Shown piece by piece: positions 1 through 64,000 of a DNA stretch of 64,000 nucleotides. Positions within the stretch are counted from its first letter, which is position 1. Each line of letters starts with the position of its first letter. Location of the stretch: contig CBDBFU010000020.1 of the NCBI GenBank assembly GCA_965205025.1, forward strand, positions 128,001 through 192,000, written 5' to 3'. Source of the DNA: Candidatus Poribacteria bacterium. Lineage in GTDB: Bacteria > Poribacteria > WGA-4E > WGA-3G. Made by a program: the position numbers and the translations under genes. A model generated the notes under the pieces. It made no database searches. It was not told the DNA's origin and saw only the letters and a program-made list of their open reading frames with translations.

Positions 1-29
1 AAACTGTTGCAATTGCTGAGGAGATTATT

Positions 30-2093
30 ATGGAACATAAACGAACCTATAGTATGAATCAAATGAAGTCTGTTGATACAGATGCAACAACTTGGAAACT
101 GCCCGAAGGTGCGATCGGCAGATTAGCGCGAGGACGAGTAGAGGATATGTCCTTTTCGGCAGATGGTAAATACCTTGCTGTCGCAACACCGATCGGTTGT
201 TGGTTGTATGACCGATCATCGCTGAAACCGCTAGCGTTATTTGATACAGAATGCGGTATGCTTGATACCATTGCCTTTTCACACGACACGCAGTTGATTG
301 CCACCAGTAATAAAGATGGTGTTGTGAAGGTATGGGATACACAAACGCTAAAGTGCCTTGCGAAGATAGACCATCGCAAGAATGTAGAAGCAACGACCGG
401 GTATTTTTGGAATCTCTGTTTTTCACATGATAATCAATACTTAGCCGCCTCCTGTTTTGAGGAACAAAATGTTATCTACGCGTGGCAAAAAAACACTGAC
501 GAACCTGCGATTTGCTTCTCTATTGACTTAGAAGGAAAGGCTAAACGCGACCTGCCTATCTGTTTTTCTCCGATAGGGAATCTATTTGCTTACGTGTCCG
601 CTGAAAATCACCGTAACACTCTTACTATTTCCGATATAGAGACCGGTGAACATATCACACATCTTAGTCAATCCTCGGCACTGTCTAAATACCGCTATCT
701 CGTCTTTTCTCCTTGTGGACAATATATTGCTACTACTAATCGGAACAAAGAGGTGTTAGTGTGGAATGTTTACAACGGCACTTTAGAAACCGAACCAACT
801 ACTTATGATAGAGGAGGGATAAGCCCTGCCTATACACCTGATGGCACACTGCGCGTTGCCGAATATTATTATAGTAAAGTTGTGATATGGGATGCTGTCC
901 GAAAAGAAAAAATAGATACTTTTGAATGTCGGAAACACCGACATAGTCGTTTTTCAAGCGATGGGGCACACATCGCAACGATCCTCTCCCGTAGTGAACT
1001 TTGCGTATGGACAGTCGGTTTGCCGTCAACCAAAGTTTCAAGTCCCGCTGATCATAAACCTGTTCCACACTCGGTTGCTTTTTCTAACAACGGTAAGACA
1101 TTAGCAAGCGGACACGCGTTTGGTATGTATCAGGTATTCTGGAATGTGGCACAGCGAAAAACAGAACAGATATTTCCAACGCCGAAGATACAAGCACAAC
1201 GCACAGCTCTCACTGAAAAACTCACAGTAGAAGAGAAACGGCAGTGGTATCATCGTCTTAGTGCCTTGTCGCCTTGTTGGGAAAAACTGGCACTTTGCGA
1301 CCTTCCAAAAGGATCAATTGAAATCTGGAATATTGCGTCTGAAACCCTCATCACAAAACTCTCGGACAGTACGGGATTTGGGCGTGAAATGCGCTTTTCA
1401 CCTACAGGTGAACATTTCATAGGCGCAGCGCCCACAGGTGATATCGGTGTCTGGGATATACAGTCCGATAAAAAAGTCAATACACTCACAGGACATACGA
1501 ATTTTATACGAACAGTAGCTTTCCACCCGGAAGGTAAACAACTCGCAACCGTCGCCCAGGACATAACTGCAAGACTGTGGGATATTGTCAGCGGTGAACA
1601 GGTTGGAGTGTTTCCAACTGAACTACCAGAAGATCTCTCTCTTTATAGAGGGGACCCAGAGCAGATACACCAATATATTGAAAAATATAAAAAAATAGGG
1701 AGACGCTATAAGTGTAACCCCCACAAACTTGCCTTTTCACCTTGTGGTACGATGATCGCCTGCGGAATACAGGAACATATTCGGTTGCGGGATGCAGCAT
1801 CCTTAGAAACGCGTATGCTCATACTACTACCCGAAACGTGTAGCAGACCGTTTGCGCTTACATTTTCACCCTGCGGAAAATACCTCGTTTCCGGGTCCTG
1901 GTGGAAAAAAGGATTGGAGAAAGTGTCCATACGAATATGGGAAGTCGAAACCGGTCAAAATATACATACTTTCTGGGGACATACTACGGATGTGCAGGAT
2001 CTCGCTTTCACACCGGATGGCAAACTCTTGGCAAGTGGTAGTTATGATGGAACTGTCCTGCTTTGGGATATTAAACCGTTTATCAACTCATAA
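30..2093 (+). CDS. WD40-repeat beta-propeller protein
   Basis: Repeated xFSPDG...WD units (e.g. GHTTDVQDLAFTPDGKLLASGSYDGTVLLWD); GAGGAG RBS before ATG; no signal peptide visible. Confidence 0.93.
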   Translation: MEHKRTYSMNQMKSVDTDATTWKLPEGAIGRLARGRVEDMSFSADGKYLAVATPIGCWLYDRSSLKPLALFDTECGMLDTIAFSHDTQLIATSNKDGVVKVWDTQTLKCLAKIDHRKNVEATTGYFWNLCFSHDNQYLAASCFEEQNVIYAWQKNTDEPAICFSIDLEGKAKRDLPICFSPIGNLFAYVSAENHRNTLTISDIETGEHITHLSQSSALSKYRYLVFSPCGQYIATTNRNKEVLVWNVYNGTLETEPTTYDRGGISPAYTPDGTLRVAEYYYSKVVIWDAVRKEKIDTFECRKHRHSRFSSDGAHIATILSRSELCVWTVGLPSTKVSSPADHKPVPHSVAFSNNGKTLASGHAFGMYQVFWNVAQRKTEQIFPTPKIQAQRTALTEKLTVEEKRQWYHRLSALSPCWEKLALCDLPKGSIEIWNIASETLITKLSDSTGFGREMRFSPTGEHFIGAAPTGDIGVWDIQSDKKVNTLTGHTNFIRTVAFHPEGKQLATVAQDITARLWDIVSGEQVGVFPTELPEDLSLYRGDPEQIHQYIEKYKKIGRRYKCNPHKLAFSPCGTMIACGIQEHIRLRDAASLETRMLILLPETCSRPFALTFSPCGKYLVSGSWWKKGLEKVSIRIWEVETGQNIHTFWGHTTDVQDLAFTPDGKLLASGSYDGTVLLWDIKPFINS

Positions 2094-2959
2094 AGATTTC
2101 TTGTCAATTCATTTATAGCATAGCATATCAATACCGGTTGCATTGCCCAACTTTATCAGTCAATTTCGCATAACATATTGTAGTGCGAAGTTACCGAGCT
2201 TCGCGTGCCATATAACAATAAGAGGAGATATATTATGGAAAATAGAAAACCTATAACCCCTACATTTAGACCTATCCACGACGCGGATGTGACAACTTGG
2301 AAACTTCCTGATGGTGCAATTGCCCGATTAGGACGAGGAGTTATACGTGACATTTCGATTTCTTCAGAAAAGAGAATTTTCGCTTTGGCAACTCACATTG
2401 GCACCTGGGTGTATGAACTTGATACTATGCAGCCCATTGCTTTATTGGACACCGAACGAGGCATGGTCATGACCGTTACGCTTTCTAACGACGGACAATG
2501 GATTGCTACCCATAACTGGGATGGTATTATAAAGGTATATGAAACAGATTCCCAACAGTGTGTTGCGAAAATACAAGGATGGTACAAAAGCACTTCCATA
2601 CTTACTTTCTCACCAGATAATCAATACATTGCTGCATCCGGATATTACTACGGAGACATATATGTTTGGTGTACAGAAACAGGCAACCATATCACAAGAT
2701 TCAAAGCGGAAGGTAGGATAGAAGGAAAACTGAAGAAAGATGAACGATATCCTTCTCGTTACCCTCTCTGCTTTTCATCTGACGGGCAACTACTCGCGTA
2801 TGCATCTACAAAGTACACCATCACTGTCCGTCACATTAATACGAAAGAACATAAAGCATTTATGACCACAACGCTCCATTTGTCCTGCGACAGCTATATA
2901 TATATGGTCTCGCCTTCTCACCATGTAGCCAATTTCTTGCTGCAAGTATTCGGGATCTA

Positions 2960-3864
2960 TAGTAAACTTTAGAATTAATGATACATGTTTATAACTTCAT
3001 CAATGGTTATATCAGCATTGTATTCTCTGAGACGTTTGATATTCGCAAAGTCGTGTTCAATCGGGTTGTAGTCCGGTGAATAAGGTGGCAAAAACAATAC
3101 CTCTGCTCCCGATGCTTCTATCAACTCACGCGTCCGAAGCGTCTTGTGGATCTTCGCATTATCAAGAACAACCACGTCTGAGACAGACAGCCGTGGACAT
3201 AAATAGGCTTCAAGCCACGCATTGAAACACGCAGAATCGCAGCTTCCATCAAACAAACAAGGTGCCGTAAAAGTCGAACCGATACGCGCTGCGACCAGCG
3301 TCGTTGTTCGTGTTCTTGTGCCTGAGATCAAACCTAAGACACATTCACCTTTCGGGGCATAGCCATGACGCCTATAACTTTCAGCACGAAAACCGCATTC
3401 ATCAACATAAACTATCTTTTTACCAGCGGCGTGTTTCTCGGTGAGTGTCTGACGGTAGCCCCTCCGTTTCTCATCGCACCGCTCCTTATATCCGATTGTT
3501 TTTTTTTCGTGTGATGCCGAGTTTCCGCAACCCATAGGCTATAGAAGACTCTGAAACACCGAAATGTGAGGCGCGTTCGTTTTGCGTCAAGTCTGGGAAA
3601 TCAGCGACATGTTTTTTCAGTGCTGCCTCGTCAAGCACTCTCATGCTTTTGGGCCCCGGTTTTTGGGTCGAAAGCGGGTCTTCAGCGGCTAACCATCTAT
3701 AAATCGTTGAACGATTCAGAGAAAAACGACGGGCAGCTTCGGCTTTTTTCCCGCCAGCTTCAATAAAATCTAAAACGCGTTTGCGTAAATCTGTTGAATA
3801 TGCCATAATAGACACATTCTACTACAAAATACAAAAAATGTCTCTTTAATTCTGATGGTCACTA
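2960..3864 (-). mobile_element. IS630-family insertion sequence (~905 bp)
   Basis: Imperfect TIRs TAGTAAACTTTAGAATTAATGATACAT / TAGTGACCATCAGAATTAAAGAGACAT; TA duplicated at 2958-2959 and 3865-3866; encodes HTH and DDE ORFs. Confidence 0.92.
2975..3815 (-). CDS. IS630 transposase (HTH ORF 3486-3815 and DDE ORF 2975-3535, joined by probable programmed frameshift)
   Basis: MAYSTDLRKRV HTH start; VYVDECG, VVLDNAKIH and FLPPYSPDYNPIE DDE motifs; A9 run on the minus strand at 3499-3507 where the ORFs overlap. Confidence 0.9.
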
Positions 3865-5249
3865 TAAATACACGTGAGAACATTGAGGTACAAGTATGGA
3901 ATATTGACACAGAGACCTTAGAGACTACCTACAAAGACTTTGGAGGAAGACGAGTGATTCCCGCTTATTCACCTGAAGGAACATTGCAGATTGCCGATGT
4001 TTATGAAGAAAAGGTGGTGATGTGGAACGTATCTCAAGAAAAGAAACTTGACACAATTGAATATCATGGAGAGAATCGATCAGTATGTCTTTCTACTGAT
4101 GGACGACAGCTGGCTATTGCCACTAACCGAGAGATCCGAATATTGGAAACTGATTCTATCAAAGTAATATCATTTCCTGAACCTATTTCTCCATCCGACT
4201 CAATGTTCTTCTCTCAATCTGATAATATTTTAGTTTGCAAGTACTGGAGCGAAAGTAATATCATTTTCTGGGATGTTGTTCAGAAACAAGTGATACCTTC
4301 TCCAATCAAAGCAATAAGCGGCGGCAAAAAGTGTGCATTGTCTCCTTGTGAAGAACTTTTGGCTGTCATTGGAGAAAATAGGCAAATCCTTGAAATTTGG
4401 AATATCGCCACTGGTGCTCAAATAGCTGAACTCTCCGAACATCAGAGTAGTATTTCCTGTTTAGTGTTTTCGCCTACAAGTGAATACCTCATCAGTGGAG
4501 ATGGAGATGGAAAACTTACTGTATGGAGTGTCCAAGATTGGGAAAAGCAGCATGCATTCAATGCACATACAGATGTGGTTAAGTCAGCATCCTTTCACCC
4601 TAATGGTGAAAAAATCGTTACCACCGCTTGGGATGGACCTGTCCATCTATGGGAGGTTAGGAGTGGTAAGCAACTTGGTTCACCAACTGTAGACTTCACT
4701 TTAGAAGATGCTTCTCTGTATAAGGGGGTACAGAGCGAAATCCAACGTCGTTTCAGACTGAAATCGAAAACGGAATGGATATGTTCTGTTACCTTTTCAC
4801 CTTCTGGTACACTGATCGCTGGTGGGTTGTGGGGTGAGATTCGTTTTTGGGATGCATCAACTTTGGTACCTCGTATGGGAATAATTCTACCAGAAAGTTG
4901 CTGGCGTGTTGGTCCAGTTGTATTTTCCCCATGTGGAGGATATCTCGCATCTGGTTCTTGGTGGAACGATACAGACAAAGTATCCATCCGTATATGGAAG
5001 GTAGACACTGGTGAAAATATCCACACTTTCTGGGGACATTCCTCAGATGTTCAAAATCTCACTTTTTCAAAGAATGGAGAACTCTTGGCAAGTAGCAGCT
5101 ATGAAGGTTCTATCCTGCTTTGGGATATGAAACCTTATCTGTAGATTTCAGAAAATTCAATGATGTAATATCTCAGGCATTGCGAAAAAGTGAAGGTTTT
5201 GCGTGATCTACATTTCCTTCTCGCTATAATAAATAAGGAGACAACTTTG

Positions 5250-7409
5250 ATGTACACAAATCAGACTGATGGTATAGATATAACTACTTGGAATCTCCCA
5301 GCGGGCGCGACTGCCCGTTTAGGAACGGGTTGGATAAGTGGGGGTATGACATTTTCACCAGATGGTGAGTCCCTTGTTGTTGCTTCAACTATTGGTTGCT
5401 GGTGGTATGACCTAAATACAATGAAACTTAGCAAATGGTGGAATACCGATCAAGGTGTGCTATTTGACATCGCCTTTTCACAAGATGGTCAATGGATTGC
5501 TACTGGAAACTGGAATGGTACCGTGAAAATTTGGGATACACAAAACCTGCAGTGTGTTGCTTTCATAGATTTACCTAAAAATCCGGAAGGTGTACTGGGA
5601 TTATCCCGAGATCTACTCTTTTCACAAGATGGGAAATACATTACGCGTTCTAACTTTATATCACGAGATTATGGTAGCGGTCAACATTTTACTGTTTACG
5701 ATTGGCAGGCAGATACTGATACTCCATTTAAGAGTCTTCCTGTTCAACCGGAACCAGGTAATATAAACATACGTCCAATAGCTCTTTCATCAGACGGAAG
5801 TCTAATCGCATATACTTCTGAAGCAAATATAACATCAGTTGTGGATATAGAGACAGGGGAACTGATTGCAAAACTACGTGATGATTATTCTGATACTTCA
5901 AAAGTTGGATGTGATCAATTAGTCTTTTCTCCGTGTGGACAATACCTTGCTGCTTCCAATCACGGTAACAAAGTTCACATCTGGAATGTTAAAAACGGCA
6001 CTCTGGCAATGGATCCAACAATCTATGACGACAAACGACAGTTAGATAGAAGCGTTCCTGCCTATGCACCTAATGGAAACTTACAAGTTGCTGGTTTCTC
6101 AAGGAATGAGGTGGTAATCTGGGATGCAACGCAGCAAGAAACGGTGGACACCTTTGAATTTCCAAGACCATTTGGTAGTTTTTCACGAGATGGAACTCGA
6201 TTCGCCACTCGAAATAGATGCGGAGAACTACAGGTGTGGACACGAGATAACCCATCAACGGTTCAGTCCCTTCCGACGCATATATCAAGAGGCGTAACTG
6301 CTGTTAAATTTTCCAAAGACTCTCGTAAACTACTGAGTGCTAATGATTTTTCAGGTTATAGATTATGGGATGTTACGAACCGACAAGTGAAACAGAAAAT
6401 CCATCTTGCACATCCAGAATCACCTGGTAAAATATCTTTATCCAGAAGTAAGAGACTCCTCGCTGTCTTAGAAGAAAGTCGTGTTGTTAGAGTTTGGGAT
6501 TTAGATGCAGATATACTGTTTGCAGAACTCAATGAAGAATATAAAGGAGTGAGATGGATGACGTTCTCTCCGTGTGAAGAATATCTTGTCACTACCAATA
6601 TTCGAAAAATCATCAATATCTGGCATCTTGAATCCAGCAAACGAATTGCTGAATTAACGCAAAATCCATCAAGAATCGTTAGAATGGGTTTTTCACCAGA
6701 CGGTGAACATTTTGTTAGTTTCTATGGTGATAGCTTCACAATATGGGATGCAACGCAGTGGAAAAAACGACACCACATTCAAAATCCAATTGTGCAAAGC
6801 GATATGCAAATCTCTAAACGTTGGCAATTATTGTTACCTTCAAACAAGAAACAGGTGTTCATAGTGCCACGGGTCGGTCCAATTCTCGTATGGGATCTAA
6901 AAAGCGGAGAGCAAGTCGGTTCACTGGATACATCAATATGTTCTGATCAATCATTGTATACAGGTACATCACAAGATATTCAACGTTTTCACGAACAACC
7001 AGATTCTGAAACGCAACGACTCTGGGGTAATCTCAGGTTATCTCCTTGTGGTACACGCATTGCTGCTGTGATTAGAAGGGCGGGGAAAAACGAAATCCGA
7101 TTATGGGATTCAACTACCTTAGAAACCTGTATGGTCATAATTCCACCTTCAGGATGTCAGAGACCACAGTCCCATACGTTTTCACCTTGTGGTAAATACC
7201 TTGCTGTAGGTGCACAATGGCAAAAAGGACAAGAATGGATATCGATCTATCTGTTGGATGTTAATACAGGTGAAAATATACATACCTTCTTGGGACATCC
7301 TACAGATGTTTGGTCACTCAGTTTTTCACCGGATGGTAAACTTCTGGCAAGTGGCAGTTATGATGGCACTATCCTGCTCTGGGATATAACACCATTCATC
7401 AATTCATAA
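5250..7409 (+). CDS. WD40-repeat beta-propeller protein
   Basis: AAGGAG RBS before ATG 5250; same N-terminal motif (DITTWNLPAGATARLG) and C-terminus (SGSYDGTILLWDITPFINS) as gene 30-2093. Confidence 0.92.
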   Translation: MYTNQTDGIDITTWNLPAGATARLGTGWISGGMTFSPDGESLVVASTIGCWWYDLNTMKLSKWWNTDQGVLFDIAFSQDGQWIATGNWNGTVKIWDTQNLQCVAFIDLPKNPEGVLGLSRDLLFSQDGKYITRSNFISRDYGSGQHFTVYDWQADTDTPFKSLPVQPEPGNINIRPIALSSDGSLIAYTSEANITSVVDIETGELIAKLRDDYSDTSKVGCDQLVFSPCGQYLAASNHGNKVHIWNVKNGTLAMDPTIYDDKRQLDRSVPAYAPNGNLQVAGFSRNEVVIWDATQQETVDTFEFPRPFGSFSRDGTRFATRNRCGELQVWTRDNPSTVQSLPTHISRGVTAVKFSKDSRKLLSANDFSGYRLWDVTNRQVKQKIHLAHPESPGKISLSRSKRLLAVLEESRVVRVWDLDADILFAELNEEYKGVRWMTFSPCEEYLVTTNIRKIINIWHLESSKRIAELTQNPSRIVRMGFSPDGEHFVSFYGDSFTIWDATQWKKRHHIQNPIVQSDMQISKRWQLLLPSNKKQVFIVPRVGPILVWDLKSGEQVGSLDTSICSDQSLYTGTSQDIQRFHEQPDSETQRLWGNLRLSPCGTRIAAVIRRAGKNEIRLWDSTTLETCMVIIPPSGCQRPQSHTFSPCGKYLAVGAQWQKGQEWISIYLLDVNTGENIHTFLGHPTDVWSLSFSPDGKLLASGSYDGTILLWDITPFINS

Positions 7410-7468
7410 GATATTGTATATTTTTAACTTGAAAAGAAAACAAATTCAATTTAGACTAAGGATTCGAT

Positions 7469-9316
7469 ATGCTTACTAAAACTTCTTTACAGAACTATCC
7501 TGAAGAAAACCTTATCTCTTTACCACCTAAAGCGATGGCTCGATTTGGCAGAGGAAGCGTCTCTGCTACTGCCGTTTCTCCCGATGGAAATACGCTTGCT
7601 GTAGCATCTCGGATTGGTGTGTGGCTTTATAATGCTCATACTGATGATTTTATAAAACTAATTGCTATAGAAGGCACAGGACTCCTTTCCAAGGTTACTT
7701 TTTCTCCCGATAGCACCCAAATTGCTATAGGAGATTGGGATGGTATTGCATCATTGTGGGATGTTGATTCTGGAGAAATGCATGCTACCTTTACGAATAC
7801 AGACTATGTGACTTCAGTCGCTTTTTCCCCAGATGGGAAACTTTTGGCGACTGCTACTCGGGATGGTAATGCAACATTATGGGATATTGATACTGAGGTA
7901 GAACGTTGGACGATTACCCACACAGATCGTGTGTCTGCAGTCGCTTTTTCTCCAGATGGATTACTTTTAGCAACCAGTAGTTGGGATAGTACAGCAAATT
8001 TCTGGGATGTTGAAACGGGTGAAAATCGTAGATGTTTTACCCATCAGAAGAAGGAGGTGAATATCTCATTTGACACAGGGCATGTTGAAACTTTTAATAA
8101 CTTTGGAATCAATTGCATTGCCTTTTCTCCAAATGGAAGATATTTTGCCACAGGTGATCGTATTGTAGGTGATTTAGAGGGTTTTACGACATTGTGGGAT
8201 GTTGAAAGTGGTGAAGTATTGTGGAATTTTACACATGAAAAATCGGCAACATCTTTTACTTTCTCAACAGACAATAGGTATATGGCAACTCGTTTTTCAG
8301 GGGGAGATATTGATGTGCGTTGTATTACCGATTGCACATCAGCAACATATCAAGAAGGGGAATGGACTATAGATAAAAAGCAATCTCCTTCAAACCACCC
8401 ACGAGGATTATACGGTTGGCTTGTTAATTTTTCACCGGATGGGAAGCATTTAGCTGCTGTAGAAGAAAGTTCTTCACTTAAGATATGGGACATAGAATCT
8501 GGGACAAACATAAGGTCAATTGATCAGGATATTTTACAGGCAAAAGATATGACATTTTCACCCGAAGGACACTGGGTTGGGGTGAGTCGTGCATCAAATA
8601 GTGCTACATTTTGGAATGAACAGGAACAAACAATTGACTTTCCACATGAAGACATAATATCCACAGCTATTTCACCTGATACACAGTTTGTAGCAACAGG
8701 TGGTCGAGATAAAAAGGTCTATTTATGGGATAGAGCAACACAAAAACTGGTGAATACACTTTCTGGTCATACAGGACCAATTATTCACCTTGCGTTTTCA
8801 CCTGATAGCAAACATTTAGTAAGTACAGGTGGTCGTGTAGTGGAAATACGAGAAGAAGATGGAGTCGAATATATGATCGCGAATGCGGATGATCATATAG
8901 ATCAAACAGCAAAAGTTTGGAATATTGAAACAGGTATTGAGATCGCTACACTTACACATTCTTTCTCCATCGATGTGGTTGTCTTCTCTCCAGATAATAT
9001 GTATCTGGCGACTACGTCAGGTACAGATGTATATTTATGGGATACCAAAACGTGGCAGAAGAATATAACACTTGAAACAGTAAGAGTTGAGTCGCTTGTG
9101 TTTTCACCAGATTGTACTTTTCTTGCCGTTGGAGGAGCAGGCAAGAAACCTCAAATCCAGATATGGAATGTAGAAACAACCCAACTTGTTGTAGAATTCC
9201 CTGGACACAAGAGTGATGTAGAGTCTGTTACCTTTTCTCCTGACGGCACACTATTAGCAAGTGGAGGTTTTGATGGGGTCATCTACTTGTGGGATATGAA
9301 ACCTTACCTGAGTTAA
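7469..9316 (+). CDS. WD40-repeat beta-propeller protein
   Basis: Canonical VAFSPDG...LWD repeats; ends SGGFDGVIYLWDMKPYLS. Confidence 0.93.
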   Translation: MLTKTSLQNYPEENLISLPPKAMARFGRGSVSATAVSPDGNTLAVASRIGVWLYNAHTDDFIKLIAIEGTGLLSKVTFSPDSTQIAIGDWDGIASLWDVDSGEMHATFTNTDYVTSVAFSPDGKLLATATRDGNATLWDIDTEVERWTITHTDRVSAVAFSPDGLLLATSSWDSTANFWDVETGENRRCFTHQKKEVNISFDTGHVETFNNFGINCIAFSPNGRYFATGDRIVGDLEGFTTLWDVESGEVLWNFTHEKSATSFTFSTDNRYMATRFSGGDIDVRCITDCTSATYQEGEWTIDKKQSPSNHPRGLYGWLVNFSPDGKHLAAVEESSSLKIWDIESGTNIRSIDQDILQAKDMTFSPEGHWVGVSRASNSATFWNEQEQTIDFPHEDIISTAISPDTQFVATGGRDKKVYLWDRATQKLVNTLSGHTGPIIHLAFSPDSKHLVSTGGRVVEIREEDGVEYMIANADDHIDQTAKVWNIETGIEIATLTHSFSIDVVVFSPDNMYLATTSGTDVYLWDTKTWQKNITLETVRVESLVFSPDCTFLAVGGAGKKPQIQIWNVETTQLVVEFPGHKSDVESVTFSPDGTLLASGGFDGVIYLWDMKPYLS

Positions 9317-9367
9317 TTCGTAAACTATTTAGCATCTATCCTTCTAACATCACACACTACTTAATAA

Positions 9368-11083
9368 ATGAGATTAGATAAAAACCAACAAAATGCTGTC
9401 AATCATTTCAAGGGACCAGCAATTGTTGTTGCTGGTCCTGGAAGTGGAAAAACAACAGTAGTAACCGCAAGAATACTCAATCTCATACAAACTCATAATA
9501 TCCCACCATTCCAAATTCTTGCAATTGCCTTCAATAGAAAAGCAGTTGAAGAAATGGAAACACGGATAATACGGGAACTGCCATCACAGAGCGAATTACC
9601 AGTTATACGTACCCTCCACGCATTCGGTAAAGATATCATCACAGAACACTATCAGAAAGCAGGATTTAAATGCCTACCTGAAATCTGGACAGGTGAAATT
9701 GATCGCATCATTGCAGATGAAGCGAAGCAAATACATCAAGCTGCATCTACATCCCCTGTTTCGATCTATAAAATTGAGAATAAACTTACTGGAAAGTGTT
9801 ATATTGGACAGACAACAAATCTTGAACGGCGTAAACGCGAGCACTTCACAGGATCATCAAATGATAGACTTCGTCAAGCTATAGGTTCAGAAGGTGAGAA
9901 TCAGTTTAGTTTTTCTATATTGGAGGAGGTCTCAGGTAGAGAAGCAAATTTTCGTGAATCACATTGGATTCGACTTCACAAAGAAATTGGGGAAGTATTT
10001 AATCGTGCTGATCCTTTACGACAACAGTATAGCAATCAAATTATGATTGAGATGTTTTGTCAACATTTTGATATACCATATATAGAACATTCTGATAGAA
10101 ATCCAGATTTTGAGAATCTGTCAGAACAATTTCATGAAATAAAAGAAATTGTCATGCGTTCAAAACGACAAGTGGTATCAGGTTTGTTTGATCCAAACAG
10201 TATAGAAAATCCAATTGTCCGAGTATTTGCAAAGAAGTATGAAAGTATGAAATCACAGGCGAATGCAATTGATTTCGAAGATATGGTAATTTATGCTGCA
10301 AACCTATTAGAGACATACCCAGATATCAAAGAGAATTATTATGAAAGGTTTCCATACGTCCTTGTCGATGAATTTCAAGATATTTCTCCAACAGATTTCA
10401 GGCTAATATCAAACCTTTCAGATAATCTTTTTGCTGTGGGTGACGATGATCAAGCAATTTACAGTTTTCGTGGTGGTGATTCCCATATAATGCTGCAATT
10501 CTCTGAACGGAAGGATGTGATGAAATATGAGATCACACGTAACTATCGATGCACATCTACAATTGTTGAGCATGCACGAGCATTGATAGAACGCAATCAC
10601 CCACGGATCCGAAAAAACTTACGTGCCTTTAACTCCATAAAATTTGATATTAAAGGATTAGAAACAACACCTGATACTATAACACATCATCTATTAGATC
10701 AACTTTCAGTGCAAATTGAGACTGCTATCCTTGTAAGAACAAACTATGAAGTAGATAGAATTAAGGATATTATTTCTGAAATCTCTACACCTAATCCAAT
10801 GGAAGTGACAACTATTCATAAAGCAAAAGGAAGAGAATGGGATAGAGTAATTCTCATTCACAATACACTTGACAGGAGATTTCCACGAAAGGATACTATT
10901 CTTGCTGAAGAACGACGTGTCTTTTATGTCGCGATGACACGTGCCAAGGATGAATTGATTGTCCTTGGTGGTACATGTCAATTTGTTCCTGAATACCAGA
11001 ATATATCAAAGAATCTCGGTTATTATGTCCGACAGATATTTTATTGGTGGGATAGAAGGAAGATGAAAAAACTCAATACTTGA
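9368..11083 (+). CDS. UvrD/Rep-like SF1A helicase with inserted GIY-YIG nuclease domain
   Basis: Motifs AGPGSGKT, LVDEFQD, VGDDDQAIYSFRG, NYRCT, TIHKAKGREW, EERRVFYVAMTRAK; aa 131-212 are SIYKI...YIGQT..LERR..EH...RE.HWI...FN. Confidence 0.9.
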   Translation: MRLDKNQQNAVNHFKGPAIVVAGPGSGKTTVVTARILNLIQTHNIPPFQILAIAFNRKAVEEMETRIIRELPSQSELPVIRTLHAFGKDIITEHYQKAGFKCLPEIWTGEIDRIIADEAKQIHQAASTSPVSIYKIENKLTGKCYIGQTTNLERRKREHFTGSSNDRLRQAIGSEGENQFSFSILEEVSGREANFRESHWIRLHKEIGEVFNRADPLRQQYSNQIMIEMFCQHFDIPYIEHSDRNPDFENLSEQFHEIKEIVMRSKRQVVSGLFDPNSIENPIVRVFAKKYESMKSQANAIDFEDMVIYAANLLETYPDIKENYYERFPYVLVDEFQDISPTDFRLISNLSDNLFAVGDDDQAIYSFRGGDSHIMLQFSERKDVMKYEITRNYRCTSTIVEHARALIERNHPRIRKNLRAFNSIKFDIKGLETTPDTITHHLLDQLSVQIETAILVRTNYEVDRIKDIISEISTPNPMEVTTIHKAKGREWDRVILIHNTLDRRFPRKDTILAEERRVFYVAMTRAKDELIVLGGTCQFVPEYQNISKNLGYYVRQIFYWWDRRKMKKLNT

Positions 11084-11142
11084 TATGGATATTATGCTAT
11101 AATCAACACCAGTTTTTTTAATTTGTATCATCAATAATATAA

Positions 11143-12414
11143 ATGCAAGACAACCAAAAACCATCAAACTCAACCCCGCGAAAACAATTTTATCTTTTCC
11201 AGTTCATATTTCTTACATTTGCACATACCATCCTTGATTCCTACGCTACACTATTCCCACACATACAACCGCGTCTCGTAAATAGATTTGCATCAGTTGG
11301 CAAAACTAACAGTTTGGCAGGTATTTTCATTGCACTTTATAGTATATTTAGTTCACTTGGACAAATATTTTTTGGTTGGTTATCAGATAGAATACGAACA
11401 ATTCATTTCCTAACATTCGGTGTAGCTTTTACTGCAATTGGTTTGAGTTTAGTAATATATGCACCATCGGAGTTGATTGTATTCCTATTATTGGCAATTG
11501 GGGGGATAGGTATTGCAGCATTTCATCCACAGGCAACGACCTATGCTGGAGCACTCGCAGCAGAAACGAGAGGAATGGGGATATCCATCTTTCTCACTGG
11601 CGGAAATATAGGACGTGCTTTAGGTCCATTAGCTTTGTTATTTGTTCCTTATAGTTTGGGATTTAATTTCAAGGTTTGGAATGTTATTCCTATAATGGTA
11701 TTCGAGATGGGAATTGGTATACTCGTAGCTATATTTGTTCCAATTGTATTGAAATTTGAACATGAACTTGACTTGACAGCTTCATCACGAGTCCTTTCTC
11801 ACGAGGGAGAATCTGTGAGAGAGTCGTTTTGGACAGTTGCAGGTCCACACCTCTTACCACTTACAGTTCTATTTGTTATAGCGAGTCTACGAACTGTTAC
11901 AGGGGTTGGATTAGAGAACTTCCTTTCTATTTATTTAGATGACCAAGACTATAGCGATCAAGTCAGATCCCTTATTGTTGCATTATATATTTTCGCTGGA
12001 TCAATGGGAATAATGGGGAGTGGTTTTGTTTTAACCCGTGTGAATACACTTACGCTTTTAGGCTTTTCACTTATTGCTGCACCACCACTTCTCTTAGCTG
12101 CACTTCATACTAAAGGTATACCATTTTTGATATTCCTCTTTTTAGGAAATGTTGTCCTTTCAAGCTCAATTACATTGAATATAATTTTGGCACAGATAAT
12201 TTTACGTGGACATGAAAATATTGCATCAAGTTTTATGATGGGGGCATCTTGGGGAGTTGGGGGTCTACTGAATTTGTTGGTAGGTGCAATGGCAGATAAA
12301 ATAGGATTGTGGATTGTACTTAATGGATTAGTATTAGTGCCGTTGGTAGTTTCACCTCTAATGTTATTTCTTAAGAATCAACCAGATCTTTCAAAACCAA
12401 ACTCAGAAGTATAA
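11143..12414 (+). CDS. MFS transporter (Fsr/fosmidomycin-resistance-like)
   Basis: About 12 hydrophobic segments; FGWLSDR and GIGIAAFHP motifs. Confidence 0.85.
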   Translation: MQDNQKPSNSTPRKQFYLFQFIFLTFAHTILDSYATLFPHIQPRLVNRFASVGKTNSLAGIFIALYSIFSSLGQIFFGWLSDRIRTIHFLTFGVAFTAIGLSLVIYAPSELIVFLLLAIGGIGIAAFHPQATTYAGALAAETRGMGISIFLTGGNIGRALGPLALLFVPYSLGFNFKVWNVIPIMVFEMGIGILVAIFVPIVLKFEHELDLTASSRVLSHEGESVRESFWTVAGPHLLPLTVLFVIASLRTVTGVGLENFLSIYLDDQDYSDQVRSLIVALYIFAGSMGIMGSGFVLTRVNTLTLLGFSLIAAPPLLLAALHTKGIPFLIFLFLGNVVLSSSITLNIILAQIILRGHENIASSFMMGASWGVGGLLNLLVGAMADKIGLWIVLNGLVLVPLVVSPLMLFLKNQPDLSKPNSEV

Positions 12415-12442
12415 TTTCCAAATTTCAAACTAAAAACCGCTG

Positions 12443-13525
12443 TCAGATTGTCCACAACACACTTAAAAAATGTGTATTAATTAAATCCCCAACTAAGAGT
12501 GCATAATCAAGGCGAAACTTGTTCAGTTGAATTCCAATTCCGGTTGTTAACCTACTATCTCGTAAACCTATTCGGAGCGACATTGGAGAAGTAATCTCAT
12601 ATTCTATACCCAGATGGGATTGTCCAGCATACCGTTCCTGCCATTGATATGTGAAAATAAGATTACGATCAAAAATTCGCTGTGTAGAAAAGGCAACTCC
12701 TATATTAAAATTTGATGGAATAGATTCTTTGAATGTGGATGTGGTATTCCAAGTTAAGGTAGTTTGAGATATATCCTGGAAGTTCATTCCAATAGCAAGT
12801 GAACCTACATTTTCTAATCCAAAAAGTGCATTGAAATCTGGAAGACGCATTAGAATTCACTGCATCGAACCCAAGACCATTACTTCCCATAATTTGTAAA
12901 AGTTGAAGTAGTTTCATCAAGGTCTCCATGCCCACTGAAACTTTGGAAAATCCCTTTTACATTTACCCCAAATAGGAACTCAGGTGGGATAGAATCTTTT
13001 CCAAAGTTATCCCACCAAGATTGACTAAGAGCCACTTTTGTTGCCACTGTTAGAACAAATGCATTCTCACTGTCATTTAGGTAACCTGAAGGTGTAAAAT
13101 CTGAATCACGTGGTCTGAATTTAGCATTGTTCTTTCGTTGGTCGGCACTAATACTGGGGTCAAATGCCTGGTACTTCATAGTAAATTGGAATATCATCTA
13201 TTCCTGCACGGATCCATGAGATACCTAAACTCAAACTTGGGAAGACCTTGCCTATACCACTCACATAATTAAAAGCCCCTAAACCTGAACGTCTTGCTGC
13301 GTGCATCATACAGACCTGATAATTATTCTGTACACCCGCAATTCCAGCGGGATTCCAATAGGTTGCGGTGGCATCGTCTGCTACACCAACATACGCCCCA
13401 CCTAAACCGAGAGAACGTGCCCCGATGCCATTGGTCAAAAAATCTCCAGTGTAATTCTCTCCATAAGCTGCTATGGTGATAAGTAATATACATGTAATGA
13501 TGGTTGTCTGAGTGAGTTTAAGCAA
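12443..13525 (-). pseudogene. PorV/PorQ (UPF0164)-like outer-membrane beta-barrel gene, split by three +1 frameshifts
   Basis: Signal peptide then GIGARSLGLGGAYVGVADDATATYWNPAG; C-terminal GIEY..LRIG...FRLDYA; removing single bases near 13168, 12887 and 12859 joins the four ORF fragments. Confidence 0.75.
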
Positions 13526-13593
13526 TTATGTTAATTCCTTCTTTATAGTTTTTGGTATTACAATTGGAGGTTGCTTATATGTAGCATTATCAA

Positions 13594-14457
13594 TTACACA
13601 CGGTTTAGATTAAAATCGTTCCAATAATACTGATATTCTTTTGAATTCCACCCATTGTATATCTGATCCCATGAGATACGATTGAAGTGTGGTAAAAGTG
13701 AACCTTCTGTGACGGGTTGAGAACATCCTTGATATCGATAATCTACAGAAAGCCTTATACGATCTGAGGATTGATTTGGTAGTGCTTTATGAACAGCATG
13801 ACTATGGAAGAATAAAGCATCTCCGATTTCATAATCACCAACAACCCAGTAGAGTCCATCATCTTCTAAAGGAGTAGTGTCAATACCGACTCCTCCTGCC
13901 CCTAATGCCGGTTTAACAGGATATATCCCAGATTGATGTGAACCTGATAATACGGATAATCCTCCCAAATGCTGTGGACAAGCCCCCAAAGGTATCCATG
14001 CCGTATATGTTTCTTCTGTTCCGCGAATGTGAATAAAATCTTGATGTGCTGGAGTTGTGTATTTAGTGTTTTCAGGGAACATAATTCTCCCTATATTCCG
14101 TGGATGGACTAATGTCTTTTCACCAAATAATTTGTCACACATATCAATTATAGATGGATGATGAGCAAACGCGTGAAATGATTCGAGACACTGAAATTCG
14201 TCTAATACGGGCCAATATCCCTCATCCCCTTCCATAAACGGACCTCCCGTCCGAATTCCATCCATGAGGGAATCCCCACCTTCTGCCCAACCATGTCTGT
14301 GACAGATCTCTAAGAAATCTCTACGTAGATGGTTTATTGATTCTTGATCAATTAAGTTGCGAAAATATAGGTATCCATCTTCATGTGCCCTTCTACGGAG
14401 TTCTTCAGGTGTATCCAGTAGATCATTTGAAACTGTAAAAGGTTCAATTCTTGACAT
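13594..14457 (-). CDS. Phytanoyl-CoA dioxygenase (PhyH) family 2OG-Fe(II) oxygenase
   Basis: TPAHQD (HxD), WIPLG, HSHAVH and RLSVDYRY motifs. Confidence 0.88.
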   Translation of the reverse strand: MSRIEPFTVSNDLLDTPEELRRRAHEDGYLYFRNLIDQESINHLRRDFLEICHRHGWAEGGDSLMDGIRTGGPFMEGDEGYWPVLDEFQCLESFHAFAHHPSIIDMCDKLFGEKTLVHPRNIGRIMFPENTKYTTPAHQDFIHIRGTEETYTAWIPLGACPQHLGGLSVLSGSHQSGIYPVKPALGAGGVGIDTTPLEDDGLYWVVGDYEIGDALFFHSHAVHKALPNQSSDRIRLSVDYRYQGCSQPVTEGSLLPHFNRISWDQIYNGWNSKEYQYYWNDFNLNRV

Positions 14458-14519
14458 AATACATTCCTCAAGAGAATAATCAGTAAATCTAACTTAATAT
14501 TGGTCTTATATAGTTATTA

Positions 14520-14665
14520 TAACGTGGGTTTGATAAGACACATTGTACCCCGAACTTTTAGTTAACAACAGAGGGCACAAACTGGAAAGTTTGTGCTACA
14601 AATACTATCTTCAGGACAAAATTCTGTTTATCGAACTGACATTTTTTATTATCAAACTGACGTTA
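14520..14665. mobile_element. MITE family C with a central CACAAACT/AGTTTGTGCTAC hairpin
   Basis: TIRs TAACGTGGGTTTGATAA / TTATCAAACTGACGTTA, flanked by TTA on both sides; second copy at ~23823-24081. Confidence 0.75.
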
Positions 14666-14888
14666 TTATACCAACATAAATGTGAGGGTGTCAAATGATA
14701 TAGAATTGGAATAAGTACACCCTAAAATCATCCGTTTACCTATATGTTGAGATTAATTATATTTTTCTTCATTTTATTTTCTATTATGGTATTATTAGTT
14801 GAGTTAAGTGGATATAACCGTAGTATTACTTACGTATTAATTGTGAATATGCTACAATTCCTACAAACCTGATGTATAGAGGTTTCCT

Positions 14889-16070
14889 ATGCTTACTGTT
14901 AAACATATAGAGACAATTGCTTTAAATATCCCTTTCTATTGTGATAGAGTCAGTCGTCATATGCAACGCGCTGCAACCCATGGTGAACGTGTCCATGTGT
15001 TCCGCACAGAACTTAGTAATGGGGTTATAGGTTATGGAGAAAACCTATCTGATGAGTCTGGTAGTTTTGAAGGTGTAATCGGACAGAATCCTTTTGCTTG
15101 TATGAACAATGATGGTATCGGATTTGGTATCCAGATGTCTATCTATGATGCGGTTGGAAAGACTGTAGGAGTTTCAGTTTCCAATTTAATCGGTCCAAAA
15201 GTTCGTGATAGGTGTCCAATCTCATGGTGGGATATTGATATGCCACCAGAGGATTGGGTTGCTGAGGTAGAAGAATCGGTGAAAAGAGGGTACACATCTG
15301 CGAAGTTAAAGGCAAGACCTTGGCGTGATATTTTCGCACAAGTGGATGCTGTAGGTAATGCTGTACCAGAAAACTACCGTCTGGATATAGATTTCAATGG
15401 ATTCTTGTTGAATGCAGATAATGCAATACCAGTGCTCCAACAGTTAGATCAGCACCCTAATGTAGCTATCTATGAAAGTCCATTCTATCTTGGTACAGAT
15501 ATAGAAGGGGCAGGCAGACTGCAAGAAGCAGTAGAAAAACGGATTGTAGAACACTACAATGAATCTTGTTTACATGCACGTTGTTGTGGGGGTTTTGTCG
15601 TTGGTGGTAGCGTGAATTCTCTCCTACGAACAAATGCTTTATGTTCTTCCTTTGGACAACCGTTCTGGTTACAAATGGTTGGAACTGGTATAACGACAGC
15701 ATATAGTGTCCACCTTGGAGCAGTACTTTCCCAGGCAGAACTTCCTGCGATTACTTGCCATGAACTATGGGAATCAGATCTACTTGAAGAACGGCTTGAT
15801 GTTGTTGACGGAACAATTGCTGTGTCAGAATCACCAGGACTGGGAATCACAGTGGATGAGGCAGCATTATCAGAGTATCAAGTTGATCCATCTGAACCCA
15901 CACCGCAACAGTTGTTTCAAGGTAGTGATTATACCTGCAGAGTCCATATTCCAAACGATGATGGTGGTGAGACAGTGCATGATTTTAATAATGAAGGGGA
16001 ATACTATCCTGCATTTAGTGATGGTAAATATCCTGGATTCGTACCGGGTGTCTGGATGGAAGTCATATAA
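14889..16070 (+). CDS. Mandelate racemase/muconate-lactonizing enzyme (enolase superfamily) protein
   Basis: GVIGYGE, KLK, LDIDFNG, YESP and PGLGITVDE motifs. Confidence 0.82.
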   Translation: MLTVKHIETIALNIPFYCDRVSRHMQRAATHGERVHVFRTELSNGVIGYGENLSDESGSFEGVIGQNPFACMNNDGIGFGIQMSIYDAVGKTVGVSVSNLIGPKVRDRCPISWWDIDMPPEDWVAEVEESVKRGYTSAKLKARPWRDIFAQVDAVGNAVPENYRLDIDFNGFLLNADNAIPVLQQLDQHPNVAIYESPFYLGTDIEGAGRLQEAVEKRIVEHYNESCLHARCCGGFVVGGSVNSLLRTNALCSSFGQPFWLQMVGTGITTAYSVHLGAVLSQAELPAITCHELWESDLLEERLDVVDGTIAVSESPGLGITVDEAALSEYQVDPSEPTPQQLFQGSDYTCRVHIPNDDGGETVHDFNNEGEYYPAFSDGKYPGFVPGVWMEVI

Positions 16071-16127
16071 GACTATACTTTGGTAAATTCAGAGTGATTA
16101 TAATTTTACTATCTATACCTTTTCTGA

Positions 16128-16248
16128 CAGGACTTACGCAACTTAAGCAGAAAAAGGTAAAATTTGACTTAAAAGCCGTGATTTCAGTATTTTAACCCCC
16201 TAAATCCCCCTTATCAGGGGGACTTTAAGATGAAATTCGTAAGTCCTG
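16128..16248. mobile_element. MITE family G, copy 1 (121 bp)
   Basis: TIR CAGGACTTACG/CGTAAGTCCTG; perfect 5-bp TSD TCTGA; internal CCCCCTAAATCCCCCTTATCAGGGGGACT hairpin. Confidence 0.85.
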
Positions 16249-16262
16249 TCTGAGTAATACAC

Positions 16263-16961
16263 TTGAAGAAAGAATTATCCCAAAGACTAAAGGACTACCC
16301 AACAGTTAAGAAAAATATCTCTCTTAAAAACAGAGATATTATGTTAACGATTATCAATCATCCTGATAATTTATTGGAGATATTTAGTCGGGAAGACAGT
16401 GATGGTATACTCTACTTACCCTATTGGACATACTTGTGGGATTCTGCGATTACTTTAGCACATCATATTTCAGAATTAGGAGAGCTGAAGCATAAGAGTA
16501 TACTTGAGATTGGCTGCGGATTTGGACTCGTAGGAATAGTTGCCAATTTATATGGTGCAGATGTGATATTTACAGATTTTGAACTTGAAGCACTATACTT
16601 TGCATGTGAAAATGCACAACAGAATGGAATTGAATCTCCAAAATTAGTTCAAATGGACTGGAACACACCATGTCTAAATACTAAATTCGATTTTATTCTT
16701 GCTTCGGATGTGATATATGATGAACTGAACTGGAAACCAATTATAGGATTGTTACAAGATTTACTCAAGTCAAATGGTATTGCACTTTTTTCTGAACCTA
16801 GTCGAGACAATGCAAGTGGATTTTTACGTTTAATCGAAGAAAATGGATTAAGTTATGAAAAATCCACTTGCGCAATCCAACCTACTGATAATAGTATTCT
16901 AATCAACATATACACAATATATAATGAGCAGGACTTACGCAACTTAAGTAGAAATAGGTAA
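16263..16961 (+). CDS. SAM-dependent methyltransferase (METTL21/Methyltransf_16-like, putative protein-lysine MTase)
   Basis: LPYWTYLWDSA, ILEIGCGFG, FTD, MDW and ILASDVIY motifs. Confidence 0.85.
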   Translation: MKKELSQRLKDYPTVKKNISLKNRDIMLTIINHPDNLLEIFSREDSDGILYLPYWTYLWDSAITLAHHISELGELKHKSILEIGCGFGLVGIVANLYGADVIFTDFELEALYFACENAQQNGIESPKLVQMDWNTPCLNTKFDFILASDVIYDELNWKPIIGLLQDLLKSNGIALFSEPSRDNASGFLRLIEENGLSYEKSTCAIQPTDNSILINIYTIYNEQDLRNLSRNR

Positions 16962-17050
16962 AATTTGACTTAAAAAGCCGTCATTTCATTGTTTTAACCC
17001 CCTAAATCCCCCTTATCAGGGGGACTTTAAGATGAAATGCGTAAGTCCTG
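16929..17050. mobile_element. MITE family G, copy 2 (122 bp)
   Basis: Near-identical to 16128-16248; flanks ATGAG/ATAAG (4 of 5 match); supplies the last codons and stop of the methyltransferase. Confidence 0.85.
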
Positions 17051-17078
17051 ATAAGTATAGTTGATACAGGTTTGATAA

Positions 17079-19250
17079 TTAATCTTTTTTAGGTGAATGG
17101 ATTTCATAGCATGTTTTCTTATAGCATAATATTACATGCTTTCCAATCGCTAAGTATTTAGATAATTCGGGTTCATTCTTCAGTAGTTTGAAATATGCAT
17201 CACTTCCAAACTCTATCCTGGTAGTCTTTGTTTCTGGTTTATGGACACTATCCACCCAAACATCCTTCTTTAGATGGAATGTTTTATCTTTTACGACTCT
17301 TATCACTTCAGATGTCTCGGCTAATTGTTCCTGGATCTTAATATCTTGTAATTCCACACTATCTTTAATTGCACTAAAACTGGGAACAACAGCTGATGAT
17401 TCCGCCAGTCTTGCAGATTTAGTAGTTGATGCAGGTATGCCAGTTGATCTACTAAACTGTCGAGCTTCATTAATTCTACCTCTTTGAAGATGGGTAAATA
17501 CAGGATCATCTTTCATATCTTCAGTAACTAAGAATGACGTATATGGTGTAACAATACCATATTTCTTACTAAGTCTCGTAATCTCATCTATGAGTTCTTT
17601 ATTCTCTCCATTCAATCTAACTTCGTCCACCAAATATGCCACCTTGCGTTGAGCCCATAACTTAGGTAAAAATTGATGCTCTGATTCTTTCTTAGGAAAT
17701 TTAACGTTATTTGAAAATTCATGCTTCTTTCCTTCAATATCACCATGTAGAACAAGCTTAGACTTACCTATTCCTGTATACCGTCCAAGGACTGTTATTT
17801 GTGATCCGCGAAATAGATGTGGCAATTTCTGTGGATATTGGTCTTTGATTCTGATGTTTTCAATATCCAATTCTAAGTTGACTAAAACAGGTTCACTTAC
17901 CTTTGTGAAGAACGTAGATACAGCAACTTCTAAATCCTCTTTTGGTTTTACATATTGTCGGGTTCCACTATTTTCTTCAGCCATCTTATCCAGTAAATTG
18001 ACGTTCACATCGTATCCCACGCCGAATACAAAGATTCTGGATTCATTCTTATTCATCTTGGCAATATTCTTAAGTATGAGTTCAGTATCTGTCGTACCAA
18101 CAGTTGCTTCACCATCAGTTAGGAACACAACTATACGTGGTCGTGTGGGATCAGGTTTTTCTGATAGCGAAGTTAAAAGTGCATCATTGATATTCGTTCC
18201 ACCGTTCCCTTCAATGTCCTCAATGAAAGCAATTGCATTTTCTCGTTCCTTTTTAATTGGTACCAATTCTTTTGAAAACGATTCTATATTTGTATTGAAT
18301 AAGATTAAATTGAACCGGTCCCCATCATTCAGATTGTTAACACAAAAACGAAGTGCCTTTTTGGCTTGTTCTATTTTCCTACCTTTCATACTACCGGAAC
18401 GGTCAAGTATAAAAATGAAATCCTTTTCAATTATATCCTTTTTATCAACCTTATATTTGGGTGAAATAAGCAGCATGAAGAAACCCGCTTCGTCAAGATC
18501 ATCCCGATGTGTAATAAGGTCTATACCAAATTCTTTGTCTGAAAGGGAATAGTAACAAGTGAAATCTCGTCTTGCATGAACGTCTGATCCTTCATAACTG
18601 AGGTTCGCACTATGGTTATCCTTTCTGTTGATTGCAATTTCATGGGAAGGAGAATAAATACTCTTGAGTTCATGTTTACTCTTAATATCAATTGATAGCG
18701 CAAGGCTTCCAACAGGATTGTGAGTAAATTTATCCGTTCGTAAGGGGTAAGTATATTTTGCCAGATTTGAATCTACTTTTACAACTTGTGAATATTCCAT
18801 TTGTATGCGTCGTTCCCCGTGAGCAGGGATTGGGAATACCCGTGCCTTAAATGCACGTGTTCCGATATATTCAAGTAATGCTGGATCTTGCATTGAACGC
18901 ACAATACCTTCATAGGTCGCCCGTGCTTTATCTTTTGCGAGTAATTCACCTTTTACAGGTTGTCCATCAATATATAAAACAAAATCTGAGATTGCAACAT
19001 CATCCTGTAGTGGGAAAATATATGTCCCTTCCAACACACGGTTGTTGGGATTGGCAAAGATTTGATCAATTTTTGTTGTGGCAAGTTGGTTTTCTATGGA
19101 GACGTTAATATGATGTCTTTCAATTCTTAGGTTTTCGATACTGGGTCTCTGTCTTGAATGGGTCAGAAAAATTCCTTGTGTATATCCTGAGTTTACAACA
19201 CCAGTGAAAAGTATAATTAATAATATTGTTAGAGAATATTGTCTTTTCAT
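17079..19250 (-). CDS. Secreted VIT + VWA domain protein (inter-alpha-trypsin-inhibitor-like)
   Basis: Signal peptide; VIT domain (FANP...EGTYIFPL); MIDAS DRSGSM; FLTDG; FGVGYDVN; IVTPYTSFLV. Confidence 0.88.
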   Translation of the reverse strand: MKRQYSLTILLIILFTGVVNSGYTQGIFLTHSRQRPSIENLRIERHHINVSIENQLATTKIDQIFANPNNRVLEGTYIFPLQDDVAISDFVLYIDGQPVKGELLAKDKARATYEGIVRSMQDPALLEYIGTRAFKARVFPIPAHGERRIQMEYSQVVKVDSNLAKYTYPLRTDKFTHNPVGSLALSIDIKSKHELKSIYSPSHEIAINRKDNHSANLSYEGSDVHARRDFTCYYSLSDKEFGIDLITHRDDLDEAGFFMLLISPKYKVDKKDIIEKDFIFILDRSGSMKGRKIEQAKKALRFCVNNLNDGDRFNLILFNTNIESFSKELVPIKKERENAIAFIEDIEGNGGTNINDALLTSLSEKPDPTRPRIVVFLTDGEATVGTTDTELILKNIAKMNKNESRIFVFGVGYDVNVNLLDKMAEENSGTRQYVKPKEDLEVAVSTFFTKVSEPVLVNLELDIENIRIKDQYPQKLPHLFRGSQITVLGRYTGIGKSKLVLHGDIEGKKHEFSNNVKFPKKESEHQFLPKLWAQRKVAYLVDEVRLNGENKELIDEITRLSKKYGIVTPYTSFLVTEDMKDDPVFTHLQRGRINEARQFSRSTGIPASTTKSARLAESSAVVPSFSAIKDSVELQDIKIQEQLAETSEVIRVVKDKTFHLKKDVWVDSVHKPETKTTRIEFGSDAYFKLLKNEPELSKYLAIGKHVILCYKKTCYEIHSPKKD

Positions 19251-19438
19251 TGTAAATCTCCTTTATGTCTCCCTTACTGCTAAAAGAATGGATAAACGTA
19301 AGATACAGGTTGTGCAATTAGTAGAAATATTATGCATATTATTATATCAAGATGAATGTACCTGAAGTAACCTAATTGTATATACACCAATCTTTGTTTA
19401 GAGTTCAATCTTTTTTTAATAGAATGCTATTATCTAAA

Positions 19439-19469
19439 CAGAGTGGTTTGACAGACTCAAACCACTCTG
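19439..19469 (-). terminator. Possible intrinsic terminator or hairpin downstream of the YfbK-like gene
   Basis: Perfect 13-bp stem CAGAGTGGTTTGA/TCAAACCACTCTG; only a short T run follows. Confidence 0.45.
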
Positions 19470-19479
19470 CAAGATCTTA

Positions 19480-19696
19480 TACCATTTGTAAAAAATGGGT
19501 TCGCATTACAGTTTTTTTGAAGTGTAATCTAATTCGCCACAAACTAAATGAAGATTAATTTTTTAATTTGGAGAAGATCCAGTGCGGTTAGGAAACCGCA
19601 CCTACCGGGTTTGGGAAATTTGGATTACCGAAATATTTACTTAATCCTCATACAGTTTGTGCTACAAAAAAGAGACATCTTCAATTAGAGATGGTA
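19480..19696. mobile_element. MITE family A containing a nested family B element (19548-19651)
   Basis: A ends TACCATTT.TA / TAGAGATGGTA flanked by TTA; B ends ATGAAGATTAA / TTAATCCTCAT, inserted in the loop of the CACAAACTAACAGTTTGTG hairpin. Confidence 0.8.
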
Positions 19697-19700
19697 TTAC

Positions 19701-21992
19701 TTAACCTTCTACCTGTTTCTTCAAACGTCTAACTATTCGAACAAGATTTAGCAATTCATCTTTACGCTGCTTTTCTTGTACTGTATTTGATTGAATTTGT
19801 GGTAAAACTCTTTCAAGGACTTGTTGAACAACTTCTAAATTACCATGCTTTGCCCAATGACTTCCTCGGAGAATTTCAGCAAATTCAGCTACGGTAGCAA
19901 CAAATTGAAACTCTAAGGTAGTATCATTGAATGTAGGTTTCAATTCTTCTATCGTTATCGCTTGACTTATCTCTTCCACTTCTTGAGTATCGGACTCCTC
20001 ATGTCGAATATAGACGGTAGCAAGTTTACCATTTACTTCTTTATGAAGTTTTATTTCATATAATGCAGTCACACTATGTCCTGCCCCAACTTCACCTGCA
20101 TCTACATCATCTTTACGGAAATCTTCATGAGCTAAAGATCTATTCTCATAACCAATTAATCGGAAACGACTTACAGTCTCAGGATTGAATTCAACTTGTA
20201 TCTTGGCATCTTTGGCTATTGTTTGGAGTGTTCCTGTCAAATCCTCCTCAAAAATGCGTCTTGCTTCTTTGAGAGTATTGACATAAGTATAACTTCCATT
20301 TCCGTTATTCGCAAGTTGTTCTAATAGAACATCGTTGTAATTTCCCATTCCAAAACCAACTGTAGTAAGGGTAATGCCTTCCTCAACATATCTGTTGATT
20401 TCATTTAAAATAGCCTCATACCCAGTCTGTCCCTGATTGGCAACTCCGTCTGAACAAAGAATGACACGATTTATGGAATTTGCTCTTAAATTCTTTAATG
20501 CCAGATCGTATCCAATCCTTAGACCAGCTTCTGCATTCGTAGAGCCATCAGCGTATAACTTATTGATTGCCTGAAGAATGAACTCTCTATTTTCAATTCC
20601 AGTGTGTGGAAGAACGACATAAGCATAGTTTCTAAAGGCTGCAATTCCAACTTTATCACCTGGACGCAGCTGGTTAAGTAAAAATCTTAACGCGTTCTTT
20701 ACTAACTCCAATCGATTTTCATCCTTCATAGATCCTGATACATCAATTACAAATGTGAGTATTGCATCTTGTCTATGCGTATCAGGAATGTCGCGCCCTT
20801 GAATTCCAATTCGCAACATTTTCAGACGTTTACCTTCACCGAATTTAGATGGTGCACCTTCAATCTGTATGGCAAACGTTTCATCCTTTGGTGGTTCATA
20901 ATTATAATCAAATGAATTAATAAATTCTTCTACACGAATCGCCTCCGGAGGAGGTAGATAATTATCCCGTAAATATCGTTGTGTCATAGAATAAGAGGCA
21001 GTATCCACATCCATTCCAAATGTAGATAGATTCTCATCTTCTGTGTCAATAAATGGATTCGTGCCATAATTCTTATGGTAGACATCGTTATATACTGCAC
21101 TGTTCGGCGGGTTAGACAGGTTCTGTTGAGGTGAGGAATCAATGCTAATGATCACTCTTGTTGAGTTATCTGGTAGCATAGGTTTCACAACCACCTTCTT
21201 TTTTTCTTTTGGAGCAGTATTTCTATTTTGCTGTACTTGTTCCACCACACGCACTTTCGTCTTTGGATTTCTTAGTATGTTCCTATTGTTCTGATTAACT
21301 GTAGGGAGATTATGGACAACACTCGGAATTTGCAACTGATCAAGTGGATCACCTGAATTATTCTGTGGGGTTCTACCCTTACCAATAACCCTTCCACCGG
21401 CTTCACCTTTTGGTGACTGATCAAGTGGATCACCTGAATTATTCTGTGGGATTCTACCCTTACCAATAACCCTTCCACCGGCTTCACCTTTTGGTGGTGG
21501 AGGTATAGATAGAGGAGGAACTTCAACATTCCCAAGTGTGATAGATTCTGCAACAGACCCAAGAGCATCACGCACCACTCCAATCTTCTGATACTTTACA
21601 ACTGCATTTATATTCTTTTCTACTAAACCTTCTGATAGAATAGGTTGTGATTTAACTTCTACCAAAAACTCGACCTCAGAATTATCAGTAAGCTTGAGAT
21701 CAATCTGAGGTATATCCAAAACACCTAAATTTTTATTTTCTGGGGTTTTTACATGAGGGGTTGATAGATCTCCAATATCAACTATTGATGGAAATCGCTT
21801 AAGAACATAATTTTGTTCTATAGGTTTTGAATTTTCAGATACATATAATTTTTCTTCAGTAGAATCAACCAATTCAAGAATAGTAAGTTCAGAATGGTTA
21901 GGATAGTCTACTTTAATACCTATTGATAGTAGAATAAGTAAGTATAATGTCACGGAAATAATAAATGCTCCTGAGAATTTCATGATACGCAT
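19701..21992 (-). CDS. YfbK-like VWA domain protein (vWF_A N-domain, VWA, DUF3520-like C-terminus) with N-terminal membrane anchor
   Basis: STFGMDVDTASY, IRVEEFINSF, DVSGSM, ILCSDG and GEVGAGHSVTALYEI motifs. Confidence 0.88.
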   Translation of the reverse strand: MRIMKFSGAFIISVTLYLLILLSIGIKVDYPNHSELTILELVDSTEEKLYVSENSKPIEQNYVLKRFPSIVDIGDLSTPHVKTPENKNLGVLDIPQIDLKLTDNSEVEFLVEVKSQPILSEGLVEKNINAVVKYQKIGVVRDALGSVAESITLGNVEVPPLSIPPPPKGEAGGRVIGKGRIPQNNSGDPLDQSPKGEAGGRVIGKGRTPQNNSGDPLDQLQIPSVVHNLPTVNQNNRNILRNPKTKVRVVEQVQQNRNTAPKEKKKVVVKPMLPDNSTRVIISIDSSPQQNLSNPPNSAVYNDVYHKNYGTNPFIDTEDENLSTFGMDVDTASYSMTQRYLRDNYLPPPEAIRVEEFINSFDYNYEPPKDETFAIQIEGAPSKFGEGKRLKMLRIGIQGRDIPDTHRQDAILTFVIDVSGSMKDENRLELVKNALRFLLNQLRPGDKVGIAAFRNYAYVVLPHTGIENREFILQAINKLYADGSTNAEAGLRIGYDLALKNLRANSINRVILCSDGVANQGQTGYEAILNEINRYVEEGITLTTVGFGMGNYNDVLLEQLANNGNGSYTYVNTLKEARRIFEEDLTGTLQTIAKDAKIQVEFNPETVSRFRLIGYENRSLAHEDFRKDDVDAGEVGAGHSVTALYEIKLHKEVNGKLATVYIRHEESDTQEVEEISQAITIEELKPTFNDTTLEFQFVATVAEFAEILRGSHWAKHGNLEVVQQVLERVLPQIQSNTVQEKQRKDELLNLVRIVRRLKKQVEG
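21335..21496. repeat. 81-bp (27-aa) in-frame tandem duplication
   Basis: PKGEAGGRVIGKGR(I/T)PQNNSGDPLDQ occurs twice with near-identical DNA. Confidence 0.95.
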
Positions 21993-22018
21993 TACTTTAA
22001 CCTCCAGGAATATTCTAA

Positions 22019-22132
22019 TACCATTTCTAAATGATGATTACTCATTACTAATTGAAGAAACCCCCTAAATCCCCCTTATCAGGGGGACTACTAAGAGTGA
22101 TCGTAATATGAACTTTTTAAATAGAAATGGTA
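22019..22132. mobile_element. MITE with family A ends carrying the CCCCCTAAATCCCCC hairpin
   Basis: TACCATTTCTA...TAGAAATGGTA flanked by TAA on both sides; core identical to that of family G. Confidence 0.75.
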
Positions 22133-22439
22133 TAATACAATTATGATGGGATAGGAGCAATTAATGTGCCAAATCTCAGGAGCACAAGAATAGACTGGTT
22201 TTGTTTGTGTGTTCGACTTTCTAATGCACCAAATAGTACATATTTTAATGCTATTGCACGAAAAAGAACAATTAAGGCGGTTCTGAATAAGCAATATTAG
22301 GAAATGGTATGTTTAGAAAATCACTTGGTAAGAAGGATTCCTATATCGTTCTCAACTACAAACGTATCGTGATTCGAAAAACACACTTTCCAGTGCTTTA
22401 ATGTCAATAAATTTATATACCCCATTTAAGACTTTAATT

Positions 22440-22588
22440 TATAGTAAACAATAAAATGAATACTACATTTTCTATTGGCTCAACTTACGTTCGCGTCCCA
22501 CACCTCTTCTGTAGGAGCGACCTCCCGGTCGCGACCAGGAGGTCGCTCCTACAAGTAAAGTGTCTAATTAAATCTAAAGTTTACTATA
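22440..22588. mobile_element. IS630-derived MITE (family E) carrying a GTAG-REP doublet
   Basis: Ends TATAGTAAAC.../...CTAAAGTTTACTATA match the IS630 end at 2958; interior GTAGGAGCGACCTCCCGGTCGCGACCAGGAGGTCGCTCCTAC. Confidence 0.8.
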
Positions 22589-22589
22589 A

Positions 22590-22746
22590 ATGAAGATTAA
22601 TTTTTAAATTCGGTAATTTTGAAAAAATCCAGTGCGGTTAGGAAACCGCACCTACCGGGTTTGGGAAATTTGGATTACCGAAATATTTACTTAATCCTCA
22701 TACAGTTTGTACTACAAAAAAGAGACATCTTCAAATAGAGATGGTA
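22590..22746. mobile_element. Family B element (22590-22701) plus the right half of a family A element
   Basis: Near-identical to 19548-19696; left half of A is absent. Confidence 0.8.
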
Positions 22747-22967
22747 TTAGATGTATGAACGATGTGAATAAAAAAAGTGTTAATATTTATCGTTTTGAGA
22801 TGATAGCACTTTCACGGAAACTTTCACGGAGCATTTTTGCGAGCCCTTATTCCATAAGGGTTTATAATTTTAACTATACCCATTTTCCATGAATCACATA
22901 TGTTAATTATATTATAACTTAAGTGTGTATTAAGTACTTATATGTTTTTCATACGAAGTATATTGGG

Positions 22968-23039
22968 ACATAGCACTCCGCTGGAGTGCCAGATTGTTCC
23001 GATATTGTTTTCTATAGACATAGTACTCCGCTGGAGTAC
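22968..23039. repeat. REP-like hairpin pair ACATAG(C/T)ACTCCGCTGGAGT(G/A)C, 50-bp period
   Basis: Two copies here and two at 24216-24286 with a similar spacer. Confidence 0.8.
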
Positions 23040-23822
23040 GGTATTTTTGGTATAGAAAACTCCAAAAAATAGACTTATCATTAGATTCTTAGTTACCCCC
23101 TGAAATAGAATTGTCAAAATTATAGTAGTGAAGAATAAACTGTAATTCTCGAAAGGGTGTAAAGTGTTTGGCATGAATATTACTGAATCATAAGGTTCTT
23201 TTTCTTCCCATGTATTATATTGAACCAAGGGAAATTTTATTGTAAATTTGCTGTTTTTTCTGTTTACAAAAAGTAATATAACTATTATCTATATGTTTAG
23301 AAAAGTTACACTTTTTGTCACATGGTGTGACATTGGTAAATCCTCTCTCTCTTCAGTACTACACTGGGTTTAGAGCCATTTTTTTAAGGTCACAAGAATT
23401 TGTCACTGTGACGAATTTTGTGTCATTTTCTGTTGTTCTTATCCATTGATTTGACATGTTACTTTTCATTAGAATGTAAGATCGGGGATCGGAATCCCCG
23501 CCTACAGAAGAGAAGAGGGAGGTTCTGTCCCTACAAAGGGGAATTATATTAATTAGAAGTATTCTAAATAATGGGATATTCTGTAGTAAAATGAAAAAGT
23601 TACACTTTTCGTTACATGGTGTAACTTTGAAAAAACGCTCTAATCCCTGTAGTAGACTGGGTTTATGGTAATTTTTTGAAATTTTAAGAATTTTGAGTTT
23701 TGTGTCATTTTCGGGTTTTTCTGATTGTCCTGACTTCTGAAGCCATCCGTTATTTTTTCTATGTCTGATTGTATTTTTATAAAGATTTTGGATTGTCATT
23801 TCTTTTTTCCTATTTATTGCTC

Positions 23823-24081
23823 TTACGTGATTCTGATAAGATACTTTGTAACCCGAACTTTTAGTTAATACCAGAGTGCACAAACTGGATGAAGATTAAT
23901 TTTTAAATTCGGTAATTTTGAAAAAATCCAGTGCGGTTAGGAAACCGCACCTACCGGGTTTGGGAAATTAGAATTACCGAAATATTTTCTTAATCTTCAT
24001 GAAAGTTTGTGCTACAAAGACTATCCTCTGGACAAAATACTATTTCTCGAACTGACATTTGTTATTATCCAACTGGTGTTA
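23823..24081. mobile_element. MITE family C copy with nested family B element (23889-24000)
   Basis: Colinear with 14520-14665 except for the ATGAAGATTAA...TTAATCTTCAT insert in the hairpin loop. Confidence 0.8.
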
Positions 24082-24092
24082 TTGTAACCTAA

Positions 24093-24193
24093 TGGGTTGT
24101 CCATCCTAAAATTATAAGTATCAATAAATCATGTCGCGACCAGGAGGTCGCTCCTACAAAAAAACTACTCACAAAATTAACGTGGACAATCCA
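24093..24193. mobile_element. MITE family F carrying the GTAGGAGCGACC REP-like hairpin
   Basis: TIR TGGGTTGTCCA / TGGACAATCCA, flanked by CTAA on both sides. Confidence 0.7.
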
Positions 24194-24215
24194 CTAAGTT
24201 GCGACCTATTAACTT

Positions 24216-24286
24216 ACATAGCACTCCGCTGGAGTGCATGAATGTACCGATAGTGTTTTCTATAGACATAGTACTCCGCTGGAGTG
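24216..24286. repeat. REP-like hairpin pair, second copy
   Basis: Same unit and similar spacer as 22968-23039. Confidence 0.8.
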
Positions 24287-24854
24287 TAAGAATGTTCTGC
24301 ATGAACGATTCTATTTATGAAGTACACCATAGTATTATTTTCATAACAAAAATTTTAGATGCGAGATTTCAAACTGTCCTAAAGTCAGTCCCAGTAAGGG
24401 TTTATAGATAATCGTGAAAATTGCGTTATATTTATTTTTTTTTAAAATTTCATACTATGTGCTTTTTCGAACTACTCTAAACCTTGTTCTGGTATGGGTT
24501 TGTAGGCATATCAGATTTTAATTTTACTTGCATAACTGTTATGCAAGTTTCATAACAACTTTTCACGACCTGCTTTAACTGTGAAACCTACTATTACTGT
24601 GAAATTTATAGTAACATAATAAGATGTATATGTCAAGAAAAAAAATTATATATTGTGACATATTTTATTATTTTATTTACTGGTATTAGTAATATGTTAT
24701 GAATATCTCTACAATATTATATCTTTAGTTGTATTATGGTTTGGTTTTCTTCAATAATTCTTCAATTATTTTTTGGTTGTTGTGTTTAAGTTGAATTTTT
24801 CTATGTGTTAATTCATTATTTTTTTATTAGGGATCTTGTGGGGGATGGTTAATT

Positions 24855-25045
24855 GTCTGAATCGTGGATTTCACGGATGCGCGGATTACGCGGAGAAGAG
24901 AGTTTTGGGTGTGGATTGTTGTCTTTTCTGAATCACGGATTACGCGGATTACGCGGATTACGCGGAGAAGAGAGGTTATTGTCTGCAAGATTTTCTTTCA
25001 ATGCTGGAACTGCAAATCAAGGAATCAAGGAATCAAGGAATCAAC
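24855..25045. repeat. Short tandem repeats (CGCGGATTA)n and (AATCAAGG)n
   Basis: Directly visible 9-mer and 8-mer arrays; the 9-mer block recurs at 26075-26151. Confidence 0.85.
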
Positions 25046-25195
25046 GGTATGAATGCTATTTAGCATTCCCCAGGTATGAATGACATATAAGAGATTAAGT
25101 AAATATTTCGGTAATTCTAAACAACTTAACATGACAACATGCAATCCCACAGTATATAATGAATAAAAGATTTCCGTGCAAGGCAAACACTTTAC

Positions 25196-25970
25196 ATGGC
25201 ACAATACGATGAAATCGTGAAGCATCTGATGGACAGGTTCGCTGATGACTTCGCCATGTTATCTTTTGCTACATCTGATGTTGAAGTTTTAGAGACACTT
25301 GATACGGAACAACAAACAGTAAAAGTGCATCGTAACGACATGACATTTAAGGTGCGGTGGCATAATGAAACAGTTCTACTTCATATGAAGATTAATTTTT
25401 AAATTCGGTAATTTTGGAGAAATATGCAGTGCGGTTGGGAAACCGCACCTACCAGGTTTGGGGAAATTAGAATTACCGAAATATTTTCTTAATCTTCATT
25501 AGAAGTACAAACCCATGATAGCAGAGATAAACCGATGCCGTTACGTGTTCTTGCTTATGCTGGTGAACTTCTGCTCCGGTATGAACTTCCTGTCTATTCG
25601 GTTGTACTCTATTTAAGTACTAATGCCGGACAAACCGATCCAGGTGGCTATAGTTATGGAAATGATACATTCGGTTTGCAACATAGGTATCAGGTGATTC
25701 GGTTAGCAGATTTAGGAGGAAATGATGCAAGAATCTCCTTTTTACGAAGTTATAATGCAACGTGGCATTGAACAAGGTTCACTTGAAAACTGTATCAGGA
25801 ATATTCTCTCTATTCTCTCAAAACGTTTCCCGGTTGAGGATGTACAACCAATTGAACAAGCATTGGAATCTATTGTAGATCTTGATCGTCTGACAGAATT
25901 ACTTGACACCTCAATTGATATACCGAGTATTAAGGAATTCCTGCAAGAAGTAGAAACATCCGAAGAATAA
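25196..25970 (+). pseudogene. Rpn/YhgA-like (PD-(D/E)XK) nuclease gene disrupted by a MITE and an internal deletion/frameshift
   Basis: AQYDEIVKHL...RNDMTF...LLH[insert]EVQTHDSRDKPMPLRVLAY...VYSVVLYL, then EEMMQESPFYEVIMQRGIEQG C-terminal helix in another frame. Confidence 0.8.
25385..25499. mobile_element. MITE family B inserted in the Rpn gene
   Basis: Perfect TIR ATGAAGATTAA/TTAATCTTCAT; core GTGCGGTTGGGAAACCGCACCTAC; splits the H(I/L)EVQ motif. Confidence 0.88.
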
Positions 25971-26298
25971 AGACCTCCAGTTTCCACGTCCCGATCTTTG
26001 TACCACAAGCTGTTAGTTTGTGGACACACAACTTTCCCACCTCCAAACCCTTATCCGCGAAATCGTTTTGTGTTGTCTGAACCGCAGATTACGCGGATTG
26101 CGCGGATAAGAAAGGTTTTTGTCTGCAAGATTTTCTTTCAATGCTGGAACTTCGGCTCGGTTAGAAACCGAGCCTACCAAGGGGTGGGTACAGAATCTTG
26201 AAGGATCGGGGATCGGAATCCCCTTCCACAGAAGAAATGTAATACCATTTCTATAAATGATTCTCCCATGATTAGGCGGTGTTTATGTCTTGAAATAC

Positions 26299-26657
26299 AT
26301 AGGCGTCAATTTAGTGGTTTTCCCAGGCCGGTAGGTGCGATTTCCTAATCGCACTGGATCCTTCGCGAAAAACTTTATGAACGCAATTGGAACAAACCCG
26401 GTTCGGTTAGGAAACCGAACTATAGGCGTCAATTTAGTTCACCTTTAATAATGGTAGCTTCGGTTTCCTAACCGAAGTGGATTATACACGAAGGCTTTCA
26501 ATCAAAGGTTTGGCACAAATTCGGTGCGGTTGGGAAACCGCACCTACCGGCCTGGGATACAAAATTTTTTTCCTAAATTGACGCTAATGGTTCGGTTAGG
26601 AAACCGAACCTACCGACCTGAAATTTATAGCGTACTTCTCCTTAAATTGACGCTAAT
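26299..26657. mobile_element. MITE family D with a second family D element nested inside (26422-26588); both flanked by ~21-bp direct repeats
   Basis: Ends ATAGGCGTCAATTTAG / TAAATTGACGCTAAT. Outer DR GGTGTTTATGTCTTGAAATAC at 26278-26298 and 26658-26678. Inner DR GGTTCGGTTAGGAAACCGAAC at 26400-26420 and 26589-26609. Confidence 0.85.
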
Positions 26658-26795
26658 GGTGTTTATGTCTTGAAATACCACACAAACTGGAAGTTTGTGC
26701 TACATTAAAGAGATTTTATTAATGACACATTACACGGGTAATAGGAATTCTGATACCTAAAACAATTTAATCAGTGAAATCTGTACAATTACATT

Positions 26796-28322
26796 TTATC
26801 CTTTCTTGGGGTTTGTTTGAGATAGATGGTCCAATATTTTGGATTTTAACTTTCTTTCAATATTCTTCATTTTTGGTTTCCCCGCAAGGTTATCAGTTTC
26901 ATCTGGGTCATCATGTATATTAAAAAGTAGATAGGGTGTTTTATCTCTATTCAATGCTATTTTCCATTCCTGATTCAAGAGCATTATCTCACGTGATATT
27001 TCTGATATAGCATATTCTCTATGTGTTGTCTCGTTGTCAGTTATAACGGGAGATAACGATTTCCCATATTGTTGATGTTGTAATTGTCCTCCAGCATATT
27101 CAACTAAGGTAGGACCGATATCAATCCATTCAACTGGCGTGTCACAAGTACGATTAGTGATATTTCTACCAATTGTATCTGGAGTTCGTACTATAAATGG
27201 AATTCGAACGGCTCCATTAAGAAAATTGCTTTTATATATCAACCCATAATCCCCATTCATTTCACCGTGATCAGAGCAGAAGACAATAACTGTATTTTCG
27301 AGTTCACCTCGTTCCTGTATGGTAGCAAGTATTTCCCCTATCTGATCATCTATTAGAGTAACGTTTCCTGCATAATCAGCACGCATCTTTGCTACATCAC
27401 CCTTATCAAAATCTGGTTTTCTTTTACCACTGAGTTGATCCAATTTACCCCGTGGACGATCTCCAATAGGAGGTCGAGGAATTGGTGGTGGCATTTGGTT
27501 GGGGTCATACATACTTGCATAGGGTTCTGGTGTATCCCACGGTTCATGGGGACCACCGAAACTTACCCAACAGAACCAAGGTTCATCACGTTTATAGGTC
27601 TTAAGATATTTCTTGGCTTGCTGTCCAACGTAAACATCAGCATCGAATTCAAGACCATTAGGGGAAGGACGAACAAGATGAGGTTTTCTAAGAAATCTTT
27701 CTTGATAGTCCTGTTTGTATGCATTCCATATACCTTTTTCTTCCCATATTGCAGTCATGTGTGAAAGAGTATTCATATTTGCTCTGGGTCCACCTATTTC
27801 ATCAACATCATCTAAACCGTAGGCATTCATCAGGTCTTCTTTCTCGCGTAAATCTCCTGAATGTGGATGTAAATGTGTCTTTCCAAACAGACTTGTTCTA
27901 TATCCTGCCTCTCGAACTGCCTGCATCCATGTTGGTGTATTCGGAGACATTTTATGCTTCTGATTATTCCAAACACCCGTATTATGAGGATATAGACCGG
28001 TGGCTAAACTCAGCCGTGCTGGCACACAAATAGGAGAAGTTGTTACACAGTTAGTAAAACGGATACCTTCGCTCGCAATACGATCCAAATTAGGTGTATT
28101 TACCCATCCACCTGAACATCCCATTGCATCCCAACGTTGCTGGTCAGTCATGAGAAGTAGTATATTCGGTTTTGATGGATTATCCGTATTTAGATTTGAG
28201 GGAAAGTTATTGTTGGCAGGTGTACTAACAGAAAGGAGAGATAAAGTACTTGTACTTGCAATTCCTAATTCTCTTAAAAATGTCCTTCGTGTGATTTTGT
28301 TCTTTTCAGATACCATTGGCAA
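26796..28322 (-). CDS. Sulfatase (S1, formylglycine-dependent) with Tat signal peptide
   Basis: TRRTFL twin-arginine motif; PNILLLMTDQQR; CVPAR (CxPxR); SDHGE. Confidence 0.92.
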   Translation of the reverse strand: MPMVSEKNKITRRTFLRELGIASTSTLSLLSVSTPANNNFPSNLNTDNPSKPNILLLMTDQQRWDAMGCSGGWVNTPNLDRIASEGIRFTNCVTTSPICVPARLSLATGLYPHNTGVWNNQKHKMSPNTPTWMQAVREAGYRTSLFGKTHLHPHSGDLREKEDLMNAYGLDDVDEIGGPRANMNTLSHMTAIWEEKGIWNAYKQDYQERFLRKPHLVRPSPNGLEFDADVYVGQQAKKYLKTYKRDEPWFCWVSFGGPHEPWDTPEPYASMYDPNQMPPPIPRPPIGDRPRGKLDQLSGKRKPDFDKGDVAKMRADYAGNVTLIDDQIGEILATIQERGELENTVIVFCSDHGEMNGDYGLIYKSNFLNGAVRIPFIVRTPDTIGRNITNRTCDTPVEWIDIGPTLVEYAGGQLQHQQYGKSLSPVITDNETTHREYAISEISREIMLLNQEWKIALNRDKTPYLLFNIHDDPDETDNLAGKPKMKNIERKLKSKILDHLSQTNPKKG

Positions 28323-28365
28323 CTCCTTGAATATATCGTAAGGTTTATTCGTCTGAAGGAGCTTA

Positions 28366-28722
28366 TACCATTTCTAAAAAATGGGTTTGCATTACAGGTT
28401 TTTGTGAAATGTAATCTAATACGCCACAAACTAAATGAAGATTAATATATTAATTCGGTATTATACGGGTTATCGGTATTATACTGGTTAAGGATACACC
28501 TTTCGCCCCGCTGGGGCTTAGGTTTAGTGGTTTAGTACGTTTTCTACACACCTTTCGCCCCGCTGGGGCTTAGAATATTGGCGATAACGACTTCAATACA
28601 CATTCCGTCCCTACGGGACTCAATACCAACCAAGTCTGGAGGTATTAGAATTACCGATTTTAAAAGTTAATCTTCATACAGTTTGTGCTACAAAAAAGAG
28701 ACATCTTCAATTAGAAATGGTA
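28366..28722. mobile_element. MITE family A with a nested family B-ended element (28435-28677) carrying CGCCCCGCTGGGGCT repeats
   Basis: A ends flanked by TTA; B ends at the same position as in 19480-19696, but with a different, longer interior. Confidence 0.8.
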
Positions 28723-28728
28723 TTATGA

Positions 28729-30108
28729 TTATCTTTTTGTGTAGGTTTGTGATAGAAATTCCAAGATTTGTAATCGCAATTCTGTCTCCAATTCCTTCAT
28801 TTTTGGTAATCCTGCAAGATTATTCGTTTCATCTGGATCGTTTTGCACATGAAATAAAAGATACACTTCTCCATCTGTATTTAAGGCAACCTTCCATTCC
28901 TGATTCAGCAACATTACTTCGCCACCATATTCTGATATTGCATATTCACGGTGTCTTAAATTCGTGTCATTGACTGTGGCACATAAGGACTTCCCAAATT
29001 GTCTATGTTCTAATTCACTTCCTGCGATTTCAACAAGAGTCGGTCCGATATCAATCCATTCAGCTGGACTATCACATTCTCTACTCAATGATGTACTCTT
29101 TAAGGTATCAGGTGTTCTTACGAGAAGTGGAACTCGGACTGCCCCATTCAAAAAGTTGCTTTTATATATTAAACCGTAATCGCCGTTCATTTCACCGTGA
29201 TCTGAAGAGAAGATAATTACTGTATTATCCAGTTCACCACGATCCTGAATCGTATCAAGTATTTCCCCTATTTGATCATCAATAAGTGTGATATTTCCAG
29301 CGTAATCTGCCCTTAATTTCCCTTCTTCACCCTTTTCAAATTCAGGGTTCATGTTGTTCATCTTTCTATCTAAATTTCCGGTAGGACGATTACCTATTGG
29401 AGGACGGGGGATTGGTGGTGGCATTTGGTTGGGGTCATACATACTTGCATAGGGTTCAGGTGTATCCCACGGTTCGTGAGGTCCACCGAAACTGACCCAG
29501 CAACACCACGGTTCATCACGGTTATATTCTTTTAGATAGTTTTTCGCTTGTTGTCCAACGTATACATCAGCATAGTCTTCAAGACCGAGAGTGGAGGGAC
29601 GAACAAGATATGGTTTCGTACTAAATCGTTCACGGTAATCTTCTCTATATGCATCCCATATACCCTTTTCTTCCCACATTTCTGTCATGTAAGAATTAAC
29701 CCTTGTACTTGCCCTCGGTCCACCAATTTCATTAACATCATCTAACCCATAGGAATGCATCAAGTCTTCACGATCACGTAGATCCCCATTGTGAGGGTGC
29801 AGATGTGTTTTCCCAAACAAACTCGTTCGATAACCCGCTGAACGGACAGATTGCATCCATGTTGGTGTTTCTGGTGATAGTGTATGATTCATATTATCCC
29901 AAACACCAGTGTTATGTGGATATAATCCTGTCGCTAAACTCAGACGCGTGGGAATACATACAGGTGATGTGGTAACACAATTATTAAAACGTACACCTTC
30001 GCTTGCAATTCGATCTAAGTTAGGCGTATTTACCCATCCACCTGAACATCCCATTGCATCCCAACGTTGTTGATCTGTAATGAGTAAGAGTATATTAGGT
30101 TTCATCAT
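28729..30108 (-). CDS. Sulfatase (S1), no signal peptide; close paralog of 26796-28322
   Basis: KPNILLLITDQQR; CIPTR; SDHGE. Confidence 0.92.
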   Translation of the reverse strand: MMKPNILLLITDQQRWDAMGCSGGWVNTPNLDRIASEGVRFNNCVTTSPVCIPTRLSLATGLYPHNTGVWDNMNHTLSPETPTWMQSVRSAGYRTSLFGKTHLHPHNGDLRDREDLMHSYGLDDVNEIGGPRASTRVNSYMTEMWEEKGIWDAYREDYRERFSTKPYLVRPSTLGLEDYADVYVGQQAKNYLKEYNRDEPWCCWVSFGGPHEPWDTPEPYASMYDPNQMPPPIPRPPIGNRPTGNLDRKMNNMNPEFEKGEEGKLRADYAGNITLIDDQIGEILDTIQDRGELDNTVIIFSSDHGEMNGDYGLIYKSNFLNGAVRVPLLVRTPDTLKSTSLSRECDSPAEWIDIGPTLVEIAGSELEHRQFGKSLCATVNDTNLRHREYAISEYGGEVMLLNQEWKVALNTDGEVYLLFHVQNDPDETNNLAGLPKMKELETELRLQILEFLSQTYTKR

Positions 30109-30197
30109 ATTCCTTAATGTAGATTAATGTGAGATCAGTATGGTGGTTCTTGGCTGGATATGGACGGTTTAGAATATAGACTAAGACTATGTAATTC

Positions 30198-31040
30198 CTA
30201 ATTCCGGTCTATACCTGCCTCTACAAAGGCTTTTGACAAGGTCTCATAAGAGAGCGTAGCAGCAGCAAGTGGATCATAGTTTTCACGAGCCTGTACCATG
30301 AAACTTACTTCAGCAGTAATAAACCCATCATATCCGTGTGCTTCCATTAACTTAAGATATTCAACATAATCGAATGGACCTTCACCCGGAATTAGAAATT
30401 CGAAGTCTGGAGCTAAACCTTTTTGATCCTTAACATGTGTATGTATTGAAACAGGTGCTAATGCAGAAACGGTTTCTTCTGTTGGTATACCTACAATATC
30501 AAAATGACTGATATCAAAGTTTACCTTTAGATAGGGAGAATTGATGAGTTCAAGAAGCTCAAGAACTTTTTCTGGTGTATCAATAATTGCCCCGATATGC
30601 GGTTCCATAGCAATAGTGACACCTCGTGATGCCCCATATTCTACCAATTCACCCACCCGTTCAACTAAGAATTCCTTGTTTGTATCCCAATCTTCAGGTT
30701 TACCACCAGGGGTTGTGTTGACTGCAGCAATCTCATCACCTTGAGCCAAGTCAATAGCCAAGTCAACACCACCCTTTAGTCGCCACATATTCTTTGCGTG
30801 AGCATCCGGATTAGTGTCTAATAAACTGGAATGGGCAGCAATTGCTGGCAATGCCAGATTATGTTGTTTGAGTAAAGTTGTAATACGTTTACGTTCAGCA
30901 CTATCTAATGTACTCAATTCTGTTGTAAAACGTGGTATGATGGTTAATTCAATTCCATCAAATCCAAGTTCTGCCACATGAGTAATGGCAGTATCTATAG
31001 GTATAGTCGGCATTCCCCATGTGCTATAACCCAATTTCAT
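30198..31040 (-). CDS. Sugar-phosphate isomerase/epimerase (xylose-isomerase-like TIM barrel)
   Basis: GFDGIEL, IAMEPH, NFDISH, HTHVKD and GYDGFITAE motifs. Confidence 0.88.
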   Translation of the reverse strand: MKLGYSTWGMPTIPIDTAITHVAELGFDGIELTIIPRFTTELSTLDSAERKRITTLLKQHNLALPAIAAHSSLLDTNPDAHAKNMWRLKGGVDLAIDLAQGDEIAAVNTTPGGKPEDWDTNKEFLVERVGELVEYGASRGVTIAMEPHIGAIIDTPEKVLELLELINSPYLKVNFDISHFDIVGIPTEETVSALAPVSIHTHVKDQKGLAPDFEFLIPGEGPFDYVEYLKLMEAHGYDGFITAEVSFMVQARENYDPLAAATLSYETLSKAFVEAGIDRN

Positions 31041-31077
31041 GTGGTTTCTCCGTTTGGTAGAAGTAAATTAAAGATCG

Positions 31078-31779
31078 TCAGAAAATCCAACTAAAGATGG
31101 TACCAATAGAGGCAATCCATTCAAACATAAGGAAATCTACACGTTGAATAAGCAGAGCCACACGTCCCATTACGGTATTACCAAATGCTGATCCGAAACC
31201 TATCATCAGAAATGCAATACCCACTTTAGACAAACCTTTGATTGGACCTCGATGCTCTACTGAAAAGAAGAAATATGTGAGTGTACATACTACACCAATA
31301 ACCATAAGAATCGCACCAAATATCTCGAAAGTAGTTAGTGCTGGTATAACATCACCATTTGCAGCAATAGTCTCACCTGTCATCTTTCCAAAGGGTTCAA
31401 GCGTTCCACGCGTTTGTTCGAATATGTTCGCTCTTAATACAAGGGGAATTGCGATTCCTGATCCATAACCAATTAGAATTGCGATCGGATATCTGATTAA
31501 CCATGTATGTTGTGGAGAAAGTCGTGCAAAGAAAAGTAAACCTAAAGCAATCGGTATTATTACCCAAATTCCTGTTATATCTTGGAATGTAATTGCCTCC
31601 CAAAATGGTTTCCAAGCAAGGGGTAGAAATCCTTGGTGAATAGAAAGGACAATTAGGTATCCCACAGATATACCGACAAATAGATGTTCTGCAAACCGGT
31701 AGAGAGGATTGTCTTTATATAGAAAACTATAAATACAAAGGGTAAGGAACGCTGCAACCCAAATTCCAAGTAACTGCAT
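31078..31779 (-). CDS. Conserved hypothetical integral membrane protein
   Basis: About 6 TM segments; SFLYKDNPLYRFAEHLFVG and FLMIGFGSAFGNTVMGR; start overlaps the upstream stop codon. Confidence 0.75.
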   Translation of the reverse strand: MQLLGIWVAAFLTLCIYSFLYKDNPLYRFAEHLFVGISVGYLIVLSIHQGFLPLAWKPFWEAITFQDITGIWVIIPIALGLLFFARLSPQHTWLIRYPIAILIGYGSGIAIPLVLRANIFEQTRGTLEPFGKMTGETIAANGDVIPALTTFEIFGAILMVIGVVCTLTYFFFSVEHRGPIKGLSKVGIAFLMIGFGSAFGNTVMGRVALLIQRVDFLMFEWIASIGTIFSWIF

Positions 31780-32597
31780 TATGTTTCCTCCCGTCCACGA
31801 TGTGCAAAGTAGGCGATATTGCCGATTATTACCAATAAAACTATCAGAAGATGGACGAAGGATTCGACATTAATCCACTGCATCCCTTTTTCAGGAACAC
31901 CGACAAGATTCTCATATTCTGCAGCACCTAAGATGCCAGACATTAATCCGACTAACTGACCTGTCTGCAGATACGGAAACATCTGTGATATCATCACCCC
32001 AGTAACGCCTGCCCCTATTTTAAGATTGTATTTATCATTTGCATAGATAATCCAAGCATCTGGTGTTGCTGAAGATGCTAAATCAACAAGAAGATCAATC
32101 TGGTCATAATTTACGATATTCTTCATCATAGGGATTTCTGATAAAGGCTTCCCACTTAAATCAGTTTCAAACACTCCGGCTATTTCCGTTCCCATCCCAA
32201 GGATCACTTGGGTTGATCCCGGACGAAATCCGAGAAACACATAGTCTTCTCCATCTACGGCATTTACTTCTTCTGCCACTTCCTTGATTAATGTACTTGC
32301 TAAGGTTGTTCCATCAGAAATTAGTGTAAGTGCAATAACATTCACCCCTTTACGAAAACATTGAATAAGTACTGCTCTTGCCATGGGGTTAAGTTCTGCT
32401 AACGAAGAGGGTCCATAGTCAAAAGCGAGCATGATTGTTGATTCTTCAGGAAGATTCTCAATGTAATTAAATAGATTAAGTGTCGGTTCAGAAATAGTTA
32501 CTGGTAAATTCACTGAAAACAACATTGGGATTATCACTGCTAAAGCAACCAATATAAAGACATATCTTCGATCCATGTTGACAAGTCGTGTAAACAT
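31779..32597 (-). CDS. Conserved hypothetical membrane-anchored alpha/beta protein
   Basis: N- and C-terminal TM helices flanking DYGPSSLAELNP, DYVFLGFRPG and PYLQTGQLVGLMSGILGAAEYE. Confidence 0.75.
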   Translation of the reverse strand: MFTRLVNMDRRYVFILVALAVIIPMLFSVNLPVTISEPTLNLFNYIENLPEESTIMLAFDYGPSSLAELNPMARAVLIQCFRKGVNVIALTLISDGTTLASTLIKEVAEEVNAVDGEDYVFLGFRPGSTQVILGMGTEIAGVFETDLSGKPLSEIPMMKNIVNYDQIDLLVDLASSATPDAWIIYANDKYNLKIGAGVTGVMISQMFPYLQTGQLVGLMSGILGAAEYENLVGVPEKGMQWINVESFVHLLIVLLVIIGNIAYFAHRGREET

Positions 32598-32600
32598 TAT

Positions 32601-33299
32601 TTAATCCCCTCCTCCCAGATATGATCGTTCAATACCTAATATAATACGAATGGATTGTGAGATAACACCTAAACTTACACCGAGAATAATACCTCTTCTT
32701 GCAGATAAGTTAGGATTATCCAATATCCATTCACGTGCTGCAGATGCTTGATTCTCTATACCAAAAAAGGAGAGACCTGTCCAGGACATAGTCGTATTCC
32801 ACATGATACCTGTCCAGGACATAATCTTATTCCACATGAGATCTCCTACAGGTACATTCCCAAGCATAACTATCAATGCTGTTACCAGTAGTAGGGTAGC
32901 TTCGAACGACCTTGCACGGAATGCTCTATAGGCAGCAGATGCAATAAAAAATGCGAGCAATGAAAACATCGTTGCATCCATTGGTACTTGAACATTTGTG
33001 TATAACCATACAAATACTGGATTCTCTGGACCGAATGTACCACCAATTAGAACCATTGTAATTAGACCAGCGAAAACAACAAAACTATACCCCCAATGTT
33101 CAGAACGACGTTGAATTCGGTTAATATGTGTCTGTATAAGCGTTATCGTAGCTAAGATAAGTGCAAATGGTCCTATAATTAATGCCCCATCAATTACTCT
33201 TTTAAAGATACTTTTGGATACAGGATGTGGACTAAACTGTGTAAAAATCATCACTACCCCGAAAAGGAAACAGAGAGCTAATGGAATTTGTCGCTTCAT
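32601..33299 (-). CDS. Conserved hypothetical integral membrane protein
   Basis: GGAGGT RBS before ATG 33299; TMFSLLAFFIASAAYRAFRARS and RGIILG...IRIILGIER. Confidence 0.75.
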   Translation of the reverse strand: MKRQIPLALCFLFGVVMIFTQFSPHPVSKSIFKRVIDGALIIGPFALILATITLIQTHINRIQRRSEHWGYSFVVFAGLITMVLIGGTFGPENPVFVWLYTNVQVPMDATMFSLLAFFIASAAYRAFRARSFEATLLLVTALIVMLGNVPVGDLMWNKIMSWTGIMWNTTMSWTGLSFFGIENQASAAREWILDNPNLSARRGIILGVSLGVISQSIRIILGIERSYLGGGD

Positions 33300-33307
33300 A
33301 TTACCTC

Positions 33308-34495
33308 CTATCTCACATTCTGTAAAAGAGTAGTGATCCAATTAATACCAGATAATTCAAGAATAACACCTAAGACGATCAATCCAAATATGAAAAGTTT
33401 ACCCCAATCCTGTCCCCTTAGACTTCCAAGTAGCATAGGTTCTCTGGATAGATAAGCACTTGCTGCATATAGTTCTTCACCTATAAGGGTATAATCACAC
33501 GCTGCTATAAAGAATGGAAGTTGTGCTTCAGAATCTGTCCCGGCAATTTGTATTGCCCCGATAGAGTTCCCAGTTTCAGCCAGAATTAGTGATTCGGCAT
33601 AGAATGTGCCTTGTAGGAAAATCGCAGCCGGTTTTTCACGAAGCATCATACCATCAACACCTGCAGCATAGGCAAATTGACTTTCAGTTAGGAAGAAGAT
33701 ATTGTCCTCATTATATGCATCTGGCCGTCCTTCATCTAAATAAGAGGTTTTTACCATTTCACGTACAACATTTAGGACAATAGGGTCATTACATGGAACA
33801 CGTAATGGGGTTTCATAATCTGCTGTTCTACGTGCAACTTGTCCAAGAATTGTCATACTGGCAATAGTTGCAACATTACTCACACTCCCTAAACCTAATA
33901 CATACAATATTGACCGTCCCATCTCTGTGGCTCTGCCAATAGCTTCATCCACGGCTTCCAAACCAGGAATACGTCGGACAAACACATCTTTTCCACCTTT
34001 GGCATAGTAAATATTTCCAACAATAACTACAGAAAATAGCAACATTGCTAATAAGAGTGGTATCTTTCCAGTATTAAAAAATTGAGCGGTCGGTGAAATG
34101 GTATCTGTGGGTTGGGAGTCTGTAGTCTCACCCGTTTCAGTTACTGCCTGGATAATATAGGTAAATGTATTCAGTCTACTCACAGTGGAATCTTCATGCT
34201 TATCTTCATACTTACATAGATTGGTTTTTTGGTCAATTACATCCTCAAGGCTTAATTGTTCACCAAGCTTATTATACTCAGCACCATCTATACTACTGAG
34301 AATATTGTAACCAACTATTCCACTACCTTCTTCAGGTACATCCCAGGTGACAGTGATACTTGATCCATCGTCGTTAGGGGTGTCTTTGGCAACTACATTT
34401 GTAGGTGCAGCCGGTCCTTGGCAGTAACCCAATGATGTCCATAGGAATAGTGTGGTACATACAGCTATCCATAGACAAATCTTGTTGTGTTTCAT
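33308..34495 (-). CDS. Fibronectin-III-like domain plus DUF6754-like membrane protein
   Basis: Signal peptide; PAAPTNVVAKDTPNDDGSSITVTW (FN3-like); IPGLEAVDEAIGRATEMGR and LIGEELYAASAYLS resemble DUF6754 (recalled, not searched). Confidence 0.72.
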   Translation of the reverse strand: MKHNKICLWIAVCTTLFLWTSLGYCQGPAAPTNVVAKDTPNDDGSSITVTWDVPEEGSGIVGYNILSSIDGAEYNKLGEQLSLEDVIDQKTNLCKYEDKHEDSTVSRLNTFTYIIQAVTETGETTDSQPTDTISPTAQFFNTGKIPLLLAMLLFSVVIVGNIYYAKGGKDVFVRRIPGLEAVDEAIGRATEMGRSILYVLGLGSVSNVATIASMTILGQVARRTADYETPLRVPCNDPIVLNVVREMVKTSYLDEGRPDAYNEDNIFFLTESQFAYAAGVDGMMLREKPAAIFLQGTFYAESLILAETGNSIGAIQIAGTDSEAQLPFFIAACDYTLIGEELYAASAYLSREPMLLGSLRGQDWGKLFIFGLIVLGVILELSGINWITTLLQNVR

Positions 34496-34531
34496 AAACT
34501 TCCTTTTACAATGTTAGAGTATTTTATAGAA

Positions 34532-35620
34532 TTAATAACATTCGATAATTGCATCTTTCACTTTTGTTTCAGGTATATCGTCCCGTATGACAACTTTACC
34601 TATTCTTGTTGGTAATATTAGACGTAATGTTCCATCAATTACTTTCTTATCGTGGAACATGGCAGCGCAAATTTTTTCATGAGAATGTTCTTGAGGAAAG
34701 GTTAGCGGTAATTTAGCGTGTTTTAATAGTCTGTGTTGTCGTTGGAAATTGGATTCAGAAAATATCCCTATATTGGTTGCTAACCGTGCGGCACAATTCA
34801 TTCCAATAGAGACTGCTTCCCCATGTCTGTATTTTTTATATTCAGTTACTGCTTCAAGTGCATGACCAAATGTATGTCCATAGTTAAGCACCATTCTGAG
34901 TCTACTCTCTTTTTCATCCTTAGCTACTATTTCTGCTTTTCCAGCACAAGCTTGTGAGATCATCTCAACTAAAATTTCTTCATCTAAACCTACTATTTTA
35001 TCAAGATTTTCTTCGACTAATTTAAACAAGGATTCATCTCGTATCACACCCATTTTTATAACTTCAATTAACCCAGCGCGAATATCTTTTTCTGGAAGGG
35101 ATTCAAGTGTATTTACATCTATCAATACTAATTTCGGTTGATGGAATGCCCCAATAAGGTTTTTTCCTTTTGTATGATTAATCGCAGTTTTTCCACCAAC
35201 ACTTGCATCCACTTGTGCTTGTAATGTTGTTGGGACCTGTACAATCGGAATACCCCGCATGTATACAGCCGCTGCAAATCCTGCTAAATCCCCTACTACA
35301 CCCCCACCAAGAGCAATTACTATTGATTTTCTATCAAACTGTTTTTCAATTAAAAAATCCTGTATTCGAGAAAACTGTTTTAATGATTTGCTTCCCTCTC
35401 CAGACGGTATTTCAATGCTATATATATCTAAACCTTGTTTACCAAGACTACTTAGAGCGATTGGTGTATATTGTTCAGTAATAGATGCATCACTTACCAC
35501 AAGTACTTTGGAAGGTTTTAATTCCTTAATTAGATATTCACCTATCTGTTTTAGAATATCTTTTCCCACATAAATGGGATAAGAATGATCCTTTAATTCA
35601 AGATGTAAGATATTGGTCAC
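34532..35620 (-). CDS. aroB: 3-dehydroquinate synthase
   Basis: GGGVVGDLAGF, PTTLQAQVDASVGGKT, LNYGHTFGHALE and HGEAV motifs. Confidence 0.96.
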   Translation of the reverse strand: MTNILHLELKDHSYPIYVGKDILKQIGEYLIKELKPSKVLVVSDASITEQYTPIALSSLGKQGLDIYSIEIPSGEGSKSLKQFSRIQDFLIEKQFDRKSIVIALGGGVVGDLAGFAAAVYMRGIPIVQVPTTLQAQVDASVGGKTAINHTKGKNLIGAFHQPKLVLIDVNTLESLPEKDIRAGLIEVIKMGVIRDESLFKLVEENLDKIVGLDEEILVEMISQACAGKAEIVAKDEKESRLRMVLNYGHTFGHALEAVTEYKKYRHGEAVSIGMNCAARLATNIGIFSESNFQRQHRLLKHAKLPLTFPQEHSHEKICAAMFHDKKVIDGTLRLILPTRIGKVVIRDDIPETKVKDAIIECY

Positions 35621-35650
35621 AGTCTCGTTTATCTACCTATGTAAATCCTT

Positions 35651-36190
35651 TTATAAGGAAACAGTATTGTTGTATATCTCTTTTATGTGTGAAATCACAT
35701 CATTAAATGTTTTTTCAGTCGTATCTACCATATAATCCGCTTTGGAATAAAATTGTGCACGATCATTTAACATATTTCGTATTGTATCCATTGGGTCTGG
35801 AGTTTGGAGAAGTGGACGGTGAGTTTGGTGACCAATTCTACGAAAGATCTCTTCTGGGGTTGCGGTAAGACAGAAAATGATCCCATATTCCTTGAGAATT
35901 CTCATGTTTTCCTCTCTTAAGACAACTCCCCCTCCAGTTGAGATCACATGGTTTCTAAGTTTGGACACTTTAATTACTGCTTCAGTTTCTAAATCTCTAA
36001 AAACCTGCTCTCCATCTTGCGCAAAAATATCACTTATCCAACGTTGACTGTCCCTTTCAATGACATTATCTGTATCAATATATCGCATCCGCAGATGGGA
36101 CGATAACCGTTTACCAATTGATGTCTTACCTGTTCCCATAAAACCGACAAGTACTATATTCGAATTACTTTTTATCAGCCGATCCACCAA
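35651..36190 (-). CDS. aroK: Shikimate kinase
   Basis: GFMGTGKT, GEQVFRDLE, STGGG and RPLL motifs; adjacent to aroB. Confidence 0.95.
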   Translation of the reverse strand: MVDRLIKSNSNIVLVGFMGTGKTSIGKRLSSHLRMRYIDTDNVIERDSQRWISDIFAQDGEQVFRDLETEAVIKVSKLRNHVISTGGGVVLREENMRILKEYGIIFCLTATPEEIFRRIGHQTHRPLLQTPDPMDTIRNMLNDRAQFYSKADYMVDTTEKTFNDVISHIKEIYNNTVSL

Positions 36191-36401
36191 TTTAGTATTA
36201 CCTCATCAGGAATTTTATTTAGAACAATACATTATCATATATTATGTGTATTATACATTATGTCTAAACTCTTGTAAAGATTGAAGTAATTTGGGTATGT
36301 AATCTTTTTGTCACTTTACTAAGTACCAATACAATCTCAATTCCAAACACATCCGATCAGAATTTACCGATTACAAGAAATTCTTCAATACATCACTGCA
36401 C

Positions 36402-37235
36402 TTATTTACCTAAAGCTTTCGGGGGTTTTGACGTTCCTACTAAACCTGCCAGTACTACCATTGTTAATATATGTGGAATAGACTTCAATAATTGATCTGG
36501 AATCCCCCAACGATTTTCTAAACCTAAGGTGGCAGCAAAACCGAAAAGAAGACACGCTGCTACCCCATTGAGTGGACGCCAATTACCGAATATTACAGCT
36601 GCCAATGCGACATAACCTCTACCGGCTGTAATACCTTTTGTAAAAATATGTACATTTGAGGACAGAAAACAACCACCAAGTGATGCTAAAACTCCACTTA
36701 TTATTACTCCGAAATACTGCCATCTTGCGCGACTTAAACTGAGAGTTTTTAATGCTTCAGTTGATTCTCCCGCAGCACGTAAACGTAATCCCCATGGAGT
36801 TTTATATAGAAATAAGTGGCTTAAAATCATTATTATTGGCACCAATAAGACTAAAATACTATATACACCGAGGAGTGGTATTTTTACCTCTGGTAATCCC
36901 GGTACACGTTCAGAAGTAGGTATGAGATATTCAGTGACCCCTAATGCGAATATGTTGATTGCTAATCCTGTAACAATGTGCTCTGCATGGAAAGTAATCG
37001 TTGCTACAGCATGAATTAGGGCTAAGATGATACCTAAACAAACACCGAATAGGAGTCCAATCCATTCCGAACCGGATATTTGTGCACCTATAACATATCC
37101 GTATGCACCTATTAACATCATTCCCTCTAAGGCGATATTTATAATACCTGACCTTTCGGAATATATGCCACCTAAAGCCGCAAACCCTAAAGGAGTGGTC
37201 AATCTCAGTGTACTTGGAATTAACTGAAAAATCAT
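36402..37235 (-). CDS. Nucleoside/sugar ABC transporter permease (NupC-like)
   Basis: SERSGIINIALEGMML, GLRLRAAGE and GRGYVALAAVIFGNW motifs. Confidence 0.88.
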   Translation of the reverse strand: MIFQLIPSTLRLTTPLGFAALGGIYSERSGIINIALEGMMLIGAYGYVIGAQISGSEWIGLLFGVCLGIILALIHAVATITFHAEHIVTGLAINIFALGVTEYLIPTSERVPGLPEVKIPLLGVYSILVLLVPIIMILSHLFLYKTPWGLRLRAAGESTEALKTLSLSRARWQYFGVIISGVLASLGGCFLSSNVHIFTKGITAGRGYVALAAVIFGNWRPLNGVAACLLFGFAATLGLENRWGIPDQLLKSIPHILTMVVLAGLVGTSKPPKALGK

Positions 37236-38293
37236 TGATTCTTTATCTTTGTATATCCTTCCATACAGACTAATCCTATTATGAGTAAACCTTGACCGGC
37301 AATAAACAAACCATGAGGAATATCTAATAAAAGTTCTACATCCAATGCAACTTTACTCAGAAAACCAAACAATATCGCCGCAGCAAATACACCAAATGGA
37401 TGATTTCTACCCATGAGAGCAACAGCAATTCCTGTGAATCCCCATCCTGGAGAGAAACTATGTACGAATCTGTAATGATATCCTAAGACATCCGCAACAC
37501 CTGCCATTCCTGCTATTGCACCGCTTAGAGTCATAACCCAGATTGTGACTGTTCCAGGATTTATACCTCCATAAGCTGCTACTTCTGGTGAATTCCCAAC
37601 TAAACGAAGTTCGTATCCCCAACGTGTGTATTTTAATAAGAAATAAAACATCATTACGACAACACAAGAAATGAGAAAGCTGGCATTTAATAGATTACTT
37701 TGAGGAAGTATGGGTAACCATACTGCTAATTTAGGAAGTTTTGCTGAATCATGGATTTCAGCTGTCTGTGGTTCCATTTGACCTGGATCTTGATAAACAG
37801 AGGTAACTAAATAGCTCATAATTGCAAATGCAATGAAGTTCATCATGATTGTATTTATTACTTCATGTGCTCCATATCTTGCCTTTAGTATCCCAGGAAT
37901 TGCCCCCCATATTCCACCGAAGACTATTGCTGCTGCCAGACAAAACGGAATTAGAATAAATGAAGGTAAATCCAAATGTATTCCTATCCAAGTTGCTGCA
38001 AAACCGGCAACATAAAGCTGACCTTCACAGCCAATATTAAATAAACCAGCCTTATAGCCAATAGCGACGGCAAGACCGGTAAAGATTAAGGGTGTTGAAT
38101 TGAATAAGATACTTCCAATGTCATCTATACTTGAGAATCCACTGCTAAGGATAAGTTGGTAGAACTCCCAGGGACTTTGTCCTCTAATGATTAGGGTGAC
38201 TCCGCATAAAACGAAAAATCCGATGATAGCAAGTACTGAGGGTAAGAAAGTATGCAGGAGATGTCTTACTTGAATAAATGGGGTCGTTGACAT
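37232..38293 (-). CDS. Nucleoside/sugar ABC transporter permease (NupB-like)
   Basis: GLFNIGCEGQ, EVINTIMMN and GFTGIAVALMGRNHP motifs. Confidence 0.88.
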   Translation of the reverse strand: MSTTPFIQVRHLLHTFLPSVLAIIGFFVLCGVTLIIRGQSPWEFYQLILSSGFSSIDDIGSILFNSTPLIFTGLAVAIGYKAGLFNIGCEGQLYVAGFAATWIGIHLDLPSFILIPFCLAAAIVFGGIWGAIPGILKARYGAHEVINTIMMNFIAFAIMSYLVTSVYQDPGQMEPQTAEIHDSAKLPKLAVWLPILPQSNLLNASFLISCVVVMMFYFLLKYTRWGYELRLVGNSPEVAAYGGINPGTVTIWVMTLSGAIAGMAGVADVLGYHYRFVHSFSPGWGFTGIAVALMGRNHPFGVFAAAILFGFLSKVALDVELLLDIPHGLFIAGQGLLIIGLVCMEGYTKIKNQ

Positions 38294-38643
38294 TATATTA
38301 CTTGTAGATGCATTTTATAGTATTTATTTTATAGTATTTATAATTCTTAGGTAGTCTCATTGATTGACAACAAATTACAAACTTGATATAATATAACCCG
38401 TAATTTAGGTTGATTATATTACTTTCATATTGTGTTTTTGTTAGTATAACATAGGTATTATACAAACACAATTTTGATAATTACTAAACTCAATTTATTC
38501 CTTAATTATATAGAATCCATTGCCGTTTATATCAAAACCATTAGGATGATTAGCCTAATAGACTCATATAATGAACAAAGACAGATACCATATTTACGAT
38601 TGAATTGAAAACGAATAATTAGATAATATACTAAGGCAAACTA

Positions 38644-40068
38644 ATGAATAAAACAGACCAAACAAAAACAGAAGTTTCCTCCAAAGATATCCCAGCATTA
38701 TTGGGTGGCACCCCAGTTTTTGATATATCTGAAGAGAAACCATTTCCTATATTAGATCAGTGGAAGCAGATTACAGAAGATGAGCCGAAAATCGTTAACG
38801 AAATGACAAAACGGAACGAATTGTCTGGGAAATCAGCTATTCTTCAAGACTTCGAACGGAAATGGCGTATACGTCATAACACAGAATACGCGGTATGTAC
38901 AACAAATGGCACAGCAGCATTACATAGTGCGATGTTTGGTCTGGGTGTTGGTCCTGGTGATGAAGTTATCTGTCCTACATATACTTGGATGGGTTCCATT
39001 ACTCCAGCTTTAATGTTGATGGCTAAACCTGTTTTCTGTGAGGTTGATCCTAAGACATTAGTAATTGATGTTGATGATGTACGAAAGCGTATTACAGACC
39101 GTACCAAAGCCATAGTCGCAGTACATCTTTGGGGTAATGTCTGTGATATGGACAGTTTAATGTCATTAAGTAAAGAATCAGGTGTGCCTGTATTAGAAGA
39201 CTGTTCCCATGCCCATGGGGCATCCTACAAAGGAAGAACAGTCGGTAGTATCGGAAATGTAGGAGCATGGAGTTTACAAGGTAGTAAAGCTGTAAGTGCC
39301 GGAGAAGGTGGTGTACTTGCTACAAACGATGTTAAAATATTCGAACGTGCATGTATGTTAGGGCAAGTAAATCGATCCATTGATAGCATTGGAGATCCTA
39401 AACTAAATCCTGCGGAACTTAGATATTCTCATCTACCTCCTATGGGATTAGGGGTAAAATACCGGGCACATCCATTAGCAATTGGTATAGCAACAATACA
39501 GTTAGAAAAACTTAATGAGTTAAATACGAATCGTCGGACATATATTCGAGAAATTAATAAAGGATTACAAGATATAAATGGTGTGAATCCTATTGCTCAA
39601 TATAAAGGTGCTGAACCTGCAGCTTTTTTCGGATTTCCGATTCATTATATTCAGGAAGAGATGCACGGTCTTCCTGCCCCTGTCTTTGCAGAAGCTTTAC
39701 GAAGAGAGGGGGTGTTAGCCAATAATAATCCTTATCCTCTATTGGTTGGAGACGGTGTACCTGTTTTTTCAGGTGGTCTGCCTACTAACAGTAACCCATA
39801 TCCATTACTACATACTTTACCACTCTTTTCTGAAGGTGTTGACATATTTACGAATGGTCGTGGTTCATTGTGCTCCCCTGAAAATGGTGGTGATTATGAA
39901 GGATATTCACCTGGAGACCTACCGGTTACAGAGACAATCTGTTCACAGTTAATTTTTTTACCGCTATTAACGAAACCCGTTTCTGGTGCTGCTGAACGAA
40001 TTCTTACTGCAATTCGTAAAGTATCTGAAAACTCACAAAAGATAGTCAACTCTTTAGAGAATAGATAG
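38644..40068 (+). CDS. DegT/DnrJ/EryC1/StrS-family PLP aminotransferase
   Basis: NGTAALH, GPGDEVI, EDCSHAHGA and SLQGSKAVSAGEGG motifs. Confidence 0.9.
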   Translation: MNKTDQTKTEVSSKDIPALLGGTPVFDISEEKPFPILDQWKQITEDEPKIVNEMTKRNELSGKSAILQDFERKWRIRHNTEYAVCTTNGTAALHSAMFGLGVGPGDEVICPTYTWMGSITPALMLMAKPVFCEVDPKTLVIDVDDVRKRITDRTKAIVAVHLWGNVCDMDSLMSLSKESGVPVLEDCSHAHGASYKGRTVGSIGNVGAWSLQGSKAVSAGEGGVLATNDVKIFERACMLGQVNRSIDSIGDPKLNPAELRYSHLPPMGLGVKYRAHPLAIGIATIQLEKLNELNTNRRTYIREINKGLQDINGVNPIAQYKGAEPAAFFGFPIHYIQEEMHGLPAPVFAEALRREGVLANNNPYPLLVGDGVPVFSGGLPTNSNPYPLLHTLPLFSEGVDIFTNGRGSLCSPENGGDYEGYSPGDLPVTETICSQLIFLPLLTKPVSGAAERILTAIRKVSENSQKIVNSLENR

Positions 40069-40257
40069 GTCAAACTTCTTAAATACCTCAATAAAGTCAC
40101 ATAACATCTAATTGACCATTCTCAAACTAACTGTAGAAGTTTTTTACAATCTGAATTTCTTTTATATTTTAGTCTGTAGTTTCTGATTTATCACCTTATT
40201 TACAATAGAAAATGTAAATAGTTCTAACTCCCATTTCTATTTAACAGAAGTAAAACT

Positions 40258-41967
40258 ATGACAATAGAATTTTCAAATGTAACTCGATCTGATAATATCA
40301 ACACATTAAAATCAGAACCTTTAGATGTATTAGTAATTGGAGGAGGTATTGTCGGGGCAGGTTTAATTAGAGATCTTGCATTAAATGGTGGTATAAAATC
40401 AGGATTAATTGATAAAGGTGATTTTGCATGTGGAACGAGTAGTGCCAGTTCACAGTTAATACATGGTGGTTTTCGTTATATATCAAAGTTAGATATTGGT
40501 CTTGTGAGACAATCTCGTAAGGAACGTGAAATACTCCACCACACCGCTCCTAATCTTGTTAAACCGATTCCTATTGCTATTCTTTGTTATAAGGATGATC
40601 CATATCCATTTTTGGGAGTTGATTTTGCTGCACGTGTATATAATCGTCTATCAAAATCGAACCAAGATGAAAAATCTGAAGTTATTCGAGATTGTAAAAG
40701 GATTGAAAACCTACTCGGTCCTATTGCTACTGAAGATCTAAAGGGTTGCGTTGTATTATGGGATAGTCAAGTTGATGATGCAAGATTAACACTTGCTATT
40801 CTCAAGGATGCACATCAACATGGTGGAGTAATTTCCAATTACATACGTTTTTTGGGGTATAACAAGTTGCCTGATAATTCTAATCCCATGTATATAGTAT
40901 CCGTAGAGGATGTGATTTCAGGGAACCGATTTGAAATTACAGCCAGACGAATTGTATCTGCTACAGGACCGTGGACAGATCAAATATGGGAGAAAGATCC
41001 AAGTTATGATGGACACCCACGCTTGGTAACAAAAAAGGCTAAAGGAATACACATAATCCTTCCTCGGTGCGCGGATACCTCTACAACTGTTCCATACGGA
41101 ATAGTAACAATTACTCAGTCAGAAAAAAATAAAAATGAGAAACAAAGAGCAATATTCATTTTACCTGGTCAACATGACACTTCTATAGTCGGAACAACTG
41201 AAACTACCCCAGAAAATGAACTTGAATCCGTATGTTCATCTAAGAAAGAGATAGATTACCTGCTATCGGAAACAAAACGTGTTTACCCCAATCTATCACT
41301 CAATAAAGATTCAATCATCGGATCTTATGCTGGTGTACGTCCACTGATTGCTAACAATGGTTCACCAAGTCGTATCAGTTCCCGTTCTGAGTTTGTATCA
41401 AGAGATCATCTCATCACTGATAGTCCAAGCGGCATTTTGTATGTATATGGCGGGAAATTAACAACACATAGACAGATTGCCGAAGAGACCGTTGATTATA
41501 TTGCAGATTCTCTAAATGTTACCAGAGATTGTAAAACTGCGTTGTTACCACTACCTGCAGCAATATCAGATGATATACCAAGCGGTAATACCCCAGATAT
41601 AGATACTGTAACATGCTCAACTTTTGCTGATGTCAGAGATAGATTAATCCATCGATATGGTATGCAAGGGTATTCTAAGATCACTAAGCTTATATCTGAG
41701 GATTCAACACTTTCTGAACCTATCTCTGAAACGTTACCATTTATTAAAGCGGAAATTGTATACTCATTTTGGGGGGAAATGGCTATTACACTTGAGGATA
41801 TACTCTGGCGACGTACCCGTATAGGATGGACACAAGGACAAGGGATGGATATTGCAGGTTCTATAGCAGAATTCATTGGAGAGAAAAATAATTGGAATCA
41901 AGCAAGAATTACAACAGAAGTTGAGAAATATAACAAACGTATAGACCTATTGAATTCGAATATATAG
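40258..41967 (+). CDS. glpD: FAD-dependent glycerol-3-phosphate dehydrogenase/oxidase family protein
   Basis: GGGIVG, DFACGTSSASSQLIHGGFRY, DDARL, AGVRPL and GGKLTTHR motifs. Confidence 0.8.
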   Translation: MTIEFSNVTRSDNINTLKSEPLDVLVIGGGIVGAGLIRDLALNGGIKSGLIDKGDFACGTSSASSQLIHGGFRYISKLDIGLVRQSRKEREILHHTAPNLVKPIPIAILCYKDDPYPFLGVDFAARVYNRLSKSNQDEKSEVIRDCKRIENLLGPIATEDLKGCVVLWDSQVDDARLTLAILKDAHQHGGVISNYIRFLGYNKLPDNSNPMYIVSVEDVISGNRFEITARRIVSATGPWTDQIWEKDPSYDGHPRLVTKKAKGIHIILPRCADTSTTVPYGIVTITQSEKNKNEKQRAIFILPGQHDTSIVGTTETTPENELESVCSSKKEIDYLLSETKRVYPNLSLNKDSIIGSYAGVRPLIANNGSPSRISSRSEFVSRDHLITDSPSGILYVYGGKLTTHRQIAEETVDYIADSLNVTRDCKTALLPLPAAISDDIPSGNTPDIDTVTCSTFADVRDRLIHRYGMQGYSKITKLISEDSTLSEPISETLPFIKAEIVYSFWGEMAITLEDILWRRTRIGWTQGQGMDIAGSIAEFIGEKNNWNQARITTEVEKYNKRIDLLNSNI

Positions 41968-42115
41968 ATTGACCTACTGAATTTCTAATTACTTCACACC
42001 TCTACATATAAGTTGTCATAACATTTCTTACTAAGCACACCTCTTTGTAATTACATTGTGATATTTTGAAAACAGATCTCGCTCTTTCCTTTTCTACTTT
42101 AGTCCGTCATTAGCT

Positions 42116-43126
42116 ATGAATTGGTTGCGTTTTGGTAGTCCTGAATATCTTTATATTCTATGGTTGGGATTTCCAGTCATAGCACTTTTCCTAATTTACG
42201 GTTATTTTCGTAAGAAAAAGTCCTTCCTATTATTTCAAAGCAGTATCCCTTCAAACCTTTTTCTAAAATACAAAATTCGAGTATTATTATTACTGTTATG
42301 TTTTGTTTTAATGAGTTTGGGATTAACACGTCCACAATGGGGAGCAAAACCAGAGAGTGTTTCAGAAAGGTTAGATGTAATACTTGCTTTAGATATATCA
42401 ACAAGTATGCTTGCAAAAGACGTAAATTCAGATAGACGTCTTACACAAGCTAAACACATAATGTCAGACTTGTTAACTCAACTTGGTGGAAATAGGGTTG
42501 GGTTACTTTATTTTGCTGAGGAGAGTTTTATTGTATGTCCATTAACACATGATTTCCATACTCTAAGAGATTTTCTGCGTGCAATATCTCCTGAAACCAT
42601 TGTCCACAGAGGAACAAATATTAGTAAAGCGATCAATCTTGCATCTTCAAGATTGATTACTGATCAAAACGTACTAAATACAGGAGTAATTAATAAGAGA
42701 GCACATAAGGTCGTAGTCTTATTTACTGATGGTGAGGATCACAGTGTAGAGACACTTACAGAAGTAGATTCAGCTCTAACTTATGGTATACATACCTACT
42801 GCATTGGTGTTGGGTCAGCAGACAAACCAATTCCGATATTACTTCCTGATAATAATAAAGGATATAAACGGGATATGAATGGCCAATTGGTATTGACACA
42901 ATTAGATGAACAACATCTTAGGGATATCACAGCATCTGGTAATGGTCAATATTATCATGTTAATGAAGGGGTATCCAAATTGGTTTCTGATTTATCCAAG
43001 CTTGAAAAGCAAAAATATAGCATTCGATCAAATGGAGAATACCAAGATAGGTATCAATGGTTTGTAGGATTAGCTTTATTGTTGTTGGTATTGGAATTCC
43101 TAATACCGAGAATTTGGAAGACTTGA
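42116..43126 (+). CDS. BatB-like VWA domain membrane protein
   Basis: LTRPQWG, LDISTSMLA, CPLTHD, FTDGEDH and C-terminal RYQWF-TM. Confidence 0.85.
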   Translation: MNWLRFGSPEYLYILWLGFPVIALFLIYGYFRKKKSFLLFQSSIPSNLFLKYKIRVLLLLLCFVLMSLGLTRPQWGAKPESVSERLDVILALDISTSMLAKDVNSDRRLTQAKHIMSDLLTQLGGNRVGLLYFAEESFIVCPLTHDFHTLRDFLRAISPETIVHRGTNISKAINLASSRLITDQNVLNTGVINKRAHKVVVLFTDGEDHSVETLTEVDSALTYGIHTYCIGVGSADKPIPILLPDNNKGYKRDMNGQLVLTQLDEQHLRDITASGNGQYYHVNEGVSKLVSDLSKLEKQKYSIRSNGEYQDRYQWFVGLALLLLVLEFLIPRIWKT

Positions 43127-43188
43127 GATAGTATGGGATGATGAGATTTGTGAATAAGAGGACAGAGATTAATAACTGAGTTATATGA

Positions 43189-44259
43189 TTATCCTGATTT
43201 TTTAAAGATCAATCCGTCAGGACGGAAACGCATCAATAATACCAGAATAACTCCAAAGATGAATATACGTGCACTTGAAAATTGAGGAATCTTAAGTAGT
43301 ATTTCACGTAAAATTTCACTTAAAGAACCAAGGAAAACTGCTCCAATGATTGCACCTCTAATACTCCCTTTCCCTCCAAGTATAACCATACATAGGATTA
43401 AAATTGATTCCCAAAATTCAAATGTCCTTGCACTAAGAATTCCCCAAAATGGAGCTAAGAATGCTCCACCGAGTCCTCCAATTGCTGCACTAATTGCAAA
43501 TGCGAGAGACTTATAACGACTTATATTGATACCCATACAAGAAGCGGCTTGTTCATCCTCTCGTATTGCAATCCATGCTCTTCCAACACGAGAATTCTTC
43601 AACCTGTATGTGACGAAAATAACTATGCCGATCAGAATAAGTATGTGGTAATAATGATGCCAATTTTGATATAACTCTATTTTGGTGGATGGTATTTTCA
43701 CGGATGGGATATTTTTAACAAAACCGTTAATGTCTTGAATTAACCAGATTTCATTTTTCACTGCAATACGGAGGAATTCTGCGAAACCAAATGTGACTAT
43801 TGCGAAATAATCCCCTGTCAAACGAAGTGTTGGTGCTCCTCGTATTAACCCCCAAAGACCACCATTCAATACAGCCAATGGAAGTACTATAAAATAACTA
43901 AACCCATGATGGGTCATCAAGAGACCTGCTGTGTATCCGCCAACAAGATAAAATGCAATATAACCAAGATCTAATAATCCTGTAAATCCACAAACAATGT
44001 TTAAACCTACAGCCAGTAAAATATAAACACAAACTTGGACAGAGATGTAGAGTATATATTCACCGCTCGGAAGAGGTATGAAGATATTTCGATCAGAGAA
44101 GAACTTTATAATAGAATCTATACCAAAAAGTATTGGTGGAAAGAACAGTACAATCAAGAATATGATGGCACGTGGTAGGGTAATATGATTTAGTATGAAT
44201 GAAAACTGGTTTTTTGAATATTCGAAGATATAATTGGGTGTTATTTTGTTTGACATCAC
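43189..44259 (-). CDS. livM: Branched-chain amino acid ABC transporter permease
   Basis: GFTGLLDLGYIAF, LRLTGDYFAIVTFGFAE and GRAWIAIREDE motifs. Confidence 0.9.
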   Translation of the reverse strand: MMSNKITPNYIFEYSKNQFSFILNHITLPRAIIFLIVLFFPPILFGIDSIIKFFSDRNIFIPLPSGEYILYISVQVCVYILLAVGLNIVCGFTGLLDLGYIAFYLVGGYTAGLLMTHHGFSYFIVLPLAVLNGGLWGLIRGAPTLRLTGDYFAIVTFGFAEFLRIAVKNEIWLIQDINGFVKNIPSVKIPSTKIELYQNWHHYYHILILIGIVIFVTYRLKNSRVGRAWIAIREDEQAASCMGINISRYKSLAFAISAAIGGLGGAFLAPFWGILSARTFEFWESILILCMVILGGKGSIRGAIIGAVFLGSLSEILREILLKIPQFSSARIFIFGVILVLLMRFRPDGLIFKKSG

Positions 44260-44304
44260 TTTGAATCCGATTACACCAATCTATTTGTCTGTAAGGAATG
44301 TCTG

Positions 44305-45336
44305 CTAAGCACGGTGACCTGTGGATTTACCAAATAAACCTGTAGGACGTATTAAGATCACGATGATCATGACGATATATGAAATAGCAACCCGATATCC
44401 TGATCCATAACTATTTGATATCGTTCCAGCTTCATAATATTCACCGAGACCAATGTTCTTGGCTACAAATTCAATTATTGGGTCAATGTAACCCGCACCA
44501 AATACTTCTGCAAGTCCCATAAGAAGTCCACCCACCATAGCACCAGTAATATTACCAATTCCACCAAGAACAGCTGCTGCAAAGGCTGCCACCCCTTTAT
44601 AGTATCCCATGGTAGGTTCAATATATTCACGGACACCCACCATCACCCCTGCAATTGCACCTAATGCGGAGCCAATGGCAAAAGTAATTGCTATCACTTG
44701 ATTTGTCTTGATACCCATGAGATTTGCTGCAATGCGATTTTGTGCACATGCACGCATTGCTTTACCTATCTTTGTTAATGAGACAATACGGTTCAACCCA
44801 ACCATTAAGATGACAGCGAGAAGAATTATAGATAGATCAAGATAAGACAATGAAACATTTCCGGGAAATTTAATTGCTACATCGGTAAAGTTTATACCTA
44901 TAAACGAAAAGTATATATTTGGTTCTTCAAGCGGGGTAACTTGTTGTAGGAATGATGGAAGGGTTTCTTCGGGAAATGGTTGAGGTTTAGCACCCCAGAT
45001 AATTCTTGCGAGATTCTGTAGAGCAATTGATACCCCAATAGCAGTAATTAATGCTGATAGACGTGGGGCATTTCTTATAGGTCGGTAGGCTACATAATCC
45101 ATTAACAATCCGAATCCTGCACAAAAGAGCATGCTAATTGGTACAGCTACCCAGAAAGAGAAATGGAATATTGCGACTAATGTAAATGCAAAGTATGCAC
45201 CTAACATAAAAACTTCGCCATGGGCGAAGTTAATTAGTTGGATTATACCATAAACCATCGTATAACCGACAGCGATTAGAGCATAAATACCACCAAGAAC
45301 TAAACCGTTAATTAATTGTTGAAGAAATACATCCAT
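44305..45336 (-). CDS. livH: Branched-chain amino acid ABC transporter permease
   Basis: QQLINGLVLGGIYALIAVGYTMVYGIIQLINFAHGE. Confidence 0.92.
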   Translation of the reverse strand: MDVFLQQLINGLVLGGIYALIAVGYTMVYGIIQLINFAHGEVFMLGAYFAFTLVAIFHFSFWVAVPISMLFCAGFGLLMDYVAYRPIRNAPRLSALITAIGVSIALQNLARIIWGAKPQPFPEETLPSFLQQVTPLEEPNIYFSFIGINFTDVAIKFPGNVSLSYLDLSIILLAVILMVGLNRIVSLTKIGKAMRACAQNRIAANLMGIKTNQVIAITFAIGSALGAIAGVMVGVREYIEPTMGYYKGVAAFAAAVLGGIGNITGAMVGGLLMGLAEVFGAGYIDPIIEFVAKNIGLGEYYEAGTISNSYGSGYRVAISYIVMIIVILIRPTGLFGKSTGHRA

Positions 45337-45405
45337 ATAGGAATACCTTTTAGTAACGGATTTCTCTGACCACCCTTATTCTATTTTAAGGATTGGAAAG
45401 AGATA

Positions 45406-46608
45406 TTAGTTCTGTGATCCGATATTATACATCTGTTTCTCAGCTAACGTAAATTCACCATCTTTTACGATTTTTACATAGGCAGGTTTATTAACAGTAT
45501 CACCATTTATGTCAAAATAGGTCAATCCTGTGATACCTGTGTATCCCTCCTCTGGTGTATCTAATCCAGCTAAATGATCGCGTATTGCTTTTCGGTTTTC
45601 AGCGAGTGTTGCTTTACTGTTATATGTTTTCTCAATTGCTTCTGCAATCATACCCATTGCATCATAAGTTAGTGCTGCCCAGGTATCTGGTGGTACACCA
45701 AACTCAGCTTCAAATGCTTTTGCTACCTTTGCTGCTTCTTCTCCACCTGCACCAAACGTGAATGGTGTTGCCAAGTAAGTGCCATTTGCTGCAGCACCGG
45801 CATTTGTTATAAATTCTGGAGAATCAATTCCGTCAGCCCCAAAGAATTGTGCTGTGATACCCAGAGTTCGAGCTTGCTTAACAATTAAGGCTGCCTGTCC
45901 ATATAAACCTGAAATAAGAATTATATCTGGATTATCAGCATTTAGATTAGTGAGTTGTGCTGTATAATCAGTGGTATCCCTATCGTAGGCGTTTTCGGCT
46001 ACAACACTTAAACCTATTTTTTTAGCTTCCGCAACAAACCCGTCTCTTAATCCTCTCCCGTAATCATCATTCTCAAAAAGAATACCTACAGATTCATGTT
46101 CAGTTAAAAACTTCTTAATATATCCTGCTATAAAAGCGCCTTGGAAATCGTCACGGTATAGATTTCTGAAAGTCCAATCACTACCTTGACATACATCAAC
46201 ATTAGTTGAACCAGGGGACAATTCCACAATACCGTTTTCCTCATATATACCCTTGCCAGCTAAAGAACAAGAACTGTTAAAGTGTCCAACAACTGCCAGG
46301 ATACGTCTGTCAGTTGCAAAACGTGTCGCGACTGCTTTTGCCTCTTTCTCTGTCCCTACATCATCACCAAAAATGAGTTTAAGTTGCCTACCTCTAATGA
46401 CTTCACCCGCTTCATTAATTTCTTTAATACCACCTGCTTCATTAATTTCCTTTGCTTTAAGTTCTGCGCCGCGTTGTATCATCTCACCAAAAGCAGCTGC
46501 GTTTCCAGTAAATGGACCTGCTACAGCCACCCTTACTTGATTCCCTGAATCACAACTGAGTACAAATACAAAAGGCACTAATAGTAGTCCAATCAACCAA
46601 TTTCTCAT
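45406..46608 (-). CDS. Branched-chain amino acid ABC transporter substrate-binding lipoprotein (LivJ/LivK-like)
   Basis: Lipobox VLSC; GPFTG, VVGHFNS and ENDDYGRG motifs. Confidence 0.88.
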   Translation of the reverse strand: MRNWLIGLLLVPFVFVLSCDSGNQVRVAVAGPFTGNAAAFGEMIQRGAELKAKEINEAGGIKEINEAGEVIRGRQLKLIFGDDVGTEKEAKAVATRFATDRRILAVVGHFNSSCSLAGKGIYEENGIVELSPGSTNVDVCQGSDWTFRNLYRDDFQGAFIAGYIKKFLTEHESVGILFENDDYGRGLRDGFVAEAKKIGLSVVAENAYDRDTTDYTAQLTNLNADNPDIILISGLYGQAALIVKQARTLGITAQFFGADGIDSPEFITNAGAAANGTYLATPFTFGAGGEEAAKVAKAFEAEFGVPPDTWAALTYDAMGMIAEAIEKTYNSKATLAENRKAIRDHLAGLDTPEEGYTGITGLTYFDINGDTVNKPAYVKIVKDGEFTLAEKQMYNIGSQN

Positions 46609-46670
46609 TAATTCTTACTCCTTAATACTACAGTGACGATATTGTTGCAATGATAAAAATGTATGAATTC

Positions 46671-47516
46671 TTACTTCTCAGCAACAACTTGTCTGAAATC
46701 AAATTTAAACTTTAGTTTTTCTTGTTTATTTTTTGAGACAACAATACGAACTTCAGGAACAATTATTCGCATATCTGTTGTGTCAAGACCCAATTTATCA
46801 AATACTATATATCCACTACGTTTAGCCCCATGAAATAACTTGCCACTTTCAAAAAGACTATCTGCTACTATCGCATGTCCATCTTTCAACGCTTCCAGAT
46901 CTAAATAAGTCTGGTAGTATGGATAATATCTACGCACATAAGGATGGTGGCTTGGTGGAATGGCAGTTTGTCCATTGTTATCTATATTTTCATATAGATC
47001 CTTAAAGTAGTCATACGGGAGATTAGCGTATTGAGCACCACCATAATCAATAAGTAATGCAGATTCATCAACTAAGACACGAGAAGATTCAAGATTATGA
47101 ACTACTAATTCAAAAACTGTGTAAATTGGGGTTACGTTTCCATTATTTTCTACAATTATATATGGATTAATGCGTGGGTTCTCAGTTAAGGAGAAAAGTT
47201 CTACTTCGTCAAGTGGCCTTAGGGTAACCGCGACACCTTTTTGTACTATGGTTACTGCCCCTGTTTCAGGGTTCATTGATGTGTTAGTGGAACTTTCAAC
47301 AGGTTCAATGAAGACATCAATAGTCGGTTGTGGTGTCATTGCACAACCCACTATCAAACCGAGAAAGAATATCATAATTCCAGAATTCAAAACCAGTTTC
47401 AGAATATTGGCATTATTGGTATTTTTCACAACCTTCTCCCTCCAATTTGAGTGGTAGATTACATGTATTTTACATATTAGTATCTGTATTGTCAACCGTT
47501 TTAACAGTTTTTTCAA
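46671..47516 (-). CDS. Hypothetical lipoprotein (true start probably downstream of 47516)
   Basis: Long ORF in the operon; lipobox-like LIVGC. Confidence 0.6.
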   Translation of the reverse strand: MKKLLKRLTIQILICKIHVIYHSNWREKVVKNTNNANILKLVLNSGIMIFFLGLIVGCAMTPQPTIDVFIEPVESSTNTSMNPETGAVTIVQKGVAVTLRPLDEVELFSLTENPRINPYIIVENNGNVTPIYTVFELVVHNLESSRVLVDESALLIDYGGAQYANLPYDYFKDLYENIDNNGQTAIPPSHHPYVRRYYPYYQTYLDLEALKDGHAIVADSLFESGKLFHGAKRSGYIVFDKLGLDTTDMRIIVPEVRIVVSKNKQEKLKFKFDFRQVVAEK

Positions 47517-48747
47517 GCTTTATATATTGTGATGATATATTTGCAACAAGAACACCCCAAAAACATGAAATGACCATAGCAGTTATGGATAGAGCAATAC
47601 CAGGAATTGTCTTCACTCTACCAGGAATTATCTTCAGTATCAGAATTACAAACTTAAGGATACCTGCAGTACCACTCTTAGCTGATCGATATCCAAATGA
47701 ATCAATGATTTGTTTACAACGATATCTTTCGTCATAAGATAAAGGCATATAAAAGAGTTCTTTGCCTGCTCGAAATAGTGAATAATCTAATGCTTTGAAG
47801 GTTAGAAATGCCCTGGCACCAGTTTGAAGTGTAGGTTTAATAGATAGAATAAGTCCATTTAGTAGATGAATTGTTGGGATCAAAATATGTACGATTTTGA
47901 TTGATACTAACCGAAGGGCAAAAGGAACAACAACTAATTGTAATATTGCAGAAATTGCAGCAAGCCTTGCGTAGAAAATTCCGTAATATGAAGTCCTTGA
48001 ATCAGTTTCCGTGATTTCTACCTCAACAAATCTGTTGAATCGTAGATCAAGAACAGTAGAAATGACTTGCGTACTAATAACCAAAATTGCTATCATCAGC
48101 AAGTATTTTGACCTAAACAGTGTTCTAACCCCGAGATGTCCTAATTTTCCTCCTGCTTCTAACTCTGTAGGTTTTGGTTCACCGGCAAGTCTATATGCTA
48201 TGACTGCAAAAATTGCGGTTGGAATTAATGATATAGCAGCACCAAGTAGTAAGTTAATTGATCCAATTGATTCTGCATATATTCCTACCAGCCCTCCCCC
48301 CACAATAGCACCAGCTGAGGCGACAGCACAGAACGGTCCGTTAATTGTCTTTGCTTGCTTTGAGGTTAATGTGCTGTTTACGAATGACCAAATTTGTTCA
48401 ACAAGTATTACGATATATGCTTCACGAAAGACATATATGACAGCAGCAGCGAAACGGATTCCCATTGTTAAGGCTAAAAAACATGCAAAAATTAAACAAC
48501 TTGAAAAGAGTGAGGTGATTGCCAAAGCACGGGTTGCACCATAAGCTGAAAGTAAACGACCATAAAAATAGATAAATAGCAATACACTTGGGAATACAGC
48601 AATCCAAACCCATGGTAAGTTATCAGCAGTATAGTAAGTTACATATAGAGATGTCGAAACTGCCCGGATAAACTCATACCCACATAGGAGGAAACTTGCA
48701 GAAGCAGCAATCGCAAAGGCAGCAAAGAGAATTCTTCTTGGTAGCAT
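47470..48747 (-). CDS. NTT/TLC (Npt1/Npt2-like) nucleotide transporter family protein
   Basis: About 12 TMs; QIWSFVN and ALDYSLFRAGKELFYMPL...RYRCKQIID motifs typical of TLC/NTT carriers. Confidence 0.75.
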   Translation of the reverse strand: MLPRRILFAAFAIAASASFLLCGYEFIRAVSTSLYVTYYTADNLPWVWIAVFPSVLLFIYFYGRLLSAYGATRALAITSLFSSCLIFACFLALTMGIRFAAAVIYVFREAYIVILVEQIWSFVNSTLTSKQAKTINGPFCAVASAGAIVGGGLVGIYAESIGSINLLLGAAISLIPTAIFAVIAYRLAGEPKPTELEAGGKLGHLGVRTLFRSKYLLMIAILVISTQVISTVLDLRFNRFVEVEITETDSRTSYYGIFYARLAAISAILQLVVVPFALRLVSIKIVHILIPTIHLLNGLILSIKPTLQTGARAFLTFKALDYSLFRAGKELFYMPLSYDERYRCKQIIDSFGYRSAKSGTAGILKFVILILKIIPGRVKTIPGIALSITAMVISCFWGVLVANISSQYIKLEKTVKTVDNTDTNM

Positions 48748-48790
48748 TAATTCACGTGATGAAAATAGGAGAGCATTGTGACCTACATAG

Positions 48791-49618
48791 TTAGTTTATT
48801 GAATCTTCAGTTGGTCGAGGATTGTGTACCCAATGTCCACTTGGATCATCTCCACGTGTGATAATTGCCCGTTGGTTCCAGTTATTTGCAGCTTTTACTT
48901 CAGGTGGAACAAATCGCATTGTTAACCCACATCGTCGCCGGTCAGATGTGTTTGGTTCCGAACCATGTAGTAATAAATCTGAATGAAGTGAGAGTTGTCC
49001 TGCTTTCATCTCAAAAGGAACTGGACTACTACCATATTGTTCTGGGTCAATTACAGTTTGTCCTAATACATTCTTTTCTTCTGCAGTACTCCGTTCAAAT
49101 GCAATTTGTCCGTGCAGATGTGATTTCGGAATAACTGTCATTGCCCCATTTTCAACTGATGCATCGTCTATTGCTAACCATACGGTAACAGTTTTACTTG
49201 GTGACAAAGGCCAGTAAGAAGCATCTTGATGCCAACTGACCTGTTTCTCCTCTCCAGGCATCTTACAGAAGTAATGTGTCCCCCAACAGATTAGGTCTTT
49301 TCCAAGTAAATCTTGAACATAATCAGATATTCTTTCCTCTGTTACAAGATCATGAATAATGGCAGTTCGTGTATGCCAACCATTAATTGAATAACTATTA
49401 CCACCCTCAGCAAGAACTTTGTCCATAAGTTCGTTGAAGTATTCTCGATGTTGTGATATTTCATCATCTGTGAATACATCAAGTGGACAGATATAACCGT
49501 CATCATTAAAATGTTGAATCTGTTCATTGGTTAAGGTGGTGGGATTGTCATTTTTTACAGGAAAGAATTTCAGTTCTCTCTTGAGTTCTGGCATTGCATC
49601 TGTTATTGGCATTTTCAA
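48791..49618 (-). CDS. Phytanoyl-CoA dioxygenase (PhyH) family oxygenase
   Basis: WHQDASYW, WLAIDDASVENG and LHGSEPN..RR motifs. Confidence 0.9.
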   Translation of the reverse strand: MKMPITDAMPELKRELKFFPVKNDNPTTLTNEQIQHFNDDGYICPLDVFTDDEISQHREYFNELMDKVLAEGGNSYSINGWHTRTAIIHDLVTEERISDYVQDLLGKDLICWGTHYFCKMPGEEKQVSWHQDASYWPLSPSKTVTVWLAIDDASVENGAMTVIPKSHLHGQIAFERSTAEEKNVLGQTVIDPEQYGSSPVPFEMKAGQLSLHSDLLLHGSEPNTSDRRRCGLTMRFVPPEVKAANNWNQRAIITRGDDPSGHWVHNPRPTEDSIN

Positions 49619-49786
49619 TCCTTTGTATACTACAGGAAGGATAAATTGTTATAATACTGTCTTGTGTAATGTAATGGCATCATAGCCTATTTATCTTTAC
49701 CTGTCAAGTATTTCAATATTGTAATAGAACACTAAGACATTTTATACAGATTCAGTGAGATAAGACATAATAAGGTATTAGCTACT

Positions 49787-51484
49787 TCATTGCGGTTTTA
49801 CGATACCATATCCTTCTTTTATGGTGAGTATTTGATTTGCTTGTATATTCTTATATATGTCTTTTCTACCAGTGGACCATTGTAACTCAAGAGTTTCAAT
49901 AGAAGTGTTCTTTCCCAATCCAATATTTGTTCTGAGATCATTTTGTGATAGATAGCTTGAACCGCTATGAATCTCTCTATATAATGTTAATTCTCCTGCC
50001 TTCACATATATTCGCGTACCGATACCAGATGTATTACTCTTTGTTCCAATAGCATTTATCTTGATCCAATTCTGTGAATTACCACCATCATTCCGTAGTA
50101 ATCTTGCAGGTTGATTTGAGTGATTGAGAAATACATCTAAATCCCCATCATTATCATAATCACCAAATGCTGCTGCGCGTCCAACTGTATTCGTCAAACG
50201 ATCTAATTCGGTTGTCTGTGAGATATTTTGAAAGGTATGTTTTCCATCTTGATAATTATTTTGAAAAAGAAGATCTACCTGCGGATATGTATCATCGGAA
50301 AACTGATGTATGTTATCCTGTAGATGTCCGTTACAAACATAGATATCCAATAACCCATCATTATTGAAATCGATAAATTCTACTGCCCATTTAAAATAAG
50401 GAAGCGTAATTGCACCAATTCCAGATGGAAATGAAGTGTCCTGAAAAAACTGTGCCTCTTCATTTCTAAATAAGATTACAGGTTGGGTTGAAGCATTGCT
50501 TACCAGTAAATCAAGAAATCCGTCATTATTATAATCCCCAAAAGCACTTCCCATTCCACTCCCTGGGATTCCACTATTGTCATAACCTGTACCAGTGAAA
50601 TCTGTAGTATCAGTAAATGTTCCATCTCTGTTGTTCTTATACAGTATATCGGGTTCCATATCATTAGCTACGTGTATGTCTGGATAGCCATCATTATTAT
50701 AATCCCCAACGGCTACTGCGAGACCAAGTGATCGATGTCGTATTCCAGCAGCTTTGGTTGTATCTGTGAATGTTCCGTCTCCGTTGTTTCTATAGAGTAT
50801 ATCTGGTTCACTCTGAAATTGAGTTCTATCCAGTTGATCAACTGGACTACAATATATTCGTCTACCACGTGATTCCCAACCACGGTCATTCTCAACAGAA
50901 TACTTCATATAGTTCACAACATATAAATCAATATATCCATCTAAATTATAATCAAGGAAAGCACAACCTGTTCCCCAACGTTTATCCCCAACCCCGGCTT
51001 GTTTAGTTACATCAGTAAAAGTCCTATTTGCATTATTGAGATAAAGGCGGTTCATTCCAAAATTTGATATAAATATGTCTATTAAACCATCGTTATTTAT
51101 GTCTGCTGCTGCACAACCAACACCATATCCAGGATCTCCAATTCCTGCTTCCTGAGTCTTATCAGTGAATGTACCATCACCATTGTTTCTATACAGCGAA
51201 TTAATTAGTAGATGATTATTGTGAGAACTGTTTTCTAATGGTGGAGAATTTGGTGGGATATTTGTAGCGTTAATTACATACAGATCGAGATGAGAATCAT
51301 TGTCATAGTCAAGAAACAGTGCTCCAGACCCCAATGTTTCAATTAAGTATTTCTCACCTGTTCGACCATCATAATGACTAAAGTTGATACCTGCCTTTTT
51401 TGTAACATCAGCAAATTTTACTTCAGAATGAAGGATAGGATTTATGACAACAAGACAGAATAGAATACATCGGAAACATCTCAT
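49787..51484 (-). CDS. CRTAC1-family protein (FG-GAP/VCBS repeats plus ASPIC/UnbV)
   Basis: Repeated DYNNDG.LD and YRNNGDGTFTD; C-terminal GSSYLSQND. Confidence 0.9.
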   Translation of the reverse strand: MRCFRCILFCLVVINPILHSEVKFADVTKKAGINFSHYDGRTGEKYLIETLGSGALFLDYDNDSHLDLYVINATNIPPNSPPLENSSHNNHLLINSLYRNNGDGTFTDKTQEAGIGDPGYGVGCAAADINNDGLIDIFISNFGMNRLYLNNANRTFTDVTKQAGVGDKRWGTGCAFLDYNLDGYIDLYVVNYMKYSVENDRGWESRGRRIYCSPVDQLDRTQFQSEPDILYRNNGDGTFTDTTKAAGIRHRSLGLAVAVGDYNNDGYPDIHVANDMEPDILYKNNRDGTFTDTTDFTGTGYDNSGIPGSGMGSAFGDYNNDGFLDLLVSNASTQPVILFRNEEAQFFQDTSFPSGIGAITLPYFKWAVEFIDFNNDGLLDIYVCNGHLQDNIHQFSDDTYPQVDLLFQNNYQDGKHTFQNISQTTELDRLTNTVGRAAAFGDYDNDGDLDVFLNHSNQPARLLRNDGGNSQNWIKINAIGTKSNTSGIGTRIYVKAGELTLYREIHSGSSYLSQNDLRTNIGLGKNTSIETLELQWSTGRKDIYKNIQANQILTIKEGYGIVKPQ

Positions 51485-52752
51485 TTTTGTGATTGCATTA
51501 AGAGGGAAGTCTGTTTTTCACGTGCTTGTTGAGCTTCTTTTATCGAACCAAGTTGTGTATAGATAGTTGCCAGTGTATCCCAGTAATTGGGATTTGTAGG
51601 TATTTTCTTCGTGGCAAATAACGCATGAGACAGTGCTTTGGTAAGATGTTTATTTAATTCAGAATAGCAGACAGCCAGATTATTATGTGCTATAGCGAGT
51701 TCAGAATCGTATTTAATTGCAAGCAGGTAGGCATCAATAGCAAGTTTTCTCTTTCCTTGTTTATGATAGGCATGACCCAAGTTATAATGGGCTGAAGCTA
51801 AATTAGGAGAAAGAGTTATGGCTTTTTTATAGTTTAGAATTGCTTCCTCAAAACATCGACGGGTTAGGAGAAGAATTCCCAAATTATTGTAACCTTTTGA
51901 ATCATCGGGATGGATTTTCACCCATTTTTTTGCTTTTACCAAAAGTGGATCTGTATCCCTAAGAATTTTGAAGTATGCCATTGTTTGTTCTGCTTTATTC
52001 TTCTCTCCATTCTTAATATAAAGCTGGGCAATCTGGTAATGTGCTTCTGTATAATCTTTCTGGATTATAATAACTTGTTCTAAAACAGGTCTTGCTTCAT
52101 TAGTATTCCCTTGTCTCAAGTATACCTTACCTAAACCTATTAATGCACCAATACTGTTGGGTTTAACTTTCAATGCAGCCTTATATTCCTGTTCTGATTG
52201 TAAGAGTTGACCCTGTTTAAGATAAATATCACCAAGACCAATATATGCGTCTGTCCATTTTTTATCTACAGCAATAACTTGTTTGAAAGCATCAATTGCA
52301 GATGGAAAATTTCCTTGATTGTAATATACTAAGCCAATATTAAAGTAGGGTTCTGCAGGCTTTGGTGAAAATCTGATTGCTTTGTTATATTCATCTAATG
52401 CCTTTTCGTATTGTTTGAGTTCCGAATAAACTATTCCTAATGCGTTGTGGAAAATAGGGGAATTATTCTTGATATCAATGGCTTTATTATATTCTGAGAC
52501 TGCTTTTTCAAATTCTTCTAAATGGAAATGAGCAGATCCCATATTGTAATGAATTTCACAGATTAACTCTGGACTTGAATGTGGTTCTGTGAATGTAAGT
52601 GCTTTATTAAATTCGTCTATAGCCTTGCGATATCGTCCGTTATCCAAATATGTCATACCATTTTGGTAAAATACATCAACTTGGTTGGCATAGGTGAAAT
52701 TGTATATTGTGGCACATATAAAAAGAATTGTAACCCATTTAATTTTACGCAT
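51481..52752 (-). CDS. Secreted tetratricopeptide-repeat protein
   Basis: Signal peptide; many TPRs (AHYNLG, HNALG...A..Y.KAI). Confidence 0.9.
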   Translation of the reverse strand: MRKIKWVTILFICATIYNFTYANQVDVFYQNGMTYLDNGRYRKAIDEFNKALTFTEPHSSPELICEIHYNMGSAHFHLEEFEKAVSEYNKAIDIKNNSPIFHNALGIVYSELKQYEKALDEYNKAIRFSPKPAEPYFNIGLVYYNQGNFPSAIDAFKQVIAVDKKWTDAYIGLGDIYLKQGQLLQSEQEYKAALKVKPNSIGALIGLGKVYLRQGNTNEARPVLEQVIIIQKDYTEAHYQIAQLYIKNGEKNKAEQTMAYFKILRDTDPLLVKAKKWVKIHPDDSKGYNNLGILLLTRRCFEEAILNYKKAITLSPNLASAHYNLGHAYHKQGKRKLAIDAYLLAIKYDSELAIAHNNLAVCYSELNKHLTKALSHALFATKKIPTNPNYWDTLATIYTQLGSIKEAQQAREKQTSLLMQSQK

Positions 52753-52881
52753 TTGTCATTGTAAATTGGAGTATTCTGGATCTAAGATCGGTGGGTATGG
52801 ATTTGGTGATATTTAGAGGGAATTGGAATGTAAATATCTCAATTGAAAATGGGATTAGCAAATCAATATTATTAGCAAAAG

Positions 52882-52910
52882 ACAAGGGCAGTTTTTATAA
52901 CTGCCCTTGT
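52882..52910 (-). terminator. Intrinsic terminator after the LamG gene
   Basis: Stem ACAAGGGCAGTT/AACTGCCCTTGT 8 bp after the stop codon, followed by CTTTT on the minus strand. Confidence 0.7.
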
Positions 52911-52918
52911 GAATGATC

Positions 52919-53695
52919 TTACCAGTTGCGTTCAGTCTTTATGACACCCCAGGTGGTAGTTAATTTATCTGCAGGTTTTACTGGAGTAAAACCACCGTCT
53001 TTGATAGTATTGATTTCATCTTCTGTAATAATACGATCAAAGAGATACACCTCATCAATCACCCCAGTAAAGAATTCTTGACCTGGATGTCTTGCACCTA
53101 CCATTACAGAACCATCAATTTCTGCAACAGTGGGGGGTTTTCCTCCTCCACCGGCCCTCTTGCCATCGTAATAGATGTCTACCGTAGATTTTGTGTCATG
53201 TGTTAAGGTGATATGTACCCAATCCTCAGGTTGAGCGCCATCGGTTTGACCTCTAAGACCCCATCCACCACCATTTGTGTAAACGAAAGTCTTTTGGTTA
53301 TCTTTATTAAAAATAACTGCCCACTTGAGAGATCCTCCGGAAACCATATAGTTCCAAGCTCGTATTTGTGTATCCCCACGTTTTACCCAAAATGCCACGG
53401 AAAACTGTTCTCTTAATTGTAAGGTATCATTGATAGGAACTATAACATATTGTCCTTTTGTACCATCAAATTCTATTGCTTTTTCGCTCATTCCATCTAC
53501 CCATTTTGGTCCTTTCATAAGTTCACCGTCATGTCCGTATTGAGAACCATCTTTGGCAGTATTTCCTGTTCCTTCATCAAAGGATAGATATAATACAAGA
53601 GATTTGTCGTCTAAACCAGCATAAGAAAGAGAGGTGATGATAATAAAAATAAATGTTAAAAGTAGTAGTGTAGGTAATTTCATTAGTTTTGACAC
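52919..53695 (-). CDS. Secreted LamG-like jellyroll protein
   Basis: Signal peptide; LVLYLSFDEG, KWVDG and FTGVIDEV motifs; C-tail PVKPADKLTTTWGVIK; AAGGAGG RBS. Confidence 0.9.
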   Translation of the reverse strand: MSKLMKLPTLLLLTFIFIIITSLSYAGLDDKSLVLYLSFDEGTGNTAKDGSQYGHDGELMKGPKWVDGMSEKAIEFDGTKGQYVIVPINDTLQLREQFSVAFWVKRGDTQIRAWNYMVSGGSLKWAVIFNKDNQKTFVYTNGGGWGLRGQTDGAQPEDWVHITLTHDTKSTVDIYYDGKRAGGGGKPPTVAEIDGSVMVGARHPGQEFFTGVIDEVYLFDRIITEDEINTIKDGGFTPVKPADKLTTTWGVIKTERNW

Positions 53696-53777
53696 TGCTT
53701 ATTCCTCCTTCATTGAGTCAATACACAGACTATTAATAGTATATCAATATTCTTGTTGTTGAAATATAATCAGTAGA

Positions 53778-55520
53778 TTAACATGCTCCGCATTTTTTGC
53801 AAACAGTTGTGTCACACGGACTGGTCATAAAACCTTTTTCGTATTTATTATGTTCAAGTTGTAGGAATTGCGGTTTAACGTTTAAATCAAGATGATCCCA
53901 AGGGTTAATCTCATCAAATTCTCGTTGACGTAATGCATAGAAATTTGGAGCTAAGCCATGTAAACGGAATGCATTATTCCATGTACTCCCTTGCGCCAAC
54001 TCATAAATTACCCTACCAAGTCTGCGATCACCACGAGCAAATACAGCTTCTTGGTGTGCTAAACGCGCGCTTGCTGATGAAACCTTGATACTTCCAAGTC
54101 GATTAATTTCACGTTTTAAATAATCCAGTTTTTTGGATATGGTTTTTGGGGGTTCCATTGGAACCCATTGAAATGGTGTATGTGGTTTTGGTACCATAGG
54201 AGAAATAGTAAAACTGATGCGACCAATTTTGCCAGTACGTTTAGCATGAGGTAAAAGTATTGTACGCATCTCCTTTGCCATATCTGCAATTGCAGTAACA
54301 TCTTCAGGAGCTTCATAGGGTACACCTATAAGAAAATACAGTCTGAGATTGAGAATATCCCGTTTTAATGCTTCTTCAAAGATATAGTAGAGACGTTCCC
54401 GCGGAATACCTTTATTTACAATCTTTTGCAGTCTTTCTGTTGCAACTTCAGGGGCAATTGTAATTGTTCCCTGATCACTATCGGCTAATGCATCCAATAA
54501 TGGTGATTCAACTGTCTCTGCTCTAAGAGATGCACAGGAGATACGAAAACCTTTATTAACTAAACCGGATGCGATTTCATTTATCTGAGGGTGGTCTGAT
54601 ATAGAGGCACCAACTAAGCCTATTCTATCTGTAATTCCACGAGCTTTTTCTGCAAGTTTGAGTGTGTTTTCCACTGATCGGTGTCTTGGCCATCTACGTG
54701 CATAATCTGCCACACAGAATCGACATTGTCGACCACATCCACGTACGATTTCTATTAAATGTGCATTGGAAAACTCTGTATTAGGGGTATGTATCTTTGT
54801 ACATGTTTCTACATTATCAAGTATAGGAACTGCTACTGAAGTAATTTTCGGTGGAATATCTGACTCTGTATCAACGTTCTTTACTGTACCATCTTGATTA
54901 TATGTAATATCATAGAAACTGGGTACATATAAACCGGGTTCAGTAGCCATAGCTCTTAACAATTCATCCTTCGTTCCGTGAGATATCTTCCATTGGTTAA
55001 AGTGTTCCATGAAATTATGAATTAATTCTTCCGCTTCACCAACAACAAAAATATCAATGAAATCAGCTATAGGTTCGGGGTTATAGGATATATTGATTCC
55101 GCCAGCAACGATGATCGGATCCCATTCTGTACGATTAATTGCCAGTGGAGGTATGTTACCTAATTCTAATGCTCGAGGAATATTAATGTAATCGGATTCA
55201 AACGAGACAGAAAATCCAACTATATCAAAATCGTGAAGAGGAGATTGGGTTTCTAATGAAAAAAGTGGTGATGTTTTATTTATTAGTTCCTGAACATATT
55301 TATGTTCAGGTATAAAGACGCGTTCGCATGAAGTATCAGTACGATTATTTAATGTGGAGTGAATAACTTGTACACCAAGACTCGACATACCGAGTTGATA
55401 AGTACTGGGGTATACAAGAGCAAATCGGTTTGCTTTTCTGAATCTATTTATATCATTGGTGTCAGAATCAACATACCTTTCTGTTGTGAGTAATTGTCTT
55501 GTATGTTCACGTAAGTTCAA
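53778..55520 (-). CDS. B12-binding-type radical SAM protein (TIGR03960-like)
   Basis: YPSTYQLGMSSLG; RGCGRQCRFC (CxxxCxxC); PKPHTPFQW; C-terminal C...CKKCGAC. Confidence 0.85.
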   Translation of the reverse strand: MNLREHTRQLLTTERYVDSDTNDINRFRKANRFALVYPSTYQLGMSSLGVQVIHSTLNNRTDTSCERVFIPEHKYVQELINKTSPLFSLETQSPLHDFDIVGFSVSFESDYINIPRALELGNIPPLAINRTEWDPIIVAGGINISYNPEPIADFIDIFVVGEAEELIHNFMEHFNQWKISHGTKDELLRAMATEPGLYVPSFYDITYNQDGTVKNVDTESDIPPKITSVAVPILDNVETCTKIHTPNTEFSNAHLIEIVRGCGRQCRFCVADYARRWPRHRSVENTLKLAEKARGITDRIGLVGASISDHPQINEIASGLVNKGFRISCASLRAETVESPLLDALADSDQGTITIAPEVATERLQKIVNKGIPRERLYYIFEEALKRDILNLRLYFLIGVPYEAPEDVTAIADMAKEMRTILLPHAKRTGKIGRISFTISPMVPKPHTPFQWVPMEPPKTISKKLDYLKREINRLGSIKVSSASARLAHQEAVFARGDRRLGRVIYELAQGSTWNNAFRLHGLAPNFYALRQREFDEINPWDHLDLNVKPQFLQLEHNKYEKGFMTSPCDTTVCKKCGAC

Positions 55521-55571
55521 TAGAATCCCTCTAATAGTGTATTATACGGTATAGTAATAGTAATTTATGAT

Positions 55572-56888
55572 CTAAGTCTTTCGTTTATCCCTTCTTTGTT
55601 GAACTCTAAGAAATGTAGGGATATCCCACTGTTTTTCTTGGTTCTGATCCTGTTCCTCATTGTTTTCTTTCTCTTCTTCTGGTTTATCCTGTCCTTGTTT
55701 TGCTGGTGGGTTTTGAGGATTGGTTCGTCTGTTTGGTGGATTGGTTTGTCCTTCATCGCCTCTACCTTGTGGAGTTCTATCCCAATTCCGTTGGTTCCGA
55801 CCAGGTGTTCCTGTCTCAGAAGACCGAACTCGACTTCCTTGAAGCATAGGATTAGCTTGACCACCCTGTGGGTTACCGCCTTGTGGATTATATCTCCCAG
55901 TTTGATCAGATTTTGCTTCTGAAGGCGGATCGAATCCGGTTGCGATAACAGTCACCAATACCTCATCATTTAGTTCCAATTCGTCTTTGCATACTAAACC
56001 GAAAATAGGTTGAGCATCTTCAGAAGCATCAGTAATAACCTTCATCGCTTCGTCTAATTCGTGCATATTAAAGTCTGGAGGTGCAGTTATATTTACAATC
56101 ATACCTACGGCACCAGCAATACTTGTTTCTTCAAGTAAGGGTGATGAAATTGCAGCGGCAGCAGCTAATTGTGCGCGGTTATCTCCAGTGGCTTTACCCA
56201 TACCCATAAGTGCAGTTCCAGCATCTCGCATGACAGTTTCCACATCTGCAAAATCAAGATTGATTTCTCCAGCTTCAGTAATAATATCAGAAATACTCTG
56301 AACTGCATGTAATAAAATTTGATCTCCGTATTTAAAAGCATCTTGAATAGGGAGTTTGCGGTCATAATTGTCAATCAAGCATTGGTTTGGCACAACAATT
56401 ACCGAATCAGATTTATTTCGCAATTCTTCCAATCCTATTTCTGCTTTTTCTGCCCTAAGTTTTCCTTCGAAATTGAATGGACGCGTAACGACACCTATAG
56501 TTAGAGCACCCTTTTCTTTTGCCAGAGAGGCGACGACAGGAGCTGCACCAGTTCCTGTTCCTCCACCCATTCCTGCAGCAACAAAAACCATATTTGCAGA
56601 ATCAACTATTTCTTGTAATGTCTCTCTATCTTCTTCAGCGGCTTCCCTTCCAACTTCAGGATTTGCCCCCGCACCTAATCCCTTTGTTGTACTCATTCCT
56701 ATCTGTATTTGTGTTGCTCCGTGGCAGGTATTAAGTGCTTGGGAGTCAGTATTAACTGCATAAAACTCAATACCAGTAAGAGCTGCTTCAATCATCCGTC
56801 TAACAGCATTACCACCAGCTCCACCTACCCCTATAACCTTAATCTTTGCACTCGCATTTTCAAATTCTTCTTGTTCAAATTGTATCAT
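55572..56888 (-). CDS. ftsZ: Cell division protein FtsZ
   Basis: GVGGAGGNA, GMGGGTGTG and INLDFADV motifs; C-terminal DIPTFLR. Confidence 0.98.
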   Translation of the reverse strand: MIQFEQEEFENASAKIKVIGVGGAGGNAVRRMIEAALTGIEFYAVNTDSQALNTCHGATQIQIGMSTTKGLGAGANPEVGREAAEEDRETLQEIVDSANMVFVAAGMGGGTGTGAAPVVASLAKEKGALTIGVVTRPFNFEGKLRAEKAEIGLEELRNKSDSVIVVPNQCLIDNYDRKLPIQDAFKYGDQILLHAVQSISDIITEAGEINLDFADVETVMRDAGTALMGMGKATGDNRAQLAAAAAISSPLLEETSIAGAVGMIVNITAPPDFNMHELDEAMKVITDASEDAQPIFGLVCKDELELNDEVLVTVIATGFDPPSEAKSDQTGRYNPQGGNPQGGQANPMLQGSRVRSSETGTPGRNQRNWDRTPQGRGDEGQTNPPNRRTNPQNPPAKQGQDKPEEEKENNEEQDQNQEKQWDIPTFLRVQQRRDKRKT

Positions 56889-57390
56889 CAGTAATTTCAG
56901 TCACCTTTGGTAACTCATATTGGTAATACCCAGCGAGGTTCCTACCATTGATTTAATGTCATGTTGACTTCCCAGCGGTAACTTAATTCCTCCTTCACAT
57001 AAGACAGTATACATGATAGCTTATTTCATATATAATAATAAATCTCGAATTAAAACTTGTTATTAATCTGAATCCTTTCACTAACAATCTTTCAGTATTG
57101 TATTTAATTCATTTAACACGAACAATCAGGAACGTCCTCTTATTCAGGAACTCTTATATATATTGGTAATATAGTACATTCAGCCAATTCGTTCTTTCAA
57201 AGACAAGTAAATATTATTGGGTATTTAATTATACTATAGTCTCTTGGTTATTATACTGTTAATTACTAAATAAAGCAATAGATTGTGTATTGTAAGAATT
57301 AGTGATAAGAAATTTGAGTGAAAATTCACTTTGTCGGTACATTCAGTTGAGATAACCAACAATTAATTACATGACTTAATTCATAGACTC

Positions 57391-58626
57391 TTAATAACCG
57401 AACCACTCCTTAATGTGTCGGAAAATACCTCCAATGGGTGTAGAACTCTTTCTTAGTAATCGCGCATGTCTTTCTTCCCGACGTAAATCTTCCCCATACA
57501 TTGCTAAACCCATACTTGTAGCATATATAGGATAATTGACTCTATCTGTTAAACCTTTCAGTTCTTTTGGGTATCCAACTTGTGCGCGTAATGGTAAGAC
57601 TTGTTCCGCCAGTTCAGTCAATCCATCCATGAGTGCTGTGCCACCAGTTAAAACTAATCCCCCTGGAAGTTGTATATCTCCAATTTCACTGCCAATTCCT
57701 TCAAGTATTTCTACCATTCTATATTCAATGATTTGTGCTAATTCAAATCTACTAATAAACCGTGGAGGACTCGACCCAGAAGAAATAGGAATAGAAGTGG
57801 AATCATCTTCTGTTACCCATTCTGTCCAAGCACATCCTTTATTAATTTTTAATTCTTCTGCTATTGGTAAGTTGACCTTAAGGTATTGTGCTATGTCATT
57901 TGTAACATGTTGTCCCCCGACTGGAAAAACAATCACATGGTCAATGGCATCTTCTTTATAAATGATGATTTCAGTGGTCTGGTCCCCAATATCAACAAGA
58001 ACGATTCCTACTTCACGCTCGTCTCTTTGAAGAACAGCTTTGGCAGATGCAACGGGGGCAACTGCTAAAGTGTCAACACTTGGTATATCTGCTTGTTCGA
58101 CACTATTTAATAAACTTTGTATTCCACTTGTGCTCCCAGTGATTATGTAAGCATTTGCCTCTAATCGTGAACCAGACATCCCCACCGGTTCTTTAATTTG
58201 ATTGTTCATGTCAATTACAAAGTTCTGTTCTATGACATGAAGTATGTCCTCGCCATCAGGGATAGCGGCAATTGACCTTGCGGAGTGTACTGCTCTATCT
58301 ACATCATCCTTACTTATTTGCGATGGATTTTTTACTGTGACAACACCACGCGATGTTTGTCCTTTTATATGTTCACCAGAAATCCCTAAACAAACAGACT
58401 CAATATTCACACCCGACATGAGCTCTGCTTCTGAAATTGCCTCTCGTATTGCATCAGCCGTCAAATTGATATCAACTACAACCCCCCTTCGTATACCACT
58501 TGAATTTGCTGACCCAACACCGATTATTTCCATCTGACCATCAAGTCCGGGAAGGCTGTGGCATACAACCACTGAGATTTTACTTGAGCCGATGTCTAAT
58601 CCGGTGATAATCGTTCCTTTTGCCAT
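57391..58626 (-). CDS. ftsA: Cell division protein FtsA
   Basis: GLDIGSSK, PVGMSGSRLE, GGQHVTNDI and VLTGG motifs. Confidence 0.96.
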   Translation of the reverse strand: MAKGTIITGLDIGSSKISVVVCHSLPGLDGQMEIIGVGSANSSGIRRGVVVDINLTADAIREAISEAELMSGVNIESVCLGISGEHIKGQTSRGVVTVKNPSQISKDDVDRAVHSARSIAAIPDGEDILHVIEQNFVIDMNNQIKEPVGMSGSRLEANAYIITGSTSGIQSLLNSVEQADIPSVDTLAVAPVASAKAVLQRDEREVGIVLVDIGDQTTEIIIYKEDAIDHVIVFPVGGQHVTNDIAQYLKVNLPIAEELKINKGCAWTEWVTEDDSTSIPISSGSSPPRFISRFELAQIIEYRMVEILEGIGSEIGDIQLPGGLVLTGGTALMDGLTELAEQVLPLRAQVGYPKELKGLTDRVNYPIYATSMGLAMYGEDLRREERHARLLRKSSTPIGGIFRHIKEWFGY

Positions 58627-59571
58627 CTATTTGTTGGATCCTCCTAAATAAAGTGTATCTTCATAACGTGCATCTAAATAATCATACTTTTGATATACTT
58701 TTACATCTTTGGAACTGAAATCTTTTGTTATGTTATTTGCTAATTCCGTTTCTTTATTTTGTATATCGGTGAGTATGTTATTCCTAACAAATAAAGTAAT
58801 TTGATGTAAACCTGTTTCTATCATATCTTCTGAAATCCATATTGGTATAGATAAACTACTTATCTTGATAGTAATTTGTTGTGATACTCGTGGATCAATG
58901 GATTTTAGATATTTTGCTATAGTACGTTCCTTAGTATTAATGTTTCTTAAGATGTGAATACCAAGGTGTGTTGTATCGGATTCTATTTGTTTGCCTATTT
59001 CAGGTTTTACTTCACCTTCATCAAGGATGATGACCAAGTGTGTAAACTGCTCCAATGATATATTTTCTAAGACATAACCATCATCATCAATTAGAAATAA
59101 AGTTTCACCATTAAATTCTGTTTTGTCCTTATTGTGTTTGTTTTTTAATGTATTATTCTTTGTGAGTTTAAAGTCGACACGGGCAAAAGGTTTACGTTCC
59201 GTTATCTCAATAGTTAACAAGCGTTTGATTAAATTTCGAGTTACATTAGCCTCTTCAATATAGCTTAAATTTTCTTTAAGATACAAAGCAGTTTTCTCTT
59301 CTGAATCAGTAATTATATTATCAAGATTTTCTCCCAATACATCAAAGACTTGTCCATCAGTATAATGGATATTTCCGAAAAGTGCAAATGTTACATGTTC
59401 AATATTAAAGAACCCAACGAAAATCTTAACAAGAAATAAAAGGGTTACGACTGCACTTACTAAAATTGTGGTCCGTCGGGCGCTGTAATTCTTGTTCCTT
59501 GCCCTTTTGGGTTTATATATCCGGTGATTTGGACCTTCTCTACTTCCTGAATATTTTTTGGATGATCTCAT
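58627..59571 (-). CDS. ftsQ: Cell division protein FtsQ/DivIB-like
   Basis: Basic N-tail, single TM, POTRA-like GN.HY...IEITERKPFA, YLDARY; located between murC and ftsA. Confidence 0.75.
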   Translation of the reverse strand: MRSSKKYSGSREGPNHRIYKPKRARNKNYSARRTTILVSAVVTLLFLVKIFVGFFNIEHVTFALFGNIHYTDGQVFDVLGENLDNIITDSEEKTALYLKENLSYIEEANVTRNLIKRLLTIEITERKPFARVDFKLTKNNTLKNKHNKDKTEFNGETLFLIDDDGYVLENISLEQFTHLVIILDEGEVKPEIGKQIESDTTHLGIHILRNINTKERTIAKYLKSIDPRVSQQITIKISSLSIPIWISEDMIETGLHQITLFVRNNILTDIQNKETELANNITKDFSSKDVKVYQKYDYLDARYEDTLYLGGSNK

Positions 59572-60944
59572 GTTATTTCAACGTTTTTTCTATGTTGATT
59601 GAGAAATTTATGTCCAACATTTACAATATCTCCTGCCCCAAGTGTTATGACCAAATCATTAGGTTGTGTTATCTTAATCAGTTGTTGAACCACATCATCC
59701 ATATCAGAAATATAGATTACTTGTGGATGTCCATGATCCTTGATTGCCTTTGCAAGATTCTCACCGGTTACATTCTTTATTGGTTCTTCCCCTGCCCCGT
59801 AAATAGAGGTTACTATTAATACATCAGCTTGGAAAAAAGAGCGACAGAACTCGTCTTCAAGTGTTTGAACTCGTCCGAATCGATGTGGTTGAAAAACTGC
59901 AATTATACGTCGGTTGTAACCTTCTCTTGCTCCTTTTAGTGCGGCCATCAATTTTGCTGGATTATGTGCATAATCATCAACCACTACAATATCGTCAACA
60001 GTTCCTAATACCTCGAATCTTCGATGGACACCTTGGAATGACTCAAGTGCGATTCTCATCTCTTCAAAAGGAATATCCATTTCAAACCCTACTGCTATTG
60101 CTGCTAATGAATTTGCAATGTTATGTCTACCAGGCATTTTGAGATGGACATTTCCCCAAGATTCACCTTGGAATCGAATCTGATAATGTGATGTGGGACC
60201 CTCAATTTCTATTTCTTCTGCAATCAAATCTGCCCGTGTATCAAGACCATATGTAATGTATTTTTTATCCACTTTTGGAATCAATTTCTGTATGTTTTCT
60301 TGATCAAGACACAATATCGCTGAACCGTAAAAAGGCACTTTGTTGATAAAGGTTAAAAAAGTTTCACCAATTTCTTGAATGTTCTTATAATAATCTAAAT
60401 GGTCTGCATCCACCGAGGTGACAACTGCAATTGTAGGATAAAACATCTCAATTGAACCATATGCCTCATCAGCTTCAATAACCATTACCTCACCGTGTCC
60501 TCTCCGTCCATTACTACCATTGACTAATTTGCCACCAAGGACAATCGTCGGATCAAGTCTATCTAATACAGCTGCAGTCATTGCAGTAGTGGTTGTTTTC
60601 CCATGGGTTCCACTGACAGCAACACTAAAACGGAGGCGTGAGATTTCGTTTAGCATCTCTGCTCCACGAATAATTGGAATTTTCTGTAATTTAGCAGCCA
60701 GTAGTTCGGGATTCTCATCTGGAATTGCGGGAGATATCACAACTACATCAGCTCCTTCTATATTAGATGCTTCATGTTTGTTCCACACTGTTGCCCCACA
60801 TTCTTTTAGATGTTCAGTTGTATGAGATTTTTGTAGGTCAGAACCAGAAACATGAAAATCATGGTCAAGAAGAACTTCGGCAATGCCGCTTAAACCAGTA
60901 CCACCGATACCAATAATGTGTATATGTTGTGTTTTACCGAACAT
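59568..60944 (-). CDS. murC: UDP-N-acetylmuramate--L-alanine ligase
   Basis: HIHIIGIGGTGLSG, GTHGKTTT, EADE, DDYAHNP and FQPHR motifs; start taken at MFGKTQH (60944). Confidence 0.96.
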   Translation of the reverse strand: MFGKTQHIHIIGIGGTGLSGIAEVLLDHDFHVSGSDLQKSHTTEHLKECGATVWNKHEASNIEGADVVVISPAIPDENPELLAAKLQKIPIIRGAEMLNEISRLRFSVAVSGTHGKTTTTAMTAAVLDRLDPTIVLGGKLVNGSNGRRGHGEVMVIEADEAYGSIEMFYPTIAVVTSVDADHLDYYKNIQEIGETFLTFINKVPFYGSAILCLDQENIQKLIPKVDKKYITYGLDTRADLIAEEIEIEGPTSHYQIRFQGESWGNVHLKMPGRHNIANSLAAIAVGFEMDIPFEEMRIALESFQGVHRRFEVLGTVDDIVVVDDYAHNPAKLMAALKGAREGYNRRIIAVFQPHRFGRVQTLEDEFCRSFFQADVLIVTSIYGAGEEPIKNVTGENLAKAIKDHGHPQVIYISDMDDVVQQLIKITQPNDLVITLGAGDIVNVGHKFLNQHRKNVEIT

Positions 60945-60957
60945 AATTGTATCCAAG

Positions 60958-62235
60958 TTAAATGAAGATATTAACACCTGATTGAAGATGATCTTTTGTT
61001 GAATCTTTTGAACAGGCGATATTATATATTGATTCAGCAATGGTATCACTCGCCTTAGGACGTCCCAGATTCAAACTTGCATTTTTCATATTTTGATAGA
61101 ATTCTTCATCTGTAGTGATCCGTACTAATTCTCCGACTACATCTTCTGGTTGTAAGTCATCCTGTTTTAAAACTACAGCTGCTCCTGCATTAGCCACTGT
61201 ATATGCATTGCTAACTTGGTTATTACCAACTGCAGCAGGTAAGGGAATAAAAATAGTAGGAATACCACAGGCTGTAACCTCAGATACAGTCATTCCACCT
61301 GCTCGGCAGATCATTACATCGGCAATACTATAAATCTCTTCGACTTGATCAAAAAAGGGACTAACATAATAGGGGATTGCATGACTTGAATATGCATCTT
61401 CAACATTCTCAGTTCCTGTTTTTCCAGTTTGATGTACAATCTGTATGGGAATAGTGTCCATTTCTTCTATTTTCATGGCTTTTGTTGAATTATTGTTTGA
61501 TTCTTCAGTTAATATAGACTTTACTATTAATGGACACGTTTTTATCATTATATCATTAATTACCCGAGCACCTTGACTTCCTCCCATAACAAATATAGTT
61601 TTTCTATTAGGAGATAGGTTGTATTTTTTGTAAGTTTCGTCATAGCGAGGATATGTGGCAATTTCCAATCGAATGGGATTACCAGTAATCTTTTTGATGT
61701 TTTTTGGAAATGGGTGGGTATCAGAATCTAATGCAAGATAAGCTGCCTTTACACGTCTTGAAAGTATCCTGTTAGTCAAACCTGGGGAGACATTCTGTTC
61801 TTGAATTACAATTGGGATTCTAAGTAAAGATGCAGCAAATAGAACAGGTCCTGATACATATCCTCCTGTTCCAATTACAACATCAGGTTTTAGACTTTTT
61901 AAATATTTATAGGATTGAAAAAGTCCTTGAAACATTTTAAGAATGACGCGGAACCATTTCAAGGTAGCTTTGCGAGGAAATCCTTCAACTGTAATTGGAT
62001 AAAAATTGAAACCTTTGTCCGGAATGATTGAAGCTTCTAAACGACCACGTCCTCCAATGAAGACAATTTCAACATTGGAGTTTATGCGTTGTAATGAATG
62101 GGCAATTGCAATTGCAGGATAAATATGTCCACCTGTTCCACCCCCTGCCAGAACAAATAACTTATTTATCTTTTCACTTTTTTTATTACTGTCGACATCG
62201 TCATTAGACTCTTGTCGTTGAATTGATTTTTTCAC
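60958..62235 (-). CDS. murG: Undecaprenyl-PP-MurNAc-pentapeptide GlcNAc transferase
   Basis: GGGTGGHIYP, GTGGYVS, GNPIR, GGSQGA and CRAGG motifs. Confidence 0.96.
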   Translation of the reverse strand: MKKSIQRQESNDDVDSNKKSEKINKLFVLAGGGTGGHIYPAIAIAHSLQRINSNVEIVFIGGRGRLEASIIPDKGFNFYPITVEGFPRKATLKWFRVILKMFQGLFQSYKYLKSLKPDVVIGTGGYVSGPVLFAASLLRIPIVIQEQNVSPGLTNRILSRRVKAAYLALDSDTHPFPKNIKKITGNPIRLEIATYPRYDETYKKYNLSPNRKTIFVMGGSQGARVINDIMIKTCPLIVKSILTEESNNNSTKAMKIEEMDTIPIQIVHQTGKTGTENVEDAYSSHAIPYYVSPFFDQVEEIYSIADVMICRAGGMTVSEVTACGIPTIFIPLPAAVGNNQVSNAYTVANAGAAVVLKQDDLQPEDVVGELVRITTDEEFYQNMKNASLNLGRPKASDTIAESIYNIACSKDSTKDHLQSGVNIFI

Positions 62236-62322
62236 TTTTACCTAAGCATGTTATGACAGAAGCCATCAACCTTGTTGCATGTTATTGGATTCTGTGTTGT
62301 GAAGCAGATGAACTTAACTGCA

Positions 62323-63510
62323 TTAAATATTACTCCGTTTAGAGCTTCGAGATATATTCAGTAATATACCGACACATCCTAAACTGATTACCAGTGATGA
62401 ACCTCCATAACTTAGAAATGGAAGAGTAATACCTTTTGTTGGAAGTAATCCTGTTACAACACCTATATTTATAAAAGCTTGAAGCGCAATTATAATTGTT
62501 AAACCTGTCGCGAATATTGCTCCAAACCGATCATCTGTATTGCGAGCAATTGATATCCCTCTCCATAAGAATATCATAAAGAGTAAAACAACAACTGTAG
62601 TTCCAATAAAACCAAATTCTTCACCTAATACTGCAAATATAAAATCTGTATGAGGATAAGGTAGATAATCAATCTTAGCTGCACTACCGTCAATTCCAAC
62701 TCCATATAATCCACCCCAAGCAAGTGCATTCAATGATCGTCCCAGCTGATATCCTGCGGTATTAGGTGATTGAATGGATGCCCAATAATCAGTGACTCTT
62801 GTCATACGATATGGATCACTAATTATAAATCCTGCCAATAATGCGATTCCAATCCCTGTTAATAGAAGTGTATGTGATATCCTAATACCACCAATGAATA
62901 GTAAACAGCCGGCTGTTGCAGCCAACAATACAGCTGAACCAAAATCTGGCTGCATTGCTACAAGTCCAAACATTAATCCTATGATTAGAACATTTGGCAT
63001 TACTCCATAAAATAGGCTCTTTATCTTTTCTGGATTTCGAGCCAGAAAATGTGCCATGTGAATAATTAATGCAATCTTTGCAAATTCAACTGGCTGAAAT
63101 TGTATACCACCTACTGCTATCCACCGATTAAATCTTCCTCCTTCAGCACCACGGACGCTTGAACCCAAAGGTGTGAAAACCAGTACTAACAATACAACAG
63201 AAAAAAACAGGAGTAATGTACTATACTTCTCATAAAATCTGAATGGAATGTATGTACAAACAACCATACCTAGTAATCCTATGAAACATGCAATCCCTTG
63301 CATTTTGAGATAATGGTAACTGGTTCCATATTGTTTAGCTGATAGGACATGACCAGCACTATAAACCATTAGAATGCCTATACCAACTAACACAAGAGAT
63401 ACGGTTAGTAATACTGGATCTACCCTACCTGTACCTGCAATATTTCCAGGATTATTCTTATTAGGTGTAGGTGATGCATTGGGATAACTGATATTATTTT
63501 CATTGAGCAT
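62323..63510 (-). CDS. ftsW: Peptidoglycan glycosyltransferase FtsW
   Basis: QPVEFAK, QPDFG, HTDFIF...EEFG and LPTKGITLPFLSYGGSS motifs. Confidence 0.95.
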   Translation of the reverse strand: MLNENNISYPNASPTPNKNNPGNIAGTGRVDPVLLTVSLVLVGIGILMVYSAGHVLSAKQYGTSYHYLKMQGIACFIGLLGMVVCTYIPFRFYEKYSTLLLFFSVVLLVLVFTPLGSSVRGAEGGRFNRWIAVGGIQFQPVEFAKIALIIHMAHFLARNPEKIKSLFYGVMPNVLIIGLMFGLVAMQPDFGSAVLLAATAGCLLFIGGIRISHTLLLTGIGIALLAGFIISDPYRMTRVTDYWASIQSPNTAGYQLGRSLNALAWGGLYGVGIDGSAAKIDYLPYPHTDFIFAVLGEEFGFIGTTVVVLLFMIFLWRGISIARNTDDRFGAIFATGLTIIIALQAFINIGVVTGLLPTKGITLPFLSYGGSSLVISLGCVGILLNISRSSKRSNI

Positions 63511-63618
63511 ACGATATCATTACTGTTATATAATTATAGTTTTTATAAGATTTATAACGGTGTTGATTTTAAAAATCAGTACAACGATATATATCATAGA
63601 CTTAGGTGTTAGAATTAA

Positions 63619-64000
63619 TTATAAGAGAATCTTAGATTCAACTCTCATTTCAGAATTAAGATCCAACACTGCCTTTTTAAATGCTTCCCCACGAACCTTA
63701 TAATCTAAATACATATCAAAACTGGCATTTGCTGGAGATAGAAGCACAATATCCCCATCTACTGAAATCTCTTCTGCTATTTCAACTGCCTGATCCATTT
63801 TGGATACATTATAAATCTTACAATAGTTATAAAATGTATTTTTAATATTATGTGTATGTTCACCAAGTAGAATTAGACATTTTACCTTACTCTGAACTGG
63901 TTCAACCAGACAAGTATAATCGTTTCCTTTATCATACCCACCCATAATCAAAATAACTCTCTTTGAATATTGTTCATCCTTATTTTTTTTGTCTATTGAT
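63619..64000 (-). CDS. murD: MurD C-terminal part (runs off the window edge)
   Basis: IMGGYDKG and VLLSPANASFDMY..Y..RGEAF motifs; upstream of ftsW. Confidence 0.9.
   Translation of the reverse strand, partial: SIDKKNKDEQYSKRVILIMGGYDKGNDYTCLVEPVQSKVKCLILLGEHTHNIKNTFYNYCKIYNVSKMDQAVEIAEEISVDGDIVLLSPANASFDMYLDYKVRGEAFKKAVLDLNSEMRVESKILL

Follow-up and report, generated by a model that had tools for sequence, protein, structure and literature searches.

The window, by which we mean the whole 64,000-nucleotide stretch of DNA analysed here, carries at positions 26278 to 26678 two MITEs, one nested in the other, both of them non-autonomous derivatives of an IS4-family insertion sequence (IS). The earlier note had described nested elements with like ends and exact flanking repeats, and a repeat scan of the window agreed: two pairs of 21-nt direct repeats were found, each pair identical, at 26278-26298 = 26658-26678 (GGTGTTTATGTCTTGAAATAC) and at 26400-26420 = 26589-26609 (GGTTCGGTTAGGAAACCGAAC). 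The left ends of the two elements (26299-26315 and 26422-26438) are the same at 17/17 nt, the right ends (26567-26591 and 26636-26660) are 88% similar, and in both elements the ends form inverted repeats. The end motif GGCGTCAATTTA, scored on its 12-nt core with at most one mismatch, occurs four times in the window against 0.26 expected, a count that none of 100 shuffles reached. At its minimal extent the outer element spans 26299-26657, with the ends ATAGGCGTCAATTTA...TAAATTGACGCTAAT, and the inner element spans 26422-26588, with ends alike. A sulfatase gene adjoins the nest. The features of the nest are as follows.

26278 to 26298, + strand: left copy of the outer target-site duplication; identical to 26658-26678, single at the empty site of genome G004; true length 19-21 bp.
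26298 to 26658, + strand: outer MITE, "type A", about 170 bp without its interruption, ends CATAGGCGTCAATTTA...TAAATTGACGCTAATG, split by the inner element; five other genome copies align end to end except for the insertion.
26335 to 26354, + strand: REP1-type hairpin in the outer MITE, GTGCGATT-TCCT-AATCGCAC, preceded by GGTAG; REP1 family.
26401 to 26420, + strand: left copy of the inner 20-bp duplication; of the two REP1 hairpins in the outer MITE this is the second, GTTCGGTT-AGGA-AACCGAAC; single in 5/5 other type-A copies.
26421 to 26589, + strand: inner MITE, "type B", 169 bp, ends TATAGGCGTCAATTTA...TAAATTGACGCTAATG; the alignment gap equals the inner element plus one hairpin copy.
26458 to 26477 and 26524 to 26543, + strand: two REP1-type hairpins inside the inner MITE, read from the window itself.
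26590 to 26609, + strand: inner 20-bp duplication, right-hand copy, after which comes the CTACC tag that belonged to the original REP; identical to 26401-26420.
26658 to 26678, + strand: right copy of the outer duplication; identical to 26278-26298 and matched to the empty site of G004.

As expected of MITEs, the elements are 167-172 bp long, non-coding, multicopy and near-identical, with target duplications at their flanks, and the first 16 nt of each end are common to a 1455-bp IS of the same genome. Another type-B copy, of 167-169 bp, lies at G000 C12:73270-73436 and is flanked by a 19-bp duplication.

Both flanking repeats are true target-site duplications and not parts of the elements. 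In the same-genus genome G004 (locus L026), window positions 26242-26298 and 26662-26802 match one continuous stretch and the two matches overlap; because these flanks are contiguous there with a single ...TTTATGTCTTGAAATAC..., the outer site is empty in G004. The inner hairpin GTTCGGTTAGGAAACCGAAC is present once in 5/5 other type-A MITE copies of the genome, and the window copy aligns with those five over the full length except for a block whose content is the inner element and one copy of the hairpin. The claim of the earlier note that the flanks are target duplications of about 20 bp was thus verified by the empty site and by the five uninterrupted copies. Its further proposals, that the inner duplication is the exact stem-loop-stem of a REP hairpin (26401-26420) and that insertion into a REP adds a REP copy, also hold, the hairpin being single in all five uninterrupted copies and doubled in the window.

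The boundaries could be placed to the base for the inner element. In the 11 full-length IS copies of this genome, the base bordering ATAGG on the outside is C downstream of the ORF and T upstream of it, irrespective of the flank, and since it stays constant whatever the flank, it belongs to the element. The T at 26421 is missing from uninterrupted type-A copies, so that the inner element is 26421-26589 (169 bp) and its duplication is 20 bp (26401-26420 = 26590-26609). The outer duplication measures 19-21 bp, its boundary being ambiguous because the C/G at the junctions are common to the target and the element ends.

The earlier note called for the autonomous element with these ends and for a classification of its transposase, and both could be supplied. 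Pairing of ends across the whole 5.66-Mb genome yielded 36 candidate pairs, a few of them alternative pairings within nests, which were tested for flanking direct repeats. Among them recurs a 1453/1455-bp unit with one long ORF. Judged by its sequence, this 1455-bp IS4-family IS is the autonomous partner of both MITEs. It has 11 genome copies, all of 1455 bp, whose proteins are identical in 10 and 96% identical in one; its ends YATAGGCGTCAATTTA are IS231-like, and its single ORF is predicted to encode a 439-aa DDE transposase. The protein matches Pfam DDE_Tnp_1 (2.9e-25) and the NCBIfam model IS4_1 "IS4 family transposase" (NF033592; 1.5e-62, 211.7 bits against a cut-off of 115), while the NCBIfam IS1634 model reaches 45 bits on it, under the cut-off of 100. 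The predicted catalytic residues D119, D191 and E324, spaced by 71 and 132 residues, do not vary in an alignment with IS231F among its members. In the definition of De Palmenaer et al. 2008 (PMC2266710), an IS4-family element has one ORF for a DDE transposase whose catalytic residues are spaced as D(60-110)D(100-150)E, and the 439-aa protein agrees on both points. Of the YREK signature, Y-(2)-R-(3)-E-(6)-K, the residues R320, E324 and K331 are found without variation; the place of Y is taken by A in this transposase, by A, V, Y or L among the clade and by Y in IS231F.

The suggestion of the earlier note that the ends are IS4-group-like was well founded. The IS ends CATAGGCGTCAATTTA(A/G) match the IS231-subgroup signature CAT-------AA--TAA given in Table 1 of PMC2266710 and resemble the IS231F end CATGCCCATCAACTTAAG. 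In CATAGGCGTCAATTTAA/G, CAT stands at positions 1-3, AA at 11-12 and TA(A/G) at 15-17, and one IS end begins with T, not C. The transposase, however, stands apart from that subgroup: it is 29% identical to the IS231 type (tblastn, E about 1e-41) and 28% identical to IS231F in the alignment (28-29% for IS231F/Q), whereas many transposase pairs within the subgroup exceed 50% identity according to PMC2266710. A PDB sequence search with the transposase returned marginal Tn5 transposase matches (E about 0.09). In the databases 2654 proteins match it at E <= 1e-30, and members of the transposase family were present in 45 of the 176 genomes sampled from the phylum.

The length of the target duplication sets this clade off from its family. 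PMC2266710 gives about one helix turn, 7-13 bp, as a hallmark of IS4-family duplications, and its Table 1 gives 10-12 bp for IS231. The 36 candidate pairs of this genome were scored with the one-base-longer ends and with at most one mismatch allowed in the repeat: 24 of them have a 20-bp duplication, 6 have one of 19 bp, a single pair has 18 bp, and 5 have none, so 19-20 bp applies to 30/36 rather than the one helix turn of the family. Perfect 20-bp duplications flank 8 of the 11 copies of the 1455-bp IS (7 in REP1 and 1 in a non-REP site), and the other 3 have unlike flanks. The counts elsewhere were as follows.

IS loci in four same-genus genomes (transposases 51-72% identical): repeat in 21/40; 19 bp (16) or 20 bp (5).
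Outer-MITE-type (type-A) copies in other genomes: repeat in 11/20; 18-20 bp.
IS loci in the phylum sample: repeat in 18/30; 17-20 bp.
71%-identical IS copies in G053: repeat in 13/13; all perfect at 20 bp, with 3 copies inserted outside REPs.
Chlorohelix plasmid copy (Chloroflexota; transposase 33-34% identical): 1/1; 20 bp.
Herpetosiphon plasmid copy (Chloroflexota; transposase 33-34% identical): 1/1; 19-21 bp.
IS231F copy, as a control of the method: 1/1; 12 bp.

The 12 bp obtained for IS231F falls in the published 10-12 bp. The duplications of this clade, 19-20 bp here and 17-20 bp in relatives, are therefore shown to be about twice the IS4-family hallmark, and the clade with 17-20 bp duplications is seen in the Poribacteria-type genus, in other genera of the phylum and on Chloroflexota plasmids. 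A clean repeat is missing at 3/11 IS copies here, 19/40 same-genus loci, 9/20 type-A copies and 12/30 phylum loci. We attribute these cases to decay, inter-copy recombination or nested insertions, but they count against the explanation that we prefer below.

The usual target in this genome is the hairpin repeat REP1, of which 226 copies lie within 3 substitutions of GTGCGGTT-N4-AACCGCAC; at 20 bp each they make up about 0.08% of the genome. The main classes carrying the GTAG tag hold 85, 75, 10 and 8 of these copies (about 80%), most with GGTAG on one side. A GTAG-tagged REP is characterized in Di Nocera et al. 2013 (PMC3733652) as a short GC-rich stem-loop present in many copies with GTAG at one end, and REP1 has the properties of such a repetitive extragenic palindrome. 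REP1 sequence holds 21 of the 31 duplication-flanked pairs of this genome and abuts 59 of 211 element ends; 114 of the 226 copies lie within 250 nt of an element end, and each MITE carries two. The cuts fall one pair inside the G-C-closed stem of REP1. Relatives whose ends are CATAGGTGTCAACTTA usually insert into the larger REP2 (26-27 nt, GTCGGGT-12/13 nt-ACCCGAC), where the duplication GGT...ACC is 19 or 20 bp for a palindrome of 26 or 27 nt and the cut points lie within the 7-bp stem, 4 bp in. Copies of the IS are also skewed in orientation with respect to the REP tag (9/10 in G053 and 6/7 here), which counts against the explanation preferred below, as a purely two-fold symmetric reading of the site does not account for it. 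The 28 close pairs examined for excision footprints include no REP1-REP1 tandem whose copies abut.

Two recurrent flanks were considered and rejected in the course of the target survey. One, CATACCGTTGATT, might have marked another IS end that had a hairpin target of its own, but it proved to sit in REP loops as a mini-insertion of about 35 nt. The other, GTGTGTAAAGTTTTTGTCAC, might have been a favourite target, but it is the terminal repeat of another element superfamily; the IS231-like motif lies inside this terminal repeat in 23 copies, and 9-10 bp repeats lie outside it in the two copies inspected. Element ends within GTGTGTAAAGTTTTTGTCAC repeats were left out as independent targets.

The remaining 10 of the 31 duplication-flanked pairs lie in non-REP sites and have the same 18-20 bp duplication. 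Their duplications begin with G and continue with T (9/11 each), and the final base is C in 8/11. Complementarity is enriched at the outer three positions (16/33 against 8.7 expected, P = 0.005). Across positions 4-9, 26 complementary pairs were found against 22.8 +/- 3.6 in composition-matched shuffles (P = 0.23). Against a whole-genome null the same 26 pairs are a mild excess (17.2 expected, P = 0.014), and this excess vanishes only under the composition-matched null.

We consider it probable that the nest was made by an IS4-family transposase that cuts its target about two helix turns apart, chooses its sites by half-sites and prefers REP1, with the REPs borne by the MITEs leading to nesting. 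What we propose on stagger, on symmetry of the complex and on recognition of half-sites is read off the insertion sites, and for the underlying reaction we build on the cut-and-paste chemistry of IS231A, Tn5 and Tn10 summarised in PMC2266710. A two-fold symmetric transpososome would link the 3' ends of the element to the two target strands, at phosphates about two helix turns apart. Site choice would depend on two short half-sites at the cut points, 5'-G^GT(G/T)...(A/C)AC^C-3' (G^GG...CC^C in 50-58% identical relatives), with a tolerated spacing of 17-20 bp between them. The REP hairpin G-GTGCGGTT-N4-AACCGCAC-C would offer both half-sites symmetrically and exactly 20 bp apart, and for this reason REP1 would be the preferred target and the whole stem-loop would be duplicated. 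Since two REPs ride on each MITE, they would seed new targets and draw further insertions, every insertion into a REP adding one REP copy, and this would account for the nests found here and at a minimum of four other loci. Counted against this explanation are the alanine at the Y of YREK, the mild excess of inner complementarity over the whole-genome null, and the spacing, which is not rigid but tracks palindrome size between 17 and 20 bp, as loop-independent structure-based recognition would likewise predict.

A structural reading of the target has to be weighed against half-site choice. The earlier note had proposed a structure-guided integrase that attacks both feet of a hairpin in the manner of Cas1-Cas2. 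The enzyme is an IS4-family DDE transposase and this proposal is not supported in that form, but the transposase might still read the REP as an extruded hairpin or cruciform and join the ends near the base of the stem, in which case the duplication would be the palindrome itself and non-hairpin sites would be rare off-target events. About two thirds of the dated insertions do lie in a perfect 8-4-8 hairpin with the duplication exactly stem-loop-stem, REP1 gives 19 bp when its loop has 3 nt and 20 bp when it has 4 nt, other palindromic GTAG-tagged repeats (GGGTTAGGTTACCTAACCC and GGGCTGGGTTACCCAGCCC) are used as well, and the inner complementarity is mildly above the whole-genome null. Yet non-REP sites make up 10/31 of the pairs here and 3/13 in G053 with a duplication of the same length, and once composition is matched their inner complementarity is at chance. 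Nor do both targets in the window fold as stem-loops, as had been claimed: the inner one does (-8.2 kcal/mol, z = -3.5, 0/200 shuffles as good), while the outer one does no better than chance (-1.2 and -3.1 kcal/mol, values matched or bettered in 38 and 21 of the 200 shuffles). The distance from cut to foot differs between REP2 (4 bp inside) and REP1 (1 bp) at a constant duplication length; it is the short cut-point motifs and the 17-20 bp spacing that stay constant, and the distance to the hairpin foot is thus not a constant feature. In addition, a type-A MITE occupies two paralogous sites 7 bp apart (the outer copy of the window and C10:48318), each beside a GTG or CAC half-site. The earlier note had itself named short or non-palindromic flanks at other copies as evidence that would speak against it; the flanks were never short, but many are non-palindromic. 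Taken together, these observations make recognition of an extruded hairpin improbable.

It is far less probable still that the flanking repeats were not made by insertion at all, being instead extended terminal repeats, hairpins placed by a RAYT or products of REP-REP recombination. The GTAG tag on about 80% of REP1 copies is typical of RAYT-linked REPs, the genome has three Y1 transposase genes, and 59/211 element ends abut REP1. Against this, one copy is present at the empty site and one in the uninterrupted MITE, and the flanking repeats vary from copy to copy, some being unique sequences, always direct and always 18-20 bp. RAYT-made flanks are excluded because the empty site holds one copy. 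The three Y1 genes moreover score as IS200-type, with 85 bits where the cut-off is 55, and on the REP-associated model REP_Tyr_transpos they reach 32.7 bits, short of its cut-off of 80. Within 1.5 kb of them there is no REP1, and a different repeat flanks them, so that the layout of a REP/RAYT system (REPtron), in which a RAYT gene sits between copies of its own REP, was not found for REP1 and these three genes. An assembly artefact, in which the nest and its repeats come from mis-joined repeat copies in a draft assembly of 33 contigs, is similarly hard to credit. The region is highly repetitive, and public short-read contigs (Logan) are fragmented across the repeats, none of them spanning the nest; but the structure is the exact arithmetic of two successive insertions (170 + 169 + 20 bp), both repeats are exact, and nested elements with 20-bp repeats recur at other loci here and in complete single-contig genomes of relatives. 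We therefore regard misassembly as unlikely. The "skip" joints in the Logan contigs carry other letters and look like paralogous loci.

Half-site choice by an IS4-family transposase with a stagger of about two helix turns thus remains our preferred explanation, and a wider reading may tentatively be attached to it. An IS4 clade with two-helix-turn target capture might make its own landing pads, with REP1, which would have no cognate RAYT, spreading mainly by whole-REP duplication and MITE carriage in a self-reinforcing loop. If this were true, the clade would be producing its own targets in sponge-symbiont genomes and the transposon-REP loop would sustain itself. The elements also show a route by which REPs can multiply with no RAYT: a REP that is hit ends up as two undamaged REPs, and further REPs travel inside the MITEs. 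Two classes of bacterial repeats are linked in this way, which accounts for the nested repeat clusters of these genomes.

Duplication length has been treated as a family constant that mirrors transpososome geometry, and the 2008 revision of the IS4 family put it at "about one helix turn". IS231-like ends combined with a duplication of about 20 bp make this clade a natural variant, in which the spacing of active sites or the bending of the target must differ, and the clade should be useful for structural work on target capture by Tn5-like enzymes. On the practical side, annotation software built for duplications of 2-14 bp will overlook the ends of such elements or put them in the wrong place. 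REP-targeting IS (including the IS4-family ISRm22), IS231-type ends and symmetric targets are already known. What differs here is the narrow duplication of about 20 bp in the IS4 family and, in consequence, the REP that is duplicated intact and not split. Among the papers listed by a literature search for IS duplications of 19, 20 or 21 bp there was no description of it, although ISfinder or TnCentral may already record the length, and none of the papers listed on the topic mentions Poribacteria.

Several known systems share some of these features. Cas1-Cas2 spacer integration offers an analogy of outcome only: staggered attacks at the ends of a unit of about 20-40 bp, often palindromic, duplicate that unit. 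Casposons use Cas1, whereas here a DDE transposase is the only family-matched ORF of the autonomous element, and the targets need not be palindromic. Together with the IS1202 group, which the earlier note also named, and with IS1634/IS1549, casposons share target duplications beyond the usual 2-14 bp. The direct repeats of IS1549/IS1634, 8-514 bp in the account of PMC2266710, vary in length between copies, in contrast to the narrow range of 17-20 bp, with a mode of 19-20, in our clade. Nezha and other bacterial MITEs are likewise small non-coding elements with terminal inverted repeats common to IS4-type IS. Nezha is cyanobacterial, and the present host is not; no phycobilisome or reaction-centre genes were found in its genome. 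With the reference copy of Nezha flanked by a 10-bp direct repeat (PMC6042816) and the host lacking such genes, Nezha, ISNpu3 and the small dispersed repeats were dropped as relatives.

The nearest likeness is to IS231 (IS231A/F of Bacillus thuringiensis), which shares the single-ORF DDE transposase, the end signature, MITE-like derivatives and a symmetric target with G and C at its ends that is duplicated whole. The IS231A target studied by Hallet et al. 1994 is reportedly GGG(N)5CCC. The duplication of IS231 is 10-12 bp, however, against 19-20 bp in this clade; IS231F moreover has an 18-residue insert that the clade lacks, and the Y of YREK is not conserved in the clade. A strong preference for REPs is shared with the IS that target them, namely ISRm22 (IS4 family), IS1397/ISKpn1 (IS3 family) and ISPpu9, ISPpu10, ISPa11 and IS621 (IS110 family). 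For ISRm22, the description in PMC1525189 gives a palindromic consensus with the insertion point on the symmetry axis and 6-bp repeats. Whereas these IS split the REP, with direct repeats of 0-6 bp and two REP fragments as the result, the cuts of the present clade bracket it, so that the whole stem-loop is duplicated and both copies are intact.

The insertions of the IS, the 1455-bp autonomous IS4-family element, at REP1, the GTAG-tagged stem-loop that is its preferred target, show a bias in direction. Scoring loci L145-L154, L176, L177 and L184 together with the IS copies of G000, the genome carrying the window, we found that six of the seven REP insertions in G000 share one orientation toward the GTAG-tagged REP1 side, and that in G053, another genome with a 71%-identical IS, 9/10 REP insertions have one orientation relative to that side. 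When measured against the ORF, the bias appears to run in opposite directions in the two lineages. An orientation bias is not predicted if the target is read as perfectly symmetric, as in the model of a two-fold symmetric transpososome acting on half-sites about 20 bp apart.

The intergenic stretch of the window around the MITE nest (25300-26700) is a patchwork of repeats throughout, matching many sites in G000 and related genomes. At 26152-26175, some 100 bp upstream of the nest, is a divergent REP1-like hairpin, GCTCGGTT-AGAA-ACCGAGC with CTACC after it, and more small palindromes (GGGGATCGGAATCCCC) continue as far as position 26235. On the right, the outer duplication is adjoined by the hairpin CACAAACTGGAAGTTTGTG (26679-26699), which is similar to an 8-4-8 hairpin family of 53 copies in G000, CACAAACT-GGAA/TTCC-AGTTTGTG. 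A paralogue of this neighborhood on contig C10 was also struck by the same MITE type (C10:48318-48487), with its duplication displaced by 7 bp relative to the outer copy in the window (ATGTCTTGAAATACCGCAC). Small hairpin repeats had first suggested a cyanobacterial host; G000 is not cyanobacterial, and a search of it for phycobilisome and reaction-centre genes found none. The gene beside the nest, whose stop codon lies about 120 bp from it, encodes a sulfatase:

Window 26796-28322, minus strand: sulfatase gene, 508 aa (Pfam Sulfatase, 1.1e-51)

Throughout the genus, genomes hold several matches each to the DNA of this gene, at 70-75% identity; G000 itself has one more, about 3 kb from the window copy.

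REP1 hairpin loops hold a mini-element some 35 nt long (CGGGGAATGC-N6-GCATTCATACCGTTGATTC) at the following places:

L069:1052-1112: mini-element in a REP1 loop
G000 C7:225706-225908: mini-element in a REP1 loop
G000 C28:102292-102494: mini-element in a REP1 loop

Alignment of six copies of one MITE revealed that two carry the mini-element and the rest lack it, and that it takes the place of 2-3 bases of the REP1 loop, with no evident duplication at its flanks. Its tail, CATACCGTTGATT, occurs 284 times in G000 (≤1 mismatch).

The terminal repeat GGTGTGTAAAGTTTTTGTCAC, with 276 matches in G000 (≤1 mismatch), marks a very abundant superfamily of elements, including:

G000 C12:4238-4425: GGTGTGTAAAGTTTTTGTCAC-type element
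G000 C10:58171-58427: GGTGTGTAAAGTTTTTGTCAC-type element

The end is composite: 23 copies have an IS231-like motif, YATAGGTGTTAATTTA, 21 bp inside the terminal repeat, and the outer 20-mer starts with GTG and ends with CAC, in which it resembles the 20-bp targets. Direct repeats of 9-10 bp stand outside the terminal repeat in the two copies inspected by eye.

One end pair in G000, flanked by a 20-bp duplication with one mismatch, spans 1348 bp:

L003:287-1127; G000 C28:257373-258720: end-pair interval

Within this interval two ORFs overlap, one of 109 and one of 186 aa, and look like a putative IS630/Tc1-type transposase broken by a frameshift. A MITE of the IS4-type family may carry a second, unrelated IS here.

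Contig C27 contains three identical IS200-type Y1 transposase genes, and a hairpin repeat distinct from REP1, GAGTCCCGTAGGGACGGAATGTCTATAG, is present in about five tandem units before them and two units after them:

L069:1160-1440: Y1 transposase / hairpin-repeat region
L069:1990-2080: Y1 transposase / hairpin-repeat region

Together, the Y1 genes and the GAGTCCCGTAGGGACGGAATGTCTATAG units, which bear no relation to REP1, have a layout like that of a REPtron.
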